Positions 1 through 64,000 of a DNA stretch of 64,000 nucleotides are shown here, piece after piece. Location of the stretch: assembly GCA_046563655.1 (NCBI GenBank), contig CM102285.1, positions 12,648,001-12,712,000 of the forward strand. Reading direction: 5' to 3'. The first letter of the stretch is position 1. Every line of letters starts with the position of its first letter. The position numbers were made by a program, and so were the translations under genes. The notes under the pieces are model-generated. The model was given only the letters and a program-made list of their open reading frames with translations. It made no database searches and had not been told where the DNA came from. Source of the DNA: Yuukianura sp. NJ FZ-2021 (taxonomy: Eukaryota).

Positions 1-290
1 TATTTTAGTAACTGGTTGAGTGCGTTCTCATAATTTTCATGGAAATGACTTTGACCGTGAAAGTGGGATGACAATTCCTGTCCGAGACAAAGGTCCATAA
101 AGTTCTGGAAGGCTCTGTTTAGCTTCCTACTTTCAACTTCCAGTGTCTCCAATTTCAGATGAGTTTGCCTTATGCTGTAGATGTTGAGACCCTCCACTGT
201 TAGGTTAGAGGAAGGAAGAATTGTCTGAGTTTTGGGGGTAATCCTAGGGGGTTTAGGAGGGACTTGAAGAGATGTCAAATGGTCCAGAAG
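1..290 (-). CDS. Possible partial coding exon running off the window edge (unknown product)
   Basis: Minus-strand frame is open from ~290 to base 1 (...AFQNFMDLCLGQELSSHFHGQSHFHENYENALNQLLK). Minus-strand splice signals lie upstream (acceptor ~352, donors ~410 and ~944). No recognisable domain. Confidence 0.3.
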
Positions 291-949
291 TTACTTTCTA
301 GATCCTCCTTTGACTTGGGCTGGAGATGGAAGGGAGTCGACAGTTTGTGGATCTGGGGAGAAAGCATTATGACTTACTTTCTTCTGACGAAATGACTTCA
401 GATTACTCACGTCCTCTCCAACTCCTCAAAACTTCAGCACGGAAATGAGACTTTTTCAACAGAGAGAAAAGAATTGAATTTCGTCACAACCAATTCATCA
501 AAGCACCCAAACCAATCTAGTTCAAAATATTCCAATTTTCTGAAAAAAAAAATGCTTAGACTCAGACATTTTGGAAAAAGTTATCCAATTATTTAGCACA
601 AAATAGGAAGTTTTCTGAAAATTGAAGTTAATTTTTGAACAAGCTAGCGGAAAAAAGCCGCCTTTGATCCTAATCCTCAACCGTGTCAATGAGGATTTCG
701 TCTTTGAAAATCAAATTTCAACGTTCACATGAATCCGTTTTTCTTTCTTTTTTGAACAAAATCGGTGACTAAAGTTAGGGATTACAAGGGTTCGTAAATC
801 TCAAAATTTTGTGCCTCAAATGTCAGAATTTTGCCGCTTCCAGTTACGTTTGAGCGCGTCGTGCAACAAATTGACGCTGTCCAGAACATCATCGGCTTCT
901 TTCAGGCATCACAAAAGATGCGCCGCTTACTAGTACATACTTACGTTTA

Positions 950-972
950 GTTGTTATGGCAACCATGGAAAC
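950..972. promoter_or_regulatory. RFX X-box-like element
   Basis: GTTGTTATGGCAAC (950-963) has 2 mismatches to the palindromic GTTGCCATGGCAAC, and an overlapping half-site CCATGGAAAC follows. It lies ~140 bp upstream of the ATG at 1100. Confidence 0.45.
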
Positions 973-1099
973 AGATTTGAAATTCGGAGTAATAAACTTT
1001 AATAATTTTACTCCAAAGGCTGCGCTTGCTTGTGCTTGAATTCAAATCAACGCAATTGCAATAACGCAACCGACATACCAGTTTTTGTTACTCTGTTGC

Positions 1100-2737
1100 A
1101 TGTCCGGAGCCTTCCTGGTATCCACACTGTTGGCCCGCAACATGTTAGAAGCTAGCAGTTCAACGTCTCTAGTCAACATGCTTGTGGCAAAGCGAAAGAA
1201 GAGCTCAAGCACGATTTTTCCGGAAGTTTCAGTGAAATCAGGTAAAAAAAATTTTCATTTCAGCTTCTTGATTTCAATTTTGTGATTTTAAGTTTGCTTG
1301 AGCTAAATATTCATGGTTTGTGGCAATAGAAAACGGAGAGTCGGAGTCCCGGGGACACTTCTCTGATTGGAAATCAGAAACTTCGGAATTTGAAAATGAA
1401 ATTTCGGTCAAAAAGTCAGGGTCACAGTCAGTCGTTTCAAAAACGCCGAGTTTAGCACAGGGCACTGAACAGGGAGCCCTTGAGACTCCAATATTCGACC
1501 TGGAACAAGAATTCATAGGAGCCGTTCAAAGGGCCCTTATCAACATCGACGACACGCTGGACTCCATGTTAGCCGATTCCTGGGAGGCCTTCAAGTCCTT
1601 CATGCCAACTCGCGTGTTACGGAAGACTTTCGGTGCAAGATATTCCAACTCCACATTGTATTGCTCACAAGAACAACGTCAAAAGGCATCCACAAAGGGC
1701 CCACCTCAAGAAGCCGCACAAGGTCAAGGGTCATGGACAAAGATGTCAACTCATGAAGCCACTTCTCGCCATGCAGACTTCATCCTCATGACTTCAATTC
1801 TGAGTGACCCCAACATGACCCCTTACATCCGATCTTCTCAAGGTCAACTGGACGAAATGGCAGAGTCATTGACCTTGGCCATCAAAATTCTCAAGACACG
1901 CGTCGATGCGCTCAAAACTTTTCACCGAGAAGTTCGCGCAATTCATCAATCTCTGGCCAGAAAATACTCAAAATCAGTCACTCACGCTAAAATGCTCATG
2001 AAGGATTACATCAAATTCAGCTCTCCAGTGACGTATTCGTCACAATATGCACGAGACAACGCAAGCTTCTTGTTCTACTCTCCTACGTTCAAACTGTACT
2101 CGGTCATCTACAGGTCAGAGGTCAAAGATGACGACGTCTCATGTCAGTTACTCTCAGACGTCGAAAATAAAGACAAAAGAAAGTCCGTTTTCGATGGAAT
2201 TTTGACTCAAATGAACGAAACGCTTCAAGTTGTACATGCAGTGGCCAAGGGCTCTCTGAATCGGACGTATCGTGTCATGACCAGTCAGGATGGACAGGAT
2301 AATCACTGCATCAAAATGGAAATTATGAACCTACAGGATCTGTTTAAGAACAAGACAATTCGACTTCACGAACCAACGACAACGACGTTCCTGTTTTCTC
2401 TGATGAGAATTTTAGAAAAATTTGATCTTTTGGAAACCGTGCTAAACAAGGGAATCAAAAACTTGAAACGAACAGAACATCAGTTTTTGAAAAAGAAGAA
2501 AATTTGGATGAAGATGCTAAAGGAGACTCCAGCAGCAGCGTCACAGCCTGATGAAAGCGAATCAGAGCAAAAGTAAAACAAAAACAATTTTATAGTTTCT
2601 CTTTTTAAAAAAATTCAAATTTCAAAATTTTTTACAGCATCGGCAACATAATTACGAAGCTCTTGGAATCGAATTCAGTTCCAATGAAAGACTATCAGGC
2701 TCTCAGCAGCAGCTTCACGACACTTCCTAATTCCTAA
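1100..2737 (+). CDS. Hypothetical protein, ~490 aa, 3 exons (1100-1241, 1330-2572, 2638-2737)
   Basis: Built on the 418-aa ORF. GT-AG introns 1242-1329 (phase 1) and 2573-2637 (phase 2) join the exons in frame. AATAAA at ~2838. No family recognised. Confidence 0.65.
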
Positions 2738-5700
2738 ATTGACGTCAGCTAATATCAAAGTCACCATCAGTAATGTGAAATATTAATATTATATTAATAT
2801 TATAAATATTAATACATGTTTCAATAATTTCCAACAGAATAAAAAGTAAAGTGAAAGTTCGTTGGCACGCTAAACCAAACTAGCACACGCGTTAAGGAAT
2901 AAATGTTCGTGATTTAAATTTTTAAATGAAATGAAATGAAACTCAGCATGAATACTGTTAATTTAAACAATTAAATTTAAATTGTTTACAACAATTTACG
3001 TTTGGCTTCTGTTAATGAAGCACACTGTTTACTCGGGTGTCAGAACTTTTGCTGATGACATTTGAGTGACATGAACAACAGGAAAGAAGATACGACCACC
3101 ACCACGAATCGCTTTCAAAAATCGATTCTGTTTGTTCTGAATGAGAAAAAAAGTTCAAGAAAAAAAGAAGAAGATGAGACTGATGGTGTCTTTTTCGTAC
3201 AGCATGATTGAAGATCTGAATCATTGAAAACCATGATTGATGAGCGAGAAATGAAGGGAACTAAGGTGGGGCCTTAGACTTTTTCGGTGGCTCAAGGGAA
3301 CCTCCGGTACCGTAGATTCTGATTTCTTTCTTCTCACCTCTGCGGGTTCTTTCAAAATTTGAAAACTTTGAATAGCCAATTGTTCAAATTGTTTGGTTTT
3401 CATTTTTAGTTGATTTTTCTTCTGTAAAGTGTCAATGAAACAGAAGCTTCCTTCCAGAAACCACCCAACCTCGTTCCTGTCAATTCTTAATTGTTTGTAC
3501 TATCGGTTAGGGAAAATGAGAAATCCAATGTCATCTTCAACCTCAATTGTCATCTGAGTCAAAACTATCTCTTTTGGTCATACCTCAATGTCAACGGAAT
3601 TCGGTTTGATTTCCTTCGACATGCTGTGGGTTCGAATCCTGGTGGCTGCGTGAAAACGTTATTTTGTTAACCTATTTTGACTGTTTTGTGACAGGAGATG
3701 AGGAGTGATTGGATGGGTGTGGGAATGGGGAATAGAAATTCCCAGGGTTACGCAATTTTAGACCTTCCAAGTCATAACCATTGACTTTTGGACAAGGTTG
3801 TCTCCTGGGAAATTTAGATGAGTGATGGAACAAAATTTTGGTTAGGCAAAAATTTCAAAACTTCCAAAACTTTTTTAAAGATCTTCTAAGGTCAAAGGTC
3901 ACAGGGTCAAATGGAATCAGAAAGTTGAAAGGTTTTTGTGATAGTTCAAGTGAAGGATTAAGGATTTGATTTCCTCGGGTGTCAAACTTCAACGGAGTGA
4001 TTTGAGAGGAGCCTTGCAGTAAGTTCTGGAAGCCCTTACTTTCCCGGGTACTTTCTCTCCGTTTGAACTTTCCCCGCTTTCCGACTCACTGGATTTCGGA
4101 ATGAGAATCCGCTTTGGCTTATTAGTGCAAAGATCACAAGTCCAGAAGAAAAGGATTCAATTCTCCAATTTCCCACATCAACTCCCATGGCTTCACAACT
4201 CATCCCTCCATCCTCCCGGGCTTTACAAATAAACTTCAAGGGCCCCCTCCCTTAAGCCCTTAGTCTCAACACCAACTTTCAACTTAAATTGGACTCACAC
4301 TTGCTCCGAACAATCCCAATTTGTGCTATCCTCAATTCGACTAAATTCCTAGTTTACTTTTGCATGTCGACTAAAATTTTATAAACAAATTCTAGTCAGT
4401 TCTACTGTTAATTCGCCAGTTTTTGGTACCAATTGTATTGTTGAACGGAAAATTAGAAAGAAAAGTGAAATTTTTCAAATTTTTTAATTTTTTTTTTTAA
4501 TTTTAGAAAATTTCGCGTTTTGGAATTAAATTTGATCCAATTTGTGGAAAGGACAAGTGAGATCATTCTGGATCATAAACTATGTAAATTCTCAAATGTA
4601 ATTTACTTCCCTAATTTCAAGGACAAGCGACAAGGGAAAGTGGCAATTTCCAATTAAAGTGGTCTCTCCCCTTCCACTTTCTCCCCTCAGAGTATATCAG
4701 CATGTACTTCCAAAGTATGTTGTATGTTCGTATGTTACTCAAAGTATGTTGTATGTTCACATGACCAAAGTTACAAATGGAAATGGGACAAATTACAAGT
4801 CAATGATCTAAAGGGGAGGGAATTTTCGGATTCTCAAAATTATTCCCTCCATGCGGAAAGGGGAGAAAATTTGGAAGTGAAAGTGGGAAATTTGTTGTTC
4901 CGGAGATGATTCCTATTATTTTATTAGGAGAAACCGAAAGGGGGCACAAGGCCCCCGTGGACCCTTAACTTTCTCTCTCTTTTGGGTAAAATATGAATGG
5001 GACTTGAACAGAATTCGGGGTCTTATTTAATTCGTGACAGTTGTGGGGGGACTCCACACATCCCCCTACCAAGATCATGTCTCAACTATCATTAAAGTGT
5101 CCTAACTGTCACCATAAAACAAATTACAAGACCTACGCCTTCATCTCTCTACTTCAACCACACTGAATTCATGCCCTGGACCACCTCCACAAATTATTAT
5201 GCACCTTACTCCAACCCATACATTATTAGCAACGGATCTTACTACTTAGATACGGAACATATCTGTATTAAATTACGCTAGGGGAGGCTCTCTTTTGAAC
5301 ATAAACTACACATCTTAACTTGGAGATGTTTATGTACCATGATACAGAAACATAGTACATGCAAAGGTAGGATTTGTGTCGTCCTGAGTTAGGTCATTGA
5401 CTATAGTGAAAGTACTGAATTTCATTTCATTTCCGGTTCAGTTTGTCACTACTCTTCCCAATCACACGCACAATGACTTGCCTTAATGCCTCCAATTTAC
5501 TATGAACTCTGAAAGCAGAGTTTCTCTAATCCAAGTTAATTGAATAACTCAAAATAATGAACTTTTTGGAAAGTGAATCTTCTGAGGATTTGAAAAAGTT
5601 CAAAAGTCAGCGACTTAACTCCAACGCTCTTAACTTTTTGAGTTCAATTTCTCATTTTGTGAAATGGAAAAGATCAGGTTTTGTGGAGCATGACCTAGGC

Positions 5701-8700
5701 AGTTCCTCATGATATAACAAAGGACTGTGACAGTTCAAATTAAAATGTCGCTGAAGTGTCGCTTCTTTCTAAAGAAAGAAAATGAACTCATTAGCCAAAA
5801 ATCTTTTAGCCTAAGTCATCCTAACCAAGCCAAAAACCTAAAGAAGAAGCCCAAGAGACCAAATTTCAATTCGCAGAAGCCTTGAAGGCTTTCACTTTTT
5901 GAAATCCAAATTTTAATTGGATTTCGTCTTAAAACGGGACAAAGAAAAGATTGCCTTGGAGAAAGTAACTTTTCAAAAAAAAAATCTTTTTGAAAATTCC
6001 GTTTTCCAGGATCCGTGTAACTACAAGCATTCAATTTTGAATGTTCTAAGGATGTAGTGTTATTTCCCCTCTCCTGTCGATAATCTTCTTCTTCGGCAAA
6101 TCATTTATCAAATTTTGAAAAACAGGAAAAGAAAAAAATGACGTGTATATACCAAAGTAGTCGAAGCGAAAACTGTTTTGATTGAAATTGGGACAGACAC
6201 AGTGACATTTCTCCTGTGGATGGAAAATCATGATGGATGATCAGTGATTTCCTGCTTTCAAATTCAGTCCAAATGGACTCTGAATTGGTTCGCACTCAAT
6301 TATTCACTTGGCAAAGCTACTTCAGCATACTCAGAAATCAATCTAAACCATTAGTAAATGAAGTTTTCACCTTTGTGGAAGTAAAAAAAAAAGAAAAAGT
6401 AAAAGTTACAACTTTCTCTTGAAAGTGGAAAACTATCAATAATCGGAGATCTTGATTGAATTGGGCGGAGGTTCAAGATGTATAAATTTCTCTGTCAGTC
6501 TTTCTATTCTCAAGTGGTTCAGCAGAAGAACAAAATCGTCTATTCACCATCATTCTGTGGGTCAGTCAGTGCTAATTTTCTAAATTCAATTGAAATCGAA
6601 CATTCAGTTTTGGAAAGTAAACAAACTTGTAATTCGGAAAAAAAGCGTACATCAATTTTCGACAAAAAGCTGTCCGGGAGTAAAACTTTTAGCCGAAGAC
6701 GTGAAAAAAAATTGAGAGAAAGTTGCAAGAAATTCTTCTTTGTACAGCATGACCGTTAAAAGTACATATGACTTTTTGCTTCAGGAAAAATTTGAAAAAT
6801 TCAGCGCGTCAAAATCATAATATTAGTACAAAAGGCGTGTACAAAGAGGAAAAAGCAACTTTTTGGGAACGCCGAGAGAGAAGTTGGACTGGAGCAATAC
6901 TGCCAAATCAACGAAGCGTGTAATTGGATGGCTTGCAGAAAGGGGAGTTTGATCAAATCCGACATGGGCAACGATAACAAACTCCGTAAGCGTAACCCTA
7001 CTTTAGATTTCTATCTCTTCAGCTTGTACAAGGAAATGAGTCAAGTTAAAGGGTCATGACACGAAGCAGTCTCAAACCGCTTCTAGAAAACTATCGTCAA
7101 TGTGAGAAAAAAACAAGGAATTTTAAAAAGTGTATCTATAAATCCTATTCACAACAACAGCGAAAGTGGAATTCGCTGATTCCAAAATTTTGAAAAACAA
7201 AAACATAGGATTTTGAGAGTTTTCTGAAGAGAAAGCTTCTAAATCGATTTTTTGTGGCAAATCCTTTGGATACTTTGTAGCAAATTGGAAGTGGAGGTGA
7301 GAAAGTGTTTTAGTGAGAGACTGAGGACTTTAAATCCTTCGTAAGCTCCGTGTAAAGCGTCGTTTTTTGAAGGGAACGGAAGAGGGGGAGAAAATTGGAA
7401 TGTGGATTTTGAAACTTTTTGGAAAGTTTGGAAATGGAAAGTTATTGATTTGTGTATGACAGTGTAAGGGAAAACGGAAAACCCTTTGTGCTAGAATCCG
7501 CAAGTTAAGACTCTATAAGACTTCAAGAGCTTTTTCCTAACGTAGGTTTGTGTAATAGCACCACTGTATGGAACGAGGGATTCTGGAAGCGGAGATTTCA
7601 GTGTAAATCTGTAAAACGATCCGAGGAAATGGAGAAAGTCGTAAGAGAAATGAAATTGGATGAAATTTTGTTCATCCCGCCACTCAATTTCTGCCTTTCC
7701 AAACGATTTCCGTCCTTTCTACACCATGGAATTTCAAAATTTCGAAAATTTCGAGCGAATTTTAACACTTCACTTTCTCTTGAAACCAATTTTACTAATT
7801 TAAATTAAGAAACAGCGACTTTCAGCTATAAGTTTATTTATATCATGCGTTTCAAATGTTTGAAAATTTGGAGAAAATTTTAAAAATTCGGAATTTGGAT
7901 GGCTCTTGATACCTGAAACCCTTGGGGTTGGACCGTGTTTTCGTTTTCATGTTCAAAATTTCATAATTATGAAAAAAGTTTTCAAAAAACTTTCTCCTCA
8001 AGTTTGGTGTGGTGAAACTAGAAAGCCTTAAAAATTTTTTCCAACTTTTACTTCATTGGAAATGCCATAAATAACGAAAAAGGCTTCTCTTTCTTTTTGT
8101 CTGAAAAATTCGAATATCAATTTTTGTTTGTAAAAAAATGATACCGTGCTGAAACTTTTTTCTTTCAAAATTTGAAATTAGATTTGAAGAGCCATCGAGC
8201 AGGCTGGTGGCTCTTCCGCATTTTATCTAGAAAATTTCAAACTGCTATTTTATACATTCTGCCAACATATTCTGTCGATGTAGAGTTCGGCCAATATTGG
8301 TAGTACTTTTTCAAATTTTTTTTAAGTTCTAATATCAAATTCCAAACACAAACCCAAAGTTATGTCTTTCCGTATTTGGTGACATCTTGAACCTCCATTA
8401 CATTTTTATGAACAAAGTTTCAATTTTTTCAAAATTGAAAATTCACTAAACTTAAAAAACCCACTCGAAGTAACTGCTTTTGCTCAATTTTTTTCCGAAA
8501 TTTCTTTTCCAAAGTTCAAAATTGAAAAATTTGGTCCTTCCATCTCTTCCAAAAGCGTCCATTTGGAGTTTTAATGTTTGGAAAATGGAAATTGTTTTTC
8601 CTGGAGGAACTTTGTGAGCAAAAGGAGTATTTGAAATGAATTAGTATGGAGACTAATAAAAGTAAATTACGAAGGCTGTTCCCTTCTCTAACTCTTAGAA

Positions 8701-11106
8701 AGTGTTCTTCCAATTATTCAAAACATAATCTTCACACCACCGCCACTAAAAGTACTTCCAAACAAAACCTGTCGGTGGTCTCTCAGTACATCATGATGGG
8801 AGAGGGCCCTTGAAGTCCTCCCTGGGTCATGTACCTATTAATACGGCTGGAGTTGAATTAGAAGGCGGTGTAGGGATGTCAAAGCTAAACTGACTCTTGC
8901 CCTTCTCACCTTAGGCACCGACCTGTGATTTTGTGATCCAATTATGTAGAGCTAATGCTCTTCTTCTCACACCTCCAACCTTAAGATGCAATTTGTAACA
9001 AAAACAATTTCCTCTGAGGTCATTTACACGTACGCAGAAGGCCCGGCCCAATTTTAATCTAAATTTCTAATGTACAGAGACGATCATTTCAGCATCCTGC
9101 TTGCATACTTAGATCCAATTTCAACAATTTTTTATCCAACAGCATTTCGACAAGTTCAGAAACTACGCCAAACGAGATCAGGGTGAAAGTTGTGAAAAAC
9201 CGATTTTCGGGTGAAAGTTGTAAATAAATCTTCCTTTTTTAGTTAAGGTTATTCTAAGTTTGTTTATTAAAATTTTGACATGTTTCTTATTACGGAAATT
9301 TTCTTTTTGAAGTTTTTTGTTTAGATTCTTGTAAAATTGGAAACTTTTGTGAAAGTTTAACACTGGTGAAAAGTTGACAATGCAAATCATATGTACGATT
9401 CGTCCATTTTCAATCAGATGCATCATTGGGACGAGCAGCATGAGGAACTCAGGACTTATTTTTGACAGTGCATAGTTCACATCATGGAGGCGACGGAGAG
9501 AAGGTGGTGACTTGTTGGTTGACGTAAATTGTGAACTGAAATTTTGAAATTGGTAAGAAAATGGTGTAAGAGTAAATTGTTATTGAATTATTATTCATTT
9601 TTATTTCCTGGTAACTCTTGGTTGGGTTAGACTGTGGTGGTGGCTGGCATTGTTTATGAAGGAACGAGGACATTTGTTCCCCTGAACGTCTGCCCCACGG
9701 CCCCACTCCAACACCATCATTACATCCCATCAGACGCTAATGTTTCCTTTCATTTGAGAGGTGGATTCAATTAGGCAACCAACAACAAACCCACCACACA
9801 CCAGGTCAAAGGAACCGCCGACAATTTAATAAATCAATCAAAAATGTGGTTTTTAGCAACCTATCTGATAGACGTTTTTTTTATTTAAAAAGAAAACTAT
9901 TTCGTAGCAGAATAGAAGAAAGTGGTGCGACTCAAGTCCACTCAAAGTTAAATCTCACGAGTAACACACTGGAAATAACTTTTTTTCAAAGTTTTCCAGT
10001 TGGATTACACCCATAAGCTGTTGAACCATGGCGTTCTTTGACATTTGACTTCATTAGAAAATTTCTTTAGGAAACAAGCTTTCTCCGCTTTAAGTTCGGA
10101 ATTGTACATTTGCATGTGCATATCATCACTTTGAAGAATTGAAAATTTGGTATAATGTGGAGTTATTCAGGTGATTTTCAATGCTTTTTAGGTTGAAGTT
10201 TAAAATTTATTGCCATTATGTTTTCTTCTCAATCTGATGCTTTCGCTAAATTAAAATTGCCAAATTCCAGAATTCATTTTGAAGCTGTAAATGTATAGTG
10301 CTAAGTTAATTATTAATTTAACTACTGGTTAACGCCCAGTGTCAAAGTACCGTCACATTGTAATTGTTGGTCTGTTGGTGGTCTAATTTTAAAAACAATT
10401 TTAAATTGTAAATTCTAAGTTTTCGAAAAACTCCACCTTCGTAATTTTTTCTATTATGTATCTTTACTACGTAAAGTGAAGAAGTGTCCAACATCCGTGT
10501 GAAAGTGCTCAAAGAGAACACCAGTAGTCAAAATTCATTAGTCAAGTGATTATGGATCTTGAATGGGCGGATCCAGATCTCACAGAGTGACAGAAGGGCT
10601 ACTGGTATAACAAAAAAAAGTTACAATTGAAATGAGCCTGTACAGTTACAATCTCAAGTTGAAATTGGACTTGAGATTGAATGTTAGAGAACCCAGAAAT
10701 GTCATATTAGAAGAAGGATGATGAGGAAGAGCGTAATGAAGAATTGTAATGATAGGAATCAGGAAGGAGATTCAATAGAAAAGGCGATTTTAAGCCCAAA
10801 GTCCTTAGCCCGTCAAAGTCGAGTCCCGAGACAAGCCAAAGTCCGAAATTCAATTGAAATGAGAGACTCGACTTTGGCGGGCTTGAAATTTAGCCCAGAC
10901 CAAAGACAAGTCAGAGTCCGGCCTCAGTCTCAAGTTTTCAATAACTCTTGATTTTCAAATTTCCCAAGCGGGAAATTTATTTAAATATATATTAAGGTAT
11001 ATTAAATATATATTAAGGGTATTTAAATATATACTTGTTAGTTTATCATCGTCTCGGAGAAAGCAGTTTGTTGTGTCTTGCTTAGGACGTCAAAAAGAAT
11101 AAGATT

Positions 11107-11557
11107 ATATCACCTATATGGATATATTCATGATATATCATGCGTGCATACGATATATACTATATAACATGGTATATCGGGCATATATCATTCATATATC
11201 ATAGATATGTCACACCTATATCCTTGATATATCATGTATATAGATATATTCATGATATATTATGCGTGCATAAAATATATACTATATAAAATGGTTTTTG
11301 GGGCATATATCATTTATATATCATGGACATATCAGGCCTATATTATGGATATATCGTTTATACGGATATATGGATGATATATCACGCATGCATACTTATA
11401 TTATATACAGAATACGTATAACATTGCATTATATGCATAATATATCTATAACAGCAATAAGTATACTTATATTACTTCCATATATGCATAATATTAGTAT
11501 GTAGACTTATATTGCTTGCATATATGCATAATATCATTATGCACACTTATATTATAT
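11107..11557. repeat. AT-rich minisatellite: ~122-bp units followed by ~40-bp units
   Basis: GATATATTCATGATATATCATGCGTGCATA-like copies at ~11121, ~11243 and ~11367. CTTATATT...CATATATGCATAATA units of ~40 bp follow and resume after 12549. Confidence 0.8.
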
Positions 11558-12548
11558 CAGGGTGTCGGTGGTTTAAACCAGTTGGTTTAAACCATGGTTT
11601 AAACCACGGTTTAAACCACTTGGTTTTTTTTAAAAAAAACCATTGGTTTAAACCAAACCAAGAATTTCATGCGAAATGATAAAAAAAATCCGAAATAGTT
11701 TGACAGGAGCTTTGTTTTTGTCCTTCTTCTGTCAAACTATTTTTAGTTTTGCTTGTAAAACCAAAACCTCTTGCTGTTTCCAGTGTATTTTCAGAATTAG
11801 ACCGCCTTACCAGCATTCAAAGTTATTCTATCTTACTGTGCAAGTGCGCAATTTCGTTTTAAGGCTAAAATCGTTCGTAGTTTTGGGTTAATTGAACAAT
11901 GAGTAGCGGTAGGAAACGTGACATTGTTTGGTTAAGCTTCCAGGAAGTAGTTTCTCGTGACCGAAATTGCAGTAGGGCAAACGCTTGTACACAAGAAATG
12001 GAAGGTCAAGTGGCAATTTTTAACTGCAAAGGTTCCGAAAAATGTAATGGATTCCACTAGGAATACAATGTCGCAGGCACTGCTTCCTATTCATTATTTG
12101 GCCAATCCGATGCATCCTGTCTATAGCTTGGTAAAAATCTGTCGGAGCATGTAATTGAACTCGCCGTGTTACTTACTTATGCAGCAGTTGAAAACGAAAG
12201 AGCTTCAGGATTTTTAGCAGTATTTACGAAGTACAGAGCACAAACGCGACCATTCCAAAAGGTTTTGTTTTCTAACACTGTTTAAGACGACATATCTGCT
12301 TCGGATTGGTGGAACAAGTTTACGTTGTTTTAGTTTAGTTTAAATTTCAACTTGATTCGCAAGGGTACCTAATGTAAATATACCAGATACCCTTGGCATC
12401 CATTTTAATTTACTTCTACACCATTCTTCTCCGCGCATGATTTCTCAAGTTTTGGTTTAAACCAAAAAAACCAAAAAAACCTGGTTTAAACCAAAAAAAC
12501 CGGTTTGTTTGGTTTTTTTGAAAAAAACCAAAAAAACCCGACACCCTG
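11558..12548 (+). mobile_element. Internally deleted hAT-superfamily DNA transposon (991 bp)
   Basis: Perfect 11-bp TIR CAGGGTGTCGG/CCGACACCCTG and perfect 8-bp TSD TATTATAT (11550-11557, 12549-12556). Subterminal GGTTTAAACC arrays at both ends. Transposase relics inside (MSSGRKRDIVW, CTQEMEGQVA, HYLANPMHPVY). Confidence 0.9.
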
Positions 12549-15500
12549 TATTATATGCATATATGCATTATGTCAATGACAATATGCTTTTACCCATATG
12601 AATTTCTAGTGTTAAAGTGTTATAATTAATGCAGGTTTTCATTTAGAAAATTAAAAAAGTAAGTACAATAGGGCGAAAGAGCATGCTTAGACAATGCTAG
12701 GCCTGCTCTCGAGTAAGCCTGGGAAAGTCTTAGACTTTGACCAGTTAGAAAGTCTATTGAATTCACGGATTCAATTGACTTGGATTTTTCTGGACTCTGC
12801 CTTGGCTTTGTCTATGCTTTGTCTCAATTATTGGCTAAGTCTAAGGCTTAGTCTTAGACTTTGCCTTCTATTGACCGTACTTTGGGCTTGACTTTGGAAA
12901 TGACCAGACTCAGAACCTCTATTGCATCTCCCCCCAGAAGAAGTGAGTATTCCAGGTGGTACACTCAAGATCACTTCGTCCAAAACCATCTTCTGCATCT
13001 CTAAGAACCGAAGTGGATTCTTAAGGAAAAAACTAAAAAGTTATCACAAAAACTAAAGTTACTTGGACTACAAAGTGTAGAGTAGAGAAGTAATTGATTA
13101 GGATTAAGATCAATTGCTGTCTGATCCTGCATGGAGATAAGTGTACTTTAACACTCATTATCCACTTCAAATTATTATTCAACTAAACTTCCTATTTCAC
13201 ATCCTTTCTAATTTATTTCACAAGAGCAACATGATTTATTAGCAACAAAAATATCAAAACGCTTCGCGCATAACAATTACTTTTTCCAGAGCGTCAAAAA
13301 AAATTCACTTTTTTATGAGAAGTAATCGCAGTACCGTAAACGTCCAAATAAGCAAAAGAAAATTGCCGGGAACAAAAATCCAAGGATTATGTAAATTTCA
13401 AATTTCAAAATTTAGCTTTCTCTTTTCAAAAACACTATCAACTAATCTGGTGATCAAAATTCCTAAATTCCAGTGCTCGTGTAAAAATTTATAGGGGTCC
13501 AGTTTTAAAGGGCTCCGACCCCCTTTGGGGCAAGGTGACACTTGACACCAAGGTCATAAAACATTGTTTAGTTTAAGGGACACGTATTTTGACCCTTGCT
13601 GAGCCCTTGGACACTTTCCAACACCTCAGCAGTCGGATTCCTACCAACTTTGAAATTAATAACTCAAGTGAAATTGTAAAGAAAAAGTTCAATTCCCACA
13701 GAAATAAGAATGGACCTCAAAGGGTTAAGGAGCTTCCTTAGAAATTCCTTTATTTAACACTTATTCTTAAGAGGGCTACTGAATCTCATAATTTGTAGTA
13801 CCTCACGTGAAGATTCCTTGACAGAAGCTATCCACCACAAGATCCTAAATCCTTAATCCTAAAGTGAGAAGATGACAATTCAAGCATAAATCACAAATAT
13901 CTCCACTATGCAACGTAGATTCATCCAAAAAAAATCTCAAAATTCCGTCCTGACTCAATTCTTCACGAAAACTTTTCATGAAATCTAAGATTCAGCGTAA
14001 TTTCAAGCAAATTTTTGTGTAAGTGGAATTGAAGTTGGGAAGTGAAAGCAAACTTTCTCCAAAATTTTAAATCCCAACACTTCAGAAAGTGGAAAAATGA
14101 AAATCACCGCCAATCTAATTTGGAAAACGGGAGAAGAGCGTTCATTTTATTTCCCCCGAGAAATGAAACCAAATTGCATGTCTATTTTTCTGGAAAGAGA
14201 AAAGTAGAAAAAAAGTCGTTTTTATCACCATAAACTGTCGAATTTCGTGCTAGAAGAAATAAAAATTGTGTGCTTAAGTTTGGAACTACATTTTTAAATC
14301 CTTTCTCTTCTGTAATTGAGCGTTTTTCTGCCTAAAAACGTAATTCATTCCTAATGGGTCCTGGATAGTTCACTTGAAATTAAGCATAAGTTGGATTAGG
14401 TTTAGTGAAATTAGGCACGAAGGGAGAAAGAGAAAGTACAGAAAAATCGGAGGGATGATTTTAATACACTTAATCCCACTTACACCTGTGGATCCTCTGG
14501 AAGAGTAAATGATACTATTAGAGCCAGAAGCGTATAGAAATTAGGCAGGGGAAAACCACTTTCTCCTTTATTACAAATAGACGCTTACAAAAAAAAAAGC
14601 AGCTTCATTACAAAATATAGTCACTTTTTTAGGCTTATGGACATGAGAGAGAAAGGGAGGAAAAAATGAACAAAAATGGGCTTAGCTTTAATCTAGTCTG
14701 CACACTTTCTAAGTTTAATATTATGGAAAGTAGGAGCAGCTCCAAATGCTAATTTTTCTTATCCCGGGAGTCTAATTTTTTTAAGATTTAAAAAAAAACG
14801 GGAAAATTTGAACACCGACGGCTTTGGATTTTTTTTTCTTGTGGAAAGTGGTAGCATATGCTCGCTCATGCTTTTCCTGTCACTTTCTCCTTGTGCCTAA
14901 ACTCTCGTTTTTTTTTACGGATTACAACAATTCCTTTTTAATGGTTCTCGTACTTCACCATTTTCTAATAAAATATTTTCGAAATTTTGAAAATATCATC
15001 CCGTCTTCATGAACTACACAACCTGCGACTGTATTTTGCTTTCGATCTCCAACAAGTAACTTGTTACAACCCATAATTTGGTTACGTATTGTATTTGCAC
15101 TTTTTCAAAATGGCTCGAAAGAATCTTCCAAAAATTATTTGAAGATGATTTTCATTTTGAAAACACAAATTCTGAAGTCAAAAGTTGCTGAAGCAAATCT
15201 TTTTTTTTTTGAAATCTATAGAAAATCGAAATCCAGATCACTTGGAAATAATTTATACCTGGCACGATCCGTTGAATTGAATTTTGAAATTACCCGAATC
15301 GGTGAAAAGGAGTCAACCGCTGGTACGTTACAGTGAAAATTTAGTAAAAGTCAGCAGTCGTTTTGGTTTTGAGATGAGATCTTACCTCCTAAGTTGGACA
15401 AAAGAGCAGAGATTAACAATGGGATGTCACAAAAGAGACTTTTTGGACAAAAGGAAGATCCATCACACTGTTTAGCAAGAGCAAGACATTCTGGAAGGAG

Positions 15501-16614
15501 CCATTTAGGCATGACAACGTTGTACTGCGGGGTCTACCTACCTGAAAAATTTCATTGTTACATGGGCATCTTCCCCTAAAAATTAACCTTGTGTCACATC
15601 TTTCACAGCTTCACAGCAAGAAATATCGTAACTTCGCATCAAAATTTTGAAAATGCGAAGATTTTGGTTTCTAACGGAACAGCCATTAGGTCACAGCTCG
15701 CTGACTTCCAATGAAAACGGAGAAAATTGGTCCAATTTTTTGAATTTGACAAAAAATGAGAAAATATTTTTGGAAAAACGATTGCTGCAAAGTAGACAAA
15801 AGTTAAGGGCTGTTCATTGTCACTTTTAATGGGATCTTCGTCACAGCAAGGAGTCGAAAAGCCACACGCCAAGGATCTTACTTTGAGATGTCACTCCCAG
15901 GTCACCTGGAGAAAACTGAGGGGGTACTTAAGGGCCCTTAGTTACAAGAATAACCGTTTGTGCTACATTCCTTTTGTTTTTTGAATAGCTTAGTTCTAAA
16001 GATGGTGGAGACCCTCCTGGAAGTTTTTGCGCAGTCAAGGTGTGACCAACACTTAGGATAGTGATCTCTCCTGGCTATTTGTCAATTGTGTCCAGAGGAT
16101 CCACGAGGCATCCTTAAGTGTCTTCATCTCTCCCTTCTGCCCACAAATGGAGATAGAATCATCACGGACCATCATCAATTGTCTGTCCACCGCTCTGTCA
16201 CAGGAGGTCTTGGCACAAACTGTTCAATCGTTCAATACAAACACGATTCAGGGGGAAATTGTTTGAGGCAGAGGACAAAAATGGAAATGCATCTGCTCTT
16301 GAGCAAGCAATTTCAAACTTTCTAACTTGGAAATCAGTAGCTTTGAAAATAAACTATTCGAATTTTGAAATTGAAATACCGAAAGCGAGGACAAAAAAAT
16401 ATTCGACGGCTAACAGTGGGAATGTTGCAAAATACCAAAATGTTCCAGGGTAGGGTCATCTGAGCAGAAATAATTAAACTGAAATTAAAACAATTAACTT
16501 AAATAAGTGTTAATTGAGTTTAATGATTCATTTTCTTAGATTAATTAATGTAAAACTTAGATTTGAATTTAATTTAGAACTTGGCGTCTGTTTTTGAGAA
16601 AACTTAGGGTGGTG

Positions 16615-16629
16615 GCGCCATCTGGCTGG
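16615..16629 (-). promoter_or_regulatory. CTCF-like motif upstream of MARCH6
   Basis: Minus strand reads CCAGCCAGATGGCGC, close to the AGATGGCGC core of CTCF sites. It is a GC-rich island in AT-rich sequence ~740 bp upstream of the ATG. Confidence 0.35.
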
Positions 16630-17358
16630 GAAACGTCCATTTGAAATTGAAATTTCAATCAGCTGATGTTGCAAAATTTGTAAACTCCAAAAAACAAAAT
16701 AAAAATAACTTTTCTTGTTATTTTTTTCCGCAATTAAATTAATTGATCTTTACTCAATTAACGGTGGATTGTTTATTTATAAAAACTGGATCACCTACAA
16801 ATTAAGGAAATTACAGTCATCCTGGACATAGTTGGAGAGTTAGACAGCACTCTGCAATAAAACAAGGAGATTACTAACCACTTCATCTTGAGAGCTAAAG
16901 AAATCTGGAAAACTACACGTAAGAATAACATATTGGGAATTGGGGGTTCAACATAACAGTGTTTTATCTGCTCTGTTTACTAAACAACTATCATACGAGG
17001 TCAAAGATAGTCTAAATTGCTGACAAAGTGCTGACTCCGACTAAACTCCTCAACTGATGTGTTGTGTACTATTTGATTTCAAGGAATCTAAGCATTGAGT
17101 CAAGGAACTCTTTCTTAGCTTTGAGGTTTGAGGTTGTCGAGAGAAAGAAGTCATTGACAGTAATTTAGCAAGTTAACTAAAACGTTAATTTTGTATCTAA
17201 ATTTAGGTTGCACAATTCATTGCCGTGAAGTTCCACAAGTGAATCCCTGTCCTACTACTGCCTGGAATAAAATCAATGCAAATGTGCTTTGGAAGGAACG
17301 GAAGATAGTGTTTGGTGGGTACTGAAATAAGAGCAAGTGTACCTTTAGATTGGTCATA

Positions 17359-20300
17359 ATGGATGATATTCAAGGTAAGCCATTAAGATTCAGTTTATAG
17401 TAATCCGTAGTTCAGTAGTATCGTAGTATCGAACGTTTTCTAAAATATCTCTCATTGCCCTCTTTCAGATATTTGCCGAGTCTGTCGATCCGAAGGGTCT
17501 CCAGACCGACCCCTGTTTTATCCATGCGTTTGTACTGGAAGTATAAAGTATATCCACCAAGACTGTCTTACGCAATGGTTGAGATACAGCCGCAAAGAGT
17601 ACTGCGAACTATGCAATCACCGGTTTTCGTTTACACCAAGTAAGTTTACTTCAAAAATCAAAGTCACGGAGGATGTTGTGGACTGAGCTAATACTGTTTC
17701 TCGCTTTCAGTCTATGCTCCCGATATGCCGAAAAGGTTACCGATTAAGGATTTGATATATGGACTGCTTTCGAGCGTTGGGACTGCCTTCCGTTTCTGGT
17801 TCCATTACACGCTAGTGGCATTCTCGTGGTTAGGAGTTGTTCCTCTGTCAGCGTGCAGAATTCATCGGAGTCTGTTCGGAGGTTCCATCGCATCTGTTCT
17901 ATCTCTTCCAATAGATCTCTTCTCCACGTAAGAGTCGAACTTTTGCCAATTCAATGATTCATCTAAACCAAAAAGTGAGCGAATTCAGTATTTTTGTGCT
18001 TGCTTTTGGTAACAACTGATGTTGTAATTTAGCGAAAATATCTTGATCGATATTTTTCATGGATGCGTTGTGGTCATCTGTGCGCTCTCCGTCTTTATCA
18101 GCCTCGTTTGGCTCCGAGAACACATCGTACATGGCGGGGGCCCAGATTGGCTAATGGATCAGCCAGCACCGGTATGCCTTAAGATTTTGTCATCTTTCAC
18201 TTGTCATAGTTTTCAAGTTTTGTGCCTTTCTTGATTAGAACGAAGGTCCAGAGGCTGTCGCTGAGGAAGAAGTACTGAACGAGGACGAGATTCAAGGGAA
18301 CGGAAATGCTGCTGGAGCGGACGGGGATGGTGGTCCGATACCACATAACAACAACAATGTAATTGATCGCTTTCTAGAAACCTAGAAACCTTGTATTTTT
18401 CACTTCTAATCGATTTTTCTCATTTTGACTTTTAGAATCGGCGAGAACGAGGACGAGCAGATCGAAACAACGATGAAATGAACTGGCCAATGGATTGGGA
18501 CAGAGCTGGAGAAGAATTAACTTGGGAAAGACTTCTGGGACTTGATGGCTCTCTTTTATTCATCGAACATGTCTTTTGGGTCGTGTCACTCAACACTCTT
18601 TGTATCCTTGTCTTCGGTAAGCATTACTCGAACTAATTTAAACCATTCACGTGAACTAATTTCAATCGATGCTGCTTTCTTTTCAGAATTTTCACCATAC
18701 CACATCGGTTACTACATTCTTTGGGCTATGCAGCTCCAAGAATGGATTCAATACGCACATTTCGAAGGCCTCCTGACAACACTTGTTGGGTATTTAGTCA
18801 TTGGTATATCGCTCGTCCTGCTCCATGCCTTCGCAACGTTTTTTCGGCTCAGGAAGTAAGTTCAAAATCTTGATTTTTGAGAGAAATTTTGAAGACTTCT
18901 TGAATTAACTTTCTCTTTTTTGCAGAACGCGTAAAATCTTAGGGATTTCGTACGTTGTCGTTAAAGTTTGTCTGTTGTGTGTCGCCGAAGTTGGAATATT
19001 TCCATTGCTCTGCGGTTGGTGGCTGGATGTCTGTTCACTACCTCTCTTTGATGCGTCTTTGAAGGTATCCTGACAATTCTGTGTCAAAAATGTGAGACTA
19101 AACGTTAAAATTCGTTTGATTTTGTAGGACAGAGAAACTAGTTTTCTCAAAGCACCCGGTACAAGTATGTTTATGCACTGGCTCTTCGGTATGGTCTATG
19201 TCTTCTACTTTGCTTCGTTTGTTCTGCTGTTGAGAGAAGTACTGCGGCCAGGGGTGCTTTGGTTTCTACGGAACCTGAACGATCCAGATTATAATCCAGT
19301 TCAAGAAGTAAGTTGATTGTGAATAGAAAGCTTGAAGTTTTGTGTGATTGGACGACTAATTTCTGCCCTCTTGCTTTCAGATGATTCAGTTACCAATTGC
19401 CAAACACGTTCGGAGATTCTTGTTTTCTGGAATTCTTTTTGGCACTACTACGTTGCTCATGGTTTGGGGTCCAATTCGTGTCATAAAGAAAATTACACCA
19501 GCTTTTCTGCCATACAACTTCACGTTCACAACGTAAGTAAATGCTTCAGTACATTACAAGTTAAGGAAATATTCTTGATAATATTTCGTATTTCAATTTG
19601 CAGCGAAGCAACAAATGAAATGTCTTTGGAGTTGGTACTTTTACAAGTAAGTTTCCAGAAAGCCCCTTTAATTTTAAAGTTAAATATTTAAGCTAGAACT
19701 ATTAATATTAACATTTTATTTCATTTTAGGTAATGATGCCTGCTCTTCTCGAGCAAGGACACACACGAGAATGGATGAAGTCTATGATTCGCGGATGGTG
19801 CATTTGTGCATCTTGGTTTCTTGATTTACGATCCTACCTCCTTGGCGATGTCAATCTTTCAGACAATGTAAGTTTTAAGTTTCTTCAAAATAGAACTTTA
19901 ATTTTAAAGTTTAGTTACATGAGCTAAGGTGAGCTATAGAATCGATGTAGGTTATATTTTGAGCACTGTGTTTTCAAAGTAATGGATTCTAGTCCAAACT
20001 TTTCCTAACTACCATTGGAACGTCAAAAAGCAGATTGAGATAGGAATTAACAATTAGGAAGAAACTACGGCTGAAAGCACTCCATTTGTTTCGGACGAAA
20101 CTTGCAAATCTCTCGGTTAGGACGACACAAAGCGGAATGTTATCTGGTTCCGACTCTTTTCGATACTTGAGTGAATCTTCCGTTTTGTTTGTGTACTTGT
20201 ACATGTAACAAGATGGAATCTGGCTAACGGTATGAACTTTATGGAAAGCATCAGGTAAAATGGACACTGTGTTCTTAATCGATGCTGGATCAAAAGTTTC

Positions 20301-23300
20301 AGTTTCCAATGTTTTTAAAGTGACATTGTCCAGTCCTGGTTGCTGGACGATAATTTCTCCCTTCATTAGAATTAGAGAAACGTTATTTAGCGCAGGAGGC
20401 AAGTAATTCTCGAGTGTTAGTCCAGGATAATCTGCGACGAAAATAACGTTGGACGATCTTGTCCAGTTCCCAACTTCGGCAGAAATCTTGTCAAATACTT
20501 CCCCGCGCCAGTGTGAGAATTCATGAAGGAGCGGAAGTACCCAGGGTACTTCTTCCCAAGGGGACCATGGGGCCTTCAGAATGTCCACGCGTGGGTCAAA
20601 GATTCGTTGTTGAAATCGGCCATTGAGGGACTTCCAGACGTCAAAGTAAACTTGAATGTTGGTAACATTGTAAGGTTCAAGGTTTCGCGCAATGCAAGAT
20701 GCGTACTGTTTGGCCATGTCAGCGTGGCTACTCCATCGTTCATTGGTTGTCCAAACCTAGAAGTGATAAACCAAAATTAGTAATCTGCTACGTTTAGTGG
20801 ATTTGTTTACGTTAGGATCCAAATAGCGTTCTGCTCCAGTGACATAATCCTTGACAGTTATTTTGGTGTGCAGAGTGTCCCATGAGTAGACCATCATGTC
20901 CCAGGAGTAGCCGTACAAGCCTTTTGTCCAATTGTTGTAGCCCTTGATTAATCAGAACAGTTTTAAGAAAATTTTTAGTTAGAATTAACGAATTATGAAA
21001 TTTATTTCAAAACTTGTGGGTTTGAAATTGTTGAATTTTTGGCTAACTTTTGTGAGTGAATGAGTAAACGGAAGTGTGATTTGCAGTGACATGTAGAGGA
21101 ACAAGAGTGCTGTGATCCGATTTTCTTTTAAATTTGTAGGAGTTTCGGTTTTTGAAGTTGAAGCAGCGCCGTGTCCATTGCTGATTTTGGTTGTGGTAGG
21201 TTTTATCCCGGCAGATTTGACCTCTTGTGACCTGAATGCTTTCGGTCTAAAACGTTTTTGAAGTTCAAGTTTTAGGAGAAAAGAATAAGAAATGATTTTT
21301 TGATTTTTAGTTTTGTTGCAAAATGTTACCGCGATTTGTTGCGAATTGGTTTAGGTTTGAGTTGATACTGGCTATTTGTTGGCCACTTGAAATTTAGCAT
21401 GTCTGGTGAGCAGAAGAGCGTGAGCGAGGCCATGCAAACGTAGGGAAACATGCCTAGATAGATTGATTTAAAGTTATGTTTAGGTTATGTTTAAGTTAGG
21501 GTATTACAACGGTGACTTGATTGCTTAATATGACTTGCTGCAAGTTGTTTGTGCTTCTCGGGGGGATAAAGATAGTAATAGGATTAGGGATTTACCAATT
21601 TCGAAGAGCTGAGAATTCATTCCATGGAAGAGAAAGGAGAGGAGAAAGCCAAGGGGCTTTGTCCGTTGGAAATTGAGCAGAAATCCAGCCAACAGATCGT
21701 AAGCAAATCCTCCGAGATGGATTACGTAGTAAGCCAGGAATTCTTCTCCAAGGATTTCGCTAAATCAGCACCACAACAGATTCACTTTCATTCCCTTTTC
21801 TATTCTAACTTTCCCCGTCAGCAGCGATTTGCTGCTTAAAATGAAAAAGTTAGCATGATAGAATACCTGGCTGGCGACAGGATGCGATGCTTGGCAATAT
21901 TGCGCATGGAGTAGCCAGAGAACCAGTCAGCATCAATTTTCTTAATAGCAGCTAAGAAGTAGAGTAAAGTAAATTGAAATCTGAGCATAAAGTAGTTCCA
22001 GATAGGGCATTTCTGTTCAGGTTGAGCTGGCTGAGTCAAATTGTCCAATGAACTGCAAAGAATATTGAAATTTTGAGTGAAATGATGTATAAAATTTTGG
22101 AAATTTTTGGAAAATTGTACAGGAAGGCTGTAGCGTTTGAGCCGGAGAGGAGAATGACTGTTAGAGCAAACAAGTACGAGTGGTTGTTCCATCTTGATTT
22201 GTCGAGAAGGAGAAAGTAGAGATATGGAATGAGGAAGAGAAAGCAGGAGGTGCGGAATTTGTAGCCCAAACAAATTCCTAGGCTTCCTGTTACAAAAGAA
22301 GAAAGTTGCAAATTTTGAAACAGGAATTTTGAAAATTTTGGAAGAAAATGTTGTCCGGTTTGAGTTGTTTCTTTACCGATCCACATTATAGAGTAGAGAA
22401 CGCAAGCAACTTGAACCGAAACCGGCTTGATTAGGGAAAATAGAGGGAAGAAACAGTGGTTTCGGTTTCCGAATCGGATGTCCGCATCTTCAAGTCCTCT
22501 TTCTTGGAAAACATCCAAGAACATACATAATCCTAGGAGAAAGTTATGCCAAAGAGGGAACGATTAGATCATTTTTTGTTGTTGAGATTTTCTGTTTTGT
22601 GAATCAAAAGCCCGGGGAAGGAGAAAGTGCTAAGATTTTTACTTACCAAAAAGAAACCGAAATAATCCTATGCCTCTGGCGTCGGTTTGCCTAAAAAGGT
22701 ATTTTCTAAATTCGTTGTAGGATTTTGGCACTAAAGTACAAAGGATTTTGAAAATGGAGTAAATTTTGGCCATGTTTTTTAGAATAGCGTTAGTATCGAT
22801 CCTTATGTGCCTTGGACCTTATAACTTGGTAGTGCTAAGGTACTTTCTCGTCGTGCCTTTCTTGTTCAACTGACTTAAAATCCGTTCTTCCGTTATCTTA
22901 GGAAACTGACTGGCTTTCTCTCACTCAAGTCTAGCCAAAAACCAAGCCAAGATTTTTTATTCTGCTACTCTGGCGTCCTTATACTACTTTTCTCCCGGTT
23001 TTCCAACCTTAACTTGTTCTAACACTCTCGTCGTCTACTCGTTCTAACGCTCTAGAGCACGTGAAAGCAATTTCCTTTTGGTTAGAGCTAGGAACAAGGG
23101 CGGAGTGTTGAGTTGACTCTCACAGAAGATTATCTTTGTTCCATTCCGCCACATAGTACATAGGCGGTGAAAGGCCGTGGTGAAAGTTTCACCTGAAGTA
23201 AACCAAGTTAGGTTGAAAGTGAACCTAACGTGGTGCGAGCGGTGGAGAGTAATGGACTAAAGTCTAGGTTTGTTATGTGCAGAAATGATGTAATGAAAAT

Positions 23301-25070
23301 GAAATGGGAGAGGCGTGTAATGTAATACGAGTCGAGGGAAACATTTGTACTTATGGTTTTGTGGATTTACACTGGGTTATGGACAGTTAAATGAAAACGA
23401 GTGGGACAGAATGTGTTATGACCGGAATAAAACAGTAGGATGTCTGATGTTATGTACTTTTACATAGTGTTTTCCATAATGGTTTGATTTGATTTTCTAG
23501 AGTACGGACGTTATTGTGCCAGCGGGTAATGGAAACGACCCAGTTCAGAATGGGCAGGATGAGGGATTCGCAGAAGAGGAAATGGACGTGCCGATGGCTC
23601 CTGAAGGGGATTTGCAACAACAAGCTCCAGTAGCTGCGGCGGATCAGGGTGGATTTGGATTTGGACTGGGCGGAGGCCTGGGAGCAGCACATCAAGCTCT
23701 GTTGCTAAGAGACAGTCCTACGGAGTTTCATCCCTACCGATGCCCGAAGTGGTTTCACTTCAAGGTATACGCCTATGATTAATGATTTATGTTGAGACGG
23801 AGTTTTGGAAGTTAATTAACTTTGGGAATTATGAAGTGATTGGTTGGTTCCAGGTTGGAGTACTGATTATGTTCATGGCGGCTACGCTGAGTGTTGTGAG
23901 TTTCGCGGTATTGACAGTCCCGGGTAAGTGAAGATGACAAAAGCCTTCTAAGTGTCGTGTTGAATTAATGGTTGAGATTTTGGCTTCCAAAGTTTTGGTT
24001 TATTTTGCAGTGAGCGTTGGGCGAGCTGTTATGAGCTATTGGCTTCAGACGAAAGGAGAAGGGATTCATGAATTGTATACGACGGCAACAGGGCTTTATG
24101 TAACGTGGATAGGAATTCGATGTTTAATTATTTTGAGCACTTGGATTCCCAAAGGATGGGCCGTGGTTTTGAACACGCTGAAAACATGGAGTCTTACTGT
24201 AAGCATTTTTAGAGTGTTAGCAATGATTTGTAGATTTGTTCTAATTTCTAATCCGATTTTTAGGTAACGAAAGCTGTAATAGCAATGGTAATTTTGATTG
24301 GAGTGATTCCGTACCTCTGTGGGCTGCTGTTTGAACTAGTCGTCATCACCCCGATTCGGATTCCAATCAGTCAATCCCCGATTCACATTGCAAGTGAAAA
24401 CTGGGTCATGGGGACGCTGTATATTAAAATTGCTTGTGCTGGCACAATGATGACCCCTCCAAACTTTTGGCTTCGTCGAACTTTAGAACGAGTAAGTTCT
24501 GCAAAATTGAATTTCGAATTTAATGAGAGTTTCGGATGTTTACTTTTGTCTTTTGAAATTCTAGCTGTACAACAATGGCATTCGGAACATCGATTTGAAT
24601 CTAATCATCCAAGAATTGGCTGCTCCGTGCATTGTTGGATTTGGCTTGGCCCTCGCAATCCCTTATGTGATAAGCAAAACCGTTGTACCTCTCTTTGGTA
24701 AGTGAAAGCACAACATGCTTCATGCTTCAAACATTATCCATGCTTTTGAATCTAAAGTTCTGGTTTTGTATAGTTACGAATTTGGAAACGCTGAATTTAG
24801 TGGAGCGCAGAATCTTTCCGCTGATTCTTGTGCTCTTCATCATTTACGGAATTATTTTGTTCCAAATTCGCCAGTTTACGAAATTATACGAGCACATCAA
24901 GAATGACAAGTAAGTTTTCGAAAACAAAAATGAATTTTAGAAAACGGTAAAGCAAGATGTGATTTTTTGAAAATGCTTTCAGATACTTGGTGGGAAGACG
25001 ATTGGTCAACTACGAACGCCCTCCGCCAACACCGAAACTCCAGGCAGTGCCAACGGCAGTGGTTCAGTAG
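17359..25070 (+). CDS. MARCHF6: E3 ubiquitin ligase MARCHF6 (TEB4/Doa10), multi-exon
   Basis: The spliced N-terminus [62 protein letters not shown] is a RING-CH domain. Also present: [10 protein letters not shown], the TD-domain segment [16 protein letters not shown], many TM segments and the C-terminal [20 protein letters not shown]. Confidence 0.97.
19989..22773 (-). CDS. GGCX: Vitamin K-dependent gamma-glutamyl carboxylase, nested antisense in MARCH6 intron 19868-23500
   Basis: Motifs [28 protein letters not shown] (catalytic Lys region), [23 protein letters not shown] and [17 protein letters not shown] at 22773, stop at 19989. Confidence 0.96.
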
Positions 25071-25513
25071 TCTCTATTTCGAAATTCAAATTGTCAACTT
25101 TAAATTCACTTTGAAACGTTGATCCCACCACCACACTTCACACCTTGAGATAAAATCTTTGTCTTGAAACTTGTGTTAACACTTCTTAACACTTTAGGTA
25201 GATTTATGAACAGTTTTAGAAATCAATGCTCTTTTTGTGAGTATGTCAAACATTATTTTTTGTGGAAGCCTCTTGCGTTATTTTAAAAAGTATTTTATTC
25301 CTAAGGCAGGTATACTTATTGTGCTTAGGCTGTCTAACGTTTAATAGCAATCAAATGTAAATAGAGTGAAAGTGTTTCAAATTCAGACTGAATTTTCTGA
25401 ACGTTTGGAGGTTAAGAATTTAATATTAGAGTTTTACAGTAAGGTTCAAGAAGTCTAAGTATATTTACTGTAGGTTTTGAAGTAAACACTAATTAAAATT
25501 AAGTTTGTTTGAT

Positions 25514-27334
25514 CTATTCCTTTGCTCTGCTCATTTTGCGCTGAATCATGTCTTTCAATTTATCATTGAGAAGGCGGTCCGTTTCTTCTCCTTCCCTTAT
25601 GATCTCCATGTGGGGCTGAGAGCATGTGGAGTACTTGGGCCCACGTCCCGCCGGTGCTATGATGTTGTACAGCTCTTCCACGGTTTTCTTTGATAGAAGT
25701 TCGGCATTTAGCATTGATTGAGGACTCAGCGGATAGTTTTCGTACGAGAAGATCCATTCGTTTGGCGTTGGAAGCTTTCTTTCGCAAATTGCCAAAATTT
25801 CTTGGCGAAGGACTTGGCAAAAATCGTCCAGAGGCTTAAATATTCAGACAGGAAAAACATTAGGACAAAAGCAAAACTGAATTTTGACGATTTCTCACAT
25901 TCAGAATTCATGATCAAAATTTTATCAAAATTTTTGTGAGTTTTACCAAGTCATTGGCGTCATAACCGAAAGGATTCTCTGTGTAGGCAACAAAAACGGA
26001 AAAATTAGAAAAGTGAATTTAGAGTTTCGACTTTTTAAATTTTCTGTTACCAATTTCCCAGCCGATGCTCAAAATTCCTAAAATCCGTGAAAGTTGAAAA
26101 GTCAAATTTCAAAATTTAGTTGAGAATTCGTTAAAGGGCAGACTTTTTTTTATAATTTAAGCAGTTAGAGTTAATCATATATTTAATAATAGTTAATAAT
26201 AATAGTTAATAATATATTTATTTGCTTTACCCAGCAAAAAGAACGAAGTGAGTCCAACTACTGGAACTGTGTACCACTTCAAATTGGAAACCAACTGAAA
26301 TGGTAAAGCCAACAAGTACATCCATGTCGAATGATGCAAACTAAACAATTTGCACACAATTGTTGAATTAGTTGTAATTAAAAGTTAACTAATTAAGAGT
26401 TAATTGAAATTTCAATTAACTTACTGAACTGAGTATGCCAAGGGGATTGGCGTGCGCAATATCCGTTCAAATCCCGTGACGCATTCCATTAGGCCAATCA
26501 CCGCTGCACGAAACACGGTTTTAGTTAACATTGCATTGCAATTCAAACAAAATTCGAAATTGGATGCTTTCAAAGACCAAAATTTTGAAAATCTGAACAT
26601 ACTTTTCGTTTTTTTTTTAATTCGTACCGATTTCCATTGATGAGACTATGTATGGTTCGGCCATATTCTTTTCATTGACAGTATTGACGTAGCTTGATAT
26701 GTAGTAGACCAGTTCAAGTGGAATGTTTGAGGGCGTGTAGTAGTCATGGGCCATGTATTTGCAATGTTGCACCTTCATCTTCCTTTGACTTTTCAGCGAA
26801 ATGTTTGAAGTAGGTGTGGAGAAGCGTCTGAGGTGATTGATTAGTGGTTTCAGATCATCAAAATCATGTGAGTACTCTTCACGTAGGTAGTGTTTAGTAG
26901 CAAACACAAAAGCAATTAGAAGATTAATCGCTGATTTCTTCTCTACGATATGGTAGCCTTCTGTCTCCTTCACTCCAATCCAAATACACCGTGTGAGCGT
27001 CCGCAAATGAAGAGTCATTTCGGACCAAAACTTTCTCCCTTCCCAGTACCTTCAAAATTTCAAAATTTCGACATTTTAACCTTCTTTTCAGAGTAAATTT
27101 AAATTTTCTATTTTTGAATTACCTATCGTAGGCCGTGTCAGTGCGAAAAACCAGGAGCAAGCCAATGACCACGCCCAAAATTGAAATCAAGGAATCCGGA
27201 ATGTCCAAAGTCACTGAAGGAATGGTCAAGTGGACATAGACTATGGCACTTGTGTACAGAACGACTATGACCAAATGCCACCAGATTTCTATGATGACTG
27301 TCCCCTTGAACCTAAGCATCAAGGGGGTCATCAT
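25514..27334 (-). CDS. Bestrophin-like anion channel of the YneE/VCCN/UPF0187 type, 7 exons (27334-27123, 27049-26628, 26503-26425, 26340-26231, 26077-26051, 25978-25947, 25834-25514)
   Basis: The spliced protein has GLLLVFRTDTAYDRYWEGRKFW, AINLLIAFVFATKHYLREE, ERILRTPIPLAYSVHL and GWEIENPFGYDANDLPLDDFC. All junctions are GT-AG and in frame. Confidence 0.92.
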
Positions 27335-30300
27335 TTTGAAAACAATTTAGAAAAACCTAATTATTGATCAAGGAAGATGTGTTTGGAACTAAAGATTTTT
27401 GAAAATTGAGAACAGAACTTATCAAGGTACATCACGCATTACGAAAATGTGAATGATTGAAACGGTTTAGGAAAAGTGCTGTGATGATATTGGTGTGATG
27501 TAGGTGTGCTGATGTGATGCAGGGTCAAACAGTCTGAGATTAAGAATTGACATGAGGCAGATGTTTCTTGACTTGATCCGATTTTAAACGTATTAGCGAC
27601 ATATAAACAAAATTGGCATTAAAAACCATGTTCTGCTCATTTCTTATTGCGAATTAAACTATTGAAGGAACTTAAAACACAATACTTTGCATACTAAAAG
27701 GTTGAAGCACTTAAGGTTGAAGATACATCAATTCAATTTCCTACTTACAAAAACATACTGTTCAGCCCTTTGTGTTAAAACACTGAAAATTTAGTATTCC
27801 TTGTTAGTTCTAAACTAAGAGCTCGAAAATTAGAGAATTCGTAAAGAGACTTTTTTGTAAAGCCACAAATTCAATTTCAAAATTTTGATTAGAGAAAATC
27901 TCTTCTGTTTGAGTCTGAAAATTTGAAAATTAAGAATTTCGAAACTTCAGAGAAACTTTGTAGAGCGCTGGAAGCGTCAAGGCCGACTGGATAACGCTAA
28001 TTACATGACATTACTTCCCTCCCACTGACTTTCACAAGTTACCAAAGAAAGTTTTCCATTGTGACCTCCTGGAACACAGTTTAGATTTTAGATTCGTTTT
28101 TCTTTCTAAAAACCGCATTGCAGCACAACGCACAAGAGAGAAAATGGAAAAGGAAACCACATGGCCCTTGCCAAAGTTCAAAATTTAAAAGCCCCATGAC
28201 CCATTCATCTACTAGTTATATGCTTCGTTTTTTGAAAAATTTCACAAAAATATTTTTGAGGTCTAGGCTAAAGAAAATAAGCAAATGAAAACCAGAAGTT
28301 ATTGCGGCACAGACTTTGGATCTCACGAGTAAAGTAAACCGGTTCAGAATTGGCAAACGAATTTCAGCATTACTGAGTTTTCCCAGCGATCCGAAAAGTT
28401 TGTTCACAAAATTTTGAAACTTTGAAAAACTTTTCTCAAGAAAACTTGAAAGTTGAATTTTCTTTTTCTCTTTGATGTTGTTAGGCATGCTATCGTCTAC
28501 TCAACTCTTGTTACATAACGAAATGTAAATACTATAAGAACCAACTCCACTTCATTTTAAAGTGAAAGTCCTGATTTTCACTTCTTTTTAGAACGAAAAA
28601 CATTCAAATCTCCACGGTAAGAAGCAATTGACGTCATCAAGGGAGAAGGTCCAGCGTTTTCTAAACAAATTCTTGAAAAATCTTCGTGATGCATAAGAAG
28701 TATTAGAGAATGAAAAGTGTAGCGTAAGTTTTAGAAATTTAAAAAAAATAAAAGAAGAGAATGTGGCATTCGCTGGCCTTCAGTTTTCTTAAATCTGCAC
28801 AGATCTGAGAAAAATGACACTCTGGAGCTCTGATTCCCAGAAAAAAAGAGCCCTTAAGGGTACCAGCACAAGTTTTACTAACTTTTCTTTCGCCTTTCTC
28901 TGTCACTCCTAAGCCCTTTCAATGATTTCCTAAAGACGCCAGCAGACCTTTCACATTCTGGACGAAGATTCATGCTTTTTTTGTTTCCCAGAAGACGTCT
29001 TTCAGTTTTACTTTCTTTCTTTCTTTAAAAACGAGGTTTTTAGAAAAGAGTTTTCATAGAAATAGTCGTTTTGTAAAAAGCGGCACTTACTTGCACAAAC
29101 AGCACTTTCTCGTCTGTAATCTTCTTTAACGTCACTTGGACTGCTAATTTCTGAAGTTTGCTGAGACGTGACAACAGTTTTTCAAAGGCTAGTACGTTGG
29201 AACTAAAAATTTTACACCGAATTGGACACTGAAATAAAATTTTGAGCGAGGAAATTTGAAGAGAAGTAAAACTATTCTGCAGGGTTTTGGCCGTTAAAAA
29301 ACCGTTTTCGGCTTAAACTACTTTTTTGAAATTGACGCAATTAAAGTTTCGGCAAAACGGAAAGGAATTGGGAGAAAGTTGGTTGAAGATGAAGAAAGGT
29401 AACGAGCCAACTGGGACTTGGTTTTTCATTTGATACGTCTGCAGTATAATAATAGTTTAGTGTCATCATTGCACTAGAAACTCAATTTTGTACAGTACGG
29501 TTCGAAAGATTTTAGAAAAAATTTTCTCCCTTACTACCTTCAAAACCAGACGCTTGAACTTTCTCCTCAAATTTTTCTTGTACTTGAAATTTTTCTCTCG
29601 ATATCTTGGAAACAGAAAACGAGAAAATCGGATCCAATTTTATGAAGAAGGCTTGGTTGACCCGAGACATAAAATGTTAAGCCATTAAATGTCAAATCGA
29701 ATCGCCTATAAGCCACTGACCACTGACCATTATGACCCAGCAGCCAGTCCACTTTTTTCTGTCTCTAACGATCCGTCACGTTTCTCCGCTTTTTCTAAGA
29801 AATGATCCACTCCAATGACCACGCCCATGACAACTCTCCACGACAAATCATTATCGAACCCACCAAAGTCTCATTTCAAGTGCTAACAAAAATCTGAAGA
29901 ACGCCAATTTCCAGCTCCATCCGCCCAACTTACTTTCTCTTCCTTTTGCTGCCCAATTTGTTCAGTTGCTATTGAAAATTTGGACTTTTGAGAAGAAAAG
30001 GCGACTGGACATGAAAAATTTATAAAGTTGGACCCAGCCCTAGCCGTTTTTGGAACATGATTGGTATGCTGCTACATGAACTTACACTTTTCCACCTCCG
30101 TTGCCAGTGAAAAGGAGGAAGACGGCAGTTCATGGTCTATGTTCAAATAAATCTCTATTTTGAAAAGGAAGTGGAAGCATACCACAGAAGAGTTAACTTT
30201 TACTGAAAAAAGGGAAAGTAACATAACTGGCCATGGGTGAACCGTTGTAGAAAAAGTGGGAGAAAGTTGGCCTTGGCCTTGTCCATTTTTTGGACCATAA

Positions 30301-33300
30301 GTTACAATTCTGGAACCAAAATTGGTCCTGCCATTTCCATATTCCGCTGTTTTGACTTTACATTTTGTTATGAACTCTACATATTTTCAGAAAACAAAAT
30401 TTTTTTTACTTTCTCTTTTTCATAAAAATCAGAGCTACGCCAGTCACCTCGCCGCATCAATGGATGAAATTTTAAAACTTTCTGATTACATCCCTCTCAG
30501 TGCTACTAGAAATGAAGTTGGAACTGTACAAAATTCTAGTGCAGAATATAAAAAAAAAAGCATGGTAGAATGCATTTTTACATGAAATTTGGTGTAACTT
30601 TTAGAGCCTTAGGGTGTGGTGTATGGTCCTCTGTTAGCAATAAATTCAACAATAGTGTTAAGTTATGCTAAGTTATAAACAGTAAAAGTAGCTATACAAT
30701 GTATATTTTAAACAACTTTGTGACGATAATTCCATTTCCCAAGGGAGTCATAGTGTAAAAAGTAAAAGACTTTATGGAAAGTAGGTAAGCAATTAAAATT
30801 TCAACTTATGATGATAACCCGTGCGAAATTCTTCCATTTTACAGCATTGCGTGTTCAAACCTTTCTCTTCAACTACTTTTTCTTATAAAAGAACTAACGT
30901 CTACTGCAGCACAACTTTTTCCCAAGGGAATTGATAGACTCTCCGCCTCCTCCGCCTCTCCATTTTCTAAAATCATGGTTCCACCTTAGTTGAAAAATAG
31001 GCTAACGTTCCTTTACTTTAAATCCAAGCCTGAAGTCTAACCTTAGGTAAAGTGAAAAATGAGAGCGAGGGGGGTTAGGCTGACGTAGGAGAGAAAATTG
31101 ACTTTCTAACTGCTTTGAGGTAGAATAATTTGGAATTTGGGGCTGAAAGCCCAGCTCCAGTTTTAGCAAAAGTTAATTTGGAGACTCCGGAGCCTGAGAT
31201 TGAATGGGTGAAAGTGGAAATAACTTTCTCTGATCTCCCATGTCCAAAGGAAAGTAATTTCAAAAGGCTTGGGGAGTTATCGGTCCAATGTCCAAAAATA
31301 ACCAAAAAACTGACATGTTTGGTGCAAAAATTAGCGAAATTCTTCAATTTTGTGAAAGTACAGTAAAAACTATAAACTCTGCTTTAGTATGCAAGTTGAC
31401 CCTTAACACAATCCATTTTGACACACATTTTTAAACAAAAAGAAAAAATTTGAGAAACTTTTTTTTTGAAAAGTCAGAACATGCTGTAAAACATTGAGTA
31501 AACAACTGTCCCGTTGTTAACCCGTGTCCAGCTTCCAAGTGATTACCCAAGGGAATTGCTAGTTTTTTGAATCCGTTGAACCCTGCTGCTATTTCGATGC
31601 ATTTTTTTTTCTGAAAAAGCGAATCCCATCATTTACCAGTTTCAAACTGTAAAAACTCGAGACTTCTCTCCCATTGAAATTCTGTTCAAGATTGTAGGAG
31701 AAAGTCCTCGTCCGTTCGTCCATTTATGGCCTTCCAGAAAAAGCCTCCCGCTGTCCTCTCCATCCCAAATACGTCCAAAACCCACCCGAACCAGCATCTT
31801 CTGTCTCCCTATTCCCTGCTCTACCATTTCCTAATAAGACTCTCCTTTCCATAGCCTAACGTAGGTTTTTCTGTCTTCTTCGTCTTCCTTAACTTTAACG
31901 TTAGGCAGTTCTGTCGTCTTCTGCACCAAAGACGGCATCTTTCACCTCTCCGCTTTCCAATTTTTGTTCCAGAAAGGATTGTGTCTTGTCGCAATGCGTA
32001 AATTGCTCAAACTGGATCACACTTTTTTCTTTGAGAGAGAGAAAGCAAGCCAAGAAAAACAATGGACAAGAACTTTTTCTAACACACATTCCCTAACTAA
32101 CATAAGGTGACCTTGACCTTGATCTGGAAAGCTCCTTGGCTAATGAAGGCACTTCGGTTATGCTCTCAATCTGTCTTGTCACGGTGGTTTTCTGGAAAAC
32201 TGTGGGGGTGGAAAGTTTGTGTTTAATCCACCGCCACACTTTCTCCATTGTAGTTTCGATTTTAATCTAAACTTTCCCTGAGGGAGTTTCTTCGTTCCAT
32301 AAGCGTAAAACAGAACCATAAAAAATGCGGGAAATTTTGATTTTGTACGAGTTTCTCTCAAGTTTCTCTCTCTTATCCTTTGTATTATTCAACACAAACT
32401 TTCTAAAAACAACGCTGTTCCGATGATCTCTGTGTTCAAGGGTCCGGAGTTGGTATGGTGTTAAGATGAGCACAAAAAGCAGACAGCTCTGGCAGAACCG
32501 CTAATGTATTTGAGTTTGTCCAGGAACAATGCAAATCTCATTAAATATTTGGCACTATGGTTTTAGTGGAGCTTTTAGGCTAACAAGCTACGTATAAGCA
32601 TCAATCTCCTCCTCCTCCAACTGACGCAACCAAGGGCTGCTCCAGCGTCTAAAAACTACGGCTGAAGAGTTGAAAAAACTTCAAGGTCGTGACCCAATTT
32701 AAACCGAGACCGCACCACAACGTGCTAAATTTCACTTCTTTGTTCTAAAACTAAACTGAATACTGTACATTACGTGCCTACACTTTTCAGTGTTTTGCCT
32801 GTTTCAAATTCTGATCAGAGAAAGCAACAATAAAAGAGAAATTGCCGAAATTTTGACATGTGCAACATAATTTAATTTGAGCAAATCATTGAAGTGAAAG
32901 CACTTTAGCTCGTTTTCATTTCATTAAATTTTGTCGTTTTCTGCCAAATTTTATTATTTCAGAGACGGAGAAAGTAATGGCAAGTGTTATATTCATTTCA
33001 ATTTTGAAATTAAATATTAAATCTGTCATTTTAAGTACCTACTTTCTCCGCCTCTCGGTTTTTGGTTTTTGGCATAAAAGAAAGCCTGAGCAATAAAAAA
33101 TTTCCAAAATGAGAAACCCATAAACGCTAAACTTTGCTTTAAACTTTTGCTGTTGTTATTGCCGTCCTTCTTTGTGCCAAAAAATAAACCGATTTTCTGC
33201 ATCCGTGAAACTTATTACTTTTCAACTTTCTCCAAAATTAGTTTTCTTGTAAGCAAAAGTTTAGCTCGTAGTTTACGCTTTTTATAAAAACAAGTTGTTT

Positions 33301-35730
33301 TTTCCGCATGTCCATGTCACTCCTCAATTCCTTTCATGTTCAGTGCTGGTTTCTTCCTCTTCAACCCAAGCTCTTGCTGAGTTGATGCCAAGGTTAAAAG
33401 CGAAAACGAATCGACTGAAAGAAAAAAGTCCATAGGTTTCATAAACTATTTTTCTCTGCTCCTGTCATTCTCCATTTCAGTACACAACGAAATGCGTTTT
33501 TCTCTCTAAATTTTTATTTATTTCAAACTGTATAGAATGTTTTCAACGTAGGGATTTGTAGTAATCGTAGCGTAAGCGTTGTACGTAACTCTAATTTAGA
33601 ATTCAACTGAGTCCACACAAACAAAGAGAAAGCAATTTCTAAGGATTAATTTTGTTCAAATACTACTACATGCGGTGGGAAGAATGAAATCAAGTCACAG
33701 GGGCGGAATTAAAGTGAAAACGTGGAGACGAAAAAACAATTGAACTCGAACACACGCATTTTTAAGCAAACAAAGACTGCTCAAAATGGGCCAATCGAAT
33801 AAATTTGCGTCACACTTTTTCTCATTATTTCGCTTTCACTTTAGCTGCTTTCACTTTCATAAAAAAAAATAATGCAATAATGCAAAAAGCAACAACAACA
33901 ACTTACAAAGCTTAAATGAGAAATCAGAAAATGTTTTTTATGTTTAGAGCATTTTAGTTTGAATTTTAGTGACTCTGCTCATGTTAAGCATAGGAAAACT
34001 AGTGAATTCATCATGAGCACGAGCATAAATAAAAACTGTGCAATCGCGTCTGTAGAAGACATCTGAAGCCTTTGTTGTTCCGTTTTGTTCGTCTTTTGTG
34101 TAATGAGCTGTTTTAAAAAGAACAAAATGTTGACTAAGAGCCAGAGGATACACGTCAGTTATAACACAGAGTCTAATGGCTACAAATAAAGTCCTTGAGT
34201 TTTTTAAAAAACATGGAATAAATCATGGGACTCAACGTCCAAATATTTGTTTTGCCTAAAGTACAAGCAGTACAAGTTCAGAAGAAGCAAAGGAGCTTTA
34301 GTTTGGTTTGAGTGTTCCAAGAATTGTGATATTTTGCGGAATCTTGAGTTACGCAGGAGAAACCCGCCTGTTCCTGTTTCTAGTCATCATCACTTCATCT
34401 CTCCGCTTTCAAAATGACTGATTTTCCCTAAGAGAGAGAAGACAGTGGAGTGATGAGAGGCAGAACACGGATGGGACCGGGACAGGCTAGGCTAGCTTAA
34501 CCTAAACATCCACCCGAGTCAGGTAAAGACTTCGCTTCATCTCTGCCTAACTTGTTTTCAAGAAATGAGGAAGAATTTGTTATTTGGTGAAGAATTTTAA
34601 GCTTCTATAAACCTACCTCCTCCGCTATTGCTTACTTTCTCTTGACTTAAGTTCTTAGTTACTAGGCTTAACGTATAGCTTAGAAAACAGATCAGGCACC
34701 GAAATTTAATAAAGTAGAAAACCTCATTTTCCATGTAATTGCGTCAACAGTTCCCGTTATAGCTTTGACTCTATTAATAAATTGAGTTGCTTAAAGGCTT
34801 TATTCGATTCGATCTCTAACAAATCTAGATTAAGAAAGCAAAAGAAGCAATAACACAACAAAAAAAAGATCTTGCAGAAGTACGGGAGCTAACATCATTC
34901 GTCACTATTTTCACTTTCACTTGCTTTCACCTAATGAGGTTCTAGCAAAACGCTTTGGAACTGACGACGCTTCTTGTCTCGTAAGTGGTAAACTCCCTTA
35001 TTGCTAAGCAACAAAATTTCATTTTTTGGATCCGTTAAGACCACCAATTTTTCAATTTCCGTTTTCGATTTCATTCGTGCCCTTTTCAAGTAAAAGGAAC
35101 AAGGAAAAGGAAGATGTTTACATGTTTGCTTAACCCAGAAATTCACATCCGAAACCTGCCTGAAACCAGGACGCGACGAAATTTCAAACTTTCCTTGCCT
35201 TTCTCTTTTTCTTCGGATTTTCCATCCTGTACAACACTTACGTTACAATTTGTTCACAAATATTATTCTTCAACTCCAGTTTTGCGTGGTTGCCGGAAAA
35301 GGGAAAGTTCTTTGCACATTTTTAGCATTTGTTTAAACAATTTTTAGTACTATCTCCTTCCGCTATTTTGCTTTGAAACACTTGGCATAATGGTTTGAAG
35401 ATGTAGAAGAGAAGATGCGTTTGTTTGAATCAAAAACTACAAATTGTGACAATTTTTTGAAAGTGGGAGGCATTAGGATGGGAATGGAAAACATTTGCAT
35501 GCTGCTGGCATACAGAGTAACGCTTGAGTTCATCCCGCGTTGGATGGCATAAAAATAAACACTGAATTTTATTTCTTCCTTTCTCAACGTCATGTTTTGT
35601 TCAAATAGAGCACGGAATTCCATTTCTAATTCACAGTTGTTAGAATTCCAGCGGGGATATCATATGGAGCTAAACTGAAGACTTTTACGTTCTGAGAAAC
35701 TTGAATTGACACAAGTAGTTCAGTTAGTTC

Positions 35731-36074
35731 AATCCGTCCATAACTCCAATCCGTCCATGGGCGTCTGTCCGTGCTTACGAATCTGTCCATCCAGAACATC
35801 ATCCGTCCATTCGTCCATTGGTGAAATGGTTCATAAGGATTCCGGAGTTGACTATTTTGCTGTAAGTTTATAAGCCAATTTTGAAAACTTAGACACAAAA
35901 ACCCCGAAATTTCTCAACTTTTAAAACTTAGGTAGCTAAAACCCTAAAAAATTTTTTGGTTTTGAAAACTTAGACTCAAAAGCCTTCAAAATATTTTCCT
36001 GTACTATGGTACGCATCAAATGTGTCAAATGACTCTTCATTCATTCCAAGTTTTTGAAAAACATAGACTCAAAA
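35731..36074. repeat. Short degenerate repeats (TCCGTCCA-like cluster, then three TTTTGAAAACTTAGAC(A/T)CAAAA-like copies)
   Basis: About 6 TC(C/T)GTCC copies at 35731-35818. Copies of ~22 nt at ~35879, ~35959 and ~36052. Confidence 0.5.
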
Positions 36075-36881
36075 TTCCCCCAAAATTGCAAATTCCAGCT
36101 CTTTTTGTGGTTGGGTTTTGTTTAGGTTATGATTTTAGGTTGAAGTGCGGCTGACGAGTGGTGAGTAGATTGAGTGAATGACGTGTGTATGTGTTCTGTA
36201 TCACTTCTGGCAGTTGTGAATTTTCAATGACGGTTTCTGCTCCTGGCCTATTTGGGAGAAAGCCTTCGTAGCCCCCTTTCTCCCTTTGCTCCACTGAACC
36301 ACCGCCTTAACCGACGCTTCAACACGGCACTCTTATTTAGAACTTTCTCTGGCCCAACCTTGTTCAGTCTCCGCTCACCTTCTGTTCTGAAAACAAGTCT
36401 CCCAGTGCACCCATATCAAAATTTCGAACATTTAACCAGTTTTTGAAATTTCTTTCAAAAAAGTTATTTTAGTGCTACAGTACATTTGGAATTCGACTCA
36501 ACGAGGAAACTCCGTAATTAGTTAAAGATTTCCGTTTCCCATTCCAGTTTGGAACCAAAAAGGCTTTAAAATTTCCTCGGTAATTTTTGAATTTTTTTTT
36601 TCCCCAAATTGGGGTTGTATTTTAAAGTAAGTCAGAATTTTCAACGTTTTCGGTAAAGGAAAAGGGAATGCTTCATTTTCAACGTGTTTCTCTTTTTGTA
36701 GCTATTGATTTTTGTCCTTTTCGCATAAAATATTTCTAGGTTTCAGGGTTTGGAATTTGATTGATGAGGAAGAGGCTCATCATCCAACTTATTTTCGTTG
36801 AATCAAGAGAAAGTCTGTGTTTCTAAAATTTTAAAGAACTTTGCACTTTTTTGATAGAAAACGGATTCGGAACTTTACGAA

Positions 36882-39800
36882 ATGGCAGCAGGAACAATGA
36901 CAACGAGTCCCTCAACGGGCTCACTTAAGGTCAACATAGATCGTGCAGCAAATTTTATGCGTCAGTTCCGTGATCCACATAGTCGTGAACTCAAGAAACT
37001 CACGGCTAACCAATTCACGGAAGTTTGGAGTCATTACGACAAAGACGGTAGGTGAACTCCCATGACCTCAAATTTCTGAAATCAAAAGACCACTATTTTC
37101 AAAATTTTGAAAATTCTGACAGGAAATGGATACATCGAAGGAACAGAGCTGGATGGATTTCTGCGTGAATTTGTATCGAGTGTCAATTCGACTGATACGA
37201 GTCCAGAAGTAAGGCGGAAATTAATTTTACGTGACCTCGTGACCTCTGGTGATCGGGGAGCTCTTAATTGACTGTACTCTACTATCTCAGGTAGTATCTG
37301 ATGCCATGCTAGTGGAATTGAGGCAATGTTTCATGGAAGCCTACGATGACAATCGAGATGGAAAGATCGATATTCGTGAAGTAAGTTTTTGTAGTGTGTC
37401 TGTCATTTGCAAGAGTGAAAGTAGTGTCAAAGTGGCTGCTATTAGTAATTCAACTGGTGGACAATATTAATACAAAGAGCACACAAAAATGACTTGGCTT
37501 TCTCTTTTCTTTCGTGTTTTGGTGGCCTACTCTCGGAGCTCTCTAGAGAATACAATTGGTTTTTGAAAAAAAAAACCATTTTCAGTAATTGCCTCCCCCT
37601 AATTCAATTTCCAACTTTGTTCTCTGCGTTCCTTGGAGAAAGTCAGTGATCTGAGTGAAGATTCATGGAAATTTGGTGGTAAAAAGTTAGACTTTCTCCG
37701 TTTTTCCTCAGTTTCTGAATACTTGTGTCATCAATTACGAAAGTTGTGTCTCTAGTGACAGAAGACAGGAAAAGAAATGGAGTGTTGGTCAAGTCTTTTA
37801 CTTTTTTGTGGCCAAAGAAACGTCTTTTGTAGAAAGTTAAACGACCATTTGAGTAAGTTTCTGAAGAGACCACAAGAGTCAAGAGACTTTGAGCAGAGAG
37901 CGTAATTGAACTAAAAATCAATATGAAATGGGAGTAGTAGGGGAGAAAGAAAGTTTTTAGGCGGGGCAGAAACATGCTTGGACGACTAAACTCCAGGGAA
38001 CCATGACATACTGAAGTTCCATACAATAGGTTTTTCCACTGGACATTTCAACCTTAGTAAATGGTCGAGAAAAATGGAGGAAGTAACTATTTTTGTTACC
38101 CTGAAGATAGATTTCGGAAGATGATTTAGTACAATGAAAGAAACTCTCTCTCTCTTGGCATCTTTTATACACTGAACTCAAGTGAAAGCTCAAGAGAAAG
38201 TCTAACAATAGCTTGATCCACTTCGGATTTTCCTCTACAACGCTCCAGGAAATCAAAATCCTCGAATTCTTCTGGTCAAAATTTTCAAAAAATTTTCTTC
38301 ATTCTAAAATGGAGACGCGCTCAATCTAAAAATCTAAAAACATTCCTTCTGTCCTCGTTTTTAATTTTAATCCGAAATCTTCTTATTGTTAAATTCTGGT
38401 CGTTTTTGTCATTTCCAAAACTTTTGAAAGGAAACTTTTATAATTACTACTCATGAAACGGGATTTTTGAAAATATAAGAGCATTAAATGTAATTATTTT
38501 GCAAGAGGACATAAATTTTTTCTTTTTAGGACTTTGGTTCACTAACGGAGCGAAGATTTCTCTCTTGTGTGTTGAAAATGAGGCTAAGGGTTAACGAAGC
38601 TCTAAGAAAGAAAATTTGACAAAAGAGAAATGAAAATTTTCGTTTGAAAAATGGAAAGCATTTTCTCTTGTTCTTTTTTTTAAACCAAAATTTGTGGACT
38701 CTTGGTTGTTACCTCTTTGTTGTCCCTCTTTGAACTGAAGAGAAAATTATGTTGAGGATGAGCGAAATGATCAATTTATTTTGTACAAGCTTTAGTTTTT
38801 GTGTGTAAACAGTGCATTTTCAGTTGAATTTTCATAGTAAAAATGACTTAATTTATATTTATCGTTTGTAGTTGGCTCAGCTGCTACCGATGGAAGAAAA
38901 CTTTCTGCTGCTCTTCCGTTTCGATAATCCATTGGAGAGCAGTGTTGAATTTATGAAGGTACGTGTTCTCTTCCCTTTGGTATTTCTTATGCTAGTCACT
39001 TCCAGCCTACTTTTAAGTTCCATTTCAGTCAACAAAATCCCTCCCATATTTCTGCTTTCTCTTTGTCCAGTTCTCTCGAAAACGTATGAGGAAGAACACG
39101 ACAAAGCTCTTTTTTGCGTTAAATTTTCCAGGAAATGGGACAGGCTCAGGTGAAAAGGAGCGAAAAATGATGGCGAAAGTTCTGGAGGAGTAAAGCTCTT
39201 TGGGAAAAAATGAGAAGCACTTTACTTTTCTGTGTGCTGAAATTATTCAAATTTTTAAAACTAAAGACAATTTGAGACTGAAACCAAAGTTTCTTCAAAA
39301 TGAGAGAGAAAAATGATAGGGAAAGTTTCTCTAACGAAAATCAGGAGAAAAAAAATCATTTTTTCAAGACTTGGATTTTCGCCCAAAATTTTCTGATTCA
39401 AATTCCAAGCTAATTTTTCTTGAAGTGTAACTTAACGTCTCATCTGATACAGCTTTATTGTGTTTTTTGTTTGAAAATGCGGAAACGAAAAGTGGAACAG
39501 GAAAATTATAATTGCTAGAAAGTAAACTCGTAGAAACTGAGAAACAAAACTTTTTTTTGTTGAAAAGTTATGTGAGAACATGTTCAAACAAGATCATTTG
39601 GAAGTGGGAGAAAGTTTTATCTTAGAAAAGCATGGCTGGCCCATCTCGTAATTTCGCGTTTCATTAAATTTTCTCTACACTATTTCCTTTTTTCTGCCCC
39701 TAAACTTTCCACTTCACAGATTTTACCACTTCCGAATTTTCCGTTTCCTCACTCATGAATTCTTCGTGGAGAAAGTTATTTCCAATTATTTCAACTTCAT

Positions 39801-42800
39801 GTTTCTCCTTTTTCTCAAAAATTCAAAAAATGCAATTTCATTTTTTCCAGATCTGGAGAGAGTATGATACAGATGGAAGCGGATTTATTGAAGCCGACGA
39901 GCTCAAGGTCAGAAGTGATGAAAAAATGAATTGGAAAACCTCAATCTCAAAATTTTCTCTCTTTTTTTTCTAGAACTTCCTCAGAGATTTACTTAGAGAA
40001 GCAAAGAAAATCAATGATGTTTCTGAAGACAAATTGATTGAGTACACAGACACAATGGTGAGTCTTTGGTTGTCTGAGGGTGAGAATGATGATGTTGATG
40101 ATAGCCAAACCGCACATTTACACAATCGCTTTGAAAATGAAAGCACTTCCGTCAGCTACTTCCAGTGTAAACGCCTTTGTTGTTCCTAAATTATTTATGA
40201 GGTAATTTCCTCTTGGCACAATTCAGGACACGATTGTCACTACTTCAAAATTTCATTATTTCCCTTTTTTGAAGTGTCTTTTTGAATTTTGCAAATGTGG
40301 TTCCCACCTAATAAGAACCCGAAGCCAGCTAAAGGAATTTTTGGATAAGCCTTTACCCACTGGTTTCTAAAGGCTTTCGAATTTTCAAAATTTGCAATTT
40401 TCTTTGTAATAGTAAAATCCAAGCGTTTCTTTGAACTTAATAGCCCTATGTCACATCGAATCATGCAAAACTAGGGCAGTTTGGTCCTTTGTTATTTTCA
40501 AATTCAAGAGTCGATTCATCATCAAATGTCAAACGCCTACAAAATCTCAACTACTCTCATTCCTAAAATTTTTCTTTCAAAATTTCGAAAACACGGCGCC
40601 TTTAGATCAGTCAATTTTTGTGTTGAAATAGTCCTGTACCTACTAAAAAAAATAGTACAGTAGGGCAAGGAAATTTTCAAAAACTAGATTTTGAAATGTA
40701 ATATTCTGCAAAATGTTCAAACGTGTTCAGAAAAATTTGTTGGGGGAAATATTTGGGGAAAAAACTGAATTTGAAGTGAAAGTAAAAAAAAAAAAGAGAA
40801 TTTGAGAAGTCAAATTGAATTTTTTTTCTAGAAAGTCCTATTTTGCGAATTATTCAGTAGAAGTGACGAGACTTTTGGAGAATAAATTTTTTAAAAGGAA
40901 GTTGAAGTGAAAGTGGCGATAGAATGGGGAGGAAAATTTAGGAACCAGTAGCCTTAGTACAACAGAGAGCCTTTGAATAGGTAATGACACGCAGTTGGAG
41001 AAAGTGCAAAAAAGCGTTAGAAAACCCTAAGAACAGCCTCCATTTATTCCACCAGCAGAACAAAATAATCATCTCCACCCTCTTCTCTTTTGCTTCCATT
41101 CCAATTCACTTTCATTTCCTACAATTCGCCTAGAATTCACTTTCTACTAGAATTCATTCTTGAATCTCAAAGAAAAGGAAGAAAAAGTCTTCAATGCTAA
41201 TCTAACTTTCTTTTCATTTTCTTTTTTCTTCTTTTCTAGCTCCAAGTGTTTGATGCTAACAAGGATGGGAAACTCCAGCTCTCGGAAATGGCCAAGTGAG
41301 TTTTCCAACTTTGTCTTAGATTGTACTTTTATAAGTCCTAGGTTCTAGTTAACTCTAAAATTAAGTTCTCTGGGCCTACTCTTAGTAAAGACACCTAACC
41401 TAGGTATATGAAAATTAATTAACTCAATTCTGAGAGCAAGCAAAGAGAAAGCACAATTGTATTTTATTCTCTCCTTATCCAGCCTTTTGGCTACATTTAC
41501 ATTAATACTGTTTCTCAAAGGAAGAGAAAACGAGGCCAATTTCAGTTGAATTTTCCGTTTCACAAGCTCCTTTCTCCTGAGTTTCTTCAATTGTAGGCTT
41601 TAGGGAGTTCTGAAAACATTGAAAATACGCCTACTCACTCCTATTCAAAACTTTCTTATACTATTTTAGCCTTTTTTTCACTTTTAAGCTTTGCACTCGT
41701 CTTTTCCATGGTGAGGTAATCGCCATTTCAAGAAGCTCGTTTCAGCCTCTTCAAAATTTTGAGGAGACAAAATTTGAAAACCGAAGTGGAGATTAGTACA
41801 GGGTTGAAAGAGAAAGTCAAGGACGGGGCCTTTAATTGCGATGAGGTTTTGAAAATGGTTCAAAAGATCAAAGGCTTCTGGGTTAAGACTCAAAGCGGTG
41901 TAAGCTTATGCCTAACCTAGTATGAAAATGTTAGGCTTCAGCGTTTCCACAGTAGCTGGAGGACAAAAGGCTACAAACGTGGAGATCAGAACACTCGAGA
42001 TAGAAATCAAGCAGTCCGGAACAGTTCCGGTGACAAACAAAAAGAAAACCAATACCGGGAAACTTTTTTTTATGTAACCTTCCAAAAGTAGTTCAAATCG
42101 AAGCGTTCCAACTCAAAGCTAGGTCATGGTTTTGGTTAGAGGTTACCAAGTAAGGTCATTTGAAAGTAAGCACAGCCTAACTTTCTTTTGTAATTGGTTT
42201 CTTGTCTAACTTATGTTTTTAGGTTACTCCCTGTCAAAGAGAACTTCCTATGCCGCCAAGTCTTCAAGGTAAGCGAGGTATAGACATAAAACTTTTTTTG
42301 ACTCTCTAAATGTCGTCGTCTTCTCGTGTTTTCTTGTGCTGTGAGCCTTTGAGTAACTTTAACCAACTTTCCCTATTCGTCGCTTCACTCTCCGGTTATT
42401 TAACTTTCACTTTTCTAAATTACACTCTTTAACTAAACTTATTCTGTTCCTTCAACAGTCAAGGGAGCTAACGACACTTTTCAAAACTTTCCTAGTCGTA
42501 AATGGAAAATAAACTTAACTCGCACACTTTCTCCTCCAATACTTTCGTGCTGTTAACAAAGCGACAGCTTAGAGCTAGGAATCATAACTCGTCAAATGCA
42601 AAAGAAACATTCGTGCTAGAAAATAAAAGTCTAGGCATTAGTCACGCAATTCCAATTTTCTCGTTTTGTGAAAAATGAAAAATGACGCATGGCGTGACCC
42701 CAAATGCAAATGCGTTAAAAATTTCTCCCCCATCTTTTGTGCCTGACTTTCACCCTTGTGATTCCAACAACTCGTTTATAGTTTTTATGTGAAGTGATTC

Positions 42801-45507
42801 TAGACTGTTTTCATAGTTGTGATTCCTTGATTGACCTTTGACCTTGTAATTTTATTACCTTATGATTTTGATTGCAATTTCTCCAATGTCGTACATATCT
42901 GTGTCTTATGTCAACATAAATCTAAAACAGACATAGTTTACTGTTGACTTTTGAAAATCAATGTTATGGATCCTAAAATTTTTGCTAACTTTTTCTTATC
43001 CCATTTCTCTTGGCCTTCGTTCTCGCTCTCTGTACCCTTTGCTTTCTTTCAAGGCGGGACTTGATGTAAGTAATTTTCATAGATTACAAACACAGAATCC
43101 TTCAAAAAATTCACAAATTTTACCACATAGAAAAATGTAAAAATTCTGTAGTACTAAACAGTATGTATGCTTAACAACTAAAAATTTCAACCTCAAGCTT
43201 CACCTTCATTTGCAGAATTGCATGAAATTTTGTCTCCACAACATCGCCTTTTTCCCGTACAAGAATGATCATTTTGAAAATTCAAATGAACTTTTGAATA
43301 GATCAGAAAAAATTGGTGTTCCAATTGCCAATCGAAAACGACCTGGTAAAAGATTAGTGTCATGATGGTTTTACACGAATTACAACTGAAAATAGTTGGA
43401 TGTTGAGTTAACTTTTGGCATTATACAATCACGTTGATACATAATAGTGAAAACCTGCAAAGAAAGCCATATAAGCCGAAAAGACTGAATAAGTTAGCGA
43501 CTTTTCGTCAGTAAAAACTTCCAGCCTATTGATTTCTGCCTCGAGATGCCTTTCAGAATTAATGTCCACTTCTAATAGGTCCTAGTAAACCTGACTCCTA
43601 AGGCCTATGCGAAAGTACGTGAATTTTGAACCACAAAACATGTCTAGGTTGGCCTACCAAATTAACCTAAACCAGAAAAGGACACGCAACTGAAACCTCC
43701 TTTCTCCGCAGTAGCCCCAGTTTTCTCTTGTTAAGGGCGTCAAAGTTCAGTTCGCAACTTTCTCCTGAAATCCCAATAACTTTTTTTCTTCCTGCGTGTA
43801 ATGCTCATAGGCAACACATTGAATTTTGAGTTGAGTCATGAATTGTTTAAGGTTCCTTACTGCCAGCATCTTGAAAAACTTGTGCTGCCAGCATTTTCAA
43901 CTTGTGCTGGTCTTGGCGCTAAAGCTTTTAAAAACGAAGCTTTTTCTTCCACTCGCCTGCCTCTCCGTGCCACGTCCAATGATCTTTAGGCTTATTAGGC
44001 TTCCAACTCACGCTTTCCCTACTTTTTCAGTTTCCCCAAAGAAGCAAAAGAATGCATTAATCATTCAAATAAAACTGGCGGGCAAGGATTGTGGCACTTT
44101 CAAACTGGCCCACCACCATCACACATTTTATATTCTATATCCTAACATAACCTTAACCTAACAAATATATGTGGCAGTAGTAGCAACGGCTAGAAAACAA
44201 ATGGCATCACTCTATATGATAATTCGAAATCGACTCTGCTACAACAAACCGTTGGGACAGCCTAACCTTATGTCCTGCGTAAAGCCTGCGCCGGACCATA
44301 TTGTTCTGCTTTCTCCAGTGAAAGTGAAAACAATCTTTTCCGTTTGTTGCCAAACCAGGTTGTTATTAATGATCTTGGCAGCTTCTGTCTTCAAATGAAT
44401 CTCGCATTACGGTAAAATGGCTCAAATTTTCATAAAATTAGGCAAAATATTGAAATTTTCTTGAAACTTTCTCTCTTCACTTTCCCTTGTAAGCTTTTGT
44501 TGCATGTTGCTTGAGTGCTTTTCTCTTTTGGAATTTCTGAATGCTTTGTCTTGTGCTTTTCAAAATAGCAATAAAATTGAATTTGTGGTGCTTGGAATAA
44601 TTTAGACAAGTAGGTTACGGTTAGGGTTTAAAATTAATTTATGTTTTCCAGGGTGCTACCAAGTTGACAAAAGATGACATTGAGCGGGTGTTTGCTCTCT
44701 ATGATCGGGTGAGCACCTAACATTGCGAAACGACAAAATTTTGAAATTTCTGCATCAGGCAGCATCTGCTCCCGCTTTCTAACTTCCTGTGACAAAATTT
44801 AAAATTAAAACTACCCGCTGTTTTCTAAGCTTTTAGCATAATTCCTCTCCTAAGAGATCTCCTATGTAGGTGACAGGCGATGGTGAAAGAGCGAAAATAA
44901 CAATAGTCTCATTTTAATTTTGCAGGACGGCAATGGAACAATAGAAAATGAAGAACTCCGTGGATTTCTAAAGGATTTACTCGAACTGGCAAAAAAGGTT
45001 TGCTTGCGTTTTGTGCTTTTTCCGAAAATTCTTTCTCTTTTTTCCGGTTAGGTTAACTTTTCAATTTATATTTTTAAAAGAAATCGAGAATTTTAATTTT
45101 AATTGCCAATTTTAATTTCAAAAACAAGTCAATTTTTTGACAAGTTAATGCATGGATGACGTAAGGTTGCATGGCACAATTCACTCATGTAATGTGTCGT
45201 TGCGTCAAACTTGGATGTAAAATTTGCGAATTTGTAAAAATTCTGAACTTTTCTTGTCATCGTTCACTTGTTCCGTCTCCGTTGTCCTGTCTCTCACATG
45301 TCACGTATGAAACTGAGTCTGAGATGTGTTTAAATCAACTTTTCCTTTCCTAATTTCTCTCTTACAAAGCAGGACTATGATGCTCAGGACTTAATGGACT
45401 TTGAAGAGACGATTCTGCAGGGATGTGACTTCAATCACGATGGGAAAATCAATCGAAAGGAACTGACCATGATTCTACTCGCTCTATCCAAAACGAATGA
45501 TGAGTAA
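36882..45507 (+). CDS. Cbp53E: Calbindin-32 (hexa-EF-hand calbindin/calretinin/secretagogin family), 11 exons plus a microexon
   Basis: Spliced sequence [130 protein letters not shown] and DFNHDGKINRKEL gives six EF hands. A non-coding exon is likely upstream (donor ~36628, acceptor ~36740). Confidence 0.93.
43054..43065 (+). CDS. Candidate 12-nt microexon of calbindin-32 (encodes AGLD)
   Basis: Branch-point-like GCTAAC at ~42984, a long pyrimidine tract, then AAG|GCGGGACTTGAT|GTAAGT. Both flanking exons are phase 0. Confidence 0.75.
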
Positions 45508-47410
45508 GAGAAGCCAGCAGGAAGTTAGAAAGTTAAAAAGAGAAACTAAAAACTCAATTTCTAAAAAAAGCTTTAACCTTCACCTTTAAACCTAAGTTTA
45601 AACAAATATAAGTCTATAAATTTTAAAAACTGTAAAGACTATTACAATGTCACCAGTGAAAGTTGAAAATATCATCGCTGCAACAAGGGAATCAGAATCG
45701 AACAATTTATCATCTTTAGAAACTCATCCAAATTATAGTCACGCGACCGCAATTAATGTAACAAATTATGAAGAGAAAGTAATTGTTGACTTGTGCACAT
45801 ATTGTTGTTTGATGACCTCTCAAGGTTATCTTGTCTTGTTCCAAAATTGAATTGTTCTAAAGAAGTGAATGTTGTCTTGTCTGAAAAATTTAGTTCGAAT
45901 TTCAGTGAATAATGTCAAAATTTTGATTTAAAAAAATGAACCAAGGGTTGTGTGCGGTTGTGAAATGTTCATTCGGAAAAATGTTAACAATTTGAACGGA
46001 AAAAGCGCAACAAGGTTAGGCTAGGTTGTGTGAAAGGTAAAAGGGCAACTATTCCTTTATTGGTGAATGTGAGATTTAATTTTCAAAATTTTGGAAAAAC
46101 CAGTTTTCAAAAATCCGGTTTGAACAGATTTGAAAAAATAATTTTCCTACAGTGATTTCGAACTCTCAAGTTTTCGTTTTCACAAATTTCTGCTTTCCAA
46201 AATCAAATTTTTCTCCGTTTGGCGTTATTGTATTCAAAATTTTCGAAAATTCGGCAGCGTTTGTTTCAATTAGAGCAAGTTTTTTCAAAATAAGTTTGAA
46301 TGAATTATCTGGGTGTTTCGATCATTTTGTATATAAATTCAACCGTACTGTTGTGTGTCTGCTTCTGGTGTACCTGCGGCTACTGTTTAATAAGCACTTT
46401 TACATGTTAAAAACCAAAGCTCAAAGTGATGAGATGAGCATTGTGAAGCCCCTACAGGCCTTGAATTTGTGAATATGAAGGAGTACATGGCAGCAATACA
46501 AAATTGAGTAGGTTTCTGCGTTAGGTTAACCAAACTACAGCCTAACCTAAAATTCAATTATTTCTGGGAACCCTTGAACAAGGAGTGGAAAGTAACTATG
46601 CTGAGTTAAGGGATCCATCTGGAGTAGGAATTTAATTAGATTGTAATTAAGCAAAATCATATTCAATTGTTATCCAAAATGTTCTGGGAGCATTTCTCAC
46701 TTGCTTTCTCACAGGGAAAAGCTTGGCTCACTCAAAACCAAGGTTGTGACTCTAATTAAATTGTTACTTAGAATTTAAGAACAATTTCAAAATCCAAATT
46801 CCTGGTATTTCAAAAACTAACTTTTTAAAAATACTCATTTCGTTTGCTTCTTCCGAACACAAACAATTCCCAGAAGTCATCAACTTTAGATTAGTTAGAG
46901 CAAGGCCGGCTACTTAAACTGCTAAAAAACTAAACCTTTCCTTAAAATTACTAAGCTTCTGTGAATTTCAGAGGTAGAAAGTTTTAAATCTTGAAAAAGT
47001 TGAAATGTTTCGCTTTTATTACAAGTTCCGTTGAATCGAAAAGGTTGTTAGTAGGCAGAACAGAGAGGTTTTTAAATATTATTTAATGGTTAATTATTAA
47101 TTTTAAGTACTATAAATAAATTGTGAAGTGAATTCAACAATTCCTGTACCTTACATAAATTGAAACAAATAAAATTATTAAATATCAATTAATAATTTTG
47201 ACACCTTTAATTAATTAAGTTTTTTAAACCCAAACTTTTAGATTTCCAATTTTCCAAGTAAAATCAAACAAAATTCAACTGGATAGATTAGAAAAGTGAA
47301 AGCAGTGAAAGTAAAATTTCAGTTCACGAAAAAGTTCAAGTTAAAAGTTCATATTCAAGCAAAAGTTCGAGTAAAACTTTATGTCAAACTAAAATTCAAG
47401 GAAAAATTTT

Positions 47411-50400
47411 TTATCCAACAATAGTTCCAGCAGATCGAGATGATTTCACACCACCATTCGGATTTTCTTTGATTTTGGACGAATCACACTTATTTCCAAG
47501 AGGGAGAAAGCATTTTCTGAGTCCCTCTTGGCACCAATGGTAATCTGGAAAAGGTGGAAGAAGAATAGCATCAAACAGAGTAATATTTTCAATCAAAATC
47601 CCTTGAGCAGTTTCTCCCTTTCCCTGTTCCAGAAATTCCATAGCCTGATTAAACTTTCCCTCAGACTTTTCCAGAGATTTGAGGCTCTGTAGCATATTCG
47701 TAGGTTTGAGACAGCGGCCACAGCGGAGCAGAAGATTAAACGACTCTGTCGTATTTGCACACAAGTAGGCTCTGCAGTTACGACATCGAAAGCTCAGATT
47801 CTCTCGTGACAAGTTGGTGAACAATGGCCAGTTGTCAAGGCAAGCGACACAGGAGCAGGTGAACCAGTAACGACATTCCAGAAATTCTTGACGCTCAGAT
47901 CGCCCAGACTGAGTGAAAATTGGACCATAGTTTTCTGTGACAGGTTCACCACGCTGAATAGTCCGAACTGTACGGACCACTACTGTGTCGTTGATGAAAT
48001 ACCTTGAATTACAAATTACAAGTCACGTAATTACAAATTACACGTCAAGTAATTACAAATTGCCAAGGGAAGCAAGTATAAACCAAAATCAGCGAAGCAT
48101 TTCGTTGAGGTTGAGGAAGTGAAAGCTCGCTTTTTCTTTGAGAACTTTACACAAAAAGCTTTCGCGAAAAATCTACTTTCACTTTGGCAGAATCTTGACA
48201 GTTTTGTGGTTTCGAACAAAAATTTCGACAACTTTGTGGTTTTGTTCTCTAAATTAGAAAAGTTGGTGAAAGTTGGCGGGAGTAACTATGCCATTTTGTA
48301 ACTTACCTAACAATGGCCGGATTGCAAGAGTGGTTGAAAAATGCTAACGTAGGAAACAGTCCACCGCCAATAAAGCAAGACTTTGACACTTTGGAATCCC
48401 AGGCAGCAATTTCATGAGCATTAAACTGAAGTGTCTGCAGCATTCGTAGAAGAATTGATCCCACCTGAATTATTATTGGTTCAGTGGGACGCTGTTCCAC
48501 TTTTTGGTGGTTTACGGTACTTTTTGTCCCACTTTCACCAGCATCAGAAGATTCGCGTTCTTCATTTCCTGGGAGGCCCCCTTTATCTTCATTGTCAGTT
48601 ACTCCTCCTCCTCTGTTCTTTATGGCTTTCACTCCTAATCCACCACCTACAAAATGAACGCATTAAAACCTAACTACCAGGCGTTACACTAACCTAAAGT
48701 TAATCTGGGCTTACTATTGGAAATGCACCGCAAATAAAATTTGGGGGTTGAATTTGTTTTTTCCTAAGCCTCTCTTAAGCACTCGCTTCAAAAAAAAAGC
48801 TTTTCAAAAGGAGATTTTTCTTTTTCTTTAACTTTCTCCGCAGCTTGTCATCTCCAATTTGCTAACTTTCTTTCCTTTCCCGCTTTTTTTGAAAAATGTT
48901 TTGTTCCAATACTTTCGACTGAAAGTGGGCTAGTTTCGACTTTCACCTTTGTTTAAAAAACGCCTGGTTTCTTCCTGATAAGATTACTTAAAGTTAATTC
49001 TTCAAAGCGAAGAGCGGAACAAAACTTTCACTTCTTTACAAAAAAGAAAAGTTTGTAATCAGGTTACAGCAGAAAAAGAGATTGACGGATGAGGTACTTA
49101 GGAAATAAATTTTAAGAAAAAAGTTACATTTTTCATAAAAATGGACTAAGACAATTGATTCTGTTCGTAGTCTAGTGTCATGAAGATTGATGAAAATCCA
49201 AGTATAGTTACTCCCTCTAAAATTATAGTCGGAATAAGTTCATATTTGGTCTTTACCTGGAGGATTGTCAAAGTACTTTGTGCGTTGTAGAACCGTGTAG
49301 AGAAAGAGAGCCATGACGACTCGTTGAAAGTAGTCTTCAGGCGTTCTGCGACTGGAGTTTGCATGGGTTACGAGTTTAAAGACAGAAGAAATATGATCTG
49401 GCTTGTAGTCGTCCTTGAACTGAAACCGAAAATCCCTCCATGTTCCACTCTTCGTTAGTTTTTCATCCAATGCTTCTAGCTCATCAGTATCCGCAGGCTC
49501 AGATTTCCATGTCATAACTTCTGAATAGCTACTCTAAAATTTAGAAGGAAACCAGGGATTTAGTTACTTGCTTTCAATTGTCTCCGGAAATCAAGTTTCA
49601 AGCAAAATTGCAAAATTTAAAAAAAAGCAAAATTAAAAGTTTAAGCCAAGTCGCTTCTGGCAAAAGCTCACTTTTGAATATTTTTTTGGGTAGACAAATC
49701 CAACTTTGCAATGAAAGTGCTAAGAGAAAGGTTGGAAACAAAGTTGAGATTTTTTGATAAATGTTGCCAGGATTGGATAAAAAAAAGCAAAAAGTAAATG
49801 AAAGTTTTGGAAGTTTGTGGGCGAAAGTCAAGGTAAAAGGAAAAAGCATGGTCAAATAAAAGTGAAAGTTGGAAGTTTGTACTTGAGTGAGAACACGTAG
49901 AGCCATTAGGCAGGTGATGGATACGCCTGCCAGTCGAACTATTCCCAGAATGTCGCATTCGTATTGATGGTGACTGGTCCACGCCAAGTTACGACATTTG
50001 TCAGAGCAAAAGGAAACCAAGGCACAGCGGTAACAGGGAACTGGAGCCAGTAACCTAAATTCAAACATAGGAAAAAAAGAGAGAAAAAAGCGAAAATATA
50101 TTATATTTTTTCAATTTTATTACGACTTCGTCTTGAAAAGTGAAAGCATAAGCACCAACACATTGCTGAGACCTAAGGAAAAAGTGAAAAGGAATTTTGT
50201 GTGTGAATAACAGGAAAAGTGCTGCTGAACGAAGTAAATAGTGTTATTTTATAAGGTCTGTTTTCCTGTTCGTTCCGCTTTTGAAACTTAAACTTAAAAT
50301 CGATAGTCAACGATGCACGAAGGAAAGGCAGGAAAGTAAAAAGAAAGTTGAGAAAGTTTTTTTTTGGTATTGTAAAAATGAATAGCATTTCAAAATGTTT

Positions 50401-51821
50401 TAGTTAACTAATTTTTTCAAAAGGAAAAAGAAAACAACATAATTTTACTGAGAAATTACGAAAAAAGGAGAAAAAGGCGGGAAGAAAGCAGAACGCAATG
50501 TATAACTTTCTCCAGTCCACCTTGATAAGGATCTCTAGGGTAGACTAACCATTAGATTTTAGTACTTTTGGAGCTTTATCTTAAGAACTTGACTTTCACA
50601 ATGCAAGAAGCAGGAAACTTAAGCCGAGGGTTAGGCTATGAATCCAGTAGCATAATAGTTAGGTTTTAGATTGTACTAGCCTCTCTTAGAAAAAGGAAAC
50701 CTTACATGCTAAAACATTGGAAACATTGGTAATGGTAGGCTTCTGGTGTTAGAGTAGAGACGAAGGCTTTCTCTACGACAATTATTTCACCAGGGCCAAT
50801 ATTTTCATTGGCAACGACGTACCGCCCCTCTGCTTCACTCCGCATCAAGCTCAATTTGGCGGAAGCATTTCTGAGGTACTTTCCTCTGCCACCAGAAATG
50901 ATTGGAAGCAGTACCTCTTTTTCTAAAAAATCAACAAAGTAAAATCAAACTTTCAAAATTTACGAACTTTTTGAATGCCAATGAATCAAATTTTAACCTT
51001 TAGAACTTCCACTTTCACCACAAATAAAAGCAAATCCATTTCCTGAAGTGGTTTTGAGTAGCTTTTCGAGAGCCACAATCGTGCTCTTCTTCTTGTCTGA
51101 ATCCAAATTGACTAATGGAATTGCCAGAGAGTTAATGGCCTGTTGGAAGCGTCTTGCTGCTTGCGGATTTTGGCCTGTTTTGGCATAACATCGACCCGAT
51201 CTTTCGTACAACTTGTAATGAAGTTCTGGTGGATAGGGTAAGGCTAAAGCAGAATCAATATCTGCTTGAGCTAAAGCAAAGTGGCCCAAATGGAACAACG
51301 CTGCAGATCGGTTTGCGTACAGGATCGAAAGATCTAACAAACATCAACAAAACAACTTTCACTTTAACAAGATTTTCAAAAATTCAGCAAATAGCAAAAA
51401 AAGGAAAGCTTTAATCTGCTTTCCCCGGAATTTTCTAACCTGTTGTTTCAGTAGGATCCATAAAGGCAATTGCCTGTGAATAGAAATCAAGAGCCCTGGA
51501 ATTGTCTCCTTGTCCAAAAGCTTCGTTTCCAGCTCCTTTGAATAAGAGAGACTTGGCCTTACTTTTAGAAAAATCAAAGCCCTTGAGAATGTCATTGATT
51601 CTGGAAGTGTCCTTGTCACTGTCAGGACCCTTGGATTGGCACTTCGTGAGCTCCGCTTCAATTTGACTCTGAATCAACTCCAGAACTCCAGTTTTCCGAA
51701 CAAGAAAGGCAACTTTGGCTGAATTTTGGGTTGAACTGAATTCATTCCAGACTTCACTTGACATCTGAGACTTGAGGGAATTGCAAATATCCTTGATGAA
51801 GGACTTTTTACTTTCTTCCAT
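47411..51821 (-). CDS. SMYD4: SET and MYND domain protein (SMYD4-like), ~7 exons
   Basis: N-terminal TPRs (KGAGNEAF, YANRSAALFHL), split SET (GRYVVANENIGPGEII), MYND (CFQC...PCYRCALVSFCSDKC...HQYEC), FFNHSCNP, GEPVTENYG and post-SET YWFTCSCVAC. Confidence 0.92.
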
Positions 51822-52293
51822 GATTTCCAATATGGTTTAATATGCAGTTTGAATACTAATTCCCAAAGGAAACTTTATAGTAAAGCAGGGTAACCTTAAG
51901 TTAATTTTTTGGAAAACAAATTAACAAAGTGTCTTCAATTAACAGTTTAATCGTCCAGAATGTTACAATAAATCTATACGGAAAATGAGGGAGGTCAACT
52001 AATAGGAGAAACTGTTGTTACCCGGATATTTATTACTGAAATTACCAAGTGCCTTTAAAATTCAAAACCGGAGACACAAGAACAGAACACCCGAATTCGG
52101 TTTTTTTAAGTTTGTGAGCAGATTTGTTCTAAATTTAGAACAAATCTAGAATCGGTGTGCTGTAGAGCTATGATTCTGTAAAATAAGAGATGGAGCTGGT
52201 TCAGAAAGGAAAAAAAAAATCAAAGTGCAAGTGCTTTAGAAAGTAAATTGAAAGCAAATGGAAAGTTAATTTCAAATGATTTTTTTTGTTGGT

Positions 52294-52822
52294 TCATAAT
52301 TTTGATAAGTTTGCTTTGAATGATTTAGTGTTTCGGATGTCTTGAATTGCTTCCTGGACGAGGTCAGCAACTTGCAGAGCACAGCCCCAGAACAGCGTGA
52401 TTCCAGCTCCTCCATAATTATGAATAATCTAACAAAAACAATCAATTAGTCGAAAATTAATTCAACTTCGACACAATTTTTGCGAGAAAAAGTATTTTTT
52501 CTTTTAAATTGTGAATTTACCACAGACAGTTTCCCATTTTTCTCAATTTTCTCACTTTCTAAACGGACAGTCTTGCGTGCAGGGCGTAGTCCTACCCAAT
52601 CCCTTGCCAAAACTGCATTCTGAAAAGTGAAAACCTCTCATAAAATTTTCATTTTTGTTTTTGAAATTCTAAATAATGAAATCCAGGGTCACTATCAGAC
52701 CAACCTTCAAACTGGGAACCATTTCGGTGCATCTAGACAAAATATGGGCTTTGTCTGCTTCGTCATTGTTCAAATTCCAATTGTTTTCTTGATGTGTTCC
52801 GCCAAGAACAATCGTGTCCTCA
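52294..52822 (-). pseudogene. Duplicated last three exons of the D-amino-acid oxidase gene (orphan or alternative 3' cassette)
   Basis: Reads EDTIVLGGTHQENNW...WVGLRPARKTVRLE...IIHNYGGAGITLFWGCA...ANLSKL*. Splice sites are intact. A 6-nt deletion removes GH from HNYGHGG. Confidence 0.8.
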
Positions 52823-53196
52823 CTGAATGTAAAATAAAATTTGACAGTTAAATTAGGAAAACTTCAATTAGTCAAAATTTTCAGTAAATTATATAACTGT
52901 CAAAACTTTATAGTTAAGTGGGCACATTCTAGCACAAAGCAAACATCTAACCTTCCCATAAATGTTCAATGTCACTTTGTGTTCTACGTTTGTACTAAAA
53001 TACATGTTAAACAAAATTGGCATTTTGAAAAGAAAATGAGAAATATGTTTCTTTGTGGTTTTGTATGACAGGCACGTGAATTAGCCTCATAAAACTGCAA
53101 TGCAAATTGTAGCCAAGTTTCATCAAAGGCCGGCTAGGCAGGCTTTGTTACAGGACATCTTCTCAAATTTTGGGTTTTTGAAATTTTGAAAAGAAA

Positions 53197-53819
53197 ATGG
53201 GGAAAGTTTGGATTTTGATTGTGTGCATTTCTATTTTTCTAAGCACTGGAAATGGAAATAAGTGGTTTTGTCCTAGTTGGCATGTTCAGCCAGTGTGTAC
53301 AGGAATATCTGTGATGCACAATTTCTTGGTTAGTTGAGGAATTTTACAAACTAAATTTTTCTCTAATTTATGAGATCACTGAGACTTTTTAAAAATGATT
53401 TTAAAATTATTCAGAACACAATTGTTCCACCCTGGTTGAGTGCTGCTACGCTGCAGCACTGTCGATTTTTGGAAGCTACGCCGCATTGCTGCGAACAATT
53501 TTGCACTCCAGCGGTCAACGGTACTTGCGAAACCGAGACTGGAGTTTGCCGCTGTCAAGGCGTAAAAGTTTTAAAAATAAAAAATTTGTAGCGCTTATGT
53601 CAAGAAATTTTGCTAAATTGAACACGTATTTTGCAGTCAGGAACTCCGACGACTTGCAACATATATTTTAACGCAAACAATACACGTACAAATCCGAGAG
53701 TACTAAAATACTGTGCAAAAAAATGCAAAGCCGGAGGCGGTTCTGAGCCGGGATCTTGCGTTACTCCAGCCTACGTCAACGACGGAATCAACTACCTTTG
53801 CATTTGCTACTGCGAATGA
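53197..53819 (+). CDS. Secreted Cys-rich protein, copy 1 (153 aa; exons 53197-53328, 53415-53561, 53637-53819), with two defensin-like modules
   Basis: Hydrophobic signal peptide MGKVWILIVCISIFLSTGNG, phase-0 GT-AG introns, two CxxxC..GxC..CxC motifs, and a paralogue with the same structure. Confidence 0.85.
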
Positions 53820-54271
53820 ATATTTTGTACTATGGTTGACATAGACTTTATTTAGTAACAGTTAGGTTTCCAAGGCTGTTCGAATACTAATTCCCAAAGG
53901 TGGCTTTCTCAGTAAGGCAAGGTTAATACTAACTAAACTTTTTGAAAAATAAAATTAACAGAATATGGTCTACAACTAAACTGAAGAAGACTGTCGTTAT
54001 CCGGATTTTTATTACTAAAATTACCAAGTGCCTTTAAAATTCTACGCCGGGAGGCACAAGAACAGAACACCCGAATTCGGTTTCTTAAGTCTCGGAGCAG
54101 ATTTTGTTCTAAATTTAGAACAAATCTAACATCGGTGTGCTGTCGAGCTATGGTTCTGTGCAATAAGAGATGGAGCTGGATCACAAAGAAGGAAAGTAAA
54201 AGTCGGAATCCTTTCGAAAGCAAATTGAAAGTAAATGGAAAGTTATTTTCAGAGAAGTGTTTTTTTTTGCT

Positions 54272-57200
54272 TTATAATTTTGATAAGTTTGCTTTGAGTT
54301 TAGTGTTTTGGATGTCTTGAATTGCTTCCTGGACGAAGTCAGCAACTTGCAGAGCACAGCCCCAGAACAGCGTGATTCCAGCTCCTCCATGACCGTAATT
54401 ATGAATAATCTAACAAAAACAATCAATTAGTCGAAAATTAATTCAACTTCGACATGACAGAGAGGGAAAGTATTTTTTCTTTAAATTGTGAATTTACCAC
54501 AGACAGTTTCCCATTTTTCTCAATTTTCTCACTTTCTAACCGAACTGTCTTGCGTGCAGGGCGTAGTCCTACCCAATCCCTTGCCAAAACTGCATTCTGA
54601 AAAGTGAAAACCTTTCATAAAATTTTCATTTTTGTTTTCCAAATTCTAAAAAGTGAAATTCAGGGTCAGCATCAGACCAACCTTCAAACTAGGAACCATT
54701 TCGATGCATCGGGATAAAATATGGGCTTTGTCTGCTTCGTCATTGTTCATATTCCAATTGTTTTCTTGATGTGTTCCACCAAGAACAATCGTGTCCTGAC
54801 TGAATGGAAAATTAAATTTGACAGTTAAATTAGTGACATTTCAATTTAGTCAAAATTTTCAGTAAATTATGTAACTGTCACAAACTTTCCAGCTAAGTGG
54901 GCACATTCTAGCACAACGCAAACATCTAACCTTTAGATAAAAAAGCACATAAATGTTCCCTTGTGTACTACGTTTGTGCTAAAATACACGTGAAACAAAT
55001 TTGGCAGTTTGAAAAGAAAATAAGAAATATCGGTTTCATATTTTCTGATAGGCACGTGAATTAGCCTTTTATGAAACTTTACTGCAATCCATAAAGTTTC
55101 ATAAAAACGATATGCCAGTCAGTCATTGCGACAGGACGTCTTCTCAAATTTTGGTTTTGTGAAATTTTGAAAAGAAAATGGGGAAAGTTTTGGTTTTGAC
55201 TTTTTTCATCTCGATCTTTCTAAACACTGGAAATGGAAATAAGTTGTTTTGTCCTAGCAGCTGGAATGTTCAGCCACTGTGCACCGTAATATCTTTATCG
55301 CACAATTTCTTGGTGAGTTCAGAAATCTTCTTATAAACTAAATTTTTGTTTAATTTATATGTAAAAATATATATAACAAATATAAACTTTTGTGATTTAT
55401 GATATGAGCAAGTTTCAGACTTTTTAAAAATGATTCCTAATCAGAACACAATTGTTCCACCCTGGTTAAGCGCTGCTACGCTGCAGCACTGTCGATTTTT
55501 GGAAGCTACGCCGCATTGCTGCGAACAATTTTGCACTCCAGCGGTCAACGGTACTTGCGAAACCAGCACTGGAGTTTGTCGCTGTGAAGGCGTAAAACAT
55601 TTCAAAATGAAAAATTTGTAGCGAGCATGTTAAGAAATTATGTTAAATTGAAAACGTATTTTTCAGTCAGGAACTCCGTCGATTTGCGAAATGTATTTTA
55701 ACGCAAACAATCCGCGTACGAATCCAAAAGTATTGGAATACTGTGCCGAAAAATGCAAAGCCGGAAGTGGTTCTGAGCCGGGTTCTTGCGTTACTCCAGC
55801 CTACGTCAATGACGGAATAAACTACATCTGCATTTGCTACTGCACATGAACAGCTTGGACTTTGGTTGGCGTAGAAATTATGTACGAACTGTACCCACTC
55901 ACAGTAAAACCAGCATTTTTACGATCTGTGATGGAATTTTGAGTTTGTGCAAATCAGTAATTAAAAAAATTAATGGAAGTGACTCGGTGTAAATCCCCAT
56001 TGAGTTTACTTCTTCAGAGATCTCGTGAAACAAGATCGAGGTTATCACCTCAGCGTCAGCTATTGCGGCGCAGGAGAAGGTTCCACATTACGTGCAATGG
56101 CAATTGTGGTTTGAACACATATGTGCCCAGGGTATCTCTACCCAAATGCCCGGGAATTTACCCTCGGGTGGCTTCTGAGCCAAGCCTAACAACATGCCGG
56201 CTTGTTGTACCAGCTGACCAAGGAATACCCGAAGTGGAACACAAGTCACTTCCATACTTAGAGTAACCCTGCGATCAGCTTCTCTTTTTAAAATGCAACC
56301 ATGTTTAAATGACTTTTTAACCATGACCATGAACAAATTTTCCAAATTTTTACTGCGCTAGAAGAAAAACTGCCTTCTCATTTGCCATTTCTTTAATTAT
56401 TGAGGTAATTCGCTTATTTCCTGTCGACGCTATGCTTTCAGTTTTTTTTGCATTGAGCCGGTAAATTTGTGCAAGCTTTGCGAGAGATTTTGACATAAGC
56501 GGAGAAGCGGGATTGCAGAATATGCGAAATATCGACGCGCTAAAATAACCCAGGTTTTCTATTCTACAAATGCTTTTAGCCTTACTTTGGTATAATGTAT
56601 CCTCCATTGTTGCTGTTCATAAGCACGTGAAAAATATTTGGAGCTTTCACCTGAAAAGAAAGTAATACCGTTTCACAAAGTTCGCAAAAAACTATCAGTA
56701 TTTTGAATAGTATTTGCAGCGATTTGCAAAATCTGTAAGCTCCAAAATCCCTGAGGGTTTTTAAGGAACTATTGAAAATTTTTGGATACAAAATATGCAG
56801 CTTTAGCGTTTAAATTTTTTGAATATGAAAAGCAGCATTTACCCTATGGACTTGTCCTCGAATAGGACGAATTGATTCATCTGTTGGCACGAGATTCGAC
56901 GCTCCTAATCCAGTACAATGGACCACAATATCGAAATCCTTGGCAACACTTTCCAAGTCTTTCACTCTGCTTCTAACCACCTTTCCCCCAGATTTTACAA
57001 ATTCCTCAAGAAAGTACGGCAGTATTTTCGCTGGCTCACAAGTGAAAGAAGTGTAGCGAAAGCCTTTCCTTTGAAAAAATAAAAATATCGTTTGTCAGAC
57101 TGTCACTTTCTCCTTTTGTGGATTAGGTTATGTCCGGAAACTGTAAAAACCGGAGATGTGCAGCACATTATGTGCTGTGCCATAACTTACTGGATTCCTG

Positions 57201-57661
57201 GCAAATTGAGGAGACGTTTGAGTTCGTCTGGTGACAGTTCATGAAGTCCAAGAGCACCCTCAGGAGGAACCAAATTTTCAGATCCGACTATAAAAGCGGG
57301 TATAAGAGAGATCCCAACAGCTCCCCCATGTTCCGTCTTCCACAATTTCAGGAAAAAGTCAAATGTTGCCAAAGACCATTTCCTGAAAAGAAATGGAATT
57401 TCTTGAAAAATGAGACAGTTTACGATGCAGTTGAGCTCAAGGTTAGGTTGTTACTAAGCTAGCGTTTTACTTGACAAGGTCACGGGGAGTATCCTGCACT
57501 AGGTAGGGAGTCCAAAGTCCAGCGGCTCCATCTCCAGTAGTTTCTGGAGAAAATTTGTCACTGATCAAAGTTATGTCTAAATTTGGAAAGCGTTGGGACA
57601 GGCAGTAGGCACAACCTAGGCCATTGATACCTCCACCAACAACTGCTACTTTCACCACCAT
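54272..57661 (-). CDS. D-amino-acid oxidase / D-aspartate oxidase family flavoenzyme, peroxisomal
   Basis: FAD motif VAVVGGGINGL, TTGDGAAGLW, YIIPN, VLGGT, VGLRPAR, IHNYGHGGAGITLFWGCA and C-terminal PTS1 SKL*. Large intron at 54800-56585. DAO and DDO cannot be told apart by eye. Confidence 0.94.
55178..55849 (+). CDS. Secreted Cys-rich protein, copy 2 (154 aa; exons 55178-55312, 55445-55591, 55667-55849), nested antisense in the oxidase intron
   Basis: Same exon structure as copy 1 and all 16 mature-region cysteines conserved. Confidence 0.85.
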
Positions 57662-57799
57662 TTAAAATCAATAAAGAATAGAAAAATCCAAATTTTTCAA
57701 AAAAGAAGAAATTGGTGAAGATCTTTCTTGTGAAAAATATTTCAGCTGCGCCTGGAGCTTTGCAGTCTTAGCTCTTGCTATACAGGAGATAACTGTACC

Positions 57800-57812
57800 A
57801 GGTCAAAGGTCA
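57800..57812 (+). promoter_or_regulatory. Perfect DR1 nuclear-receptor element upstream of the oxidase
   Basis: AGGTCA-A-AGGTCA lies 140 bp upstream of the oxidase ATG, flanked by GATA sites (AGATAA ~57787, TGATAA ~57823). Confidence 0.55.
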
Positions 57813-59251
57813 TATTAGGATGATAAGCTCACAAAAGTAATCATATCTTAGACAAACAAGGCAGCGTCTCTATCTCTTGTTCCAAGCTCCAAAACTTCTT
57901 CCCTAGAGCTTTCTTTCTAGTTTTCCTTTCCCAGTAGATGGCCTGTGGTTGAAGAATGGAAAGCTTTCACTTTTCAACTTTCAAATATTTTTTTTAACTT
58001 TTTAGTTTTGAGAAAGCAAAATAAGTTGATTTAAATAAGCTCACTAATTCATAATTCAAAAAGCTTAAGTTATTTCTGATCCTTCGCTCTCAGTTCATTA
58101 ATAACTATAAACCATTATTACACGAAAGGTACTCCAATGAAAATTCATGAACCACATATTTGCATCAAAAAAAAAACTGAAGTTTCAAAATTTTATGAAA
58201 TTGGCACATTTCAAAAGGCGGTCTACTGATGGCTGTAATAATGAACCAAAGAGAAGACTTTTCATGTTTCAAAGGGAGGGCTGGAAGTGGGACTCTTTCA
58301 ATTAAGGCAGATCAAAGGCAATTGAAAGTAAAGTGTCACTTCCGCCAGTTACAATCTGGACGGAGAGAGAAGGGACCAACTTCAAAAAAAGCTCAGTATC
58401 GATCGCATTTTGAAATTTCGAATTTATGAACCTTGAGGTAATCCCGATACTAAATCCCTTGCCAGTAAAATATAACTTAATTATAGCCAGCTTAACAAGG
58501 TAAAAGCAATTTTAAAAGCCTAAAATGACTCAAAAATACAAACGAAGGGAATTTGAAGATTTGAATTCAAAACAGTTTTTAGGCATGGTTTTTGGATATT
58601 CGGTTTCTCCCATCGATTTTGGCAATAAAGTTACAACTTACTACGAAGACTTTGAAACAAAAGAGAGGATGAGGAGAAAGTTTTCAAATTGGTACTTTTT
58701 CAGTCCAACTTTTTTTTGTTCTGGCTCCAAATGCAACTTTACAGCAGTAAAAAGTGGAATTCGTTGCACGAAATGCCTTTGGAGTACTTTTAAGAACTAC
58801 TGCATCGTAACTGCAGTTGCCCTTCCCAGTCTCAGTACTTCCAGAGACTCCACTGTCTTTCTAGAGAATTCAGCAAAAGCAAGTAAAAGTCTAGCTGGAA
58901 TTTCTACTTTCTCTTCCACAACTTCTGAGGCTCTGCGCCGCCACGACACCCTCGTAATAACAAATTCACCGCCTAGACCCTACCCAATCCTATGGACACC
59001 AAAAACTAAAGCCTGGAAACTTCTAACCAAGTGGTCTGATCAAGGCAGACACAAACCGAAGCTCTTGTGCTTGTATTCCTCTTTTACAAAACTACAGTGG
59101 AGTTGGAGGAACAATTTGAACGAAGCACTTCAGTATCTCAGTGGCTGACCACACAGGAGAAAGTCCACGACTTGTCACTAACCCGAACTTTTCTAAGTGA
59201 AAACGAATCGATCCATTTAAAAAGGTTCCCAGAGCCCTTAACCTAATTAAA

Positions 59252-62200
59252 ATGGGATTTGTTGCAATTGGATCCAGGGTAAGGTCAAAGTCTAACAAAA
59301 TTTAATGTCTTCTCAAAAACTTAAAAACTGAGTTAAGTATTTTTCTTAAGGGAACGGTCAGTGGCCCTTCTGAGGACGACTTTGACCCTGAAGGGGCCGC
59401 CAAGAAGTTGTACGAGAGCATGAAGGGCCTCGGGACAGATGAAAATGCCATAACTGATGTCATTGGAGGTCACACGAATGCACAACGCCAGGTCATCAAG
59501 GAAAAGTACAAAACAATGTACGGAAAGGTAAGCAAAATCAGTCATTTTCGAAATTTCGAATTTCCAGCGGCAGAGCCTGAAGTAATGTAAGGGGCGGTGC
59601 CTTTTTGTTGAAATGTGGCCATTTCAAGGTCAAAGGGATTTTGTAAAACATTTTGTAAGAAAAAGCTCATTAGTTTGAAACCCAAGTGAAAGAAAAAGTT
59701 CAGTTGAGGGTGGATGGGGAATTGGAGAAAGTTTGCTTTCACAAACTGAATTCAACCAAGTGGAAAACGAAGTAGAAATGGCGTCTCTTCCCCATTTCTT
59801 GACAGCTGCCGGGGGTTCAAATCCGAGAAAGTTCGCTTTATTATTCCCTATTCGCTCGAGCCAAGAAAAAAAACCTGGGAGATAGGGATGGAATAGTATA
59901 ACTGTACACTAACCGCCGGTTTCCAGTTACCCAGCGGAGTATGTTTTTCTGCTGGAGAAAATCGATAAGTTCCAAAGTGGGTATAATATTTTCAAATTTT
60001 CAGAAAGAAAAATGAATTTTGGAACAAAAATGGAAAAAAAAATATAAAGTTTTCTTCTTATTTTCTTCGAAAAGTTCGAATTTAATTAAAAGAGAAACCA
60101 GGAGCCTTGTGTTTTTAATTTTCTTAATTTAGCCAACTTTGCCAATTCCGTTAAACATTAATCCGCTTTCTCCATAAGAGAAAGCGCGTTTTTCAAGAAA
60201 TTTCTTTTCAAAAATGTGTGAAAACGGTCAACTGCCAGAATCGAAATTACTCGGCACAAGTATAGGTGAAAGTTGTAAAGCCTTCTATTGATTTCTGTCA
60301 TCAAAAAACTAACGTAGCATTAGGTACTTAAAGGTCAAACATTCCATTAGATTCAAACCTTGGGGCTTTCTATAGAAAAAAAAAGCTTAGTCATTAGAAA
60401 CTTTACGACCGATTTTCGGTGAAAATCGCTCCCGATTTTGTGTGAAAATCGCCTGAGTCTTCAGCTGAAGTCAATATTTATGTGTTTGACGATGCCTTTG
60501 ATCTTCGCAGGATCTCACAGAGGATTTGTCTGATGAATTGGGTGGAAGCTTTGCCAAAGTCATTCTTGCTCTCGTCCAAGATCCCGAAGAGTATCTAATT
60601 GACTGTGTTCATAAAGCAATCGCGGTAAGCTCCTAGTTTACAATCCAATCTTCGCCTTCTTTTACCGTAAAAGTTCTAGTAGGAGCCTAAAACGCCACTT
60701 TCTTAAAGAAAATAAACTGTCCATCCCTCAGGTTTTGTTTAGAACAAAAGTTGCTACAAACAAGCAATTGAGTCGAATTTAACAAGAAAATTACAGAGCT
60801 AAGTTTCTCGAAATTGGTAAAGTAACAAACCCAATGGTTAGGAAAAGACATAAAGTGCACCCTGGTCTATAGTCGAACTTTTACCGTAATTGCTTTCTCT
60901 TCCTTTTCCAAACTTTAGCAAAATGCTTTTCTACCATCACTGAGTTCCAATTATAGGTTGCAAAATTTATTTGCAAGCGGGCGCTGCACGTTCGAACGTT
61001 CCCAAGTTTTTACTACAGTTGAGATCTAATCGAATGAAATATATTGCACACTCTGCTCCTTAGAAAACAATGCTGGCTGAATGCTGGCTGATGCTGATGT
61101 AGTGGCAGCAATAAGATTTTTGACCTTGTCATATTTCTTCATTTTATCTTTGTTGACTGCAATTTCATAATTCCCCACTGCAAAATTCGAAATTCCAAGC
61201 CTTCCTTAGATAAATAACACTTCGCTTGATTAAATTTTTGGCCCCAACTTACATCCTAAGTATTTGTGTCTGTGCTTTCTCCTGATTTGACCCTCCATGG
61301 AATCATTTGGAATTTATCTCCTCTGTTACGACTCCCCCAATGATACGAAAACCAAACACCTTTCTCCATAAATGTCAACCACGCCCATGCACTCTTCCAG
61401 TCTTTTTTCGTTTGTTCTAAAAAAGCCCGAAAAAATCCATTTTCCAGTTGTTCCGTGACTCATTCACGTTCAGGTCACTGTGTAACATAGCATTTCATGC
61501 TCAAACGAGCACTTAGAACTTTCCACAAGTGCTTTCGGTTCCATCACGTTATCATTCATGCTGGCATGCTGTGTCCATGTCATTTTTTGTTCTGGTCAGA
61601 CCAAGAACTGTAGTTTTCATGTCTCCTCATCACTAATTTCATGTTTTCTTTGGAATTCCAGGGACTGGGAACTGATGGTAAAAATCTAGAAACAAAGCAA
61701 AAGAAAGTGAAATTTTGTCGGAATTTGAGTAATGATTTTGCTTTCTCTTAGAAAAGGCACTGATTGGCCTCCTCTGTGGCCGTTCCAATGCGGAGATGAA
61801 TGAAATGAAGGCTGCCTACCTCAAGAGTAAGATGATGCCATTTTGAATGTTTGTTCTAGGAACAATTAGTCCACGTAACTTGATCTTTTCTTTCCTGGAT
61901 GGTAGAGTACGAGAAGGAAATGGAAGCGGACGTATCGGATGACTTGAGTGGTGACTTAAAAAACTTCATGGTCGCCTTGATGAGTGCTGGACGCGACGAA
62001 AGTGAAGAAATTGATGAAGAATTGGTGAAGCAGGATGCACAGGTAGGTCCACTGGGATAGCATGCAACTGTGAACTTGACGACGCTTGATGGTTGTATGC
62101 AGTGAGTCACAGGTGAATATTACATCAAAGTCAATAGAGATTTCCTAATAATAACGTCCTTGACAGCATGGAATGAAATCGATTTGATGTCCACCGAGGA

Positions 62201-63046
62201 CACAAGTCTATTATTACACCGTCATCAATTTCGCAACGACAGACACTTGAGCTAGGAAAGAAAAATATTGACAGCTAGTGAACACTGAGCATGCAGTTGT
62301 GTTTCAATTGAAGTATAATCAATCAATCAATAAGTATGTTCTTACATGTCCATAGGATCTGTATGAAGCTAGTGTTGGGCCTGGAACGACAGAGTCTGTC
62401 TTCAACAGTATTTTCAATCTTCGTAATACGGCGCAACTGCGTGATCTCTTTGACAAGTACCAAGACATGGCCGAGGGAAAAACGATTGAGGAGCTCGTCG
62501 AGTCCGAATTTTCTGGAAATCTGAAAACGGCATACTTGACAATTAGTATGCACAAAACTCACTCACGAATTAAACATTTTAATCGATTAATTCATTTGAA
62601 TTAGTTTGAAAACTCACAATTGTATTGTCTTTCAAGTCAAAATCACTCGGAACGCCGTTGTATTCTATGCCGAGCGTCTTCATGATGCGATGCAGGGAGC
62701 TGGAACTGATGACAACACGCTGATGCAAATCATCGTCACGCGGTCCGAGGTTAGTTAAAAGCGTTTTCTAAAAAAAACACTTAATGAAATCAATTAGTAA
62801 ATTTTGTTAATGAATTGTCAAATTGTGTAAATAGGTGGATTTACAAGATATTGCAGAGTACTATGCCATTAAATATGAAAAAACGTTGGCCGAAGCTGTT
62901 GAGAAGGACACGAGTGGTAGGTGCTAATGTATCTCGGGAAGTACTAAAAATACAAGCTGGAAATTCAATTTGAATTTTTGTTTAAAGGCGACTACCGAGC
63001 TATTCTACTTCGTTTGATTGGTCAACCTGGCGGCGAGGCTGAATAA
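59252..63046 (+). CDS. Annexin (four repeats, short N-terminus), ~10 exons
   Basis: Reads MGFVAIGSR|GTV...LYESMKGLGTDENAI...QRQVIKEKYKTMYGK|DLTEDLSDELGGSF, then GLGTDEKAL, DDLSGDLK, LHDAMQGAGTDDNTLMQIIVTRSEVDL and DTSGDYRAILLRL. Confidence 0.95.
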
Positions 63047-64000
63047 AAGTAAACACGGTAAGTTAATTGCAAAAGTAAATCCTACTTTAATCATTGTTGT
63101 AACTAAACTAAAATTTCAATTATCCAACGGTTAGTATAGCTTTACGTTCATTATCACGGAATGTTATGTAGGGCCCAGGTCAAAGGTCAATCAATGTCAC
63201 TCCCTTTCAACCAAACTAATTAAACTAACCTTAATTAAGTTAAAGCCATTGTAACAATTAACGTCAACGGTAGATGGCAGGAGAACAAATGCGATGGGAT
63301 AGTTTCCAAAACTGCTTCAGATTAAAACTTGCAGTTTCTTCAGTTGATTTGACAGGTCACTGGTTTGTCTCTTTCAGGACTTGTATTCTCGCAGTCGTCC
63401 GTCGTGGCAATAGAAGTTCTTGGAAGGTAGTGGAGTCTCCTCATTCCATTTGCTTGGTGGCTGAAACAGTAATTAACAAAATTAACACTCCTTGCTGACC
63501 TTGAACAATTAAAGCTATTCCACGAGTGCAATCTGAGCCTTCTTAGATTTCCTGCTTCTATAACTAAGGTAAAGCTAAGCCAATGCCCTCAAAATTGCCA
63601 CAAAATCACAATGCTACAAAGCACAAAGGTCCATCAGAAAAATGTGATGCTTATTGCAGGAAACCTGCTTTCTAGTAAATTAAAGTAAAACTAAAGCCTG
63701 TCAAATCTTAATTAACTTTAAGCTAAATACTGCTGCAAAAATAAATTGGAATTTACCTGATGCGTGCTTATAAATTCAACCAACTGCTTGGCCAGTTCTT
63801 TGTTAGATTTAACAAGATTTTCCAAACTGAAAAGAAAAACCAAAATTCAATTAGATAATCAACAATTTGAAAAAAAAAGAGAATTGGTTAAGAAATTACT
63901 TGTGTTCATCCCATAGTTTATTGGAAACTATTCTCTCTGAAACAGTTTGATTCACAGCAGCATCAAACAATGGAACTCCGAAATGGCAATCCAGCAGTGT

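Follow-up and report, generated by a model that had tools for sequence, protein, structure and literature searches.

How did a bestrophin of microbial type come to lie among the genes of an animal? The question is raised by one gene in the stretch of 64 kb analyzed here (the window), which a preliminary description had read as a fungus-to-invertebrate transfer. Our answer, held with good confidence, is that this is a functional springtail Bestrophin_2 gene, one paralogue of a springtail-wide family, most likely derived from one ancient fungal transfer.

The gene is single-copy within the window and lies on the minus strand at 25514-27334. Seven exons add up to 1203 nt, that is 400 codons and a TAG stop. 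The exons and introns are as follows, where a slash within letters marks a splice junction and intron sites are counted over springtail-like genomic loci.

27123..27334, minus strand: exon 1, from the ATG at 27334-27332; codes for the N-terminus plus the first transmembrane helices and reaches the split Arg codon within the AYDR/YWEGR block; matches Pfam PF25539 with 49.8 bits (profile 12-77)
27050..27122, minus strand: intron 1, 73 nt, phase 2, site 70.2; present in 14 of the 17 loci covering the site
26628..27049, minus strand: exon 2, the largest exon, with the KHYLREEY block and a variable loop; PF25539 with 45.5 bits (profile 79-189)
26504..26627, minus strand: intron 2, 124 nt, phase 1, site 211.1; present in 17 of the 20 loci covering the site
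26425..26503, minus strand: exon 3, with the FERILRTPIPLAYS block; PF25539 profile 194-216
26341..26424, minus strand: intron 3, 84 nt, site 237.2; shared by the window gene and its orthologue L027 alone (1/20 loci)
26231..26340, minus strand: exon 4; PF25539 with 27.1 bits (profile 218-253)
26078..26230, minus strand: intron 4, 153 nt, site 274.1; shared by the window gene and L027 alone (1/21 loci)
26051..26077, minus strand: exon 5, a micro-exon of 27 nt encoding GILSIGWEI
25979..26050, minus strand: intron 5, 72 nt, site 283.1; found in the window gene only and missing even in L027 (0/21 loci)
25947..25978, minus strand: exon 6, a micro-exon of 32 nt encoding ENPFGYDANDL
25835..25946, minus strand: intron 6, 112 nt, phase 0, site 294.0; present in 17 of the 19 loci covering the site
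25514..25834, minus strand: exon 7, ending with the TAG stop at 25516-25514; C-terminal extension past the Pfam domain, with no Pfam match

Enumeration of GT/AG junctions yielded five stop-free in-frame models, and the seven-exon model was chosen because it restores the conserved blocks of the family. All six introns run from GT to AG and have a GC content of 0.21-0.30. The micro-exon 5 is required for a conserved block that is found in all relatives. The start codon is backed by L027, which uses the same ATG, and by the Folsomia protein P0003, which aligns from the first residues. By eye, the junction of intron 1 (AG/GT..AG/G) is identical in L007, and splicing at site 294.0 is evidenced in a paralogue by the intronless contig L012 and its genomic counterpart L023. 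The four motifs of the preliminary description are present in the spliced protein, where the first straddles intron 1 and the last straddles intron 5. Its picture of an intact seven-exon gene is thus borne out by a spliced model of 400 codons with GT..AG introns.

Exons 1-4 are collinear on the Bestrophin_2 profile of Pfam (PF25539, positions 12-253 of 288), and exons 1, 2 and 4 each pass its cut-off of 27 bits singly. No exon matches the animal Bestrophin profile PF01062 at E<=0.1. With PF25539, full-length relatives reach 249-265 bits, whereas with PF01062 they do not exceed 19.3 bits (cut-off 24.2); two springtail relatives gave sub-threshold matches to the latter (19.3 and 16.9 bits) and the other relatives tested gave no hit. 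A profile built from eight relatives (seven springtail-like, one Mortierella-like) matched 22 distinct PDB sequences. Nineteen of these are bacterial bestrophin chains from five-chain entries (E 1e-34 to 1e-35), and the remaining matches are a rhodopsin-bestrophin fusion and a 'Bestrophin-like protein' of 372 aa. Among these 22 distinct sequences, matched at E<=0.01, no chain carries an animal BEST1-4 molecule name. From these matches the window gene is assigned to Bestrophin_2 (YneE/VCCN/UPF0187-type), the bacterial, plant and fungal branch, outside animal BEST, in agreement with the preliminary description. The animal BEST1-4 proteins (PF01062) belong to the same superfamily but to another branch.

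The bacterial bestrophins of solved structure (PDB 4wd7/4wd8, 6iv0-6ivw, 5x87, 6jlf; five chains per entry) are homologous to the window family across both halves of the domain (E 1e-35). Their hydrophobic pore-helix block and ENPFG-type block align with those of the family; the same two blocks align to cyanobacterial homologues directly and to the solved bacterial chain via the profile of relatives. In contrast to the window family, the bacterial proteins of about 300 residues have neither the eukaryotic loop nor the C-terminal extension. PDB 7ek1-7ek3 (372 aa) and the rhodopsin-bestrophin fusion 7pl9 are members of the same family (profile E 1e-19 to 1e-27), more distant from the window family than the bacterial chains. 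We take 7ek1 to be the plant thylakoid channel VCCN1. By homology to the five-chain entries, the product should form a pentameric ion channel. A solved bacterial bestrophin reportedly conducts cations, and therefore its selectivity is not transferable to the springtail protein. Selectivity is not predictable from sequence, and an anion is the likelier substrate than a cation.

The preliminary description also placed the gene in an animal neighborhood, tail to tail with MARCH6. This holds, and two neighbors are of importance here.

24264..24913, plus strand: C-terminal exons of an E3 ligase gene of MARCHF6 type, which meets the bestrophin gene tail to tail
19989..22563, minus strand: exons of a vitamin K-dependent gamma-carboxylase gene (PF22777 and PF05090), used to place the host

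The MARCHF6_C domain (PF23113) is matched on the plus strand at 24264-24701 and 24674-24913, with 68 and 28.3 bits, the latter at profile 137-180 of 180. Annexin and DAO domains are found in the same window. The best matches of the gamma-carboxylase are Orchesella (52-53%) and Folsomia (50%), followed at about 40-47% by further invertebrates, for the most part arthropods; judged from this exon, the host appears to be springtail-like. The window is gap-free (no N). The junction between MARCH6 and the bestrophin gene is bridged by record 2 of the X1 contigs, spanning 24526-25840, and by record 17 of the X4 contigs, which has another organism label and comes from another study (23500-25940). Two 151-base pieces from the soil metagenome X6 were left out. 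The orthologue L027, a metagenome contig, has MARCH6-like DNA downstream and hence the same neighbor as the window gene. Contigs from two studies thus cover 24.5-25.9 kb, and the gene is physically linked to native host genes independently of any one assembly.

The coding sequence has a GC content of 0.445 (host exons 0.39-0.44), which speaks for a springtail gene, and a GC3 of 0.53, which is somewhat over the 0.35-0.49 of host exons and speaks against it. Over 398 aligned codons the window gene and L027 are 87% identical in amino acids, with pN 0.085 and a saturated pS of 0.84. L027 has an intact frame between its ATG and its TGA, and the window protein keeps all family-invariant residues. 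The gene is under purifying selection, and together with the host-type introns this points to its domestication.

The search for related proteins gave 4562 hits at E<=1e-30, and names were visible for the best 120 of them; exon 2 served as query of one search for named relatives. Among these best 120 of 4562 the only named animals are springtails, namely Allacma fusca, Folsomia candida (3 proteins), Orchesella cincta (4) and O. dallaii. Every other named hit is fungal: the springtails are followed by about 75 proteins of Mortierellomycota, and these by Umbelopsis, Glomeromycota and Zoopagomycota. Although fungi at only 40-45% identity appear among the best 120 of 4562, no named animal other than springtails does, and a broad presence of orthologues in Metazoa is not what these hits indicate. 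This result covers close relatives, which thus seem to be missing from other animals and present in the putative donor group. The best bit score is 441 for springtails, 387 for Mortierellomycota, 309 for Zoopagomycota, 301 for Glomeromycota, 300 for Mucoromycotina and 191 for cyanobacteria. Identity to the window protein is 43-60% in other springtails (43-52% in the O. cincta members), 39-52% over about 360 residues in Mortierellomycota and 37-39% in cyanobacteria. We also considered a bacterial donor and rejected it, since the cyanobacterial proteins have no eukaryotic loop or tail and score 191 bits at 37-39% identity, where Mortierellomycota reach 387 bits.

In the alignment, the C-terminal extension encoded by exon 7 is also conserved in springtail proteins and in those of early-diverging fungi (among them Mucoromycotina, Glomeromycota and Zoopagomycota). 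It is missing in the cyanobacterial row and in the Dikarya-like row P0302, and the earlier remark that the C-terminal block is fungal-like holds in this form. Further residue signatures are visible that are shared only with Mortierellomycota; members such as P0013 from Mortierella antarctica and P0026 from Lobosporangium transversale share the N-terminal, pore-helix and C-terminal signatures. Mortierellomycota loci differ from the window gene in a GC content of about 0.5 and in proteins with a longer loop and tail. Mortierellomycota are soil moulds and share their habitat with springtails.

Springtail members of this family have been noted before. In the part of the O. cincta genome paper available to us, Table S6 lists four family members as horizontally transferred, with metazoan scores of 35-42 and non-metazoan scores of 199-291 (Faddeeva-Vakhrusheva et al. 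2016, PMC4987106). According to the same source, family orthomcl5020 is lineage-specific, numbering 10 genes in O. cincta against 0 in the other compared species; the word bestrophin does not occur in the main text as accessible, and the family appears in supplementary tables only (PMC4987106). So far as that source goes, the springtail bestrophin transfer is not new, and its Bestrophin/UPF0187 genes share with ours the Pfam family, the springtail-like clade and the inference of a non-metazoan origin. Their best hit in 2016 was Rhizophagus irregularis, whereas Mortierellomycota are closer with the present data. Two supplementary files of the F. candida genome paper contain neither bestrophin, UPF0187 nor the gene tags, and its list of transferred genes may sit elsewhere. 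Our literature search found no paper that joins Collembola, horizontal gene transfer and bestrophin, and neither UPF0187 nor bestrophin is mentioned in the further papers that it listed. The window gene is a new paralogue of a springtail family already listed as transferred.

A maximum likelihood tree was calculated from 79 rows (27 springtail-like, 14 Mortierellomycota) under LG+C20+F+G4. Clades were labeled via named proteins; 150 cluster representatives are nameless. In an Atlas look-up, row P0302 lies nearest to PF25539 clusters of Basidiomycota and Ascomycota, which we use as a lead only. Springtail-like and Mortierellomycota rows form one clade (UFBoot 100, SH-aLRT 99) on a stem of 0.64. 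In the best tree found, the springtails are a single clade and the nearest outgroups of the joint clade are all fungal. When the springtail-like rows were constrained to one clade, the likelihood exceeded that of the free search by 2.82 lnL, and such a clade was not rejected (p-AU 0.585). A tree with the springtails beside the cyanobacterial outgroup and the 48 non-springtail eukaryote-like rows as one clade was not rejected by the AU test (delta lnL 15.17, p 0.214), and therefore a fungal donor and nesting inside fungi are favored, not proven. In both trees the window gene and L027 make up a paralogue lineage of their own without a named orthologue. The transfer claim in the preliminary description is supported, with qualifications: fungi are the nearest non-animal relatives, and neither of the two refuting outcomes it named was observed. 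A private event of one genome does not fit a family that is old, springtail-wide and rich in paralogues, and a position outside all sampled fungi was not rejected (p 0.214).

Within the joint clade, the Mortierellomycota are a tight single clade (100/100), which forms an unresolved polytomy together with some eight springtail-like lineages; a quick tree even nested them among the springtail-like lineages (SH-aLRT 87). They fall outside a clade of Zoopagomycota, Mucoromycotina and Glomeromycota (98/90). This placement conflicts with the expected fungal species tree, so paralogy, a rate change or a different history are possible.

The intron sites, taken from gene models of our own automated splice script, add a further line of evidence. 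In the comparison with fungal homologues that had been suggested, sites 70.2, 211.1 and 294.0 are occupied in most springtail-like loci and in none of the three Mortierella-like loci (0/2, 0/3 and 0/3 at the three sites). Dikarya-like loci likewise show none (0/12, 0/14 and 0/1). The Mortierella-like loci have zero or one intron at sites unlike those of springtails (47.0 in L008, 67.1 in L009, none in L011). However, the Glomeromycota-like locus L015 has an intron exactly at site 70.2 in the same phase, and therefore not all three shared introns are certain to be gains after the transfer. Intronless counterparts of paralogues were found in two cases (L012 for L023, L006 for L020). Two cDNA-like contigs that are Glomeromycota-like, L014 and L016, show apparent introns of 69-93 nt, which may be in-frame insertions.

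Several other histories have to be weighed against a transfer. A fungal-type protein might come from fungal contamination or a chimeric assembly, as the guts of soil animals contain fungi. The probability of this is close to nil, since the window is gap-free, contigs of two studies run from MARCH6 into exon 7, L027 repeats the synteny, and the family is present in the genomes of four named springtail species; the AT-rich, host-like introns, L015 aside, lie at sites not seen in fungal loci. The preliminary description likewise took introns and contiguity with host genes to speak against contamination. It is also very improbable that we are looking at a decaying or silent relic, an unexpressed pseudogene: three lineage-specific introns and two micro-exons leave the gene open to mis-splicing, but its 400-codon frame is open, its splice sites are canonical, L027 is intact with a low pN against a saturated pS, and the family-invariant residues are kept.

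Vertical inheritance from the animal-fungal ancestor, with the gene kept in springtails only and lost in all other animals, would sit well with the host-type introns and composition and with the AU test, which leaves room for springtails outside the sampled fungal and eukaryote-like rows. We consider it improbable. It needs very many independent losses, no other named animal is among the best 120 of 4562 hits, and Mortierellomycota are nearly as near to the window protein as other springtails are, with a joint clade at 100/99 and residue signatures of their own in common. The O. cincta members, in the accessible tables, reach at best 35-42 bits with metazoan proteins (PMC4987106). A somewhat less remote alternative, though still unlikely, is another direction or donor, in which either the ancestor of Mortierellomycota received the gene from springtails or both groups received it from a third lineage that is unsampled. 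The tight Mortierellomycota clade in the polytomy, its nested position in the quick tree and the place of the joint clade outside other Mucoromycota, contrary to the fungal species tree, speak for such a history. On the other hand, the springtails are one clade in the best tree with only fungi as nearest outgroups, the C-terminal extension is common to Mucoromycotina, Glomeromycota and Zoopagomycota, the Mortierella-like loci have none of the three springtail introns, and the reverse direction requires two transfers.

The direction and the donor of a transfer from fungi to springtails are what we infer from this balance. A fungal gene would have entered an early springtail once, with Mortierellomycota as the nearest sampled donor lineage. 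After integration, spliceosomal introns would have been gained at three sites and the composition would have turned host-like; many duplications and then vertical inheritance would have followed. For the most specific version of this history we see even chances, namely that a single channel gene from the Mortierellomycota stem entered before the living springtail orders split, gained the three introns and radiated into at least 10 paralogue lineages. Under such a single entry the window gene would represent a paralogue lineage not named before, which carries three additional young introns.

To our knowledge, published cases in which an animal acquired a membrane channel are far fewer than those that concern secreted enzymes. 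In springtails, a transferred channel would have been kept and multiplied, with 10 genes in O. cincta according to the tables available (PMC4987106) and 21 loci (some partial) that share one contig-name prefix in our data, and therefore it is probably useful to springtails. The family may also offer a clean case for intron acquisition by a foreign gene, in which three sites were fixed ahead of the radiation and the younger sites still differ between close species. The link between springtails and Mortierellomycota refines the donor picture for springtail transfers, which in earlier work relied on Rhizophagus as the best hit. With Folsomia candida as a laboratory species, the function of a fungal-type bestrophin in an animal becomes tractable. 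If the most specific version of the history holds, springtails would own an animal-specific ion-channel family of fungal origin, and this family could, as pure speculation, have a part in the unusual way in which they balance ions and water in soil, for example at the ventral tube.

The bestrophin-type sequence forms one gene on the minus strand of the window (25514-27334). All GT and AG sites close to the open blocks were enumerated, and those combinations that stayed in frame without a stop were retained; this gave five models, and only one of them restored the blocks common to all relatives. This model comprises seven exons encoding 400 codons followed by TAG, with six introns of 73-153 nt (GC 0.21-0.30) that are all of the GT..AG type. 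The start codon is consistent with that of the orthologue L027 and with the annotated start of the Folsomia candida protein P0003. All four motifs quoted in the preliminary description are present in the predicted protein, two of them emerging only upon splicing. The window contains no N bases and no further copy of the gene within its 64 kb, and about 6.5 kb on the upstream side of its start (27335-34000) show neither a long open frame nor an obvious gene.

Features of the window (exons from the chosen splice model, domains from Pfam)
27334-27123, minus strand, bestrophin exon 1
27049-26628, minus strand, bestrophin exon 2
26503-26425, minus strand, bestrophin exon 3
26340-26231, minus strand, bestrophin exon 4
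26077-26051, minus strand, bestrophin exon 5
25978-25947, minus strand, bestrophin exon 6
25834-25514, minus strand, bestrophin exon 7
24264-24913, plus strand, MARCHF6_C, last profile positions near 24.9 kb
19989-22563, minus strand, gamma-carboxylase (HTTM and lumenal domain)
Same gap-free window: annexin repeat, DAO domain, TPR

Exons 1-4 are collinear with positions 12-253 of the 288-position profile of Pfam family PF25539 (Bestrophin_2, 'Bacterial/Fungal Bestrophin protein'). The animal family PF01062 gave no match with any exon at E<=0.1. With PF25539, full-length relatives score 249-265 bits; with PF01062, those from springtails reach at most 19.3 bits, under its cut-off of 24.2. A profile of eight relatives (seven springtail-like, one Mortierella-like) matched 22 distinct PDB sequences. 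Of these, 19 are bacterial bestrophin chains (E 1e-34 to 1e-35), all from entries with five chains; the remaining three are a rhodopsin-bestrophin fusion and a 372-residue 'Bestrophin-like protein' in two forms. An animal BEST1-4 molecule name occurs with none of the 22. The gene therefore belongs to the bacterial/plant/fungal branch, as had been proposed from its motifs. The homology of the protein to the bacterial structures, which have five chains each, predicts that it assembles into a pentameric channel, and its pore-helix block is conserved and hydrophobic in the alignments. Family relatives have been reported as anion channels, and a solved bacterial relative is reportedly a cation channel; selectivity is not readable from sequence, and we lean only slightly towards anion conductance.

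The animal neighbourhood that had been described is evident from the MARCHF6_C, gamma-carboxylase, annexin, DAO and TPR domains. The gamma-carboxylase gene is on the upstream side of the C-terminal MARCH6-type exons, which occupy 23.5-24.9 kb of the plus strand, and the plus-strand open frames at 18.5-19.7 kb gave no Pfam match. One gamma-carboxylase exon is nearest to Orchesella cincta and O. dallaii (52-53%) and Folsomia candida (50%), followed by a nemertean, molluscs and other arthropods at about 40-47%. The identities of this single exon thus point to a host that is springtail-like, yet not near the Orchesella and Folsomia reference species.

The junction with MARCH6, the E3 ligase gene lying tail to tail with the bestrophin gene, was checked in other data. 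The stretch is present in six DNA runs from three studies, the contigs of which were mapped onto window 23500-28500. A contig of data set X1 spans 24526-25840, and one of X4, from another study and organism code and with 61 differences, spans 23500-25940; two independent data sets therefore connect bestrophin exon 7 with the end of MARCH6. The metagenome contig L027 carries an orthologue that is 87% identical with a like exon pattern, and its downstream DNA matches the MARCH6 exons at 77-81%. The bridging contigs and this conserved synteny exclude, for practical purposes, contamination or a chimeric assembly of the locus.

A search with exon 2 matched 88 proteins; those with names were, in order, Folsomia candida and Allacma fusca, about 70 Mortierellomycota, and then Glomeromycota and Basidiobolus. 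A profile search found 4562 proteins at E<=1e-30. Among the best 120 of these, from which the taxon names come, the named animals are Orchesella cincta (four proteins), Folsomia candida (three), Allacma fusca and Orchesella dallaii (one each), and the remaining named matches are all fungi: about 75 Mortierellomycota, then Umbelopsis, Glomeromycota, Zoopagomycota, Bifiguratus and Calcarisporiella. A 50%-identity library yielded 9074 clusters at E<=0.001, with a Mortierella protein as the top representative.

Best matches of the window protein by group (bits, identity of best hit)
Springtail: 441, 55%
Mortierellomycota: 387, 52%
Zoopagomycota: 309, 48%
Glomeromycota: 301, 43%
Mucoromycotina: 300, 38%
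Cyanobacteria: 191, 38%

One metagenome record set holds 21 family loci with springtail-type introns under one contig-name prefix (L007-L042), including counterparts near each of three Folsomia paralogues (L032, L029, L010) and, near the window gene, L027. The family appears to contain ten or more paralogue lineages; some of the 21 loci are partial and they possibly derive from more than one animal species.

A maximum-likelihood tree was computed from 79 rows and 445 columns (LG+C20+F+G4, cyanobacterial outgroup). The rows were selected from 144; short loci and Dikarya-like loci were omitted, together with six representatives on long branches and most of the redundant Mortierellomycota. The springtail-like (27) and Mortierellomycota (14) rows form one clade (UFBoot 100, SH-aLRT 99, stem 0.64), which is internally a polytomy with the Mortierellomycota as one clade (100/100). 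Its sister (88/74) unites Zoopagomycota, Mucoromycotina, Glomeromycota and some unnamed representatives (98/90). When the springtail-like rows were constrained to one clade, the resulting tree surpassed that of the free search by 2.82 lnL (p-AU 0.585), and a single acquisition is therefore the best reading. Two further constraints, with the 35 named fungi or all 48 non-springtail eukaryote-like rows as one clade, produced an identical tree that was 15.17 lnL worse (p-AU 0.214); therefore a placement of the springtails outside all sampled fungi is not rejected, which counts against a fungal origin. This placement is opposed by the alignment, in which springtails and early-diverging fungi have in common a eukaryotic loop and a conserved C-terminal extension that are absent from cyanobacteria, the extension also from the Dikarya-like representative P0302, and in which several residue signatures are confined to springtails and Mortierellomycota. 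In view of the AU result, the direction of transfer and the exact donor are correspondingly tentative.

Three loci without introns (L025, L026, L028) have a GC of 0.51-0.53, and one of them is on a contig of 149.8 kb. In the tree they fall with the unnamed representatives P0217, P0277 and P0297 among sequences that are otherwise fungal, and may be either eukaryotes poor in introns or bacterial members within a eukaryotic group. A locus of 1016 bases (L037, GC 0.53) forms a long branch in the springtail and Mortierellomycota clade and has an intron at springtail site 211.1.

Intron positions were compared across 56 metagenome loci, modelled with our own splice script and sorted by a FastTree tree.

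Loci with an intron / loci covering the site (window residue.phase)
Springtail-like genomic (23 loci, GC 0.35-0.44): 70.2, 14/17; 211.1, 17/20; 294.0, 17/19
Mortierella-like (3 loci): 70.2, 0/2; 211.1, 0/3; 294.0, 0/3
Glomeromycota-like (5 loci): 70.2, 1/4; 211.1, 0/5; 294.0, 0/4
Dikarya-like (18 loci): 70.2, 0/12; 211.1, 0/14; 294.0, 0/1

Mortierella-like introns lie at other places (47.0 in L008; 67.1 in L009, 10 nt upstream of springtail site 70.2; none in L011), and Dikarya-like loci have other common sites (85.0 and 234.1). The one Glomeromycota-like intron at exactly 70.2, in identical phase, belongs to L015 (748-842, GC 0.28, sister to Funneliformis in the FastTree tree) and sits inside the Arg codon of the AYDR/YWEGR block; it could either be an ancestral intron of fungi or have arisen in parallel at an AG/G site. 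Introns common to the paralogues lend independent support to one integration, after which the gene gained introns before it duplicated. The other three introns of the window gene are young: outside it, 237.2 and 274.1 occur only in L027 (1/20 and 1/21 loci) and 283.1 in none of 21 springtail-like loci, L027 among them. The latter, intron 5 (25979-26050, 72 nt), divides the GWEI/ENPFG block and is missing in L027 (4198-4256), where the counterparts of the 27-nt and 32-nt micro-exons are fused into one 59-nt exon; the difference between these close species looks like a recent gain of the intron, or else its loss from L027.

Over 398 aligned codons the window gene and L027, which is likewise intact, differ with pN 0.085 and a saturated pS of 0.84, values that indicate strong purifying selection. 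The intronless contigs L012 and L006 fit the genomic paralogues L023 and L020, respectively, exactly at predicted junctions. They would most simply be transcripts, so that splicing of family members, here paralogues of the window gene, would occur in nature.

The O. cincta genome is described as holding 253 horizontally transferred genes, 30.4% of fungal origin; the four family members listed as transferred have Rhizophagus irregularis as best hit (h values about 160-249), and orthomcl5020 (Bestrophin/UPF0187) numbers ten genes in O. cincta and is absent from the other species compared (PMC4987106). The main text of that paper does not mention bestrophin. For F. candida 809 foreign genes are given, of which 330 also occur in O. 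cincta and 87 have Rhizophagus as the indicated source; two supplementary files of that paper contain no bestrophin entry (PMC5490193). Our literature search found no paper linking bestrophin, springtails and horizontal transfer. The preliminary finding is real, and its interpretation as a transferred fungal-type bestrophin is right in substance; the window gene adds a member, with a paralogue lineage of its own, to a springtail family that had earlier been marked as transferred. New here are a closer link with Mortierellomycota, three introns that occur family-wide, the conservation of synteny with MARCH6, and the extent of the family in environmental DNA from springtails.
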